A stretch of DNA of 45,992 nucleotides from Eubacteriales bacterium (GCA_045645605.1 JAZRJC010000043.1:1-45992), one strand, 5' to 3'. Shown: positions 1 through 45,992, counted from the stretch's first letter. Numbers and translations are program-made. The notes: generated by a model from the sequence alone, not told the origin.

Positions 1-49
1 CTGATTTGTAATCAGCAGGTTGTTGGTTCGACTCCGATCACCAGCTCCA
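1..49 (+). tRNA. tRNA-Thr(UGU), 3' portion only (5' end lies outside the window)
   Basis: The window opens inside an anticodon stem (ctga/tcag) with the 7-nt loop tttgtaa, giving anticodon TGT. It continues with T arm gttgg-ttcgact-ccgat, the acceptor 3' strand caccagc, discriminator t and an encoded CCA ending at 49. Confidence 0.7.
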
Positions 50-56
50 TTTTTTT

Positions 57-141
57 GGGGGATTTCCCGAGCGGCCAAAGGGGGCAGACTGTAAATCTGT
101 TGTCACTGACTTCGGTGGTCCGAATCCACCATCCCCCACCA
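57..141 (+). tRNA. tRNA-Tyr(GUA), type II (long variable arm), 85 nt, CCA encoded
   Basis: Acceptor gggggat pairs with atccccc. The D arm is ccc-gagcggccaaa-ggg and the anticodon arm is gcaga-ctgtaaa-tctgt (anticodon GTA). There is a long variable arm, T arm ggtgg-tccgaat-ccacc and a terminal ACCA. It is nearly collinear with the E. coli tRNA-Tyr sequence as I remember it. The T-loop carries C where U55 is expected. Confidence 0.85.
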
Positions 142-178
142 AAAAATCCAAGTCTTATGACTTGGATTTTTTCATTTT
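142..178 (+). terminator. Rho-independent terminator after the tRNA pair
   Basis: Stem atccaagtc (146-154), loop ttat, stem gacttggat (159-167), followed by tttttcattttt. Confidence 0.6.
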
Positions 179-207
179 TGCAAAGTTCGCACTAACGTAA
201 TTTTACC

Positions 208-246
208 AAAAAAGGACAGAGGTCTATTTGATCTCTGTCCTTTTTT
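208..246. terminator. Bidirectional hairpin terminator, serving the minus-strand CofE-like gene
   Basis: Stem ggacagag (214-221) pairs with ctctgtcc (233-240). It is flanked by an A6 tract on the 5' side and a T6 tract on the 3' side, and lies just beyond the stop codon at 252-254. Confidence 0.55.
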
Positions 247-251
247 ATTTA

Positions 252-1451
252 TCAGTTAGTGTAATTATCGAAATAACCCTGAACGAGAACTACGGGGGTT
301 CCCTTGTCGCCCGAGCCGCTCGTAAGGTCACAAAGCGAGCCGATAAGGTCGGTCAGCTGACGGGGTGTCGTTCCCTGAGACGCCATATTGCCAACGAGGT
401 TTTCGCCCTTTGCCTTAATGCTCTCGGAAATCGCCTTCTTAAGCTCCTCGCCCGAAAGATCGCGATAATCGTTGTCTGCAAGATATTTGAGCTTCAGCTC
501 GTTAGGTGTGCCTACAAGGCCGTCTGTAAATGCAGGGGATACAACCGGGTCTGCAAGCTCCCAGATCTTACCCTGAGGATCCTTGAATGCACCGTCGCCG
601 TAAACCATAACCTCAACGCGCTTTCCCGTTGCGTCAAAAACCTTCTTCTGAATGTCAAGAACAAGCTCTTGGCATTCCTTCGGGAAAAGCTTAACAGTGC
701 TCTCGGTTGACTTGTTTGAGCCGAGAAGTCCGTATTTTGAATTGAAGCCGCTGCCCTCAACAGACTCGGTCATAATGTCGTCAAGTCCGCAAACCGTCTT
801 TGCTCCGTTTGCCAGAAGAATTCTCTTTGTTCGAGCGCGTGTGTGGATATCACAGTTGATAACGCAGTCCGTGTAGTTAAGAATAGTCTTTGCCTGATTT
901 GCAAAAACAACCTCAACCTCAGCGCCCTCTTCCTTTATGATGCTTGAATAATATTCAACGTAGTCAACGCCTGTGAACTCGTGAACTCCGTAGCCGAAAA
1001 GCTCGCGATAGCGCTCAAGAGTAAGCACGTCGCTATAGGGATTCACTCCCGCCTCGTCGATTTTGTCAATGCTGAGGAGTGCGTTTCCAACCTCGTCTGA
1101 CGGATAGCTTAACATCAACACGATCTTCTTCGCTCCCCTTGCAATTCCGCGAAGGCAGATTGCAAATCTGTTGCGCGAGAGAATCGGGAAAATTACACCG
1201 ACGGTTCCTCCACCGAGCTTTGCGCGAACGTCCTTTGCAATATCGTCAACCGAGCAGTAATTTCCCTGCGCTCTTGCAACGATTGATTCGGTGATAGAAA
1301 TAACGTCACGATCATTTATCGGAAAGCCCTCTATCTCTGCCGCCTCAAGCACGCTGTCCGTTACGATTTTTGCAAGATCGTCCCCTTCTCTTATAATAGG
1401 GCAACGGATACCTCTTGAAGTTGTTCCGACTCTGCGTTCGTTCTGAACCAT
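252..1451 (-). CDS. CofE-like protein (F420-0:gamma-glutamyl ligase family), 399 aa
   Basis: Taken from ORF 252..1484. I start it at ATG 1451 (MVQNERRVG...) because GGAGAGGAAGGG lies just upstream. The N-terminal signature GIRCPIIREGDDLAKIV...VISITESIVARAQGNY and the later YGDGAFKDP segment resemble CofE-family ligases. The assignment is from motif memory only. Confidence 0.65.
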   Translation of the reverse strand: MVQNERRVGTTSRGIRCPIIREGDDLAKIVTDSVLEAAEIEGFPINDRDVISITESIVARAQGNYCSVDDIAKDVRAKLGGGTVGVIFPILSRNRFAICLRGIARGAKKIVLMLSYPSDEVGNALLSIDKIDEAGVNPYSDVLTLERYRELFGYGVHEFTGVDYVEYYSSIIKEEGAEVEVVFANQAKTILNYTDCVINCDIHTRARTKRILLANGAKTVCGLDDIMTESVEGSGFNSKYGLLGSNKSTESTVKLFPKECQELVLDIQKKVFDATGKRVEVMVYGDGAFKDPQGKIWELADPVVSPAFTDGLVGTPNELKLKYLADNDYRDLSGEELKKAISESIKAKGENLVGNMASQGTTPRQLTDLIGSLCDLTSGSGDKGTPVVLVQGYFDNYTN

Positions 1452-1654
1452 TTTAACCCTTCCTCTCCGACATAACGCAGCCAATGGCCGTGCTATGCGA
1501 TAAATAAAATTATTGATTTCATCTCAACTATATTATTTTATCAAAAAGTGCAGAAAAAATCAATATATATTTTGTAAAAAATCAAAAATTTTTTCACCTA
1601 TTATGTTATATATTTCCACTAAAATAATAATCGTCGAAAAAAGGCGTGTTTTTG

Positions 1655-1683
1655 TTGCAATAAGACAAATATTGTGGTATACT
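1655..1683 (+). promoter_or_regulatory. Sigma-70-type promoter for the lipoprotein/AraC block
   Basis: -35 TTGCAA (1655-1660), a 17-nt spacer, then -10 TATACT (1678-1683) preceded by TGg (extended -10). Confidence 0.5.
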
Positions 1684-1713
1684 ATATACAGTTTTCAGAC
1701 GGGAGGTTTTAAT

Positions 1714-4230
1714 ATGAGAAAAATATTGTATATCTTGCCGATTTTATCGCTTTTGATCCTCATACTCGTTTCCTGCTCGGGAGGCGCGCAGAACGCAAAC
1801 GCCATAAGCACTGTAAGCTACAATCCCGAGACCGAAAGAATAGAAATCAAGGCAACTCTTGACAAGGAAACGGCAAAGGAATACCGCCACGAAAACATAT
1901 ATTTAATGGAATTTTTGCCCCACGAAATGGAGGCTGACGTATCGACTCTCGTTCCCGTGTCGCAAGCAAAGGCAGACAGAAAAATGGAATTTTCTCTGCC
2001 CTACAGAACGGATTCGCAAACGAGTCTTTATTCAGGCTTTGCTTTAGCGGTTTTCAACAGAACGAGCGGATACGAGCGTATAACCGAAATCAAGCATATC
2101 GAGAATCCCGAGTCTCTTGCCAAAAGCACCGAAAAATATCCCGAATATCCCTCAATCAAGGGTCTTTACATAGGAACGCTCGCGGAGGTAGAGCCGCTTG
2201 GCGTCCGCCATACCGTCATAAGGGTCAGCATTGACGGGCTTATATCCGACGGAAAGTCTAAAAACGATATCTCCTACTCCTTCAACGGAGATAATTATTT
2301 CTTCAAAAAGGACGAGGTCACAGCGCTCGACTACAAGATAAAGAATCTTACCGAGATGGGAGTCGAGGTCTTTCTCGAATTCACTCTCGACACGCCTCCA
2401 AAGGAGCTTGACTCCACCACGTCAAAAATTGCGGCATCTCCAAATCTCGGACGTCGAGATGACTCTCCCGAGGGCGAGGACAAAACGGAAACGCATTATG
2501 CGATGTCGGTTGATAACGCTGCGGGATATCGCTATCTCGCATCTGCTTTTGAATTTATAGCCGCGCGTTACACAAGAACGGACAAGGAATTCGGCTTTTG
2601 CGGTGCTTTCATTATAGGACACGGAGTCAACAATCACCAGACTCTGAATGCGGATACCGCAAGAACGCTGACCTCCTCTGCCGAGACCTACGCAAGACTT
2701 CTGCGTCTTGCCAAAACCGCCCTTATTTCAAATTATTCAAACGGCAAGGTTTTCATCTCGCTTGACGGAGTCTGGTCCTATTCGGCAGACAAGTCCGCCG
2801 ACGGCGAGAGCACAGGCGCGCTTCCCTCGGCCGAAAGACTCAATTTCGGTGCGGAGGAATATATCTCGGCCGTAGCCGATGCAATAAAGAAGGACGGCAA
2901 TTTTGACTATGGGATTGCCGTGATTCCTCACGCAGCCTACCAAAAAAACGACGTCTGGAACTACAATGCCTCTGATTATCCCGACGGTGAGAAGCACCTG
3001 ACCATCAAGAATTTATCTCTTATAACCGAGCTTTTATCAAGCCCCGAGCTTCTTTTCTCGGAGGAAGAACGCGAGCTTATAATATACGACTACACTATTC
3101 CTCATCTTGAGTCGGAGGGAGCGGACGGAGAGCGTCGCTCGGCATCCTCCTATGCCTACGCTTATTATATGGCGCTTGACGCAGGTGTCTCCGCCTTTAT
3201 ATACAACGGTCAGTGGGACGGAATGTCAGAGGGGCGCGACGGCGGACTTATCTCCGTGACCTCAAGCGAGCGAGCGCACACGCGTAAGATATATGAGGTG
3301 TTTGCCGATATCGACAGATATGAGGCAGGCGTCCCCGACACCTACAAATCACTCCTTTCGGGTACTGATTTTGAGGAAACATATAAGGAAAACAAGAAGG
3401 AAACCGAATACAGAGACGTCGTATCGGGCAAATCAACGGCAAGCAAGCCGAAGGATATCGACGATTACACGATAACTACTCTCTTTGATTTTTCAGACGG
3501 AAAGAAGGGTAATTTTTACCCCTATTCGGGTGCTCTTTTCATAGAAATCGGGGAAAGCGACGCATTTGCGGGCAAAAGCTGCCTTTTTGCCGAGCTTTAT
3601 CCGCTTCATCTCGCTGATAAGGCGGGAGTTGCCGCGAAAATTTCGCCCGAGAGCTTTGCAGGCGGCAAAAAATTAGCACTTTCGCTGAAATCGGAAATTC
3701 CCTCGGGAAACGTAGCGGATATCATTCTCACCCTCTCGCAGAAAATGGGGGAGGAGAGCGTTTTCTATTCCTCGTCGGCAACGATTCAGGCAGGAAATCC
3801 GCAAACGGTATATTTTGACATTTCAGAGCTTGATATGGACGATGAGAACGGCGACGTTACGATGGCAATTCTACTTGTTGCCGACAGTCTGCCCTATCCT
3901 CTGACCGATGAGGAGGGATACACCTCCGGCTTCTCGCTTGAGATATCAGAGGCGTCGGTGCTTGTGTCAGAGGCGTCCTACGTCTGGCTTATCATTCTTA
4001 TCTCTCTTATTCTCCTTTCGGCTATCGGGGTTTTTATCTACTTCTTCGTTCTCGGAAGAAATAACCGCAGTCGTCACGGCAATATGAGAGGCCGGGGCGT
4101 AACGCAAGGACGAGGCACACACGGCGGCAGACCGCCCCAAAGCAGCAATCGACCAAACGTCCCCCGTGCAAACAACGGCCCGGCTCAAAGGCCAACCGGA
4201 AACCCGCCTCACTTCACTCCAAGAGGCTGA
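1714..4230 (+). CDS. Large predicted lipoprotein with a C-terminal TM helix and basic R/G/P-rich tail, 838 aa, function unknown
   Basis: Same frame as ORF 1513..4230. I start it at ATG 1714 because GGGAGG lies at 1701-1706. The N-terminus MRKILYILPILSLLILILVSC is a signal peptide plus lipobox. Near the C-terminus is the hydrophobic helix VWLIILISLILLSAIGVFIYFFVL, followed by RNNRSRHGNMRGRGVTQGRG...PRG. Confidence 0.8.
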   Translation: MRKILYILPILSLLILILVSCSGGAQNANAISTVSYNPETERIEIKATLDKETAKEYRHENIYLMEFLPHEMEADVSTLVPVSQAKADRKMEFSLPYRTDSQTSLYSGFALAVFNRTSGYERITEIKHIENPESLAKSTEKYPEYPSIKGLYIGTLAEVEPLGVRHTVIRVSIDGLISDGKSKNDISYSFNGDNYFFKKDEVTALDYKIKNLTEMGVEVFLEFTLDTPPKELDSTTSKIAASPNLGRRDDSPEGEDKTETHYAMSVDNAAGYRYLASAFEFIAARYTRTDKEFGFCGAFIIGHGVNNHQTLNADTARTLTSSAETYARLLRLAKTALISNYSNGKVFISLDGVWSYSADKSADGESTGALPSAERLNFGAEEYISAVADAIKKDGNFDYGIAVIPHAAYQKNDVWNYNASDYPDGEKHLTIKNLSLITELLSSPELLFSEEERELIIYDYTIPHLESEGADGERRSASSYAYAYYMALDAGVSAFIYNGQWDGMSEGRDGGLISVTSSERAHTRKIYEVFADIDRYEAGVPDTYKSLLSGTDFEETYKENKKETEYRDVVSGKSTASKPKDIDDYTITTLFDFSDGKKGNFYPYSGALFIEIGESDAFAGKSCLFAELYPLHLADKAGVAAKISPESFAGGKKLALSLKSEIPSGNVADIILTLSQKMGEESVFYSSSATIQAGNPQTVYFDISELDMDDENGDVTMAILLVADSLPYPLTDEEGYTSGFSLEISEASVLVSEASYVWLIILISLILLSAIGVFIYFFVLGRNNRSRHGNMRGRGVTQGRGTHGGRPPQSSNRPNVPRANNGPAQRPTGNPPHFTPRG

Positions 4231-4261
4231 TTTGACGATATCTTCTTGAAAGGTACAGTAT

Positions 4262-5077
4262 ATGGATGCAAAATTTGAAATAAAAACCGATGATTTTTAC
4301 TGTCGCTCTCGGCTCGGAGATATAGGAAGTCGTCTTGAATGCTCTCCGCATCTTCATTACTCGATAGAATTTTTCCTTTTGCTTGAGGGGGAAACGACAG
4401 CCTATATCGACTCTGTTGAATATAAGGTGTCGGCGGGCGAGCTTTGTATCGTCTTTCCAAACCAGATACATCAGTTCAAATCGCACCCCGACGAAAAATA
4501 TATTTTAGTTATCGTAAACCCCGATATTTTGCCCGAGGTGGGCGACCTTTTCACAAAAAGCGTTCCCGAATCGCCGATTATCAAATGCGAGGAAACTGCA
4601 GACAAGACAAAGCAGCTCATGCTTGATCTTGTAAGCGTGTCGGCAGGGCCGTACAGGGATATAATCATAAAGGGCCTTCTTCTCTCCTTCTTCGGTCTTG
4701 TTTTCCGCGAAAAGCCTCTCGTTGAGCAAAGGGCGGAAAATTCTCACGCACTCAAAACAGTCGTTAATTATTGCTCAAGAAACTTTTCTCTTGACCTCTC
4801 TCTTGATTTTCTCGAAAATCAGCTTCATATAAGCAAATATTATATCTCGCATCTCTTCAGCCAGACTCTCGGCATACGATTTAACGACTACATAAATTCA
4901 CTCCGCATAACCGACGCCTGCCGTCAGCTAAAAACGACTGACAAAACAGTGACCGAGATCTCGGAATACGTCGGCTTCAACACGCTTCGCACCTTTAACC
5001 GAGCCTTCGCGAAGCAAATAGGTATGTCGCCGAGCGAATACAGAAAGAACGCCATGCAGAAATCTATCTTCGCTTAA
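4262..5077 (+). CDS. AraC family transcriptional regulator (cupin-like N-domain plus AraC HTH), 271 aa
   Basis: The C-terminus reads SKYYISHLFSQTLGIRFNDYINSLRITDACRQL...VTEISEYVGFNTLRTFNRAFAKQIGMSPSEYR, a typical double-HTH AraC signature. The N-terminal half has a cupin-like HxH...FPNQIHQF pattern. Confidence 0.9.
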   Translation: MDAKFEIKTDDFYCRSRLGDIGSRLECSPHLHYSIEFFLLLEGETTAYIDSVEYKVSAGELCIVFPNQIHQFKSHPDEKYILVIVNPDILPEVGDLFTKSVPESPIIKCEETADKTKQLMLDLVSVSAGPYRDIIIKGLLLSFFGLVFREKPLVEQRAENSHALKTVVNYCSRNFSLDLSLDFLENQLHISKYYISHLFSQTLGIRFNDYINSLRITDACRQLKTTDKTVTEISEYVGFNTLRTFNRAFAKQIGMSPSEYRKNAMQKSIFA

Positions 5078-5145
5078 TCAATAGCCGTCTGATATACGTA
5101 AAAACACGAAACAGAAAGAGAAAGGACACTTTTCGGAAAACCCAA

Positions 5146-5673
5146 ATGAGTTATATAAAGAAAACCGAGCACGTCGATCTGCCCGCCGTTATGGAAATTA
5201 TTGATGAAGCAAAGGCCTATATGCGAAAAAGCGGCATCGACCAATGGCAAAGAGGCTATCCGTCGGAGGAAACTATCAAGGAAGACATAAAAACAGGGGA
5301 CGGATATCTGCTCGTCTCAGGTAGATGCGGAATTATCGGAACCTTTTGTCTTACCTTCTCGCACCAGCCCGAATACGACTACGTCGAGGAGGGCGGCTTT
5401 TCGGTCGGCACGTCGGCAGCACTTCACAGAGTTGCCATAAAAAACAGCGAAAAGGGCCGCGGCAGAGCCGCAAAAATCGTAAAATTCGCCGCCGAGGAAT
5501 GCGAAAAGCAGGGGCGGGAATACCTCCGTATCGACACGCACAAGAATAACCTATCCATGCAAAGAATGCTTATAAAAAACGGCTTTTCGCCCGTGGGCTT
5601 TATTTACACGGAATGTATCCGAGACGATATCCACCGCCGAATCGCTTTTGAGATGAAAATAGGAAACAAATGA
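5146..5673 (+). CDS. GNAT family N-acetyltransferase, 175 aa
   Basis: The core LHRVAIKNSEKGRGRAAKIVKFAAEECEKQGREYLRIDTHKNNLSMQRMLIKNGF matches the GNAT motif A/B pattern (R/Q-x-x-G-x-G/A). The stop overlaps the next start as ATGA. Confidence 0.85.
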   Translation: MSYIKKTEHVDLPAVMEIIDEAKAYMRKSGIDQWQRGYPSEETIKEDIKTGDGYLLVSGRCGIIGTFCLTFSHQPEYDYVEEGGFSVGTSAALHRVAIKNSEKGRGRAAKIVKFAAEECEKQGREYLRIDTHKNNLSMQRMLIKNGFSPVGFIYTECIRDDIHRRIAFEMKIGNK

Positions 5674-6557
5674 AAAACGCTTATATAGAGATTACGAACG
5701 TATGCAATCTTAACTGCTCGTTCTGTCCCTCTCACAAAAGAAATAAACGCTTTATGTCGCCCGAGGAATTTGCGAAAATTCTCGAAAAAATTGACGGTCA
5801 GGTTGAAAACGTTTTCCTGCATCTTATGGGAGAGCCTCTCCTGCACCCACGCTTATCCGAAATACTCGATATTGCCGATAAATTTGATATAAGCGTGAAA
5901 ATCACGACGAACGGAACGCTTCTTCATAAAGCCCTTCCGATACTCGTAAAATCAAAAAACCTGAAAACTGTCAGCATCTCGCTCCATTCCTTTGAGGCAA
6001 ACGAGCTGATAGGCGAGGTAAGCTCATTCCACGAATACCTCTCGCTTTGTATTGAGTCGGCAAAGCGTCTTGCCGAGGCGGACAAGTTCGCAGTCCTCCG
6101 CCTCTGGAATCTGACAGACGACGATACCGCCTCCTCCTCAAATAAGGACGTGCTTGAAGCTCTCCATCATGCCTTCCCGTCCGAATGGACTCAAACGCAC
6201 AGAGGCTCAAGGCTCGCTTACCACGTTTTTCTTGAGTGGGGTGAGCGATTTGCGTGGCCCGACCCTATTGCAGAGGAGAAAAAAGAGACAGAATCACTCC
6301 CGTCCGACGAAAAAAAGCCCTTCTGTCACGGTCTGTCCTCTCAAATAGGAATTTTGTGCGACGGCAGAGTCGTCCCCTGCTGTCTTGACAGAAACGGCGA
6401 CATAAATTTAGGAAATATATTTGAATCCTCTCTCTCAGAAATATTGTCATCAGAGAGAGCGACGGCTCTTATCCACGACCTTCAAACAAGGCTTTACCGC
6501 GAGCCGCTTTGCAAGTCCTGCGAATTTTCAAAAAGACGCGAGCATAGCGGAGCTTAA
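5670..6557 (+). CDS. Radical SAM protein with a C-terminal SPASM/twitch-like Cys cluster, 295 aa
   Basis: CxxxCxxC is present as CNLNCSFC near the N-terminus. The C-terminal region reads CHGL...ILCDGRVVPCCLD...LCKSCEF. The start ATG 5670 overlaps the GNAT stop (ATGA). Confidence 0.85.
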   Translation: MKNAYIEITNVCNLNCSFCPSHKRNKRFMSPEEFAKILEKIDGQVENVFLHLMGEPLLHPRLSEILDIADKFDISVKITTNGTLLHKALPILVKSKNLKTVSISLHSFEANELIGEVSSFHEYLSLCIESAKRLAEADKFAVLRLWNLTDDDTASSSNKDVLEALHHAFPSEWTQTHRGSRLAYHVFLEWGERFAWPDPIAEEKKETESLPSDEKKPFCHGLSSQIGILCDGRVVPCCLDRNGDINLGNIFESSLSEILSSERATALIHDLQTRLYREPLCKSCEFSKRREHSGA

Positions 6558-6588
6558 AATAAACGATTACAAAAACGAAAGGACTATT

Positions 6589-7866
6589 ATGCCTGAATTA
6601 TTATCACCTGCCGGAAATTTTGAAAAGCTGAGGGCGGCACTCCTCTACGGTGCTGACGCCGTTTATCTTGCCGGAAATATGTTCGGTATGCGCTCGGCCG
6701 CCGATAATTTTACAAACGAGGAGCTTGCGGACGCTGTCGATTACACACACAAGCTCGGTAAAAAAATGTATCTGACAGTCAACACTATGCCGCGAGGATA
6801 CGAATACCCCATTCTCGAAAAATATCTTTCCGAGATAAAGGACTACGGAATTGACGCGATGATCGTTGCCGACCTCGGAGTTATGGACACAATCAAGCGT
6901 ATTATTCCCGATATGGAGATTCATATATCGACGCAGGCGAGTGCCGTCAGCGCCGCCGCCTGCCGCGCGTACTATAATCTTGGGGCGAAGCGCGTCGTTC
7001 TTGCAAGGGAGCTGACTATTGACGAGATACGCGAGATAAGAGCCGATATTCCGCCCGAGCTTGAGCTTGAGGCTTTTGTACACGGCTCAATGTGCGTCTC
7101 CTACAGCGGCCGCTGTATGCTCTCAAATTACCTGACGGGAAGAGATGCCAACAGAGGCGCCTGCACACAGCCCTGCCGCTGGAATTACAGTATAACCAAT
7201 TACACGGTGACAGAGGAAAAGCGTCCCGATATTCCGCTTCCCATCGAGGAAAACGCGAACGGAACCTTTATTATGGGCTCAAAGGATATGTGTACGGTCA
7301 CTCATATTCCCGAGCTTATGACAAGCGGTATCGACAGCTTCAAAATTGAGGGCAGAATGAAGAGTGCATACTACACGGCGGTCGTAACCAACGCTTACCG
7401 TATGGCAATCGACGAATATAAAAAGAACCCCGACGGATACGTCTTCAACCCCGATATTATGCGAGAGCTTGAGTCTGTCAGCCACCGCGAATACTGCACG
7501 GGCTACTATTTTGACAAGTCAGGCGAGGAAGCAAATCTCTGCAATTTCAACGGATACATTCGCGACAAGGCGTATTTTGCAACCGCCATATCGCCCGACG
7601 AATATGGCTTAAGCTATCCGACCTCTCATCCGATAGAAAATGAGAACGGCCGTCTGTTTGCCTTTATTCAGCGAAATAAGGTATCGGTCGGCAGCTCTGC
7701 CGAGATGATTTCCCCAAATAAAACGGGACAGCCATTCCATATCACCGAGCTTTATGACGAGCGCGGCAACGAGCTTGAGTCAGCGCCCCATCCGTCAATG
7801 CTGTTTTTCGCAAGAGTACCCTTTGAGGTCTCCCCCGGCGACATTATGAGAGCCGGCGAGGAATAA
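6589..7866 (+). CDS. Peptidase U32 family protein (TrhP/RlhA/UbiU-type family), 425 aa
   Basis: Same frame as ORF 6421..7866. I start it at ATG 6589 (GAAAGGA SD), giving MPELLSPAGNFEKLRAALLYGADAVYLAG, a classic U32 N-terminus. The conserved segment E-x-F-x-H-G-x-x-C-x-x-x-S-G-x-C appears as EAFVHGSMCVSYSGRCMLS. Confidence 0.88.
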   Translation: MPELLSPAGNFEKLRAALLYGADAVYLAGNMFGMRSAADNFTNEELADAVDYTHKLGKKMYLTVNTMPRGYEYPILEKYLSEIKDYGIDAMIVADLGVMDTIKRIIPDMEIHISTQASAVSAAACRAYYNLGAKRVVLARELTIDEIREIRADIPPELELEAFVHGSMCVSYSGRCMLSNYLTGRDANRGACTQPCRWNYSITNYTVTEEKRPDIPLPIEENANGTFIMGSKDMCTVTHIPELMTSGIDSFKIEGRMKSAYYTAVVTNAYRMAIDEYKKNPDGYVFNPDIMRELESVSHREYCTGYYFDKSGEEANLCNFNGYIRDKAYFATAISPDEYGLSYPTSHPIENENGRLFAFIQRNKVSVGSSAEMISPNKTGQPFHITELYDERGNELESAPHPSMLFFARVPFEVSPGDIMRAGEE

Positions 7867-7939
7867 CCTCCCCCCGACTGTTGCTTTTTTGTAAATCACT
7901 TTTATACTAGGATAAATTTTTCAGATAAAGAGGCAAAAA

Positions 7940-8956
7940 ATGATACGTTATCTTTTACCGAAGGAAGGCAATTTTTATAAGGCTAATCTTCACGTACACT
8001 CAAACATTTCGGACGGAGCGTGGACTCCCGCCGAGATAAAGCAGGAGTACAAGAAAAGAGGCTACAGCATAATTTCAATAACAGACCACGAGCTGCTTAT
8101 CCCCCACCCCGAGCTTTGCGACAGCGAATTTTTAGCAATTACGGGAGTTGAGGTGGCGCTTGGCAGCGGCCCTTATTCGTATGCACCCTCGGTGCACCTG
8201 AATCTTTTCGCAAAGGAGTCCGCAGTCGACATCTATCCAACCTTTAGTGAGCACCATATCTGGCTTCCTCATTCATTTCGGTACGTCACCGACAAAATGA
8301 GAAGGGTGGATTATATTTACAACGGCTACAATCAAGAAACCGTGAATAAAATTATTCGCCTCTCAAATGACGCCGGCTTTCTCGTTTGCTTAAACCACCC
8401 GCGCGGCTCACTTCAGTCCTTCAGGGATTACGGGGGCTTACGAGGCCTTTGGGGAGTTGAATGCTATAACACGAGCGCCGACGCCGCCGGTCTTTGCGAC
8501 ACTATTATACCGATTGAAGACCTTTTGCGAAGCGGCGAGAGGGTCTTGCCCGTCGCGGCAGACGACTCTCACGACCTCCGTCATATCGGCGGATATACGC
8601 AAATAAAGGCAAAATCGCTTGAATACGGCGACGTTATACGAGCTCTTCAGGCAGGCGACTTTTATTCAACAACCGGCCCCGAGATAAGCGAGCTTTATTT
8701 CGAGAACGGACGCGTGCATATCGAATGCTCGGGCGTAAAGAGTATTCTTCTCAATTCGGCACACCGATTTGCAAAAAGTCTGACGGCAGACGCCTCGCCT
8801 ATCCGCTCCGCCGATTTTGATATAAGCGAGCTTCAGGACTCGGCAAAGAAATATTCCGACACATACGGAAAGAGCGAATATTTCAGGCTGTCTCTTACCG
8901 ATTTCGACGGCAAGTGTGCATACACGAGAGCATATTTTATCGACGAGCTGAGATAA
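7940..8956 (+). CDS. PHP-domain metal-dependent phosphoesterase, 338 aa
   Basis: The N-terminal NLHVHSNISDG motif and the later ITDHE and DDSHD motifs are typical of the PHP (polymerase/histidinol phosphatase) fold. An AGAGG SD lies upstream. Confidence 0.8.
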   Translation: MIRYLLPKEGNFYKANLHVHSNISDGAWTPAEIKQEYKKRGYSIISITDHELLIPHPELCDSEFLAITGVEVALGSGPYSYAPSVHLNLFAKESAVDIYPTFSEHHIWLPHSFRYVTDKMRRVDYIYNGYNQETVNKIIRLSNDAGFLVCLNHPRGSLQSFRDYGGLRGLWGVECYNTSADAAGLCDTIIPIEDLLRSGERVLPVAADDSHDLRHIGGYTQIKAKSLEYGDVIRALQAGDFYSTTGPEISELYFENGRVHIECSGVKSILLNSAHRFAKSLTADASPIRSADFDISELQDSAKKYSDTYGKSEYFRLSLTDFDGKCAYTRAYFIDELR

Positions 8957-8990
8957 AAATCAAAAAAGATATATATTTTTCGAATATTGC

Positions 8991-9019
8991 TTGAAATATT
9001 TACAGAAATAGTATAAAAT
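8991..9019 (+). promoter_or_regulatory. Sigma-70-type promoter upstream of the Gfo/Idh/MocA gene
   Basis: -35 TTGAAA (8991-8996), a 17-nt spacer, then -10 TAAAAT (9014-9019). Confidence 0.45.
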
Positions 9020-9062
9020 ATAAATTAAGATAAGGTATATCCCCATCGAAAGGAAGTTAATT

Positions 9063-10232
9063 ATGGCAGACATCAATGCTTTTAAGAAAAATCAGGAGAC
9101 AAAGGTAATCGACACGACAAGAAAGCTCCGAATAGGCATCATCGGTACGGGCGGAATTGCAAACGCTCATATGAGAATTTACCTTGAACAGCCCGACGTT
9201 GAGGTCGTTGCAGGCTGCGACATTATTCCGGGAAAGGCAAAGGCTTTTTTTGAGGCCTACAATCTCGACGGTATAAAAACAGACTATAAGAACCACGAGG
9301 AAATGCTTGACGACGAGTCGCTCAAACTTGACGCGGTGTCTATCTGCACCTACAACAGCCAGCATACGAACTGCGCCCTTTACGCGCTCAAAAAGAAGAT
9401 CCACGTCCTTATTGAAAAGCCCTTCACCGTGACTCTTGACGAGGCGGTTGAAATCGTGCGCGCCGAGAAGGAATCAGGCTGTGTTATGACAGTCGGCTTC
9501 CAGCCAAGAGGCGACGAAAATATGAAGATGATAAAGAAGATCGTCGAGAGCGGCGAGCTTGGTCAGATATACTACATTCAAACGGGTGGCGGACGCCGCC
9601 GCGGTATTCCGGTTAACGGAGGCAAAACAAGCTTTGTCGAGAAGGATAAGGGTGCTTACGGTGCTCTTGGCGATATCGGCTGCTATTCTCTCGATATGGT
9701 GCTTAACGCCATCGGCTATCCGAAGCCTCTGACGGTTTCGGGATATCTCTCGGATTTCTTCGGCAAAGATCCAAACTATTGTACCTACGTAAAGGAAAAC
9801 ACCTCACATATAGCAAAGATGTTCGGCGTTGACGATTTCGCCGCCGCCTTCGTTCGTCTTGAGGGCGGAATCATACTTGACTTCCGCATCGCTTGGGCTA
9901 TGAATATCGACACCCCCGGCGACACGATCATTCTCGGAACAAAGGGCGGCTTACGTATCCCTTCAACTCCGCACTGGGGTGGCTCAGTCGGTGGTAACAT
10001 GACTGTTTATCACGAGGTTGCGGGCGAGCAGGTTGAAACGGTTATTCCGATTCTTGAAAACTCCGAAAACATCTGGACTACCAAGATCCGTTCCTTCCTT
10101 GAGGCTATAAAGAACGGAACTCCTTCCCCCGTTCCCTCACAGCAAATGCTCTATAATCAGGCAATCCTTGACGGAATCGCAAAATCTGCCGAGATCGGCC
10201 GCGAGGTTGAGATCGTTATTCCCGAAATATAA
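9063..10232 (+). CDS. Gfo/Idh/MocA family NAD(P)-dependent oxidoreductase, 389 aa
   Basis: The N-terminal Rossmann signature is LRIGIIGTGGIANAHMRIYLEQPDVEVVAGCDI, with EKP in LIEKPFT. This is the family-typical layout. Confidence 0.88.
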   Translation: MADINAFKKNQETKVIDTTRKLRIGIIGTGGIANAHMRIYLEQPDVEVVAGCDIIPGKAKAFFEAYNLDGIKTDYKNHEEMLDDESLKLDAVSICTYNSQHTNCALYALKKKIHVLIEKPFTVTLDEAVEIVRAEKESGCVMTVGFQPRGDENMKMIKKIVESGELGQIYYIQTGGGRRRGIPVNGGKTSFVEKDKGAYGALGDIGCYSLDMVLNAIGYPKPLTVSGYLSDFFGKDPNYCTYVKENTSHIAKMFGVDDFAAAFVRLEGGIILDFRIAWAMNIDTPGDTIILGTKGGLRIPSTPHWGGSVGGNMTVYHEVAGEQVETVIPILENSENIWTTKIRSFLEAIKNGTPSPVPSQQMLYNQAILDGIAKSAEIGREVEIVIPEI

Positions 10233-10248
10233 AATTTGTAAAGAAAAA

Positions 10249-10276
10249 GGGTGTTGCAACCGCAACAGCCTTCTTT
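10249..10276 (+). terminator. Weak hairpin terminator after the oxidoreductase gene
   Basis: Stem gttgc (10253-10257) pairs with gcaac (10262-10266) around loop aacc. The stem extends by three more pairs and is followed by ttctttatt. Confidence 0.4.
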
Positions 10277-10277
10277 A

Positions 10278-11057
10278 TTAGTTATATACTATAGTTTTTC
10301 CGTAGATTACGATGCTATTTACCTTGCCACTATCATCAAAGCGAAGATATGCCACGTTGTATTCTTCAACAGCATCAATATCAAGCTCGTTGACGGTAGT
10401 TTCAGTCTCACCGTTCTCTATGTACGTGTAAACCTCTACAACCTTTACGTCCTCACTTACTCCAACAGTGTAAAGCTTATCCGCAAAGCTTTCCTTTGCG
10501 TCTGCGTCATAATTGTAAGGGGCTAACAAAAGGGTGTTGTCCTCCTCTACGCAGCTCAAAATCGTTACACAAATATCATTTCTGGGGTTAATAAACTGCT
10601 TTTCATAATCGGTAAAGTCCTCATCGGCAGCTGTGTTGGCATTTTTGAAGGTCATTACCATATCTAAAAAGCTGACACATAAATAATATTCGTCGCAAAA
10701 GATAAGCTCGATATCAAGAAATTCGTTCTCGTCGTAGCTTGCGTAAGCTCTGATGATTCCGCTTCCCTTTTGGTGATAAAAGCTATCGTACAAATCAAAG
10801 TCCATAAAAGGCTCTCCGCAATCACAATGCATTGAGAAGCGTCCGTTCTCTCTGAAGTTGATGCGTATGTTTTCGCCTATAACCTCGTCAAAATGCTCCC
10901 ATTTCGCGTAAACCAGACAGTCAAAATCTGTCCCTATTGCCGCTTCAACCGACGACTCAAGAGCCTCCGTCTCATCAGAATCGGGCGTTGATGCGCCGCA
11001 AGAGAAGAGCGAGAGGGTAAGTGCAAGGATAAGCATTGATAAAATAAATCTTTTCAT
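10278..11057 (-). CDS. Predicted lipoprotein, function unknown, 259 aa
   Basis: The N-terminus MKRFILSMLILALTLSLFSCGAS is a signal peptide plus lipobox (LFSC). An AGGAGG SD lies 6 nt upstream. I recognise no family motif. Confidence 0.75.
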   Translation of the reverse strand: MKRFILSMLILALTLSLFSCGASTPDSDETEALESSVEAAIGTDFDCLVYAKWEHFDEVIGENIRINFRENGRFSMHCDCGEPFMDFDLYDSFYHQKGSGIIRAYASYDENEFLDIELIFCDEYYLCVSFLDMVMTFKNANTAADEDFTDYEKQFINPRNDICVTILSCVEEDNTLLLAPYNYDADAKESFADKLYTVGVSEDVKVVEVYTYIENGETETTVNELDIDAVEEYNVAYLRFDDSGKVNSIVIYGKTIVYN

Positions 11058-11084
11058 ATTAAACCTCCTTTAATAAGCAGTTAT

Positions 11085-11116
11085 GAAAAAGGGCTGTATC
11101 AAAAGGTACAGCCCTT
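11085..11116 (-). terminator. Rho-independent terminator after serA
   Basis: On the minus strand the stem is gggctgta/tacagccc (11091-11098 and 11107-11114), followed by TTTTTC. A/T tracts on both sides would allow bidirectional function. Confidence 0.55.
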
Positions 11117-11126
11117 AAAAACAAAC

Positions 11127-12293
11127 TTAACCGATTACGCGAACCTTGATCATGCCGTCAATAGCATTGAGCTTCGCGATCGTGTCCTCTGCGAAATCGC
11201 CGGTTGTTTCAACAAGAGTATAAGCGTTGTTGCCCTTTGAACGATTTACGAGATTTTCGATATTAAGTCCCTGCTCGGAAACAACGCCCGAGATCTGTGT
11301 AAGGACTGTGGGTATATTCTTATGCATAGCGCAAAGACGCTTTGTTCCGGGAACGAACGGAACGATTACGTTCGGGAAGTTTACGCTGTTCTTGATGTTT
11401 CCGTACTTTATAAAGTCGTCAAGCTGACGCGCTGCCATTACTGCGCAGTTGTCCTCAGACTCCTCTGTTGATGCACCAAGGTGAGGAATTGCGACAATCT
11501 TATCCTCGCCAATAACCTCAGGTGTGGGGAAGTCGGTTACGTATGCGGAAACCTTGCCTGCGGCAATAGCTTCCTTCAAGTCTGCCGCGTTTACGAGGTC
11601 TGCACGTGAAAGATTGATAATCTTAACGCCGTCCTTCATAAGAGCGAGAGATTCCTTGTTTATCATATTCTTCGTTTCAGCAGTTGCAGGAACGTGAAGA
11701 GTGATATAGTCCGCTGTCTTATATACCTCCTCAAAGGTTGCAACCTTTGATACATGACGTGAAATGTTCCAAGCCGCCTCAACTGTGAGGTAAGGGTCGC
11801 AGCCGACAACCTTCATTCCGAGGTGGGTTGCTGTGTTTGCAACCATACCGCCGATAGCGCCAAGACCAATTACGCCAAGAGTCTTGCCTGCAATCTCGCC
11901 GCCAGCGAACTTGGATTTGCCCTTCTCAACTGTCTTTGCAGCATCGGGATCGTCTGCCAATGTCTTTGCCCAGTCGATTCCGCCGACAATATTTCTTGCC
12001 GCCAAAAGGATAGCCGCAACGGCAAGCTCCTTAACGCCGTTAGCGTTAGCACCGGGTGTGTTGAAAACAACGATACCCTCATCTGAGCAACGGTCGATCG
12101 GAATATTGTTTACGCCTGCACCGCAGCGCGCGATTGCCTGAAGACTTTCTCCAAACTGCATATCGTGCATAGCCGCCGAGCGAACCATAATTGCGTCGGG
12201 ATTTGCAACGTCCTCGCCAACGTTATATTCTGCGCGGTCGAAAATGTCTGTTCCGACCTTCGCGATCTTATTCAAAAGCTGAATGTTTTTCAT
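11127..12293 (-). CDS. serA: D-3-phosphoglycerate dehydrogenase, 388 aa
   Basis: The 2-hydroxyacid dehydrogenase NAD site is GKTLGVIGLGAIGGMVA. The catalytic region is PHLGASTEES, and there is a C-terminal ACT-like segment. It sits immediately downstream of serC. Confidence 0.88.
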   Translation of the reverse strand: MKNIQLLNKIAKVGTDIFDRAEYNVGEDVANPDAIMVRSAAMHDMQFGESLQAIARCGAGVNNIPIDRCSDEGIVVFNTPGANANGVKELAVAAILLAARNIVGGIDWAKTLADDPDAAKTVEKGKSKFAGGEIAGKTLGVIGLGAIGGMVANTATHLGMKVVGCDPYLTVEAAWNISRHVSKVATFEEVYKTADYITLHVPATAETKNMINKESLALMKDGVKIINLSRADLVNAADLKEAIAAGKVSAYVTDFPTPEVIGEDKIVAIPHLGASTEESEDNCAVMAARQLDDFIKYGNIKNSVNFPNVIVPFVPGTKRLCAMHKNIPTVLTQISGVVSEQGLNIENLVNRSKGNNAYTLVETTGDFAEDTIAKLNAIDGMIKVRVIG

Positions 12294-12343
12294 CGTATTT
12301 TCCCTCTGTTATATAAATTTTTATATAGCGATTGAGCACGCTA

Positions 12344-13435
12344 TTAGTTTTTGGGGTTGCTCGCCGCAAAATTCTTCATGAATTCAACGAGCGCAACAAC
12401 TCCGTCGTACGGCATAGCGTTATAGATAGAAGCTCTCATTCCGCCAACAGAACGGTGGCCCTTGAGGTTCTTGAGGCCTGCCTTGCCCGCCTCTGACGCA
12501 AACTTCTTATCAAGGTCAGCGTCACCTGTAACAAAGGTTACGTTCATCATAGAACGGCTGCTCTTCTTAACGGGTGCTGTGTAGTAGTCCTGAGAATCGA
12601 GATAATCGTAAAGGTAGTTAGCCTTCTTCTCGTTCATCTTCTTCATCTCGTCAAGACCGCCAAGACCCAAAATCCACTCGTAAACGAGCTTTGCCATATA
12701 AATTGCATAGCAGGGAGGAGTGTTATACATAGAGCCGTTTTCTGCCATTGTCTTCCATTCGAGCATCGTGGGCATTTTCTCGTCTGCAAAGTCGAGAAGG
12801 TCCTCACGAACGATAACGAGCGTAAGTCCTGCGGGAGCCATATTCTTCTGCGCGCCTGCGTAGATTACGCCAAACTTTGAAACGTCAACAGGCTCGGAAA
12901 TGATGCAGGATGACATATCCGCAACGAGCGGAATATCGCCTGTGTCGGGAATATAGTTATATTTTGTACCGTAAATTGTGTTATTGAAGCAGATGTGAAC
13001 ATAGGAAGCGTCGGGACGGAACATATCGCGAGTTACCTCGGGAATGTGGTCGAAGTTATCCTCCTTTGTTGTTGCAACGCACTTTACGTCATAGCCCATT
13101 TTCTGTGCTTCCTTATATGCCTTGCCGGAGAACTGACCTGAAACGATATAGTCTGCCTTGCCTGTTCTGCCGATAAGGTTAAGCGGAACTGCTGCAAACT
13201 GTGTTGAAGCGCCGCCCTGAAGGAAAAGAACCTTATAATTATCGGGAATGTTCATAAGCTTGCGGAGCATAGCCTCGGCATCGGCAATAATTGCCTCATA
13301 GTCGGGAGATCGGTGGCTCATTTCCATAACTGACATACCTGACTCGCCGTAACAAATAAGCTCTGACGCCGCTTTTTCGAGAACGGGAAGAGGAAGCATA
13401 GAAGGGCCTGCCGAGAAATTGAATACTCTATTCAT
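12344..13435 (-). CDS. serC: 3-phosphoserine aminotransferase, 363 aa
   Basis: The N-terminus is MNRVFNFSAGPSMLPLPVLE. The PLP-lysine region is YAGAQKNMAPAGLT, and RSxMNV appears as SRSMMNVTF. A GGAGG SD is present. Confidence 0.93.
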   Translation of the reverse strand: MNRVFNFSAGPSMLPLPVLEKAASELICYGESGMSVMEMSHRSPDYEAIIADAEAMLRKLMNIPDNYKVLFLQGGASTQFAAVPLNLIGRTGKADYIVSGQFSGKAYKEAQKMGYDVKCVATTKEDNFDHIPEVTRDMFRPDASYVHICFNNTIYGTKYNYIPDTGDIPLVADMSSCIISEPVDVSKFGVIYAGAQKNMAPAGLTLVIVREDLLDFADEKMPTMLEWKTMAENGSMYNTPPCYAIYMAKLVYEWILGLGGLDEMKKMNEKKANYLYDYLDSQDYYTAPVKKSSRSMMNVTFVTGDADLDKKFASEAGKAGLKNLKGHRSVGGMRASIYNAMPYDGVVALVEFMKNFAASNPKN

Positions 13436-13515
13436 AATTTTACCTCCAAAGCCGTATAGGCTGAAAAATTTGATGATAACTTACATATTATAAATAAGAA
13501 ATCAAGTTTGTCTTT

Positions 13516-13544
13516 ATTTTACACCAACTTGATAAATATGTCAA
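13516..13544 (-). promoter_or_regulatory. Sigma-70-type promoter for serC-serA
   Basis: On the minus strand: -35 TTGACA (13544-13539), a 17-nt spacer, then -10 TAAAAT (13521-13516). Confidence 0.5.
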
Positions 13545-13620
13545 TAGTTCTGTATACATTTCTCCGAAAAAAACAAAAAATGTGATAAATTCGAAGGGAT
13601 TGTAAGCAAAGTAACGGATA

Positions 13621-13656
13621 AACAAAAAAAGCCACTCGCGAGAGTGGCTTTTTTTA
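13621..13656 (-). terminator. Rho-independent terminator after tpiA
   Basis: Stem gccactc (13631-13637) pairs with gagtggc (13642-13648). A7 and T7 tracts flank it, and on the minus strand it is followed by TTTTTTTGTT. Confidence 0.7.
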
Positions 13657-13658
13657 TA

Positions 13659-14417
13659 TTACTGTGCAGCGTCAACGATCGCTGTAAACTTTGAAGCAAC
13701 AAGAGAAGCTCCGCCGATAAGTCCGCCGTCAACGTTCTCCTTTGCGAGAAGCTCGCGGGCATTGGCGTCGTTCATTGATCCACCGTACTGAATGATGATC
13801 TCATCAGCTGCCGCGCGTCCGTAAAGCTCGGCAATAGTTTCACGGATAACTCCGCAGGTTTCGTCTGCCTGCTCGGGAGTTGCCGTAAGACCCGTTCCGA
13901 TCGCCCATACAGGCTCGTATGCGATGATTACGTTCTTCAGCTCTTCAGCCGTAACGTCCTTCAAGTCAAGCTTTGTCTGCATAGCAACGACCTCGTTTGT
14001 GATACCCGAGAGTCTCTGTTCCTTAACCTCGCCGAGACAGAGAATAACCTTCATGCCTGCCGCAAGAGCAGCCTTTGTGCGAAGATTAACAGTTTCGTCT
14101 GTTTCGCCAAAATACTGACGGCGCTCGCTATGACCGATAATTACGTACTCAACGCCCATTGACGTGAGCATTTTTGCGGAAACCTCGCCCGTATAAGCGC
14201 CCTTTTCCTCAAAATGCACGTTCTCGGCACCAATCTTGATGTTTGAGCCTTCAGCCGCCTTCATCGCGGGATAAATGTCAACGTAGGGTGCGCAGAAAAT
14301 GATATCGCAGTTGTCTTTTCCTGCAACCATAGGCTTAATTTCATTGATAAAGGCTTCAGCCTCTGCAGGTGTGAAGTTCATCTTCCAGTTACCTGCAATT
14401 ACAAAACGTCTACTCAT
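13659..14417 (-). CDS. tpiA: Triose-phosphate isomerase, 252 aa
   Basis: The sequence contains MSRRFVIAGNWKMN, IIGHSERR and AYEPVWAIGTG, all canonical TIM motifs. Confidence 0.95.
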   Translation of the reverse strand: MSRRFVIAGNWKMNFTPAEAEAFINEIKPMVAGKDNCDIIFCAPYVDIYPAMKAAEGSNIKIGAENVHFEEKGAYTGEVSAKMLTSMGVEYVIIGHSERRQYFGETDETVNLRTKAALAAGMKVILCLGEVKEQRLSGITNEVVAMQTKLDLKDVTAEELKNVIIAYEPVWAIGTGLTATPEQADETCGVIRETIAELYGRAAADEIIIQYGGSMNDANARELLAKENVDGGLIGGASLVASKFTAIVDAAQ

Positions 14418-14471
14418 TTTTGTTTCCTCTTTTAATTCTTTTTAATTGAAAATGTCAGGGTACTGTCCCGA

Positions 14472-15779
14472 TTATTTATCCATAAGGCAGCTGATACCGG
14501 GAAGGTCCTTGCCCTCGAGGAATTCAAGTGAAGCGCCGCCGCCTGTTGAGATGTGAGTGATTCTGTCTGCAAAGCCGAGCTGCTCGCAAGCCGCCGCAGA
14601 GTCACCACCACCAACGATAGAGATGCAATCCGAATCAGCAAGAGCACTTGCTACCGCCATTGTTCCCTTTGCAAGAGTGGGGTTCTCAAATACGCCCATC
14701 GGGCCGTTCCAGATAACTGTCTTTGCTGTCTTTACAGCGTCGGCATAAAGCTTAATAGTCTCTGTTCCGATGTCAAGTCCTTCCATATCTGCAGGAATTT
14801 CATTTGAAGGAACTACCTTCACGTCAATAGGAGCGTCGATAGGATCGGGGAAGCTTTCAACAACCGTTGTGTCAACGGGGAGAAGGAGCTTAACGCCCTT
14901 CTTTTCAGCCAAAGCCATCATATCACGGCAGTAATCAACCTTTTCAGAATCGAAGAGGGACTTACCGATGCCGTAGCCCTTAGCCGCGAGGAAGGTATAA
15001 GCCATACCGCCACCGATGATAAGTGTATCAACCTTTTCGAGAAGGTTGTTGATAACGTTGAGCTTATCAGAAACCTTCGCACCGCCGAGAATTGCAACGA
15101 AGGGACGCTCGGGAGCCTCAAGAGCCTTACCCATAACGCCGATTTCCTTCTGAATGAGGTAACCGCAAACTGCAGGAAGATAATCAGCAACGCCTGCTGT
15201 TGACGCGTGAGCTCTGTGAGCCGCACCGAAAGCGTCGTTTACGAAAATGTCTGCCATTGACGCAAGCTCTTTTGCAAGGTCTGCGCCGTTCTTTTCTTCT
15301 CTTGCGTCGAAGCGAGTGTTTTCAATGAGAACTGCCTCGCCGGGCTTGAGAGCTGCAACCTTTGCCTTAGCGTCGGGGCCGATAATGTCCTCAGCAAAAG
15401 TTACCTTATCGCCAAGAAGCTCGTTAAGTCTGTCTGCAACGGGCTTGAGAGTAAGCTTCTTCTTGTCGCCCATAGCCTTTTCGAGATATGCTGCTGTTGC
15501 TGCTGCCTGCTCTGCCTCGGGAAGAGCTGCAACTGCCTTCTTTTCCTTCTTTGTAAGACCGAAGCCCTCTGTGAAGATATTATGAGGCTTGCCCATGTGT
15601 GAGCAAAGAATAACCTTTGCGCCATTTTCAAGAAGATACTTGATTGTGGGGAGAGCACCGATAATTCTCTTGTCACTTGTGATCTTGCCGTCCTTCATAG
15701 GAACGTTAAAGTCGCAACGAACAAGGCAGGTTTTGCCGGCAACGGCAATGTCTTCAATGTTTTTCTTGTTGTAAGTCAT
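14472..15779 (-). CDS. pgk: Phosphoglycerate kinase, 435 aa (about 40 aa longer than typical)
   Basis: The sequence contains [21 protein letters not shown] and GGGDSAA. An Ala/Lys/Glu-rich insertion follows SHMGKP (residues about 66-108). Confidence 0.93.
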
Positions 15780-15947
15780 TTTTGAGATTTCCTTTCTTTT
15801 ATATCAAATTAAAATTTACTGAATATTATTTTACCACAAATGCAGAAATTTTACAACAGTTTATTGTTAATTTTTTAGCAAGAATGAAAAAATCGTCAAT
15901 CTTTCATAAAAACTCAGCCGAAATTCTTCATTCTTCGCATAACCCTG

Positions 15948-17582
15948 TCAGCCTGCGGCGTTAGTTTTTGCAACCTTTTCCTTCGCCGCCTCGTGCTCTG
16001 CATTCGTGCGGGAGAAATAAGTGTTTCCATAGTTATCCGAAACAAAATAATAATATTTTGTGGAAGCAGGCCAGAGAGCACAGGTTATCGCCTCATAACC
16101 GGGGTTTGCAATAGGCCCGGGAGGGAGTCCCTCATAAATATATGAGTTGTAGGGTGTATCGTATTTAAGATCCTCGCCCGTAAGCTCCTTCTTACGCTCG
16201 CCGTCACGCACCTGAATGGCGTACATAATAGTTGCGTCGCTCTCCATTCTCGGAAATCTTGAATCGTTCAGTCTGTTGTGGAAAACCGAGGATACCATCT
16301 CGTAGTCCTGCGAATATCTCGCTTCCTTTTCTATCATCGAAGCAAGCGTTATAATTTCGTCAACAGAATATCCAAGCTCGGTTGCCTTCTCGTAGAAGGC
16401 TTCCTCGTAAATTACGTTAAAGCGACTCAGAAGCTTATAAATTACCGTCTCCTCGTTACTGCGCAGATAGAAATCGTACGTGTCGGGATAGAGATAACCC
16501 TCAAGGCGATAGGTTCTGCCGTCAAGCTCCTGCATATCGAGAGCCTTCACGAAGGGGAAATCAAAATCATAGGTGTTGATGACCTCGATAAATCTCTCTC
16601 TCGTTCCGATTCCCTTCTCAACGAAGAGGTTTATGATCTCGTCAACGGTATAGCCCTCGGGAATCGTAATTCTGACGGACTCGTTCGTTTTCGTCTTGAC
16701 AAAGGCTAAAAACAGCTCGTCGTAATTCATCATTCCGTTGACTACATACGTTCCCGCAACGAATTTATAGGTTTTGTCTATTTCCTTTATCTTTGCGTAA
16801 ATATTTAAGAGAGATGGGTATTTGACAACCCCCGCCTCGCCCAGAATCTCGGATATTTCTCCGACGGTTGCATATTCGGGGATCACTACCTCAACCGCCT
16901 CGTCGCTCTTGATAAAGGCATACATATCGTTTGCAAAAACCACGATGTAATAAGCAAGAATTCCCGCGACGGCGAAAACGGCAACGATATAGACGATAGC
17001 CTTTATAAAGGCGGGGATGCTTCTCTTTCCGTCCGGCATCTCGTCGTCATACCGACTTTCCGCCAATTTCCGTCTGTCTATCGTTCTCGTGTCCTCGCTC
17101 TTTGACGAACGGGCGCTCACTGCCTTTCTTCTCGGCACGGGAGCAGCTGCCGCAGGCTTTCCGTAAAGGCCTCTGTTAGGCACGGCTTTGGGCGTCGGAG
17201 CTGCATTTTGTGCCGTCGTTGCCTTCGGCGTCAAACGGGCAGACGGAGTCTGCTGCGGCGCGGCCGACGGTCTTCTCTGATTTCCGCCCGACGCTTGGTT
17301 CTGAACCGAAGAGACGGGGGCTTTTGCGCTTGCCTGCGGCCTTTGTGCTACACCTTTGGCATTTGTCGGCGATGAATAGCCCTGTGACACGTTGCCTGTC
17401 GGAACGGGTCTCGGTCTTTTTATCTGTCCGCCAAGCTGTTGATTATAATTTTGCGCCGTTTGGTTTTGCGGCATCGGTCTTCCGACGGGCGGCGTCTGAC
17501 GAGACGGCTGTACTCTGCCGTCACTCTGTGTGCCGTTTTGTCCCATCGGGGTAGATTGGCGATTGTAATTTTCATTGTTCAT
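15948..17582 (-). CDS. mltG: Endolytic murein transglycosylase MltG (YceG-like) with a long P/Q/A-rich N-terminal extension, 544 aa
   Basis: Taken from ORF 15948..17600. I start it at ATG 17582 (AAGGAG SD 6 nt upstream). It has one TM helix (AIVYIVAVFAVAGILAYYIVVFA) and the YceG signature YNSYIYEGLPPGPIANPG near the C-terminus. Confidence 0.88.
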   Translation of the reverse strand: MNNENYNRQSTPMGQNGTQSDGRVQPSRQTPPVGRPMPQNQTAQNYNQQLGGQIKRPRPVPTGNVSQGYSSPTNAKGVAQRPQASAKAPVSSVQNQASGGNQRRPSAAPQQTPSARLTPKATTAQNAAPTPKAVPNRGLYGKPAAAAPVPRRKAVSARSSKSEDTRTIDRRKLAESRYDDEMPDGKRSIPAFIKAIVYIVAVFAVAGILAYYIVVFANDMYAFIKSDEAVEVVIPEYATVGEISEILGEAGVVKYPSLLNIYAKIKEIDKTYKFVAGTYVVNGMMNYDELFLAFVKTKTNESVRITIPEGYTVDEIINLFVEKGIGTRERFIEVINTYDFDFPFVKALDMQELDGRTYRLEGYLYPDTYDFYLRSNEETVIYKLLSRFNVIYEEAFYEKATELGYSVDEIITLASMIEKEARYSQDYEMVSSVFHNRLNDSRFPRMESDATIMYAIQVRDGERKKELTGEDLKYDTPYNSYIYEGLPPGPIANPGYEAITCALWPASTKYYYFVSDNYGNTYFSRTNAEHEAAKEKVAKTNAAG

Positions 17583-17677
17583 ATAAACTCCTTGCCGCAT
17601 ATTCGTCGATAGCCAAGCTCGGCTACCGCACGCGACGGCTCAAAAGAATTTGATGTATCCCTCAAAAACGGATAACG

Positions 17678-18613
17678 TTACCTTCCAAGCGTAAGTGCCG
17701 CCACGAGAAAAATCAGGTAGCAAGCAAGACTTGGAGGAGTCAGAAGTGCTTTATAGTAAATATCAGATTGTTTTCTTTGTTGCTTTTCTCGGAGGTCATC
17801 GGCTTTTTTGCGTCTGCCTCTTCCCGATACCTCTCGCGTCCTGTCTGACGGCGAGGAGGAGGGCAGATTAGCCCTTGAATAACGGCGGTACAGTCTTGCC
17901 GCCTCACTGCAGAACAGAAAAAGAAAGACAAGAAGAACTGCCACGAGAATGAGAATGAAAAGCTCGTCGCTTCCCGTTGTTTTATAAATTTCGTTAATTG
18001 CACTCTGTCCAAAAAGTCCGTACATATTGAATAGGAAATGAAGGACTATTCCGCCGAGCAGCGAACGGGTCGCAAGCGTTGTCAGATGTATAACGATGCC
18101 TGCAAAAACGTAAATTATAAGCATCGGCAGGCTGAAATGAAGCATCGAGAAAAAGAGAGTCGTCATAACTATCGAGAGAGGAATTCCGTATTTTTCATAT
18201 TCCGCCGATATGACTCCGCGAAACATAAATTCCTCGCATACGGCAGGTAGCGCCGCATAGGCAATAGTTATGATGAAGAAGGATTCCGCCGTTCCGTCGT
18301 GTCGGACGTTGTAAGTATTGTACAGCGAAAACTCCTCCGAGGCAGTTCCCGTTCCCGTTGCGATTCCGATAATTAATGAGCCACAAACAAGAATCACCGC
18401 ACCAAGAAAAGCCAGAAGTATCTGCTCAAGCCCGACAGCGCGCAGCTTTAATCGCTTTGTAAAGTCCTCTCCCTTTATTTTGCAGTAGATTACCGAGGTT
18501 AAAAGAATAAGAACGACCTGCAAAGCTATAACCGTCAGATGTTGACCTCCGTCTATTCTCCCTGCAACGTCGAGCCATCCTGCCATAGCAACAAGGAAAA
18601 ACACGAGCGCCAC
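17678..18613 (-). CDS. CPBP family intramembrane glutamic endopeptidase (CAAX protease-like), 311 aa
   Basis: It is a multi-TM protein with EEFMFRGV, FSMLHF and HFLFN motifs. The start is uncertain: the ORF track uses GTG 18613 with no clear SD, and ATG 18586 is an alternative. The C-terminal tail is basic. Confidence 0.75.
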   Translation of the reverse strand: MALVFFLVAMAGWLDVAGRIDGGQHLTVIALQVVLILLTSVIYCKIKGEDFTKRLKLRAVGLEQILLAFLGAVILVCGSLIIGIATGTGTASEEFSLYNTYNVRHDGTAESFFIITIAYAALPAVCEEFMFRGVISAEYEKYGIPLSIVMTTLFFSMLHFSLPMLIIYVFAGIVIHLTTLATRSLLGGIVLHFLFNMYGLFGQSAINEIYKTTGSDELFILILVAVLLVFLFLFCSEAARLYRRYSRANLPSSSPSDRTREVSGRGRRKKADDLREKQQRKQSDIYYKALLTPPSLACYLIFLVAALTLGR

Positions 18614-18663
18614 GAAAATAGGGGCGCTTATATAGGAACGTATTCCTTTTGTATCTGAAACAG

Positions 18664-19299
18664 CTATGAGATCACACCCTTTTCAGTTATAATTACGTCT
18701 GTTTTTATATCGTGAATATCACTCGGAAGCGGCTTATCCGATAAGCAAATCGAATAGGTCGGGGCTATCGAGACGATTGATAGCCGAGAGTGAGGATCTT
18801 TCCTTTTCAGGCGGATAATTTCATCAAAAAATCTGTCGTAATAGCCTCCGCCGTAGCCTATTCGCCCTCCGTACACGTCAAAAACAGCACCCGGCATAAG
18901 ACAGAGCACCTTCGTTTCTTCTCCCGATTCTAAAAGCTCAGAGAAATTGACCTCCTTGCAGTCCTCGGTCGGCTCGGTGATTCCGTAATTGCCCGCGGAA
19001 AAATCGTCAAACGAGGAAATGGTCTTAAAAATCATCTTGCGTGTGTCAGGCAGACAAACGGGGAATGCCACCGTCTTCCCAAGTCGCAAGGCCTCCTTCG
19101 CAATAGGCAGAACGTCAACTTCGCCTTTTTTTGAGATGGGATAGTAGCAAAGGATCACGTCTGCGAGAGAAAAGTCGGACGTCGCTATAACGTTATCACA
19201 AATTTCTCCGTCAAGCCTTGCCCTTTCATCGACCGAAAGCGCTAAACGAAGTCCTATATAATGAGAGCGAATCGACTTTTTTTCTTCCGAAATGTTCAT
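18664..19299 (-). CDS. 5-formyltetrahydrofolate cyclo-ligase, 211 aa
   Basis: Taken from ORF 18664..19365. I start it at ATG 19299 (GGGAG SD), giving MNISEEKKSIRSHY. The family-typical GGGYYDRF motif lies near the C-terminal third. Confidence 0.85.
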   Translation of the reverse strand: MNISEEKKSIRSHYIGLRLALSVDERARLDGEICDNVIATSDFSLADVILCYYPISKKGEVDVLPIAKEALRLGKTVAFPVCLPDTRKMIFKTISSFDDFSAGNYGITEPTEDCKEVNFSELLESGEETKVLCLMPGAVFDVYGGRIGYGGGYYDRFFDEIIRLKRKDPHSRLSIVSIAPTYSICLSDKPLPSDIHDIKTDVIITEKGVIS

Positions 19300-19313
19300 T
19301 TTGACTCCCAAAA

Positions 19314-19862
19314 TCAGTCGGCAATAACAGCCGCACGAAGCTCCTCGGACAAAGACTCTCCGCAAAGAGCCGATATGAGCGAGAGCGCAAATTCGAGCGC
19401 TACACCCATTCCTTGCGCCGTAATTATTTTTCCGTCACGGATAACCTTTTTATTCGAGACACGCGCACCGCAAAGATGTTTTTCAAATCCCGGATAGCAG
19501 ATAGCCTCTTTCCCCGAAAGATCTCCTCTTTTCCCAAGAATCATTGGCGCCGCACAAATTGCCGCTATATATTTATCGTTTTGAATGGCAAAATCAAGCG
19601 CCGAGTGAACGATATCCGAAGCGTCAAGGTTTTTCGTGCCGGGCATTCCGCCGGGAAGAATCACCATCTCGGTCTCCGATAGGTCAAGCGTCGCAAATTG
19701 AGAGTCCGTAATGTCGGCCTCAACCGCAATCCCGTGCGACCCCACAATTCTCTTGCCGCCAATACCAACCGTCGTTACAGTTGCACCCGCACGGCGAAGA
19801 AGATCAACAGGCGTCAGCGCCTCGATCTCCTCAAACCCTTCTGCCAAAAATAAATATATCAT
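19314..19862 (-). CDS. DJ-1/PfpI family protein, 182 aa
   Basis: Taken from ORF 19314..19898. I start it at ATG 19862 (AAGAGGAG SD), giving MIYLFLAEGFEEIEAL. The nucleophile-elbow Cys is in AAICAAP. Confidence 0.88.
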   Translation of the reverse strand: MIYLFLAEGFEEIEALTPVDLLRRAGATVTTVGIGGKRIVGSHGIAVEADITDSQFATLDLSETEMVILPGGMPGTKNLDASDIVHSALDFAIQNDKYIAAICAAPMILGKRGDLSGKEAICYPGFEKHLCGARVSNKKVIRDGKIITAQGMGVALEFALSLISALCGESLSEELRAAVIAD

Positions 19863-19867
19863 ATTTT

Positions 19868-19941
19868 CTCCTCTTTTTCGGGGGCTCCTCGCCCGCATAC
19901 CCCTCGCCGCCTTTTTGAAAAAAGGCTTGGCAAAAAACTTT
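19868..19941 (-). repeat. Intergenic structured repeat, copy A (sense with the downstream DJ-1 gene; its 3' end supplies that gene's SD)
   Basis: The minus strand reads aaagttttttgccaa-GCCTTTTTtcAAAAAGGC-GGCGAGGGGTATGCGGGCGAGGAGCCCCCGAAAAAGAGGAG. The 41-nt core (19908-19868) matches 44778-44818 at 39 of 41 positions. The upstream hairpin (19909-19926) differs from copy B in sequence but remains palindromic. Confidence 0.7.
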
Positions 19942-19995
19942 CACCTTGGGGGGGTGGATTTTTAACTTACTCGCTACATAAAGCTTCTTTTTTTC

Positions 19996-21285
19996 TCAAA
20001 AAGCTCCGGCAATATCCTCAATCCTGCACTCAAGCTCTTCTCTCGTTGCAAGATTCTTGATCTTTACAATACCCGAGTCAAGCTCGCTCTTACCCATAAT
20101 TACAACGTGCGAATATCCACCGCGAACAGCGTATTCGATCTGCTTGCCGATCTTCTTTATTCCGATATAGGGACTTGCAACGATATCATTTTCACGAAGC
20201 GCGTCAACTATCTTGCAGTATTCCTTCATCTCAACGTCGTCAAATCTCGCAACGAGCACACGGCTCTTGCCCTCGTCAAGATTCGGAACAAGCTTGTGCG
20301 ACACGAGGAAGTTTTCAAGAGTAACGTCTCCGCAGCCGAAGCCTACTCCCGAAATATTAGTGTTCTTTACGAAAAGACCGACAAGGTTATCGTATCTTCC
20401 GCCGCCGAACATAGCGCGGTTATTTTCGGGGTCCTCGTCGAACACCTCAAAAACAGTACCCGTATAATAGTCAAGACCGCGGATAATTCCGAAGTCAAAT
20501 ACGCAATATTTATCAAGGCCGAGTGCCGTGATAGCGGCAAAGAGCGCGCGAAGCTCCGCTGAACCAACGGAATCGGGGCAAAGGGCAGTTGCCTCCTCAA
20601 CGCTCATTCCGTAAAGAGCGTCGATTTTGGCAATCTTGTCCGCGCCAATGTTGAGCTCGGAAAGAGCCGCCTCATAAGCCTCTCTTGTGATCTTGTTCTT
20701 TCTGTCAACGATCTTTGAAACGCGGCGGCTTCCCTCGGCGTCTGTTCCGCAGATTGCCGCAATTACGTCATTGAAGAAGCGGCGGTTGTTGATATGCACC
20801 TTGAACATACTCTCGTCCGCACCAAAGCGACGAAGAAGCATTACGGCTGTCTGAATCACCTCAAGGTCAGCGTCATACGTATCACAGCCGAAGATATCGA
20901 CGTTTATCTGCCAATGCTCGCGCAAACGTCCTCTCTGCGGACGCTCGTATCTGTAAAGGTTCGGAATACTGAACCATTTAAGCGGCATATTAAGGTCGCC
21001 CATCCTTGCCGCAACCAAGCGCGCTACGGTGGGGGTCATTTCGGGACGGACTGCTAAGCGGCGGCCGCCTCTGTCTGTGAAATTATATGTCTGCTCGTTT
21101 GCGATTTCCTCTCCGCTTTTTGCAATATAAAGCTCAAGGCTCTCAAGCATAGGGCCGTTGTATTCCTCAAAGGCGGCAAGCTTCAGCGCTTCCTTTACCT
21201 TATCGAAAAACCAATTACGGAGCTTCATATCCTCGGGATAAAAATCTCTCGTGCCTTTATAGGGTTGTGTTGATAATTTTTCCAT
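19996..21285 (-). CDS. hisS: Histidine--tRNA ligase, 429 aa
   Basis: Taken from ORF 19996..21351. I start it at ATG 21285 (GGAGG SD), giving MEKLSTQPYKGTRDFYPEDM. The class II motifs are RPEMTPTVAR, YRYERPQRGRLREH and GGGRYDNLV. Confidence 0.93.
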   Translation of the reverse strand: MEKLSTQPYKGTRDFYPEDMKLRNWFFDKVKEALKLAAFEEYNGPMLESLELYIAKSGEEIANEQTYNFTDRGGRRLAVRPEMTPTVARLVAARMGDLNMPLKWFSIPNLYRYERPQRGRLREHWQINVDIFGCDTYDADLEVIQTAVMLLRRFGADESMFKVHINNRRFFNDVIAAICGTDAEGSRRVSKIVDRKNKITREAYEAALSELNIGADKIAKIDALYGMSVEEATALCPDSVGSAELRALFAAITALGLDKYCVFDFGIIRGLDYYTGTVFEVFDEDPENNRAMFGGGRYDNLVGLFVKNTNISGVGFGCGDVTLENFLVSHKLVPNLDEGKSRVLVARFDDVEMKEYCKIVDALRENDIVASPYIGIKKIGKQIEYAVRGGYSHVVIMGKSELDSGIVKIKNLATREELECRIEDIAGAF

Positions 21286-21469
21286 AGTGCCTCCAAAAAC
21301 CGCGTCGGCGGTTGCTTTTTTCCTTGTGATGTAATTGAAACAATTATTCAATTTTATAGTATATCACAAAAACTCGGCTTTGTCTATATTTAAGAGATAT
21401 TTTTACCGTTTATTTACATATAAATATGCGTTTTTTGTCATTTGGCAGAAAAAAACAGCTCTCCGCCAA

Positions 21470-21512
21470 CGAAAAAAGGCTGTCGGGGGAGCAAAAATCC
21501 ACCCGACAGTCG
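21470..21512 (-). terminator. Rho-independent terminator after the pseudouridine synthase gene
   Basis: On the minus strand the stem is CTGTCGGG...CCCGACAG (21510-21481), followed by CCTTTTTTCG. Confidence 0.6.
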
Positions 21513-21534
21513 CATTATATTCGTTTTTATATTT

Positions 21535-22233
21535 TCACTCAAAATTATATGCCTCAGGCGGAAAAAGACTCCACGGAAAAAGCTCCGTGTCGGGAATCTT
21601 CCTTACCGTTATTCTCTCACGTTTTCCACAGGGAAGCGTCAGAGAAATCGACGCCGACGCAAGTCCTATTGCGTGGTTTTTGATTCTGTTATCCGAGCCT
21701 CCGTATTTTCCGTCCCCTAAAATCGGCATTCGTCGGGAGGAGAACTGTACTCTTATCTGGTGCGTCCGCCCCGTATAAAGCCTTATCCTCACAAGCGAAA
21801 CAGGTGTCCCGTCTGCCTCGTCGATGACACTTGCCATAAGCTTATACGAAAGCCTCGCCTCCTTCACCCTCGCACGCATACGGTCAACCACAAAGGTTTT
21901 GTTTATTCGCGAATCGTGGTAAAGAAGGTCAGTGTGCTCTCCCTCCTTGTCGGGCAAGCCCTTTACCACCGCAAAATATTCCTTTACGCAATCGTCCTTA
22001 TCAGAAAAAGCCGCCTGCAGCACCCCTGCCGTTTTTTTGCTCTTCGATACGAGCATAACTCCCGAAACGCCTCTGTCAAGGCGGTGAATAAGCGAAAGCT
22101 CCTCTTTTTTTATCTGCCTTTCCTCTTCAATGAGAGAAAGAAGGTCGGGCGCGCTTGTTCCGTCGCCTTGCGACAGCACCCCCGCGGGCTTATAGCAAGC
22201 TATTACATTTCTGTCCTCAAGCAATATTTCCAT
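21535..22233 (-). CDS. RluA family pseudouridine synthase, 232 aa
   Basis: The catalytic motif is HRLDRGVSGVML, and the GRTHQIRVQ motif is also present. There is no S4 domain (short form). Confidence 0.88.
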   Translation of the reverse strand: MEILLEDRNVIACYKPAGVLSQGDGTSAPDLLSLIEEERQIKKEELSLIHRLDRGVSGVMLVSKSKKTAGVLQAAFSDKDDCVKEYFAVVKGLPDKEGEHTDLLYHDSRINKTFVVDRMRARVKEARLSYKLMASVIDEADGTPVSLVRIRLYTGRTHQIRVQFSSRRMPILGDGKYGGSDNRIKNHAIGLASASISLTLPCGKRERITVRKIPDTELFPWSLFPPEAYNFE

Positions 22234-22386
22234 AAGCTTCGCCCCCTTCGTGATTTAAGAAAATTATATCACACGGACAGACCAAAGTCAATATTCTCGA
22301 AGGACAATTTCTGCCTTCCAAAATATAACGAAAAGAAAAAAGCTGAAGAATAAATAAACTTTTTACAAAAATATTACAAAAAACTC

Positions 22387-22415
22387 TTGCAAAAAGCTGA
22401 AATCTGTAGTATAAT
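22387..22415 (+). promoter_or_regulatory. Sigma-70-type promoter for efp
   Basis: -35 TTGCAA (22387-22392), a 17-nt spacer, then -10 TATAAT (22410-22415). Confidence 0.55.
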
Positions 22416-22465
22416 AAAATGAAAATATTTTATGACTTAAATAAAATTCTTGGAGGATTAAAATT

Positions 22466-23023
22466 ATGGTAGTAGCTGGCGATTTCAAAAACGGCGTTAC
22501 GTTCGATATGGACGGACAGGTTATGCAGGTTATTGAATTCCAACACGTAAAGCCCGGTAAAGGCGCAGCTTTCGTTCGTGCAAAAGTTAAAAACGTTATC
22601 ACAGGTGCTGTGATCGAAAGAACCTTCAACCCCACCGATAAGTTCGAGAACGCTTACATCGAAAGAAAAGAAATGCAGTATTCTTACGACGACGGTGACC
22701 TTTATCACTTCCTTGACACAGAGACTTGGGAGGAAACTCTCGTTGCTCACGACAAGGTTGGCGATAGCTTTAAGTTCGTTAAGGAAGAGATGCTCTGCAA
22801 GATCATTTCTTATAAGGGCAACATCTTTGACATCGAGCCCCCCACATTCGTTGAGCTTGAGGTTACTGAAACAGACCCCGGCTTTGCAGGCAACACAGCA
22901 ACGAACACTCTCAAGCCCGCAACTCTTGAGACAGGTGCTACAATCAAGGTTCCGCTCTTTATCAACGTTGGCGACGTTTTGAAGATTGACACCCGTACAG
23001 GCGAATATCTCTCGCGCGCATAA
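22466..23023 (+). CDS. efp: Translation elongation factor P, 185 aa
   Basis: The sequence [44 protein letters not shown] includes the KPGKG loop. A GGAGGA SD is present. Confidence 0.95.
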
Positions 23024-23112
23024 ACGCCTTATTGCTATTTGAAATTTTATGGGGAAGTTCATTTTGCAACTTCCCCTGAATTATATTAAATTAAACACGG
23101 AGGATTAAATTT

Positions 23113-23568
23113 ATGACTATTTCCGAGAAGGCTGCTTATATCAAAGGACTTGCTGAGGGTCTTGCCCTTGACGAGACAAAACCCGAGGCGAAGCTTATAA
23201 ACGAGCTTATCAATATTATCGGCGAGATGGCACAGGAGATTGCCGATCTTCACGAGGACGCTGATTACCTCAACGAATATATCGAGGAGCTCGACGAGGA
23301 CCTTGGTGCTCTCGAAGAGGACTTCTATGATTGCGACGACGAATGCGGCTGTGGCTGTGGCTGCGATTGCGACTGTGGCTGCGATTGCGACTGTGACTGC
23401 GATTGTGACTGCGATTGTGGTTGTGGTTGTGATTGCGACGACCTTGATTGCTATGAAGCGACCTGCCCCGCTTGCGGAGAGGACGTTTGCTTCGATTCTT
23501 CCATCGACCCCACGAATCTCACATGTCCCGCTTGCGGCGAAAAGTTTGATTGCGAAATCGAGGAATAA
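23113..23568 (+). CDS. Small acidic Cys-rich protein: helical N-domain, (Cys-Gly/Cys-Asp)x16 tract and two CPACGE zinc-knuckles, 151 aa
   Basis: A GGAGGA SD lies 7 nt before ATG 23113. The gene has its own terminator. There are 24 Cys in 151 residues. Residues 78-109 read CGCGCGCDCDCGCDCDCDCDCDCDCGCGCDCD. The C-terminus reads CPACGEDVCF...CPACGEKFDC. Confidence 0.85.
   Translation: MTISEKAAYIKGLAEGLALDETKPEAKLINELINIIGEMAQEIADLHEDADYLNEYIEELDEDLGALEEDFYDCDDECGCGCGCDCDCGCDCDCDCDCDCDCGCGCDCDDLDCYEATCPACGEDVCFDSSIDPTNLTCPACGEKFDCEIEE
23344..23439 (+). repeat. In-frame (TGY-GRY)16 tandem repeat encoding the Cys-X tract
   Basis: The tract is 96 nt. It contains nested exact duplications: ggctgt x2 (23347-23358), ggctgcgattgcgactgt x2 (23359-23394), gactgcgattgt x2 (23395-23418) and ggttgt x2 (23419-23430). 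Confidence 0.9.
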
Positions 23569-23576
23569 TAAAAAAC

Positions 23577-23606
23577 AAAGGCGAAGGTTTAACCTTCGCC
23601 TTTTTG
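23577..23606 (+). terminator. Rho-independent terminator after the Cys-rich protein gene
   Basis: Stem ggcgaagg (23580-23587) pairs with ccttcgcc (23593-23600), followed by TTTTT. Confidence 0.7.
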
Positions 23607-23610
23607 AAGG

Positions 23611-23641
23611 GAAAAGGGCGGATTTGATATCCGCCCTTTGT
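23611..23641 (-). terminator. Hairpin terminator after glyA
   Basis: Stem gggcggat (23616-23623) pairs with atccgccc (23629-23636). On the minus strand it is followed by TTTTCCC. It lies 8 nt beyond the glyA stop. Confidence 0.55.
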
Positions 23642-23643
23642 TT

Positions 23644-24882
23644 TTATCTGTTGTAAATCGGGAACTTCTCGCAAAGAGAAATTACTTCCTCGCAAACCGC
23701 GTCGCGCTTTGCGTCAAAATCAAACATCACGTCGTGGATAAAGCCTGCAACCTTCAGCATTTCAGCCTCACCAAAGCCGCGAGAGGTTATTGCGGGGGTG
23801 CCGATACGCAATCCGCTTGTGATAAACGGACTTCTGGGGTCATCAGGGATAGCGTTCTTGTTGGCTGTGATATGCACCTCGTCAAGACGGTGCTCAAGCT
23901 CCTTACCCGTAAGCTCAAGATCGCGAAGGTCAAGAAGCATAAGGTGGTTGTCGGTACCGCCCGACACCAGCTTTACGCCCTTTTCCATAAGAGCCGTTGA
24001 GAGCACGTTTGCATTCTTAACAACCTGACGCGCGTAAGCCTTGAAATCGTCAGAGAGAGCCTCGCCGAGAGCAACTGCCTTTGCGGCGATAATGTGCATA
24101 AGAGGGCCGCCCTGTGTTCCGGGGAATATAGCCTTGTCGATCTGCTTTGCAAGCTCTTCACGGCAGAGAATAAGACCGCCGCGAGGGCCACGAAGCGTCT
24201 TATGAGTCGTTGTTGTAACAACGTCTGCATAAGGAACGGGATTCGGATGCTCGCCTGCCGCAACAAGACCTGCAATATGAGCCATATCAACCATAAAATA
24301 TGCGCCAACCTTGTCGGCAATTTCACGGAATCTCTTGAAATCTATAACACGGGGATATGCCGACGCTCCTGCAAGAATAAGCTTCGGCTTATGCTGGAGA
24401 GCCAGCTTTTCAACCTCATCGTAGTCGATAGTCTGCGTTTCACTTGAAACGCCGTAGGGAACGATGTTAAAATACTTACCCGAAATATTTACGGGTGAGC
24501 CGTGGGAAAGGTGGCCGCCATGTGCCAGGTTCATAGAGAGAACCGTGTCGCCCGGCTCAAGAAGAGCAAAGAATACGGCAAGATTTGCGTTTGCTCCGCT
24601 GTGAGGCTGAACGTTTGCGTGCTCCGCACCAAAAAGCTTTTTAGCTCTCTCGCGCGCGATCTCCTCAACCTCGTCAACGTAAACACAGCCGCCGTAGTAT
24701 CTCTTTCCCGGATATCCCTCGGCATACTTGTTTGTCAAAACTCCGCCCGCCGCCAAAAGAACGGCCTCGGATACGATATTTTCACTTGCGATAAGCTCGA
24801 TGTTCTGACGCTGACGGCAAAGCTCACGCTCGCAGGCTGTGGCAACGTCGGCATCAAAATTCTTCAAATCCTCAAAAAACAT
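23644..24882 (-). CDS. glyA: Serine hydroxymethyltransferase, 412 aa
   Basis: The sequence contains [16 protein letters not shown] and the PLP site [23 protein letters not shown] is present. Confidence 0.95.
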
Positions 24883-24976
24883 TTACGGTTCCTCCAAAAT
24901 AATATATTGTAAATTCGCGACAGCGGGGCTTTTTATAAGCAAGCCGCCGCTTTTATTATGCTCCGTAAAGCAAAAT

Positions 24977-25546
24977 TTAATTATTGTATCCCAAGTCGAA
25001 TGCCTTTTTGTTTATCTCAACAAACTGCGGCTTTACGCTCTTCTCAATAGCGGATATCCACTTCTCATAAGGGATATCGAGATACTTTGCAAGTCTGCCC
25101 ATAAGAACGATATTTACGCTCTTGACGTTTCCTGCACTCGTTGCAAGAGAAAGTGCGTCAATGGCGTCAACCGATACGCCCTTTGCAGAAAGCTCACAAA
25201 GAATAGTGTCGGGATATTCGGCAGCACCCGTGATTACGGGCATAGGCTCGATTTTCTGTGTGTTTACGATAATTTTACCGTCAGTGGCAAGACAAGCTGC
25301 GTGACGTGCCGCCTCAAGCTTCTCAAAGGAAACGATAAAATCAGCCTCGCCCTCGGCAATTATGGGGGAATAAACCTTCTCGCCGTATCTTACATAGGTA
25401 ACGACAGAGCCGCCGCGCTGGCTCATTCCGTGTACCTCGCTTACCTTAACGTCATATCCTTCGTCGGTAAGAAGAGCACCGAGAAGCTTACTTGCAAGAA
25501 GGCTTCCCTGACCGCCAACTCCGACAATCATTACATTTTTAACCAT
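24977..25546 (-). CDS. iorB: Indolepyruvate:ferredoxin oxidoreductase subunit beta, 189 aa
   Basis: Taken from ORF 24977..25630. I start it at ATG 25546, 1 nt after the iorA stop, with GGAGGA inside the end of iorA. The N-terminus MVKNVMIVGVGGQGSLLASKLLG is typical of the gamma/IorB-type domain. Confidence 0.85.
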   Translation of the reverse strand: MVKNVMIVGVGGQGSLLASKLLGALLTDEGYDVKVSEVHGMSQRGGSVVTYVRYGEKVYSPIIAEGEADFIVSFEKLEAARHAACLATDGKIIVNTQKIEPMPVITGAAEYPDTILCELSAKGVSVDAIDALSLATSAGNVKSVNIVLMGRLAKYLDIPYEKWISAIEKSVKPQFVEINKKAFDLGYNN

Positions 25547-25547
25547 A

Positions 25548-27287
25548 TTATCTATCCTCCCCAACTTCGATAGCGCCAATCTTGCACATCTGCGTACAAA
25601 CATCACAGCCCACGCACTGTGTAAAGTCAACGCAGGCCTTTCCGTTCTTCATACTGATCGCAGGACAGCCTATCTTCATGCACATCTTACAGCCGATACA
25701 TTTTTCCGTGTTGATCTTAACGGGGGACTTCGCCTTTACGTATTTAAGAAGCATACAGGGTCTTCTTGAGATGATAACCGAGGGCTCGGGAGCAGCAAGC
25801 TCCTCTACCACCGCCGTCTCACATTCGGCAAGGTTATAGGGATCAACCACTCTTACTCGCTTGATACCGATTGCACGGCAAAGCTCCTCAAGGTTCACCG
25901 CCGCCGCAGGCTCACCCTTAATGTTGTAGCCCGTCGTGGGGTTCTGCTGGTGGCCCGTCATACCCGTAATTGAGTTATCAAGAATAATTACGGTTGAATT
26001 TGAGCCGTTGTATGCGATATTGACAAGACCCGTCATACCCGAGTGCATAAAGGTCGAATCACCGATTACGCAAACAGTCTTCCCCTCGCTCTCAGCTCCG
26101 CCCGCCTTATTAAAGCCGTGGATACCCGACACAGACGCACCCATACAAAGAGTTGAATCAAGGGCGTTGAGGGGTGCGGCGCTTCCGAGCGTGTAGCAGC
26201 CGATGTCACCGAGAACGGTGATCTTCTTCTTTGAGAGTATGTAGAAAAGACCTCTGTGAGGACAGCCTGCACACATAAGCGGAGGACGAACGGGGATAGG
26301 CGAATCTGCCGATCTTGATTCTGGAAGAGGCATGCCAAATGCCGCCCTTATCGTCTTCTGATTAAATTCGCCGATAGGAGAGAACATCTCCTTACCGATA
26401 CAGTCTATGCCGAGATTTTTAACGTGAGATTCGATAATTCCGTCAAGCTCCTCGATAACGTAGAGCTTCTTTACGCCTGCCGCAAAGTCGCAAATAAGCT
26501 TCTCGGGAAGAGGATTTACGATACCGAGCTTCAGAACAGAAACTGTGTCACCGAATACCTCCTTCACATACTGATAGCAAGTTCCCGAGCAAATAATACC
26601 GATATCAGCTCCGCCTGCCTCAACTCTGTTAAGCACACTTACGTCGCCAAGAGCCGCGAGCTTCTTCGTTCTTTCCTCAACGAAGGGGTGACGGCGGATA
26701 GCGTTTGCGGGAGCCATAATAAACTTCTGCGGATTTTTTTCGTATGTAGGGAGTGCCTTCTCTTGTCTTTCGCCAAGCTCAACAGCTCCCTGTGAATGAG
26801 CAATTCTCGTGCAGATACGGACGATTACGGGTGTATCGTATTCCTCCGAGATGTCAAACGCCGCCTTGACAAACTCCTTTGCCTCGCTCGAATCGGATGG
26901 CTCGAGCATAGGAACCTTTGCCGCAATTGCGTAGTGTCTTGAGTCCTGCTCGTTCTGGGACGAGTGCATAGCGGGGTCGTCGGCTACGAAAATAACCATA
27001 CCACCGTTAACTCCCGTATAGGAAAGGGTGAAAAGAGGGTCTGCCGCAACGTTAAGACCTACGTGCTTCATAGCACAAGCCGTTCTTACTCCGCGAAGAG
27101 ACGCTCCGAAGGCAACCTCACAAGCAACCTTTTCGTTGGGTGCCCATTCGCAGTAGATTTCGTCGTATTTTGCCGCAAATTCGGTGATTTCGGTAGAGGG
27201 TGTTCCGGGATAGCTTGATACTACCTTCGCACCTGCTTCATAAAGGCCTCTTGCAAGAGCCTCATTACCAAGCATCAATTTTTTCAT
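25548..27287 (-). CDS. iorA: Indolepyruvate:ferredoxin oxidoreductase subunit alpha (TPP plus 2x[4Fe-4S]), 579 aa
   Basis: The N-terminus is GNEALARGLYEAGAKVVSSYPGTPSTEI. The TPP motif is GDSTFMHSGMTGLVN. The C-terminal ferredoxin motifs are CIGCKMCMKIGCP and CVGCDVCTQMC. Confidence 0.88.
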   Translation of the reverse strand: MKKLMLGNEALARGLYEAGAKVVSSYPGTPSTEITEFAAKYDEIYCEWAPNEKVACEVAFGASLRGVRTACAMKHVGLNVAADPLFTLSYTGVNGGMVIFVADDPAMHSSQNEQDSRHYAIAAKVPMLEPSDSSEAKEFVKAAFDISEEYDTPVIVRICTRIAHSQGAVELGERQEKALPTYEKNPQKFIMAPANAIRRHPFVEERTKKLAALGDVSVLNRVEAGGADIGIICSGTCYQYVKEVFGDTVSVLKLGIVNPLPEKLICDFAAGVKKLYVIEELDGIIESHVKNLGIDCIGKEMFSPIGEFNQKTIRAAFGMPLPESRSADSPIPVRPPLMCAGCPHRGLFYILSKKKITVLGDIGCYTLGSAAPLNALDSTLCMGASVSGIHGFNKAGGAESEGKTVCVIGDSTFMHSGMTGLVNIAYNGSNSTVIILDNSITGMTGHQQNPTTGYNIKGEPAAAVNLEELCRAIGIKRVRVVDPYNLAECETAVVEELAAPEPSVIISRRPCMLLKYVKAKSPVKINTEKCIGCKMCMKIGCPAISMKNGKACVDFTQCVGCDVCTQMCKIGAIEVGEDR

Positions 27288-27317
27288 CAGTATATCTCCT
27301 TTTAATCTATCTAAAAA

Positions 27318-28874
27318 TCAAGCACCGAGGCTGTCTGTAATCTCAACCGTTTTTGTGTCGTTATAGCATTCAAACGCCGCATCGACGTTCTCGGGGGTCG
27401 TCTTTTTGGTCAAAAGGCTGACTACGGGAACAAGAACGAGTCCACCAAGCATAGCGAACACGCCCGAATAGAGCGAATTTCTGAACACGAAGGAAAGAAC
27501 GGGAATATCTGCAACCGAGATAAATCCGAGCGAGATAAGGAGCTGGACAAGCTCAAGTCCAACGCCAAACACGAAGGATACCACCACTGCCGCCTTCGTA
27601 GTCCTCTTCCAGTAAAGACCGTAAAGGAAGGGTGCGAGGAAGGCGCCTGCAAGTGCGCCCCAGGAAACGCCCATCATCTGTGCAATATAGATATTGTTAG
27701 TTCTCGCCTGGAAAATCGCAATAGCGGCGGAAATAATAATAAACACAACGATAAATGAACGCATAGTAAGCATCTTTTTCTTCTCGCTCATTCCCTTTTT
27801 CGAGAGAGGAGAGAGGAAGTCGAGTGTGATCGTCGAGCCGCTTGTCAAAACGAGAGATGAGAGGGTTGACATAGATGCGGAAAGCACGAGCACAATAACG
27901 ACCGCAATAATTACGGGGGAGAGAGTTGAGAGCATTCTCGGAATGATCGCGTCAAAGCCGTTTGCTTTAACGTCAACGTCGTAAAGACGTCCGAATCCGC
28001 CAAGGAAATAGCATCCGCCCGCAACAACAATAGCAAAAAGAGTGGAAATAATCGTTCCCTTTTTGATCGAATCTTCATTTTTGATAGCATAGAACTTGCC
28101 AACCATCTGAGGAAGTCCCCAGGTGCCGAGCGAGGTAAGTAAAACAACGAAAATAAGGAACACAGGATCAGGGCCTATGAATGATGCATACTCCCAGCCG
28201 CCATTCTCGCCCGTTGCGAGATTTCCAATAGCAGCCATAAGTCCGCCGTTATCAGAAAGCACCGCCAGAATTACGGCAACGATACCGCCAAGCATAATAA
28301 GTCCCTGGATAAAATCGTTGATTGCAGTTGCCATATAGCCGCCGACAAGAACATAGACACCCGTCAGCACCGCCATAACGATAACGCATACGGCATAGTC
28401 CATTGAGGGAAATACCATGTGGAAAAGTCTTGAAAGACCGTTATAGAGAGAGGCTGTATAAGGGATAAGGAAAACGAACGTGATAAACGACGCCGCAATT
28501 TTCAGCCTCCTTGAGCCGAAGCGCTCGCCGAAGAAATCGGGCATAGTTTTGCAGGAGAGATGCTGGGTCATAATTCTCGTGCGTCTGCCGAGAACGCTCC
28601 AGGCAAGAAGCGAGCCGATGAAGGCGTTTCCAAGACCTATCCAGGTTGACGCAAGACCGAAGTTCCAGCCAAACTGTCCCGCATATCCAACGAAAATTAC
28701 CGCCGAAAAATAGGACGTTCCGTAAGCAAAGGCGGAAAGCCAAGGTCCAACCGAGCGTGAGCCTAAAACGAAGCCGTTGACGTCTGTTGCATTCTTTCTT
28801 TGACGAATGCCGATAATTACCATTACGGCAAAGAAGAAGACGCACATAGCAAGGGTTAAAATCATAGTAAGCAT
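27318..28874 (-). CDS. Sodium:solute symporter (SSS) family transporter, 518 aa
   Basis: It has about 13 predicted hydrophobic helices. SSS-like segments include GFVLGSRSVGPWLSAFAYGTSYFSAV and LPQMVGKFYAIK. A GGAGG SD is present. The substrate is not inferable from sequence. Confidence 0.75.
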   Translation of the reverse strand: MLTMILTLAMCVFFFAVMVIIGIRQRKNATDVNGFVLGSRSVGPWLSAFAYGTSYFSAVIFVGYAGQFGWNFGLASTWIGLGNAFIGSLLAWSVLGRRTRIMTQHLSCKTMPDFFGERFGSRRLKIAASFITFVFLIPYTASLYNGLSRLFHMVFPSMDYAVCVIVMAVLTGVYVLVGGYMATAINDFIQGLIMLGGIVAVILAVLSDNGGLMAAIGNLATGENGGWEYASFIGPDPVFLIFVVLLTSLGTWGLPQMVGKFYAIKNEDSIKKGTIISTLFAIVVAGGCYFLGGFGRLYDVDVKANGFDAIIPRMLSTLSPVIIAVVIVLVLSASMSTLSSLVLTSGSTITLDFLSPLSKKGMSEKKKMLTMRSFIVVFIIISAAIAIFQARTNNIYIAQMMGVSWGALAGAFLAPFLYGLYWKRTTKAAVVVSFVFGVGLELVQLLISLGFISVADIPVLSFVFRNSLYSGVFAMLGGLVLVPVVSLLTKKTTPENVDAAFECYNDTKTVEITDSLGA

Positions 28875-28890
28875 TGTGAAAACCTCCGAT

Positions 28891-28926
28891 GACGGTTTGC
28901 GTTTGAGGTTTTATGTGCAAGCCGTC
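28891..28926 (-). other. Intercistronic stem-loop between the ligase and symporter genes
   Basis: A 10-bp stem gacggtttgc (28891-28900) pairs with gcaagccgtc (28917-28926) with one mismatch, around a 16-nt loop. No T tract follows on the minus strand, so it is not an obvious terminator. Confidence 0.35.
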
Positions 28927-28952
28927 AAAAAACTAATGAAAATTTTTGAGCG

Positions 28953-30587
28953 TCAGCTCTTGTTTTGTATCGAAACTAAAAGGTCGGCACCGTATAGCTT
29001 GCGGAGCTTCGGCTTTTCGATTTTTCCCGTGGGATTTCGGGGCACGTCGGCAAAAATAATCTTGCGCGGACGCTTATATCTCGGCATACCGTGACAAAAT
29101 TCGTTAATTTCCTCCTCGGTACATTCAACCCCGTCCTTTATCTGAATAATAGCCGCCGCAATCTCGCCGAGTCGCTCGTCGGGAAGTCCAATAACGGCTA
29201 CGTCGTGAACCTTATTGCAGCCTCTTATATAGTCCTCGATCTGTACGGGATAGAGGTTTTCTCCGCCCGTAATAATAACGTCCTTTTTGCGGTCAACAAG
29301 GAAGATAAAGCCGTCCTTATCCCGCATCGCCATATCGCCCGTAAAGAGCCAGCCGTCGCGGAGCGTCTTTGCCGTCGCCTCGGGGTCGTTATAGTAGCAT
29401 TCCATAACGCCGTCACCCTTTAAGCAAAGCTCGCCTACGTCCTCGCCCGACACCTCGTCGCCATTCTCGTCAACGATCTTTATCTCCCAACCGTAGCCGG
29501 GAACTCCGATAGCGCCAACCTTATGAATGTTCTCAACACCCAGGTGAACAGCACCCGGCCCTATCGACTCGGAAAGGCCGTAGTTCGTATCGTACTGATG
29601 GCTCGGGAAATATTCAAGCCAATGGTGAATAAGGCTTTGCGGCACAGGCTGTGCGCCAATGTGCATAAGACGCCAAGCGTCAAGGTTATAATCCGAAAGC
29701 TTAAGTCTGCCCGAATCAAGCTCGTTGAGAATGTCCTGCGCCCACGGAACGAGAAGCCAAACTATCGAGCATCTCTCCTTTGACGCCGCCTCAAGAATAA
29801 ACTCGGGACGCGTTCCCTTCAGGAGAACCGCCTTCGAGCCTGCAAGAAGCGAGCCGAACCAGTGCATTTTCGCGCCCGTATGATAAAGGGGGGGAATACA
29901 AAGGAAAACGTCCTCTCTTGATTGAGAATGGTGGTTCTGCTCAACGCGGCAGGAATGAATGAGCGCCTTGTGTCTATGTAGAATAGCCTTCGGGAAGCCC
30001 GTCGTTCCCGACGAGAAATAAATCGCGGCAAAATCCTCCTCTGTGAGAGTAACTCCCGTGTTACAGCTCTCGCAGTCGGCGGTGAGCGTCATATAGCTCT
30101 CCGCAAACATAGGACATCCGTCGCCAACGTATATAAGGAGTCTGTTTTTACTTATCGCGTCGGCAATTCCCTCAACTCGTCCGATAAATTCAGGGCCGAA
30201 TACAAGAACGTCAGCCTCTGCCAGATCGAGACAGTATTTTATCTCGTCCGAGGAATATCTGAAGTTGAGCGGCACTGCCATAGCTCCCGTCTTTAAGATG
30301 CCGAAATAGATGGGCAGCCATTCAAGACAGTTCATAAGAAGTATCGCAACCTTATCTCCCTTGCCGATTCCGCGCTCCATAAGAGCGTGTGCAAAGCGGT
30401 TTGCCTTCTCGTTGAAAACAGACCAGCTTATCTCGCGGCGATAATAGGAGCGATCGGTCGACTGAACGAGGTCGTATTCACGCCAGGTCATTCTTCTGTC
30501 GTCGCTTACCTCGGGATTGATTTCAACAAGAGCTACGTCACTCCCGTATTCCTTGCTGTTTCTTTCAAGCAAATCAACTATAGTCAT
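28953..30587 (-). CDS. AMP-forming acyl-CoA synthetase / class I adenylate-forming ligase, 544 aa
   Basis: The AMP-binding motif is YFSSGTTGFPKAI. The motifs YHTGA and TGDMAMRDKDGFIFLVDRKKDVIITGGENLYP are present, and the C-terminal catalytic Lys lies in PRNPTGKIEK. The SD is weak. Confidence 0.88.
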   Translation of the reverse strand: MTIVDLLERNSKEYGSDVALVEINPEVSDDRRMTWREYDLVQSTDRSYYRREISWSVFNEKANRFAHALMERGIGKGDKVAILLMNCLEWLPIYFGILKTGAMAVPLNFRYSSDEIKYCLDLAEADVLVFGPEFIGRVEGIADAISKNRLLIYVGDGCPMFAESYMTLTADCESCNTGVTLTEEDFAAIYFSSGTTGFPKAILHRHKALIHSCRVEQNHHSQSREDVFLCIPPLYHTGAKMHWFGSLLAGSKAVLLKGTRPEFILEAASKERCSIVWLLVPWAQDILNELDSGRLKLSDYNLDAWRLMHIGAQPVPQSLIHHWLEYFPSHQYDTNYGLSESIGPGAVHLGVENIHKVGAIGVPGYGWEIKIVDENGDEVSGEDVGELCLKGDGVMECYYNDPEATAKTLRDGWLFTGDMAMRDKDGFIFLVDRKKDVIITGGENLYPVQIEDYIRGCNKVHDVAVIGLPDERLGEIAAAIIQIKDGVECTEEEINEFCHGMPRYKRPRKIIFADVPRNPTGKIEKPKLRKLYGADLLVSIQNKS

Positions 30588-30599
30588 TATTTCTACCGG

Positions 30600-30620
30600 G
30601 TCTTACCGCGTTGGTAAGAC
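30600..30620 (-). other. 5'-UTR hairpin just upstream of the ligase start codon
   Basis: On the minus strand GTCTTACC-aacgc-GGTAAGAC ends 12 nt before the ATG. Function is unknown. Confidence 0.3.
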
Positions 30621-30689
30621 TTCCTTTCAAAATTTTCTGTTTTATTCATTTTTTCGCCGAAAACACGTAAATAGATAATATTCTTTTTC

Positions 30690-30718
30690 ATTATATCACA
30701 ATAAGGAAAAAAAAGCAA
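30690..30718 (-). promoter_or_regulatory. Sigma-70-type promoter for the ligase-symporter-iorAB operon
   Basis: On the minus strand: -35 TTGCTT (30718-30713), a 17-nt spacer, then TGa-TATAAT extended -10 (30695-30690). Confidence 0.5.
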
Positions 30719-30809
30719 TAAAAAGCAGAAAAAAATACTCCTTTTCAATAAATATTTGTCCTCCTTTTCCTCTTTTAGCAATTATTTTTGAAAAAATTCT
30801 CATAAACTA

Positions 30810-30838
30810 TTGCATTTTTCGAAAAAGTGTGTTATAAT
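30810..30838 (+). promoter_or_regulatory. Sigma-70-type promoter for secG
   Basis: -35 TTGCAT (30810-30815), a 17-nt spacer, then -10 TATAAT (30833-30838). Confidence 0.55.
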
Positions 30839-30896
30839 CAAGCAGATTTAGATGTGTGAAAACACAACGAAAGCTTAATATATGGAGGAGTTTATA

Positions 30897-31130
30897 ATGG
30901 AATTCGTTTTGGGGATTGCTCTTATCGTTATGGCAGTTTTCTTGATTATAGCCGTTCTTATGCAGTCGGGTAAGGACAAGAGACTTTCCGGTACTATCGC
31001 CGGCGGCGCTGAAACCTTCTTCGGCAAGAGCAAGGCTAATACTGCTGACAAGATTTTGTCAAAGCTTACAACTGTCGTTGCAATTATCTTCGTTGTTCTC
31101 GTTATCGCATTGTATATCATTGCAGGTTAA
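30897..31130 (+). CDS. secG: Preprotein translocase subunit SecG, 77 aa
   Basis: Taken from ORF 30882..31130. I start it at ATG 30897 because GGAGGAG at 30884-30890 is the SD. It has two TM helices flanking LMQSGKDKRLSGTIAGGAETFFG, the SecG signature loop. Confidence 0.85.
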   Translation: MEFVLGIALIVMAVFLIIAVLMQSGKDKRLSGTIAGGAETFFGKSKANTADKILSKLTTVVAIIFVVLVIALYIIAG

Positions 31131-31175
31131 TTGCAAATTGAGACAGTCACTTTTTTGAGTTTGAGCTGTTTAATT

Positions 31176-31217
31176 ATAAGAAGTGCTGCTTTGTGCCGCA
31201 CTTCTTATTTTCTTTTT
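31176..31217 (+). terminator. Rho-independent terminator after secG
   Basis: An 11-bp stem ataagaagtgc (31176-31186) pairs with gcacttcttat (31198-31208), followed by TTTCTTTTT. Confidence 0.65.
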
Positions 31218-31235
31218 ACATAATAAGAGGTACGT

Positions 31236-34166
31236 ATGAAATTTCCTTATTCGAACAAGGCCCTCGGTATAGACATAGGGTCAACGACCACAAAGATTTT
31301 TCTGGCCGACGGCGGTCAGGTAATATACGAAAAATACGAAAGGCATCTCTCAAGAGTCCGCGAAAAAACGATTGAAATGCTTAAAGAAATAGAGCCGCTT
31401 CTTAACGGCGAATTTTCTGTTGCAATTTCGGGCTCGGCGGGGCTTGGCGTGGCGGAGGCGGCAGGACTGCCCTTTATTCAGGAGGTCTATGCAACGGGTG
31501 AGGCTGTCCGTCGGTACGAGCCGGACACGAATGCCGTCATCGAGCTTGGCGGAGAGGACGCAAAGGTTATCTTCTTTGACGGCGGCATCGACGAGCGAAT
31601 GAACGGAAGCTGTGCAGGCGGAACCGGTGCCTTTATCGACCAAATGGCGGTTCTTCTCAATATGACGGCAGACGAGCTTGACGAGATAAGCCGCGAGGCA
31701 AAAAGGATCTATCCGATAGCGTCGCGCTGCGGCGTTTTTGCAAAGACGGATATTCAGCCGCTTTTGAATCAGGGGGCGGCGAAGGCAGACGTTGCCGCAA
31801 GTATTTATCAGGCGGTTGTAAATCAGACGATAACGGGTCTTGCACAGGGTCGAAAAATCGACGGCAAAGTCTTATTTCTCGGCGGCCCCCTTTATTTCTG
31901 CCAAGGACTTCGCGAGCGCTTCAAGCTGACGCTTGGTCTTGCCGACGATAACGCAATCTTCCCCGAATACGGCAGGTTTGCCGTAGCACTCGGTGCGGCT
32001 CTTCATTCGGCAACGCTTGGCACAAAAACCAACTATTCTGAGCTTATTGATAAAATCTCGGGCTGTGAAATGACCCTTGGCGCTGACAGACTTCCGCCTC
32101 TTTTTGAGAACGAGGCAGATTATTCCGCTTTCACCGAAAGACACGCAAGGGCAACCGTTAAAAATATTGATATTTCTTCCTACAGCGGCCGCGCGTGGCT
32201 CGGTATCGACTGCGGAAGCACTACGACAAAGCTCGTTCTAATCTCGGAGAACAAGGAGATTCTTTACAGTTATTACAGCTCGAATAAGGGAAACCCCGTC
32301 GACGTCGTTCGCGAACAGCTGACACTTCTGCGCAAAACGTGCGGCGACAGAATCGAGATTTGCGGATGCGCCGCAACAGGCTACGGCGAGGAGCTTATAA
32401 CTAACGCCTTCCGCTGTGACATGGGAGTCGTTGAAACGATAGCACACTATACAGCGGCAAAATTTTTCCGTCCCGACGTTGATTTTATTCTCGATATCGG
32501 CGGTCAGGATATAAAATGCTTCAAAATACGCAACGGAACGATAGATTCTATTATGCTGAACGAGGCCTGCTCCTCGGGCTGCGGCTCGTTTATCGAAACC
32601 TTTGCTCGCTCAATGGGATACGATATTGCGGAATTTGCCCGTCTCGGCCTTTCCGCAAAGGCTCCCGTAAACCTTGGCTCAAGATGTACCGTCTTTATGA
32701 ATTCCTCGGTCAAGCAGTCGCAAAAGGACGGCGCCTCGGTTGAGGATATCTCGGCAGGTCTCTCTGTGAGCGTTGTTAAAAACGCTATTTATAAGGTTAT
32801 CCGCGCAAGCTCGCCAGCATCTCTCGGTGAGCATATCGTGGTTCAGGGCGGAACATTCCATAACGACGCCGTGCTTCGTGCGTTTGAGATGGAGCTTGGC
32901 TTAAAGGTAATTCGTCCGACGATCGCGGGCATTATGGGAGCTTACGGCGCGGCTCTTTACTCTATGAGATGCAAGAGCTCAACGCTTCTCTCATGCGAGG
33001 AGCTTGAGAGCTTTTCTCACACGTCAAAATCCGCCGTTTGTCACGGCTGCACCAACAGCTGTCATCTGACAGTAAACACCTTTGGCGACGGCAAGAAATT
33101 CATCTCGGGAAACCGCTGTGAAAAGGCACTTGGAGCCTCAAGCGAGTCGGCGCTTCCGAATCTTCACGAATGGAAGAGAGAATATCTCTCCTCTCTTAGT
33201 CCCATCGACGGCGGACGCGGCAAAATCGGTCTTCCGCTATCCCTCTCTCATTTTGAGCTTTTGCCTCTCTGGTATGGGCTTTTCACCTCGCTTGGCTTCG
33301 AGGTGATAACCTCACGACTCTCAACGAGACGCACATACGAGAAAGGACAGTTTTCAATTCCGTCCGATACCGCCTGCTATCCTGCAAAAATTATGCACGG
33401 ACATATCGAGGAGCTTATTTCTGACGGAATAAAAAGCATTTTTTATCCGTCCCTCTCATATACCGTTGACGAAAAGCAGTCGGCAAATCATTATAACTGC
33501 CCCGTCGTTGCTTACTACGCGGAGCTTCTTCGCGGTAATATGGATTCGTTGAAGAAGGTCAACTTTTTGTACCCTTATCTCAACATCAACAGCCGCGCGG
33601 CTCTTGTAAAAACGATATATCCAACCTTGAAGAAGCTTGATGAGAGCATTACGCTTGCCCAAACGAAAAAAGCCGTCAAGGCAGGCTTTGCCGAATATGA
33701 CAAATACGTAAAGGCTCTTCGAAAGGAGGGCGAGCACGCGCTTGAGATCGCAAGGAAAAAGGGCAAGCGAATTATGATCCTTGCAGGCAGACCCTATCAC
33801 ACAGACCCCGAAATCGGTCACGGAATAGATAAGCTTGCAGCCTCTCTCGGCTTCTGCGTTGTCAGTGAGGACAGCGTTTGCCATCTTGAGAGGTGTCCGA
33901 GAACGAAGGTGCTTAACCAATGGACCTTCCATTCAAGGCTTTACCGTGCGGCTCGCTATGCGGCGCGTCACGCTGACACCGAGCTTGTTCAGCTCGTTTC
34001 CTTCGGCTGCGGAATCGACGCTATAACGACGGACGAGGTTAGAAAAATACTTGAGCGCGAGGGTAAATTCTACACACAGATTAAAATCGACGAGATAACT
34101 AATCTCGGAGCTGTTAAAATAAGACTTCGCAGTCTTCTCGGAACGCTTATGGAGAAGGAAAGATAA
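31236..34166 (+). CDS. Acyl-CoA dehydratase activase-type protein: two tandem BcrAD/BadFG (HgdC-like) ATPase modules fused to a dehydratase-subunit-like C-domain, 976 aa
   Basis: Two ASKHA phosphate-1 motifs are present: LGIDIGSTTTK at the N-terminus and LGIDCGSTTTK near residue 312. Each module has a cluster-ligand-like Cys pair: GSCAGGTGAF with SRCGVFA, and EACSSGCGSF with SRCTVFM. A linker reads CHGCTNSCH...NRCEK. The C-domain has the motifs DTACYPAK, YNCPVV and SFGCGID. Confidence 0.85.
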   Translation: MKFPYSNKALGIDIGSTTTKIFLADGGQVIYEKYERHLSRVREKTIEMLKEIEPLLNGEFSVAISGSAGLGVAEAAGLPFIQEVYATGEAVRRYEPDTNAVIELGGEDAKVIFFDGGIDERMNGSCAGGTGAFIDQMAVLLNMTADELDEISREAKRIYPIASRCGVFAKTDIQPLLNQGAAKADVAASIYQAVVNQTITGLAQGRKIDGKVLFLGGPLYFCQGLRERFKLTLGLADDNAIFPEYGRFAVALGAALHSATLGTKTNYSELIDKISGCEMTLGADRLPPLFENEADYSAFTERHARATVKNIDISSYSGRAWLGIDCGSTTTKLVLISENKEILYSYYSSNKGNPVDVVREQLTLLRKTCGDRIEICGCAATGYGEELITNAFRCDMGVVETIAHYTAAKFFRPDVDFILDIGGQDIKCFKIRNGTIDSIMLNEACSSGCGSFIETFARSMGYDIAEFARLGLSAKAPVNLGSRCTVFMNSSVKQSQKDGASVEDISAGLSVSVVKNAIYKVIRASSPASLGEHIVVQGGTFHNDAVLRAFEMELGLKVIRPTIAGIMGAYGAALYSMRCKSSTLLSCEELESFSHTSKSAVCHGCTNSCHLTVNTFGDGKKFISGNRCEKALGASSESALPNLHEWKREYLSSLSPIDGGRGKIGLPLSLSHFELLPLWYGLFTSLGFEVITSRLSTRRTYEKGQFSIPSDTACYPAKIMHGHIEELISDGIKSIFYPSLSYTVDEKQSANHYNCPVVAYYAELLRGNMDSLKKVNFLYPYLNINSRAALVKTIYPTLKKLDESITLAQTKKAVKAGFAEYDKYVKALRKEGEHALEIARKKGKRIMILAGRPYHTDPEIGHGIDKLAASLGFCVVSEDSVCHLERCPRTKVLNQWTFHSRLYRAARYAARHADTELVQLVSFGCGIDAITTDEVRKILEREGKFYTQIKIDEITNLGAVKIRLRSLLGTLMEKER

Positions 34167-34177
34167 GGAGGGATTTT

Positions 34178-35500
34178 GTGAAAAAGTCAAGCTACATTGA
34201 ATTTACAAAAGAGATGAAAAAGGACTACAAGGTCCTTATCCCAACTATGCTCCCTATGCATTTTGAGCTGATTATAAGCGTCCTGCGTACCTTCGGCTAC
34301 GACGTGGATCTGCTGACCTCAAGCGGCCCCGAAATTGCCGAAACAGGTCTTCGCTACGTGCATAACGACACCTGCTATCCCGCGATTTTAGTTATCGGTC
34401 AGTTCCTCTCGGCGCTGAGCTCGGGCAAATACGATCCGCACAAAACCGCACTTATGCTATTCCAGACGGGAGGCGGCTGCCGTGCGTCAAACTATATTCC
34501 TCTTCTCCGAAAGGCACTCGGCAGAGCGGGATACGGGTACGTTCCCGTAATCTCCTTCAGCGTTGCAGGGATAGAAAAGCACTCGGGCTTCAAAATGGAT
34601 ATCCCCAAGCTTCACGCGATGATGTACGGCATCTTTTACGGCGACCTTATGATGTCGCTTGTAAATCAGTGCCGTCCTTATGAGGTAAATAAGGGAGATG
34701 CCGATGCTTTGGCAGAGAGCTGGACTCGTCGGCTTGGCGAGGAGCTTGGCTCGGGCGGAAAGATAAAATATCCGAAAATTAAAGAAAATTACGTAAAAAT
34801 CATAAAGGACTTTTCCGCAATTCCGATGCAGAAAAGGGAAACGGTTAAGGTCGGCGTTGTCGGGGAGATATTCGTGAAATATTCTCCTCTCGGAAACAAT
34901 AACCTCGAACGCTTCCTTATCGACGAAGGCGCGGAGGTCACAGTTCCGGGGCTTATTGATTTTTGTCTTTACGTTATCTATAACAATATTATGGACTACC
35001 GTCTTTACGGCAGAGGTAAGCTTACCTATCCGCTCTGGCGCTACGCTTATAAGTTCGTTTGTAAGAAGAAAAACGACCTCATCTCTCTCATAAAGGAGAA
35101 TTCGGATTTCGCTCCGATGACCCCCTTTGAGGAAACTGTCGCTCTTGCCGACACATACATAAGCACAGGGGTTAAAATGGGCGAGGGCTGGCTTCTGACG
35201 GCGGAAATGCTCGAACTCTCGCACTCCGGTGTTAAAAATATCGTTTGCACACAGCCATTCGGTTGTCTGCCGAACCATATTTGCGGCAAGGGAATGATGC
35301 GTCCGATAAAGGAGCGAAATCCCGACGTAAATATCGTTGCCATCGACTATGACGCAGGTGCAACCAAGGTAAATCAGGAGAACAGACTCAAGCTCATGCT
35401 TGCAAACGCAAGAGATAATGCTTCGCATAATGCCGTTCATTCTGCCGTTCATTCTGCCCAGCACAACGATCCTTGCGATAAGCAGCTTTTGACCAAATAA
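34178..35500 (+). CDS. Activase-related / 2-hydroxyacyl-CoA dehydratase subunit-like protein, 440 aa
   Basis: The start is GTG 34178, 6 nt after an AGGAGG SD that overlaps the upstream stop region. The motifs NDTCYPAILV, GGGCRASNY and QPFGCLPNH parallel the three Cys motifs in the upstream C-domain. Confidence 0.8.
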   Translation: MKKSSYIEFTKEMKKDYKVLIPTMLPMHFELIISVLRTFGYDVDLLTSSGPEIAETGLRYVHNDTCYPAILVIGQFLSALSSGKYDPHKTALMLFQTGGGCRASNYIPLLRKALGRAGYGYVPVISFSVAGIEKHSGFKMDIPKLHAMMYGIFYGDLMMSLVNQCRPYEVNKGDADALAESWTRRLGEELGSGGKIKYPKIKENYVKIIKDFSAIPMQKRETVKVGVVGEIFVKYSPLGNNNLERFLIDEGAEVTVPGLIDFCLYVIYNNIMDYRLYGRGKLTYPLWRYAYKFVCKKKNDLISLIKENSDFAPMTPFEETVALADTYISTGVKMGEGWLLTAEMLELSHSGVKNIVCTQPFGCLPNHICGKGMMRPIKERNPDVNIVAIDYDAGATKVNQENRLKLMLANARDNASHNAVHSAVHSAQHNDPCDKQLLTK

Positions 35501-35532
35501 AAAAGGCAGATGAAAAATCATCTGCTTTTTTG
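35500..35532. terminator. Bidirectional hairpin terminator between convergent genes
   Basis: Stem gcagatga (35506-35513) pairs with tcatctgc (35518-35525) around loop aaaa. An A tract lies 5' and a T6 tract lies 3'. Confidence 0.7.
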
Positions 35533-35534
35533 AT

Positions 35535-36173
35535 TTACCCTTCCGCAACGACAAGCTCCATCTCGAGCGACTCTATAAAATTTCTCAAATAATAATCGTT
35601 TTTCGTAAGGAACGCGATTCTCTCATCGCGATAGGTAAGAACCACCTCAACGATGTTAAAATCAGTATCAAAAACCTTTGCGGAAACAACCAAATCGCTC
35701 GGAGACTCAATTTTTATCTCCTGCTTTTTCGTGTCGTTTGCCCGAAGAAGAGATTCGCTCTCAACAAAAAGCTCAAGCCCCCTCTTCGACCTGACAGACG
35801 CAAGCATAACGAGCCGCGTGAAAATCATCTGCGAGCCGATGCGGCATCCGACCATCATTTGCTCGTTCGTTGAGAACGCCTTGAGAACGGTCGCCTCAAT
35901 GCTTCCTCTGTCCGCACAGCCAAGCCTCACAGTTTGGTTAAACTCGGCCTCATATTCGTCGATATAGCGGTACATATGCTTATCCTTTGGCGCGGGTAGA
36001 AGAACCGACATCCAAACAAGCGCCAAGTCTATAAAGAAAAGCACGGCAAAAAACATCCAGATACCGATGCCGACCCTGAAAAAGCAGAGCGCGAAAATAA
36101 GAGGAAGAAGAGCGCATCTTGCAACAAGATAAACTCTATCAAAAAACAAAAAGTACAAAAAACCGTTTTTCAT
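35535..36173 (-). CDS. Hypothetical membrane protein, 212 aa
   Basis: The start ATG 36173 overlaps the upstream stop as ATGA. There are two N-terminal hydrophobic helices and then a soluble domain. I recognise no family motif. Confidence 0.65.
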   Translation of the reverse strand: MKNGFLYFLFFDRVYLVARCALLPLIFALCFFRVGIGIWMFFAVLFFIDLALVWMSVLLPAPKDKHMYRYIDEYEAEFNQTVRLGCADRGSIEATVLKAFSTNEQMMVGCRIGSQMIFTRLVMLASVRSKRGLELFVESESLLRANDTKKQEIKIESPSDLVVSAKVFDTDFNIVEVVLTYRDERIAFLTKNDYYLRNFIESLEMELVVAEG

Positions 36174-36400
36174 CGACCCACGCTATCCCTTTCCTCAGGC
36201 TTGTCCTTAATTTTATTGAGAAGCGAGATTCCAGCAATAATAATTATGGTAACGAGCAAAATTCCGATCATACCCTTTCCCATAAGAGGAAGTGTGTCAA
36301 GCATATTCTCTACGTTGCTCTGACCCTCGGCAAAGGTTTCAACGCCGATTTCTTCAACAATCTCGGCTGTATTCAAGGTTGTTTCGATTTCCATTTTCAT
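36170..36400 (-). CDS. OadG-like small membrane subunit (Na+-decarboxylase gamma-type), about 74-76 aa
   Basis: A single TM segment LPLMGKGMIGILLVTIIIIAGISLLNKI resembles OadG-family anchors. It lies 12 nt downstream of the beta-subunit gene. The start may be ATG 36394 rather than 36400, because AGGAGG is only 3 nt from the first ATG. Confidence 0.6.
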   Translation of the reverse strand: MKMEIETTLNTAEIVEEIGVETFAEGQSNVENMLDTLPLMGKGMIGILLVTIIIIAGISLLNKIKDKPEERDSVGR

Positions 36401-36412
36401 TTTCCTCCTTAA

Positions 36413-37540
36413 TTAAGATAACATTCCGAGAATAAGACCGCCCGCAATAACAGACGCGATCTGTCCCGATACGTTTACGCCTATTGTGTGAGGAAGAAGG
36501 AAGTTCTGGTCGTCCTCCTCAAGTCCAAGCTTGTGAACAACACGGGCAGACATCGGGAACGCGGAAATGCCCGCCGCACCAATCATAGGATTGATCTTTT
36601 CCTTCAAGAAAAGATTCATAAGCTTCGCAAGCATAACGCCACCGAAGGTGTCGAAGATAAAGGCAACGAGGCCAAGCCCTAAAATCATAAGCGTACGAGG
36701 ATTCAAGAAGTCGTTTGCCTGAAGCTTGAATGAAATCGAAATGCCAAGGAAAATAGTTACGATATTCGCGAGAGCGCTCTGTGCCGTTTCCGAAAGGTTA
36801 TCGAGAACACCGCACTCGCGAATAAGGTTACCGAACATCAAAAAGCCGATAAGCTCGGCACTCTTGGGGGCAAAAATACCAACGACGATAGTTACGACGA
36901 TGGGGAAAAGTATCTTCGTACGCTTTGAAACCGACGAGGGTCTGTAGGGCATACGGATCATTCTTTCCTTTTTCGTTGTGATCGCCTTTATAACGGGGGG
37001 CTGAATGATAGGAACGAGCGCCATATAAGAATATGCCGCAACCATGATAGCACCCTGATAGCTTGAATTAAGAGACTGTGAAACCGCAATAGCGGTAGGG
37101 CCGTCTGCCGCACCGATTATAGCTATCGAGCCTGCGTCGTTCAAATCAAATCCGAGAAGAGCTGCGAGGCTGAGCGTAAAGAAAATTTCGAACTGTGCCG
37201 CCGCACCGAAAATCATAAGCTTGGGGTTTGAGAGAAGCGGGCCAAAGTCGATCATAGCTCCGATACCGATAAAGAGCAGAAGCGGGAAAAGCTCGTTTGC
37301 AATACCTGCATTAAAGAGGGTCGTAATCGAGCCGTGCTCGCTGACAATTCCCTCAGATGCCATCGGAAGATTTACGAGAATCGCTCCAAGTCCCATCGGG
37401 AGAAGAAGTGACGGCTCCATTTTCTTCTTGATGGCAAGATAGATGAGTATTCCGCCGATCAGCCACATTACGATAGTTTTCCAGTTTCCGTCCTTTGCAA
37501 TATAAGTAAAGCCGGAAAAGAGTTCAGATAAAAAATCCAA
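36413..37540 (-). CDS. Sodium-ion-translocating decarboxylase beta subunit (OadB/GcdB/MmdB family), 375 aa
   Basis: It is a polytopic membrane protein with family-typical segments GANGLLLPxG-like (LLLPMGLGAILVN), IGAADGPTAI and ISAFPMSARV. The start is TTG 37540, preceded by an AGGAG SD at 8 nt. Confidence 0.85.
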   Translation of the reverse strand: MDFLSELFSGFTYIAKDGNWKTIVMWLIGGILIYLAIKKKMEPSLLLPMGLGAILVNLPMASEGIVSEHGSITTLFNAGIANELFPLLLFIGIGAMIDFGPLLSNPKLMIFGAAAQFEIFFTLSLAALLGFDLNDAGSIAIIGAADGPTAIAVSQSLNSSYQGAIMVAAYSYMALVPIIQPPVIKAITTKKERMIRMPYRPSSVSKRTKILFPIVVTIVVGIFAPKSAELIGFLMFGNLIRECGVLDNLSETAQSALANIVTIFLGISISFKLQANDFLNPRTLMILGLGLVAFIFDTFGGVMLAKLMNLFLKEKINPMIGAAGISAFPMSARVVHKLGLEEDDQNFLLPHTIGVNVSGQIASVIAGGLILGMLS

Positions 37541-37694
37541 GGCTTTTTCTCCTTTTTTCTTTCTTATTTCGTATATTTCGATTTGGCCTTTAACAGCAAA
37601 ACCAAAATCTTATTAATTGTATCACAGTAAAGATAAAAAATCAAGTCCCAAAATAATATTTTTACCTTCGCTTCGGTTGCTTTTTCTTTTTCTG

Positions 37695-37723
37695 TTGAAA
37701 TTTTACAGAAAATAATATATAAT
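37695..37723 (+). promoter_or_regulatory. Sigma-70-type promoter for the MBOAT gene
   Basis: -35 TTGAAA (37695-37700), a 17-nt spacer, then -10 TATAAT (37718-37723). Confidence 0.5.
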
Positions 37724-37787
37724 TATAGTTAAACAGTCGGTTTGCTCAAAAAAGAGCAACAAATCAACGTAAAGGCAAAGGATAATT

Positions 37788-39209
37788 ATGCTTTTTTCAT
37801 CTCTTGAATTTCTATATGGCTTCCTGCCCCTTTTTCTTGTTTTTTATTTCATAATTCCGAGAAAATATATCGCCGTAAAAAACGCGGTCCTTCTCGCCTT
37901 CAGCCTGCTCTTTTACAGATGGGGCGAGCGAGGATACACGATTTTGATGCTGTCAACGATTTTAGTTGACTATATCGCGGGAATTTTGACGGATTATTTC
38001 TTGAAAAAAGGCAAAAAAAGGAGCGCAAAAACAGCGCTTGTGATAACTGTGACTCTCAATCTCCTCTCACTCTTTATTTTCAAATATCTGAATTTTGCCG
38101 CCGACCTTTTCTCGTTTATTCCCTTTGTCGCAGGCCTCGAAATACCTGCTCTTGCACTGCCTATCGGCATTTCCTTCTATACCTTCCAATCGCTCTCGTA
38201 CGTAATCGACGTTTACCGAGGGGACGGCGAGGTTCAAAAAAATCCGATAAGCTTCGGTGCTTACGTTACGATGTTTCCCCAGCTTATAGCAGGCCCTATC
38301 GTCAGATACCGCGACGTTGACGCAGCCCTTCGCGAAAGAGAGCATTCGGTAACCCTTTTTGCCTCGGGACTTCGCACCTTCTGCTGCGGTCTTTGTAAAA
38401 AGGTGCTTTTGGCAAACGCCGCCGGCGAGATGTGGGAATATTACGCCGCGTATGGGGCAAACGAGCGGACCGTGCTCGGCGCTTGGCTTGGTGCAATTTT
38501 CTTTACGCTTCAGATATATCTCGATTTTTCCGCCTATTCGGATATGGCAATAGGTCTTGGTAAAATGCTCGGCTTCCGCTTCCTTCAAAACTTCAATTAT
38601 CCCTATATTTCCGAGAGTATCACCGAATTCTGGAGCAGATGGCATATTTCCCTCTCAAGCTGGTTCCGCGAATACCTTTATATCCCGCTCGGGGGAAATC
38701 GCTGTGCCTTGCCTCGTGCCGTTTTCAATCTCTTTGCCATTTGGTTCCTCACAGGGCTCTGGCACGGAGCAAGCGTTAATTTCCTGCTTTGGGGGCTTAT
38801 GTATTTTGTCCTCCTCTCGCTTGAAAAGTATCTTTGGGGCGGGATCGTCACTAAAATGCCGAGGGTGCTTCGCCATATTTATGTTCTTTTCTTTACAGTC
38901 GTTGGCTTTTTGATTTTCGCGTCGGTTGACGGTCGCGGCGGTGTCTCATATCTTGCGGATATGCTGCTTTTAGGTAATGCACGAATAGCGTCAAGGCTTG
39001 ATTTTTATGAGCTTATCCGCAATTTCGCGTCTCTGTCTGTAATGATTCTTGCGTGTACCCCCTATCCTCGACGACTCTTTTATCGCCTTTATGAAAAAAG
39101 CAAGGCCTTTCGGTTCGCTCTGCCCTTCGTTATAATTTTGCTCTTTGCTTTATGTACGGCATTTCTTGTCGATTCAGCGTTCAACCCGTTCTTGTATTTC
39201 AGATTTTAG
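37788..39209 (+). CDS. MBOAT family O-acyltransferase (AlgI/DltB-like), 473 aa
   Basis: It is a polytopic protein starting MLFSSLEFLYGFLPLFL. It contains ISFYTFQSLSYVIDVYRG and the catalytic-His region FWSRWHISLSSWFREYLYIPLGGNR. Confidence 0.9.
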   Translation: MLFSSLEFLYGFLPLFLVFYFIIPRKYIAVKNAVLLAFSLLFYRWGERGYTILMLSTILVDYIAGILTDYFLKKGKKRSAKTALVITVTLNLLSLFIFKYLNFAADLFSFIPFVAGLEIPALALPIGISFYTFQSLSYVIDVYRGDGEVQKNPISFGAYVTMFPQLIAGPIVRYRDVDAALREREHSVTLFASGLRTFCCGLCKKVLLANAAGEMWEYYAAYGANERTVLGAWLGAIFFTLQIYLDFSAYSDMAIGLGKMLGFRFLQNFNYPYISESITEFWSRWHISLSSWFREYLYIPLGGNRCALPRAVFNLFAIWFLTGLWHGASVNFLLWGLMYFVLLSLEKYLWGGIVTKMPRVLRHIYVLFFTVVGFLIFASVDGRGGVSYLADMLLLGNARIASRLDFYELIRNFASLSVMILACTPYPRRLFYRLYEKSKAFRFALPFVIILLFALCTAFLVDSAFNPFLYFRF

Positions 39210-39233
39210 AGAAAGCTTTCTTGAGGTAATTAT

Positions 39234-40394
39234 ATGACGTCTTTACTTATAAAATTATTCATCAAAAATAATGATGTGAAAAACCCGAAGGTCAGGGCAA
39301 AATACGGCATTCTTTCGGGCGTTGTCGGAATTATTATTAACTTTTTATTAGCTCTCGGCAAATTTATCGTCGGCAGCCTGACCGCCTCTATTTCAATTAC
39401 CGCTGACGCTCTTAACAACCTTTCCGACGCAGGCTCGTCGGTCATCTCTCTTGTCAGCTTTAAGATCTCCTCAAAGCCGGCAGACAGAGAGCACCCGTTC
39501 GGTCACGAAAGAATTGAATATATCGTTTCGATGATAGTTTCCTTCTCGATTTTACTTATCGGATACGAGCTTATCGTCGATTCGGTAAAGAAAATCATAT
39601 CGGGCGGCGGCGAGGCAAAGCTCAACGTCGTTGCCGTCGTCGTTCTTGCAGTGTCGGTTCTTCTGAAGATATGGCTTTGCCTCTTCAATCGGAAAATAGG
39701 CAAAAAAATATCCTCAAGCGTAATTATAGCAACCTCGGCTGACAGTCTCTCGGACGCGCTCTCCACGCTTGCAGTGCTTGTGTCGGGCGTCATCTCTGCC
39801 ATTTGCAACGTGAATCTTGACGCATATATGGGCGTTATCGTTTCTCTTATCATCATTCGTTCGGGCGTCGGCATTTTTGCAGAGGCTACAAACGCGATTC
39901 TCGGAAAAGCTCCCGAGCCTCAAATGATAGAGGATATCAAAAGAATAATTATGTCGCACCCCGAGGCTATCGGCATTCACGATATGGCTGTACATAGCTA
40001 CGGGCCATCCAAATATTTCGTAACGGCACACGTCGAGGTCGACGGCGAGGAGGACGTTTTCAAATCGCACGACGTTATCGACAACATCGAAAAGGAAATG
40101 GAGGAGAAGCTCGGCGTTATCTGCTCGATCCATTTAGACCCTATCGCTCTTCGAGACGAGAAAACTCAAACGCTTCGCGAGGCGGTTGTGAGGATTGCCG
40201 ACGGGCTCGATATGGAAATCGGAATTCACGATTTCAGAATCGTGCCGGGTGTGACACATACTAATTTGATTTTTGATATTGCCGTTCCCTTTGAGGTGAA
40301 GCTTTCGGACTCCGAGCTCGTTGAGCTTTTCGGACATAGGATTTCGGAGCTTGACAAAACCTATTTTGCCGTGATTACGGTTGACAGACAATAA
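39234..40394 (+). CDS. Cation diffusion facilitator (CDF) family transporter, 386 aa
   Basis: It has six TM helices with the metal-site motifs ADALNNLSD (TM2) and ADSLSDALS (TM5), followed by a C-terminal cytoplasmic domain. Confidence 0.88.
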   Translation: MTSLLIKLFIKNNDVKNPKVRAKYGILSGVVGIIINFLLALGKFIVGSLTASISITADALNNLSDAGSSVISLVSFKISSKPADREHPFGHERIEYIVSMIVSFSILLIGYELIVDSVKKIISGGGEAKLNVVAVVVLAVSVLLKIWLCLFNRKIGKKISSSVIIATSADSLSDALSTLAVLVSGVISAICNVNLDAYMGVIVSLIIIRSGVGIFAEATNAILGKAPEPQMIEDIKRIIMSHPEAIGIHDMAVHSYGPSKYFVTAHVEVDGEEDVFKSHDVIDNIEKEMEEKLGVICSIHLDPIALRDEKTQTLREAVVRIADGLDMEIGIHDFRIVPGVTHTNLIFDIAVPFEVKLSDSELVELFGHRISELDKTYFAVITVDRQ

Positions 40395-40418
40395 AACCCA
40401 CAAAAAAAGGAGGTAGCT

Positions 40419-40808
40419 ATGGCAGGCGGTAGATACTTAATTGAAAAAAAGGAGGACTCGTTTTCCTTCAAGCTCTATTCTATCGGCGGAAAACTTCTTG
40501 CAAGAAGCGGAAGCTACAAAACACCCGAGCTTTGCAAAAAAGGAATAGCAAGTCTGCGGGTAAATTCGGACGCACCACTATGCGACCTGACTCTTCCCGA
40601 ATACGAGAGCGGCGAGCCTCAAAGGTGCCCTAAAATCGAGCTTTTCAAGGACGCTGACGACGCACACGGCTCATATAACTTCCGCATAAGGGCGAAAAAC
40701 GGCATAGTTATCGCGTCTGGCGAGGGCTACGGAACGAAAACCCGCTGCCTTGACGTAATAGCGGCACTTCGTGCCTCGGCTATCGGCGCCACGACAGAGG
40801 AAAGCTGA
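40419..40808 (+). CDS. YegP/DUF1508 family protein (two tandem repeats), 129 aa
   Basis: Two repeats of the pattern F-x-L-x-x-x-N-G-x-x-I-x-x-S-x-x-Y are present: FSFKLYSIGGKLLARSGSYKT and YNFRIRAKNGIVIASGEGYGT. A strong AGGAGG SD is present. Confidence 0.75.
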   Translation: MAGGRYLIEKKEDSFSFKLYSIGGKLLARSGSYKTPELCKKGIASLRVNSDAPLCDLTLPEYESGEPQRCPKIELFKDADDAHGSYNFRIRAKNGIVIASGEGYGTKTRCLDVIAALRASAIGATTEES

Positions 40809-40847
40809 CCCTCCCGCCATCTCATAAGTCCTTTTAATTATAAAAAG

Positions 40848-40880
40848 ATATCCACCCGCAAAAAACGGGTGGATTTTTAT
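40848..40880. terminator. Bidirectional hairpin terminator between convergent genes
   Basis: Stem atccacccg (40850-40858) pairs with cgggtggat (40866-40874), followed by TTTTT. An A-rich tract lies 5'. Confidence 0.65.
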
Positions 40881-40891
40881 TATTTGCGTGA

Positions 40892-41599
40892 TCATTCAAA
40901 AATAGTGACTCCGTCCGAGAGATAGACGTTTTTTCTGAAAATAGAGTAGTCCTCTTCCATAATGTCGGTCGAGAGGATAGAAAACTTTTCCTTCATAGCC
41001 GTGATCAGCATCTCGGGGTTAAGACTGCTTCCCGCCTCGCACGCAAGAAGACAGTTGATTCTTATAATTCCGTCAATAAGCTCTGCCCTAAACGAGCGAA
41101 TCAGAGGAATAATATCGATCTCGCGGTCGCCCGACTTTGATTTTTTAGTCATCATCAAGGTGGAGAGAGAAAACAACCCGTTTATCTTCTCGCAAAGAGC
41201 CTCGTCCGCGCCCTTTGTGTTGATATTTATCTCGTATTCGGCAAAGGCAATATCCGAAAGCTTGGTTTTCGGCTCGTAAACCTTAACTACCGCAAGCTCT
41301 TCGGTGAGCGCACTGTCAAGCCTCGCCTTTATTTCATTCAGCGTCATTTTCGTGACGATTCTTATGTCGAGAAACTCACAAGCACTCTCTGTTCCAAGCG
41401 ACAACGGCAAGGAAAAGACCATTTTCGCATGAGGATTGAAGCCTTGAGTGTACCAAGCGGGGATTCCTGCGCGGATAAGCACCTTTTCAAAGGTTCTCTG
41501 CATATCAAGATGAGAGATGTACTTGAGATTTCCGACCTTTTTGAATTTAATTCTTATCGGCTTCGGGCTCTCGTTTGAAATTATTTCGTTGGACAACAA
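40892..41599 (-). CDS. Radical-SAM-linked protein (TIGR03936/DUF2344-like), 235 aa
   Basis: The sequence IRIKFKKVGNLKYISHLDMQRTFEKVLIRAGIP matches my memory of this family. The start is TTG 41599 with a GGGAGGTGA SD 6 nt upstream. It overlaps the upstream gene by 19 nt. Confidence 0.75.
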   Translation of the reverse strand: MLSNEIISNESPKPIRIKFKKVGNLKYISHLDMQRTFEKVLIRAGIPAWYTQGFNPHAKMVFSLPLSLGTESACEFLDIRIVTKMTLNEIKARLDSALTEELAVVKVYEPKTKLSDIAFAEYEININTKGADEALCEKINGLFSLSTLMMTKKSKSGDREIDIIPLIRSFRAELIDGIIRINCLLACEAGSSLNPEMLITAMKEKFSILSTDIMEEDYSIFRKNVYLSDGVTIFE

Positions 41600-43434
41600 C
41601 TTCTCTCACCTCCCAATTTGTTTGCACCGCATCCGGAGCATTTCTCTCGGCAATTAGGCGTTGCCTTGCCCTCGTACGCATTGTTTCTTTCTCTTATCAA
41701 AAATTCCTTCGTAACTCCGCAGTCGATGATGTCCCAGGGAAGCACCTCGTCCACTTCACGGCGACGATTTGCATAGAACGCAGGATCAAGTCCCGCCTTT
41801 TCTATGACGGAGATCCACCTTTCGTAATCAAAATATTCGTCCCAAGCGTCAAAATGGAAGCCCTCGGATAAGGCTATCTCAAGTGCCTTACCAAGTCTGC
41901 GGTCGCCTCGTGCCAGAACTGCCTCGATATGCGACGTTCTCGGGTTGTGATGCGTATATCTGACCTTTCTGTCGGTCACGCACTGATAGAGATATTCGTT
42001 CTTTTCCTCAAGCTCGGCAACAGTGTCCTGTGCCTCCCACTGAAAAGGAGTAAAGGGCTTTGGAACAAAGCAGGCAACGCTGATCGTAACCTGCGGAGAT
42101 TTTCCCTTCGGACGACGCGGATTTATATAGAACTGATGAACAACGTCTGTCGCCAGCTTTGAGATACCCTCAAGGTCGTCGCTCGTCTCTGTCGGAAGTC
42201 CGTTCATAAAATAAAGCTTGACCTGTGTTTTTCCCGCCTCGTACGCAACGTTGACGGCACGGAAAATATCCTCCTCATAAACATTCTTATTGATAACGTC
42301 ACGAAGTCTTTGCGTTCCCGCCTCGGGAGCAAAGGTGAGCGAGCTTGAACGAACTGTTGCGATTTTATCCATAAGCTCACGCGTAAAGCTGTCTGCTCGG
42401 AGTGAGGGGAGCGACAAATTCACCTTTTTCTCATTAGTCCAGGCAAGAAGCTTGTCTGTAAGCTCATCAACGTGTGTGTAGTCGCTGATTGAGAGCGAGG
42501 AAAGAGAAATTTCGTCATATCCCGTGCTTTCGTAAAGGCATTTTGCCTGACGGCAAAGCACGTTCGGTGTTTTTTCTCGCACGGGGCGGTACACCATTCC
42601 CGCCTGACAGAAGCGACAGCCTCTGATACAGCCGCGGTAAACCTCAAGCATAATTCTGTCCTGCACCGTTTCAATATACGGCATAACTACGCTCTCGGGA
42701 TAGAAGGACTTATCAAGATCCTTCATTATTCGCTTTGTGATCCTTGTCGGAATATCGTCGTATTTTGGAGTATATGCCTTTATCGTTCCGTCCTCGTTGT
42801 AGCTTACCTCATAGAATGATGGAACGTAAAGACCCGAAATCGTACGCGCCGCCTCGTGCAAAAAGCCCTCTCGCGTGTAGCTTCCGTCCTCCTTCATTTT
42901 TATGTAGAGCCTTGTAAATTCGGGAAGCATATCCTCGCCTTCACCTATCGAGAAGCAATCGAAAAAGTCCGCAATAGGCTCGGGGTTATAGCTGCACGGC
43001 CCTCCTCCGATGATGATCGGCATATCGTCATCTCTGTCCCTTGCGTAAAGCGGAAGCTTTGCAAGAGAGAGCATCTGAAGAACGTTCGTATAACACATTT
43101 CATATTGGAGTGTGAAGCCGATAATGTCAAATTCATTTATAGGATCGCCCGATTCAACGGCACAAAGCGGAATATCGTATTCCTTCATTTTTTCTTCCAT
43201 ATCCGGCCAGGGAGCGTACACTCTCTCGCACCAGACGTCTTCCTCCCGGTTAAGCACTCCGTAGAGGATTCTCACACCGAGATTCGACATTCCAATTTCA
43301 TAGGAATCGGGGAAGCAAAACGCCCATCTCGCCTTCACGGCAGTCTTGTCCTTTATCACCTGACCGTACTCGCCACCCGAATAGCGTCCCGGCTTTTGTA
43401 CGTGAGGAAGCACCCTTTTTAGCTTTTCGTTCAT
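41581..43434 (-). CDS. B12-binding-domain radical SAM protein (TIGR03960-like), 617 aa
   Basis: The N-terminus is LPHVQKPGRYSGGEYG. The radical SAM cluster motif is CIRGCRFC in EVYRGCIRGCRFCQAG. A C-terminal Cys-rich tail reads NCREKCSGCGA...CC. Confidence 0.8.
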   Translation of the reverse strand: MNEKLKRVLPHVQKPGRYSGGEYGQVIKDKTAVKARWAFCFPDSYEIGMSNLGVRILYGVLNREEDVWCERVYAPWPDMEEKMKEYDIPLCAVESGDPINEFDIIGFTLQYEMCYTNVLQMLSLAKLPLYARDRDDDMPIIIGGGPCSYNPEPIADFFDCFSIGEGEDMLPEFTRLYIKMKEDGSYTREGFLHEAARTISGLYVPSFYEVSYNEDGTIKAYTPKYDDIPTRITKRIMKDLDKSFYPESVVMPYIETVQDRIMLEVYRGCIRGCRFCQAGMVYRPVREKTPNVLCRQAKCLYESTGYDEISLSSLSISDYTHVDELTDKLLAWTNEKKVNLSLPSLRADSFTRELMDKIATVRSSSLTFAPEAGTQRLRDVINKNVYEEDIFRAVNVAYEAGKTQVKLYFMNGLPTETSDDLEGISKLATDVVHQFYINPRRPKGKSPQVTISVACFVPKPFTPFQWEAQDTVAELEEKNEYLYQCVTDRKVRYTHHNPRTSHIEAVLARGDRRLGKALEIALSEGFHFDAWDEYFDYERWISVIEKAGLDPAFYANRRREVDEVLPWDIIDCGVTKEFLIRERNNAYEGKATPNCREKCSGCGANKLGGERSCCPTK

Positions 43435-43579
43435 TTATATTTTCCTTTCAAAAGCACTTTATTTATCTTATATATGATACCATATTACGCACTTTTTCGC
43501 AAGGGGTTTCGGAAAGTATTTTCCTAAAAAACTTCGGACCGTCAGCAAAAAAGCCAACAGCCCGAAATATAATATTTTC

Positions 43580-44608
43580 TTAAATGGAATCCGCAATATC
43601 GAGAATGAGTCGTTCGGTCTTTTCCCAGCCGAGACAGGGGTCTGTTATCGACTTGCCGTAGATATTTTCTTCCGGCTTCTGTGCGCCGTCCTCAATATAG
43701 CTTTCGATCATAAGGCCCTTAACTATCTTGCGAATATCGGCATTCTGATGACAGGAATGAACGATATCCTTTGCAATTCTTACCTGCTCAAGATAATTTT
43801 TGCCCGAATTTGCGTGGTTTGTATCCACGATTACGGCAGGATTCTTGAGATCGGTTGCCTCGTAGAGAGATATGAGCTTTGTGAGATCCTCATAGTGATA
43901 GTTCGGAAGTGAGCGTCCGCTTGAATCGACGTATCCGCGAAGAATCGCGTGTGTCAGCGGGTTGCCCTCGCTCATTACCTCCCAGCCGCGATAAATAAAG
44001 GTGTGCGAATGCTGTCCTGCCGTTATCGCGTTCATCATAATCGAGAGGTCGCCGCCTGTTGGGTTTTTCATGCCGACGGGAATATCAAGTCCGCTTGCTG
44101 TCAGGCGGTGCTGCTGATTTTCAACGCTTCGCGCTCCTACTGCAACGTATGAGAGAAGGTCGGAAAGATATCTGTAGTTATCAGGATAGAGCATCTCGTC
44201 AGCACAAGAGAATCCGCAGTCGCGAAGTGCCGTCATGTGAATGTCTCTGATAGCAAGAATACCCTTTAACATATCGGGGTTCTCGTGCGGGTCGGGCTGA
44301 TGAAGCATTCCCTTATAGCCATCGCCCGTTGTTCTCGGCTTGTTTGTGTAAATTCGGGGAATGATGTAAACCTTGTCCTTAACCTCGTCCTGAACTCTGC
44401 GAAGTCTTGATATATAGTCAATTACAGGCTCTTTGCTGTCTGCCGAGCATGGGCCGATTACTAAAATGAATCGGTCATCCTCTCCTGTGAAGATTTTCTT
44501 GATCTCCTCGTCGCGCGTCGCCTTTATCTCGGCAAGCTCGGGAGTTACGGGGTACTCCGCCTTCACGTCGATCGGGAAAGGGAGCTTTCTTACGAAATTC
44601 ATGTTCAT
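43580..44608 (-). CDS. 3-deoxy-7-phosphoheptulonate (DAHP) synthase, class I, 342 aa
   Basis: The sequence contains FILVIGPCSADS, RIYTNKPRTTGDGYKG, VGMKNPTGG and VDTNHANS, which are typical type-I alpha motifs. The start could be the third-codon ATG. Confidence 0.85.
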   Translation of the reverse strand: MNMNFVRKLPFPIDVKAEYPVTPELAEIKATRDEEIKKIFTGEDDRFILVIGPCSADSKEPVIDYISRLRRVQDEVKDKVYIIPRIYTNKPRTTGDGYKGMLHQPDPHENPDMLKGILAIRDIHMTALRDCGFSCADEMLYPDNYRYLSDLLSYVAVGARSVENQQHRLTASGLDIPVGMKNPTGGDLSIMMNAITAGQHSHTFIYRGWEVMSEGNPLTHAILRGYVDSSGRSLPNYHYEDLTKLISLYEATDLKNPAVIVDTNHANSGKNYLEQVRIAKDIVHSCHQNADIRKIVKGLMIESYIEDGAQKPEENIYGKSITDPCLGWEKTERLILDIADSI

Positions 44609-44747
44609 TTGTAATACACTTTCTTTTTGTTTTTGTTTTTATTTTTTATGGGAGTCGTTGGGATGATTTCTCAAAAACAGCCATTTACATTCTAATATAT
44701 TCTTTCTATTTCCTTTTTGTTTTTCAACTTCAAAAATCCCCTACTGT

Positions 44748-44818
44748 AAAAGTTTTCGTCCACCTTTTCCAAAAGGTGGCGAGGGGTTTGGGGGCGAGGA
44801 GCCCCCGAAAAAGAGGAG
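44748..44818 (+). repeat. Intergenic structured repeat, copy B (antisense to the flanking aro genes)
   Basis: The plus strand reads aaaagttttcgt-CCACCTTTTccAAAAGGTGG-CGAGGGGTTTGGGGGCGAGGAGCCCCCGAAAAAGAGGAG. The 41-nt core at 44778-44818 matches the reverse complement of 19868-19908 at 39 of 41 positions. Hairpin 2 is GGGGGC-gagga-GCCCCC. Confidence 0.7.
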
Positions 44819-44831
44819 CCCCCCGAGTCCC

Positions 44832-45992
44832 TTACACAAAAGAAACTTTTGCTCCGATATTTATAAGCTTGTCCCAGAAATCGGGCATACTTTTTTTTAC
44901 TGCTGCGGCGTCGTCGATTTTGCCGCCGTATTTCGTTGCGAGAACTGCAAGTGACATAACAACTCTATGGTCATTATGACCGCAAAGGAGCTCGGCCGGA
45001 GAATGTAGCTCTGCCTTATCGACAATCACTCTGTTTTCTTCAACCGTCACCGACGCACCGAGCTTCAGAAGCTCCTCCCTCATAGCCTCGGCTCTGTCAC
45101 TTTCCTTTATTTTCAAGCGTTTCGTATCTGTAAAGATCGCACCGTTCTTTTCCGCCGCCAATGCAAAAAGTATAGGCCCTAAGTCAGGGCAATCGGCAAG
45201 AGAAAGGGTCGGTGTGCCGTCGTTTATCGCTCTGAAATACTCTCTATAAATCTTATCTCCCTGATGGGACGTATCAAGCAGTCCGCTGACGCTAACGTTC
45301 CCGCCGATATAATTAAGAGCCTCAAAAAATGCGGCGTTTGAATAGTCGCCCTCGATCGAATAGCTCTTTTTTACCTCGCCTCGCTTACCCGACAGAAAAA
45401 TCGTATTCTCATCAACGAATCGTGCCCCAAAGCCGAAGTCACGGGCGGCCGAGAGTGTCAAATCAATATAAGAAAGACTCTCGGGCTTGCCGACAAGCCT
45501 TATTTTACTGTCCTTCCCGAGATTCAGAAGGGCAAAAATCATCCCCGTCACGAACTGACTGCTAACGCTGATATCCGCTTCGTATTCTCCTGCCTCAAGC
45601 CTTCCCGAAACGGTTACGGAATTTCCTGCCTGACAAAAATCAAAGCCCTTCGTCTCGCAAAGACCTTCGTAATATTCAAGCGGACGCGACATAAGCCGCT
45701 CGCTTCCGACAAGGGTCGCCTCGCCTCCGACAGAGAGGCAAAGCGGTAGCATAAACCGAAGCGTGCTGCCGCTTTCACGGCATTTTAATGTTTCGGTCGG
45801 TGTGCCGATCCTGCCCGACACCTTTGCCCTGCCATCCCGAAAATCTATCTTCACACCAAGTGCCGAGAGGCAGTCTATCGTTGCCGAAATATCTTCAGAC
45901 AGGTAAAGTCCGTCAATTTCGATTTCTTCCTCTCGGAGTGCCGAGAAAATCAAATATCTGTGCGCCATACTCTTTGAGGGCGGAGCTTTTAT
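44832..45992 (-). CDS. aroA: 3-phosphoshikimate 1-carboxyvinyltransferase (EPSP synthase), 5'-truncated by the window edge
   Basis: The reading frame stays open to the window end and reads IKAPPSKSMAHRYLIFSAL, the P-x-SKS-x-x-HR motif near the true N-terminus. DHRVVMSLAV lies near the C-terminus. About 30-40 N-terminal codons are missing. Confidence 0.88.
   Translation of the reverse strand: MKAPPSKSMAHRYLIFSALREEEIEIDGLYLSEDISATIDCLSALGVKIDFRDGRAKVSGRIGTPTETLKCRESGSTLRFMLPLCLSVGGEATLVGSERLMSRPLEYYEGLCETKGFDFCQAGNSVTVSGRLEAGEYEADISVSSQFVTGMIFALLNLGKDSKIRLVGKPESLSYIDLTLSAARDFGFGARFVDENTIFLSGKRGEVKKSYSIEGDYSNAAFFEALNYIGGNVSVSGLLDTSHQGDKIYREYFRAINDGTPTLSLADCPDLGPILFALAAEKNGAIFTDTKRLKIKESDRAEAMREELLKLGASVTVEENRVIVDKAELHSPAELLCGHNDHRVVMSLAVLATKYGGKIDDAAAVKKSMPDFWDKLINIGAKVSFV

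Follow-up and report, generated by a model that had tools for sequence, protein, structure and literature searches.

An efp-linked CD1247-family protein with a cysteine-rich, length-variable acidic linker in an Eubacteriales genome

The efp-linked gene and its surroundings

The window analyzed here, i.e., the whole stretch of 45,992 nucleotides from an Eubacteriales bacterium, contains a gene for a small cysteine-rich protein directly downstream of efp, which encodes elongation factor P (EF-P). The pair is flanked by a divergent gene for an RluA-type pseudouridine synthase and by a convergent glyA. The features at the locus, with the evidence used to assign each of them, are as follows:

22387..22415, plus strand: candidate sigma-70-like promoter 5′ of efp, TTGCAA-17-TATAAT (assigned by consensus, with 10 of 12 matches)
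22466..23023, plus strand: efp, elongation factor P, 185 amino acids, loop KPGKGAA with a Lys-type tip (domain matches)
23051..23076, plus strand: intergenic hairpin, GGGGAAGTT...AACTTCCCC, without a T-run and not a canonical terminator (spacer folding)
23099-23104, plus strand: Shine-Dalgarno sequence GGAGGA, 8 nt 5′ of the ATG (sequence inspection)
23113..23568, plus strand: CD1247-family gene (ORF, NF045650 match, composition)
23113..23331, plus strand: two-helix N-domain CD1247_Nterm, residues 1-73 (NF045650 match, AlphaFold2, alignment)
23344..23439, plus strand: (Cys-Gly/Asp)x16 tract, (TGY-GRY)16, a Cys-enriched form of the acidic linker of the family (repeat scans, AlphaFold2, allele comparison)
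23449..23553, plus strand: four-Cys zinc ribbon with CPACGE at C118/C121 and C138/C141 (alignment, AlphaFold2)
23577..23639, not assigned to one strand: two back-to-back terminator-like hairpins between the CD1247-family gene (plus) and glyA (minus) (terminator scan)

ORF calling and translation showed that the CD1247-family ORF (23113..23568, plus strand) starts with ATG and encodes 151 amino acids, 24 of which are Cys. The protein (16.4 kDa, pI 4.05) contains 26 Asp, 21 Glu, 5 Tyr and 3 Phe, and Cys accounts for 16% of its residues; an exact look-up of its sequence returned no record. The efp gene in front of it is genuine, as EFP_N, EFP and Elong-fact-P_C were all matched. Two further cysteine-rich readings of the window were discarded: an overlapping ORF in the +2 frame (23240..23656) is a by-product of the repeat, and a Cys-rich match at 15426-15515 (plus strand), considered as a second protein of this kind, is read antisense to a minus-strand gene, 14472..15779, which we take, from its translation, to be that for phosphoglycerate kinase.

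The preliminary description of the locus had proposed a real gene linked to efp, and this was fully borne out: the ORF, the GGAGGA and the gap of 89 nt between the end of efp and the start of the gene were all confirmed, and efp lies 5′ of the gene at 87 of 87 related loci. The GGAGGATTAAA context at the Shine-Dalgarno sequence of the CD1247-family gene is also found 5′ of efp. On the plus strand, the scan of the spacer between the two genes revealed no promoter-like site, the only plus-strand candidates being located 5′ of efp, and the candidate promoter at 22387..22415 is likely to drive both genes. The spacer has a folding energy of −19.5 kcal/mol (z = −2.6), and the hairpin at 23051..23076 was not called by the terminator scan. 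The Rfam search over 22200-23750 gave only sub-threshold matches, such as caiA RNA in the spacer (27.1 bits vs. a gathering score of 55.5). As for the terminator that had been ascribed to the gene, the hairpin at 23613-23639 has its T-run on the plus strand and fits this role, while the neighboring one at 23577-23603 has the T-run on the minus strand and hence probably serves glyA.

In a genome scan, each of the 80 species genomes retrieved has efp directly 5′ of the gene and in the same orientation, separated from it by 9-213 nt (median 64.5); the same holds for six of six distant members and for a contig of the same species from another metagenome, L085, giving the 87 loci in all. The other flanking genes of the window, glyA and rluA, are present at the locus in none of the 80 species genomes. 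Downstream of the six distant members, we found spoIIIAA-AE (twice), TraB, rnc together with a radical-SAM gene and smc, metK, and, in one case, the contig end; the radical-SAM gene, two genes 3′ of the CD1247-family gene, is confined to Romboutsia. Roughly one in four of the 80 relatives has a spacer no longer than 25 nt (some 9-25 nt), each time with a Shine-Dalgarno sequence, and longer spacers (60-100 nt) often fold into a stable hairpin, just as in the window. Taken together, the spacer devoid of promoter-like sites, the short spacers bearing a Shine-Dalgarno sequence and the presence of efp 5′ at all loci allow us to conclude that efp and the CD1247-family gene form a putative operon, where efp is the sole conserved neighbor. 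This gene order strongly hints at a functional link between the CD1247 family and EF-P. In C. difficile 630, CD1246 is EF-P (PMC3933415), and therefore the namesake of the family, CD1247, bears the next locus-tag number after efp. The expression “downstream of efp” is also met in PMC12623156, where it concerns sugE in enterobacteria and is irrelevant here.

Conserved domains of the CD1247 family

Residues 3-72 of the window protein cover positions 1-70 of the 70 in the NCBIfam profile NF045650, scoring 81.6 bits where the cutoff is 30 (E = 4.6e-23). The profile is named “CD1247 N-terminal domain-containing protein”, so that the region described previously as a coiled-coil-like acidic domain is in fact a catalogued domain, CD1247_Nterm. 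It was matched by all 47 diverse relatives compared, and their alignment revealed the invariant positions G12, G16, D61, D63, L64 and E68. In the AlphaFold2 model of the window protein, the domain consists of two helices, 3-16 and 24-72 (pLDDT 87-96). For the window protein, Pfam gave only coiled-coil noise below cutoffs and has no model for the N-domain; the PDB sequence profiles gave coiled-coil and generic ribbon matches for the protein and its family, none of them significant, and Foldseek found nothing in the PDB at E ≤ 0.001.

A search of 5.8 billion proteins yielded 5,039 relatives of the window protein, and the N-domain alone gave 1,797 matches at E ≤ 0.001 among 1.84 billion representatives at 50% identity. 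The relatives have a common plan, comprising the two-helix N-domain, a disordered Asp/Glu-rich linker and a four-Cys zinc ribbon. Extreme as it is, the window gene remains an ordinary member of this large, catalogued and uncharacterized family, not a new kind of protein. In the literature searchable for CD1247, CD630_12470, the efp neighborhood and Cys-Asp repeats, we found no paper on the family or its tracts, nor any data on metal binding, expression or phenotype for any CD1247-family member; the earlier statements that the protein does not look like an enzyme and has no characterized function in the searchable literature hold. Two names given to relatives in databases proved unfounded. No supporting domain was found for “AraC family regulator” (NCBI; P0366 and P0367), and for “Frataxin-like CyaY” (JGI; two relatives) the hhalign probability against E. 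coli CyaY was 0.08%, and Frataxin_Cyay does not figure in the Pfam matches listed for the window protein and the 47 relatives.

The C-terminal part of the protein had been described as two knuckles, C118/C121/C126 and C138/C141/C147. In the 47 diverse members, C118, C121, C138 and C141 are invariant (P119 and P139 are conserved in at least 90%), while C126 and C147 are clade-specific extras outside the core knuckle ligands, so that the knuckles stand with two Cys each. AlphaFold2 predicts a β-hairpin here, with strands 113-117 and 124-128. The window protein itself matched no Pfam ribbon at E ≤ 0.1; Zn_ribbon_4 was matched by 23 of the 47 relatives and Zn_ribbon_LysW by 15 (in the ribbon part only). 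The best Foldseek matches were Rpo12/RpoP ribbons, none significant.

A ribbon protein next to efp might be an accessory of EF-P maturation, where the ribbon and the Cys cluster would bind Fe or Zn and serve as an electron donor or metallochaperone for a putative enzyme modifying Lys32 of EF-P, by analogy with Dph3/Kti11, which serves the radical-SAM step of diphthamide synthesis on eEF2. The adjacency to efp is strict across the class, and all complete partner EF-Ps bear the Lys-type loop KPGKGAA. The same loop is found in EF-P of B. subtilis, where Lys32 becomes 5-aminopentanolylated through a pathway understood only in part. Moreover, hhalign aligned the family profile with yeast Kti11 over both knuckles and 40 columns with a probability of 49%, and DPH3/Kti11 chains are among the weak PDB sequence matches (E = 0.005-0.02). 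However, the likeness to Kti11 is weak and of a kind common to short zinc ribbons: RpoP, eS27, LysW and Trx2 do just as well. In place of a CSL motif the window has CPACGE, and no candidate for a modifying enzyme is conserved beside the pair, the downstream genes being different (glyA, spoIIIA, rnc, TraB, metK). We consider such a role improbable.

The cysteine tract and its variation

Residues 78-109, CGCGCGCDCDCGCDCDCDCDCDCDCGCGCDCD, are the 16 uninterrupted Cys-Gly/Cys-Asp dipeptides of the preliminary description, which translation confirmed along with the total of 24 Cys in 151 residues. The tract contains 16 Cys in 32 residues (17 with C74), arranged in 15 overlapping CxC motifs; it is free of aromatic residues, and AlphaFold2 predicts residues 75-108 to be disordered (pLDDT below 50). 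Shuffling the window 200 times gave (TGY-GRY)n runs of 3 units at most, compared with the 16 observed. Tandem Repeats Finder and an exact-match scan revealed exact tandem duplications with periods of 6 (23347-63 and 23415-31), 18 (23355-95, with 41 nt of exact periodicity) and 12 (23392-419), so that the nested duplications of 6, 18, 12 and 6 nt reported earlier are all present. Against reshufflings of the same codons within the same C-x lattice, the 18-nt duplication alone departs clearly from chance (p = 0.004); the 12-nt duplication is borderline (p = 0.06), and those of 6 nt are no more than random order would produce (p = 0.39). The codons of the tract are mixed, with a TGC:TGT ratio of 8:8 and a GAC:GAT ratio of 5:5.

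The contig L085 has the same gene order as the window and is 97.1% identical to it over 5.6 kb. Its ortholog comprises 147 amino acids, with 14 dipeptides vs. 16 in the window, and the difference is a clean 12-nt deletion corresponding to window positions 23367-23378. The other changes within the tract are three synonymous substitutions and one Asp-to-Gly replacement, no Cys codon being altered; outside the tract, the proteins are identical except for E151D. Two DNA scans of the JGI metagenomes for further alleles of the species gave no match. Furthermore, in eight clusters of relatives at ≥90% identity, the lengths of the N-domain and ribbon are constant and only the linker changes, in steps of CD units, with lengths within a cluster of, e.g., 29/34/38/41, 32-42 or 47/49/53 residues. 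The growth of the tract by in-frame duplication, proposed previously, is supported by the 18-nt duplication and by the 12-nt indel within the species, and its predicted variation between strains in multiples of 6 nt was indeed observed, both between the two alleles and within the clusters. These comparisons indicate that replication slippage both lengthens and shortens the repeats of the tract. The tract is a natural microsatellite within a coding sequence, where it alters the number of cysteines between strains of gut anaerobes, which is unusual.

It is hardly credible that the tract is an artefact or belongs to another class altogether, be it a mis-assembled or non-coding repeat, a RiPP precursor with SCIFF/ranthipeptide-like Cys-Asp cross-linking, or a LysW-type carrier. 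Assembly often goes wrong in repeats, and the database sequences of several relatives show obvious frame-shifts at the tract (e.g., P0130, P0133, P0157 and P0259), but the tract connects two conserved domains in frame, similar tracts are present in hundreds of independent assemblies, its 96 nt are shorter than a typical sequencing read, and the second assembly of the same species bears it with a clean 12-nt indel. The in-frame domains, the independent assemblies and the conspecific allele effectively refute an assembly artefact. A RiPP precursor was rejected on account of the length of 151 residues, the two conserved folded domains and efp as the sole conserved neighbor, and neither a radical-SAM maturase nor an ATP-grasp ligase is conserved beside the gene. 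A LysW/ArgW-type carrier is suggested by the Zn_ribbon_LysW matches in 15 of the 47 relatives and by the terminal Glu of the window protein; however, the C-terminal residue differs between the conspecific alleles (E151D) and among relatives, and therefore it cannot be a LysW-style attachment site, and here, too, a conserved ATP-grasp neighbor is missing.

According to the preliminary description, no protein with this dipeptide tract was known. This proved wrong: almost all of the 120 closest database relatives (43-62% identity) have runs of CD, CDCD, CCD or CG separating the N-domain from the ribbon, and CD-type tracts are found in most of the 80 species genomes as well. We analyzed the linkers of 232 distinct full-length relatives, a sample biased to the clade of the window and its close relatives. 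The linker comprises 16-95 residues (median 38), with 36% Asp, 20.5% Cys and 16% Glu over the sample; Asp and Glu together make up 34-74% of individual linkers, and Lys or Arg occurs in only 6 of the 232. The linker has no Cys in 15 relatives, 1-3 in 18, 4-9 in 118 and at least 10 in 81, so that 199 of the 232 bear at least four. An extra Cys cluster beyond the ribbon is present in 227 relatives and absent in five, and in 22 it is located in the C-terminal tail in place of the linker. A motif with fixed spacing, CxG[DN]CxxCxx(x)C, was found in 79 linkers and six tails. The longest run of alternating dipeptides among the 232 is that of the window (16), followed by runs of 10. The common linker residues other than C, D and E are Y, F and G, all single-nucleotide neighbors of the TGY/GAY codons.

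Members from Romboutsia sp., Thermovenabulum gondwanense, Syntrophomonadaceae and Clostridium sp. retain the same plan with mostly Cys-free D/E/Y linkers. Since these distant members keep the plan with Cys-free linkers, the ancestral design is an N-domain, a poly-acidic linker and a ribbon, the Cys enrichment being an elaboration in Oscillospiraceae, Ruminococcus and the “Eubacteriales” gut and rumen genomes nearest to the window. They also keep the linkage to efp, and therefore the core function of the family cannot depend on the tract, which is an add-on and not the core function itself.

The acidity of the linker could mean that the protein serves as an acidic chaperone or nucleic-acid mimic, which would bind basic partners, such as ribosomal proteins or the RNA-binding surfaces of the ribosome/EF-P site, and would be co-expressed with efp on that account, the Cys being incidental or a redox switch. 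The pI of 4.05 and linkers rich in D/E and almost devoid of K/R are consistent with this idea, as are the invariant D61, D63 and E68 of the N-domain and the location of the gene in a translation-factor operon. Yet it is founded on composition, no homology to a known chaperone or mimic was found by Pfam, PDB profiles or Foldseek, and the Cys enrichment specific for the family is left unexplained; we regard it as quite improbable.

This enrichment is best seen in comparison with other proteins. Cys accounts for 1.8% of residues in the other genes of the window vs. 20.5% in the linkers, and sixteen other acidic low-complexity segments from the same ~600 kb of related loci contain 0% Cys vs. 11.8% in the acidic segments of the CD1247 family. 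These data bear on the view that the linker is merely a spacer, neutral, hypermutable, acidic and flexible, in which slippage multiplies Cys residues that strict anaerobes, with their reducing cytoplasm, can tolerate, no specific metal chemistry being involved. Such a spacer would be expected to vary as the linker does, from 16 to 95 residues and with the composition shifting fast even within the 90%-identity clusters, to be disordered as AlphaFold2 predicts, and to dispense with Cys as in the distant members with D/E/Y linkers; the scarcity of basic residues and the prevalence of Y, F and G, one nucleotide away from TGY/GAY, fit as well. It does not account for an enrichment confined to the family, with no Cys at all in the other acidic segments of the same loci, for the appearance of the Cys cluster in the C-tail where the linker has none, so that just five relatives are without one, for the recurrence of the fixed-spacing four-Cys motif, or for the two conspecific alleles in which no Cys codon differs despite synonymous changes. 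We consider the spacer view rather unlikely, albeit the main rival to a metal-binding role. The mixed codon use, the family-specific Cys enrichment, the unaltered Cys codons of the two alleles, the Cys cluster in 227 of 232 relatives, its shift to the C-tail in 22 and the recurring motif show that constraint acts on the amino acids, namely Cys, and not on the DNA repeat.

A possible metal-binding role and comparison with known systems

The reading we tentatively prefer, while rating it a little short of probable, is that the Cys/Asp tract binds thiophilic metals in a metallothionein-like manner, and that the N-domain and ribbon hold a function related to EF-P or co-regulated with it. A small hyper-acidic protein of the CD1247 family would be co-transcribed with efp throughout Clostridia, its conserved N-domain and ribbon carrying the core family function tied to EF-P. 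In the Oscillospiraceae-like clade of the window, the linker has become Cys-rich through TGY-GAY/GGY repeats, which would give a thiolate-plus-carboxylate site for several ions (Zn2+, Fe2+ or another thiophilic metal). The tract would be disordered when empty and compact once loaded with metal, and slippage would tune its metal capacity. The protein would then serve the efp operon as an accessory that binds, buffers or senses metal, rather than as an enzyme. The metal reading gains some support from the family-specific Cys enrichment and from the reappearance of the cluster in the C-tail when the linker lacks one. It is weakened by the distant members, in which the efp linkage persists although their linkers are Cys-free. 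Against a metal cluster speaks the variability of Cys, whose number, spacing and position differ widely even inside the 90%-identity clusters, which is atypical of a defined cluster-binding site. If metal is bound, the Cys/Asp tract would represent a new sequence class of bacterial metal-thiolate proteins.

The linkage of an uncharacterized gene to efp across the class, in at least four clostridial lineages, provides a lead on the biology of EF-P in Clostridia. Elsewhere, neighbors of efp (epmA/epmB, earP) proved to be EF-P-activating enzymes; we know of no EF-P partners in Clostridia. A bolder proposal, which we advance as a long shot, is that the CD1247 family is the missing EF-P partner in Clostridia, acting in maturation or regulation, and that the hypervariable, metallothionein-like Cys/Asp module gained by the Oscillospiraceae of gut and rumen would couple EF-P function or the metal supply of translation to the metal or redox status, with slippage varying the capacity of strains.

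Returning to the preferred metal-binding reading, a parallel is provided by metallothioneins: like them, the window tract is 50% Cys, rich in CxC, free of aromatic residues and predicted to be disordered without metal. In contrast to metallothioneins, it sits in a three-part protein of 16 kDa with two folded non-metallothionein domains and, as a whole, 16% Cys with 5 Tyr and 3 Phe, its main partner residue is Asp rather than Lys, Ser or Gly, and the number of Cys is unstable between strains; the Pfam matches listed for the window protein and the 47 relatives include no metallothionein family. The C-terminal part resembles generic ribbons and rubredoxin-like knuckles in having two CPxC(G) knuckles 16 residues apart on β-hairpins. 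The best matches in structure and sequence, none of them significant, are Rpo12/RpoP, eS27, LysW, the N-terminal finger of Trx2, HVO_2753 and Dph3/Kti11. Unlike these ribbon proteins, the window protein has no context for their functions, and the C-terminal motif of LysW and the CSL motif of Kti11 are absent in the window.

Cys-rich small proteins of anaerobes from the FmdB family or associated with FeoB have low-complexity C-x2-3-C tails joined to either a zinc ribbon or a membrane anchor. Their spacing resembles the CxGxCxxCxxC of the CD1247 relatives, but the families and gene contexts differ, and the likeness is a lead at most. The window protein also shares with the NF045650 family, whose namesake is CD1247 of C. 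difficile 630, the N-domain, matched far above the cutoff, the plan of N-domain, acidic linker and ribbon, and the place directly after efp. In the branch of the namesake (Romboutsia and others), however, the linker is mostly Cys-free, whereas the 16 Cys-X dipeptides of the window protein are the longest such run in the sample.

A four-cysteine motif among the relatives

In the relatives of the CD1247-family protein encoded by the target gene (23113-23568, + strand, 3′ of efp), we found a motif of fixed spacing, C-x-G-[DN]-C-x2-C-x2/3-C, which was present in 79 of the 232 linkers that join the N-domain to the zinc ribbon and also in 6 C-terminal tails (for example, CDGDCDSCEYDC and CDGNCAACDEDC). 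Its carriers include the related efp-target loci L001, L004, L007, L011, L012, L037 and L075, and the database relative P0125. It looks like a discrete four-cysteine module that has been shifted between the linker and the tail in the family. The window protein does not contain this motif in its exact form.

Disrupted and misnamed database entries

Many database entries of the family bear a frameshift or truncation at, or directly after, the acidic/Cys tract (P0130, P0133, P0157, P0193, P0205, P0259 and others); P0259 is a read-through from efp into the CD1247-family gene, out of frame. Either assembly and gene-calling errors or, possibly, genuine frameshift variation concentrate at the acidic/Cys repeat.

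Source annotations were found to be misleading among the relatives P0270, P0271, P0366 and P0367. The JGI name “frataxin-like iron-binding protein CyaY”, given to two relatives, was not supported by the profile comparison or by any domain match, and no domain match backs the NCBI name “AraC family transcriptional regulator” (P0366 and P0367).

Features of the spacer and the flanking DNA

The following features were mapped in the window:
23043-23115, + strand, sub-threshold match to the caiA RNA motif (Rfam, E = 0.06; 27.1 bits where the gathering score is 55.5)
23577-23639, back-to-back pair of adjacent terminator-like hairpins that separates the target gene from glyA, which converges on it, with one T-run per strand
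24977-25630 and 25548-27287, both − strand, genes of the indolepyruvate/pyruvate:ferredoxin oxidoreductase type

The caiA match is centred on a hairpin (23051-23076) in the efp-target spacer and is probably just this hairpin; many related loci whose spacers measure 60-100 nt likewise fold stably at this place. The ribosome-binding contexts ahead of efp (GGAGGATTAAAATTATG, at 22448-22468) and of the target gene (GGAGGATTAAATTTATG, at 23097-23115) are nearly identical. The oxidoreductase-type genes overlap by about 80 nt (25548-25630) if the earliest candidate starts are used, and the downstream gene of the pair probably has its true start later than called.

Comparison with B. subtilis

Every complete EF-P encoded beside a family member, both in the window (22466-23023) and in all partner loci, bears the loop KPGKGAA, which is also the loop of B. 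subtilis EF-P. In the latter protein, Lys32 is 5-aminopentanolylated. In the distant relatives Thermovenabulum and a related lineage (loci L081 and L087), the gene order is M24 peptidase, efp, the CD1247-family gene and spoIIIAA-AE; in B. subtilis, the slot between efp and spoIIIAA is filled by yqhV, a membrane protein gene unrelated to the CD1247 family.
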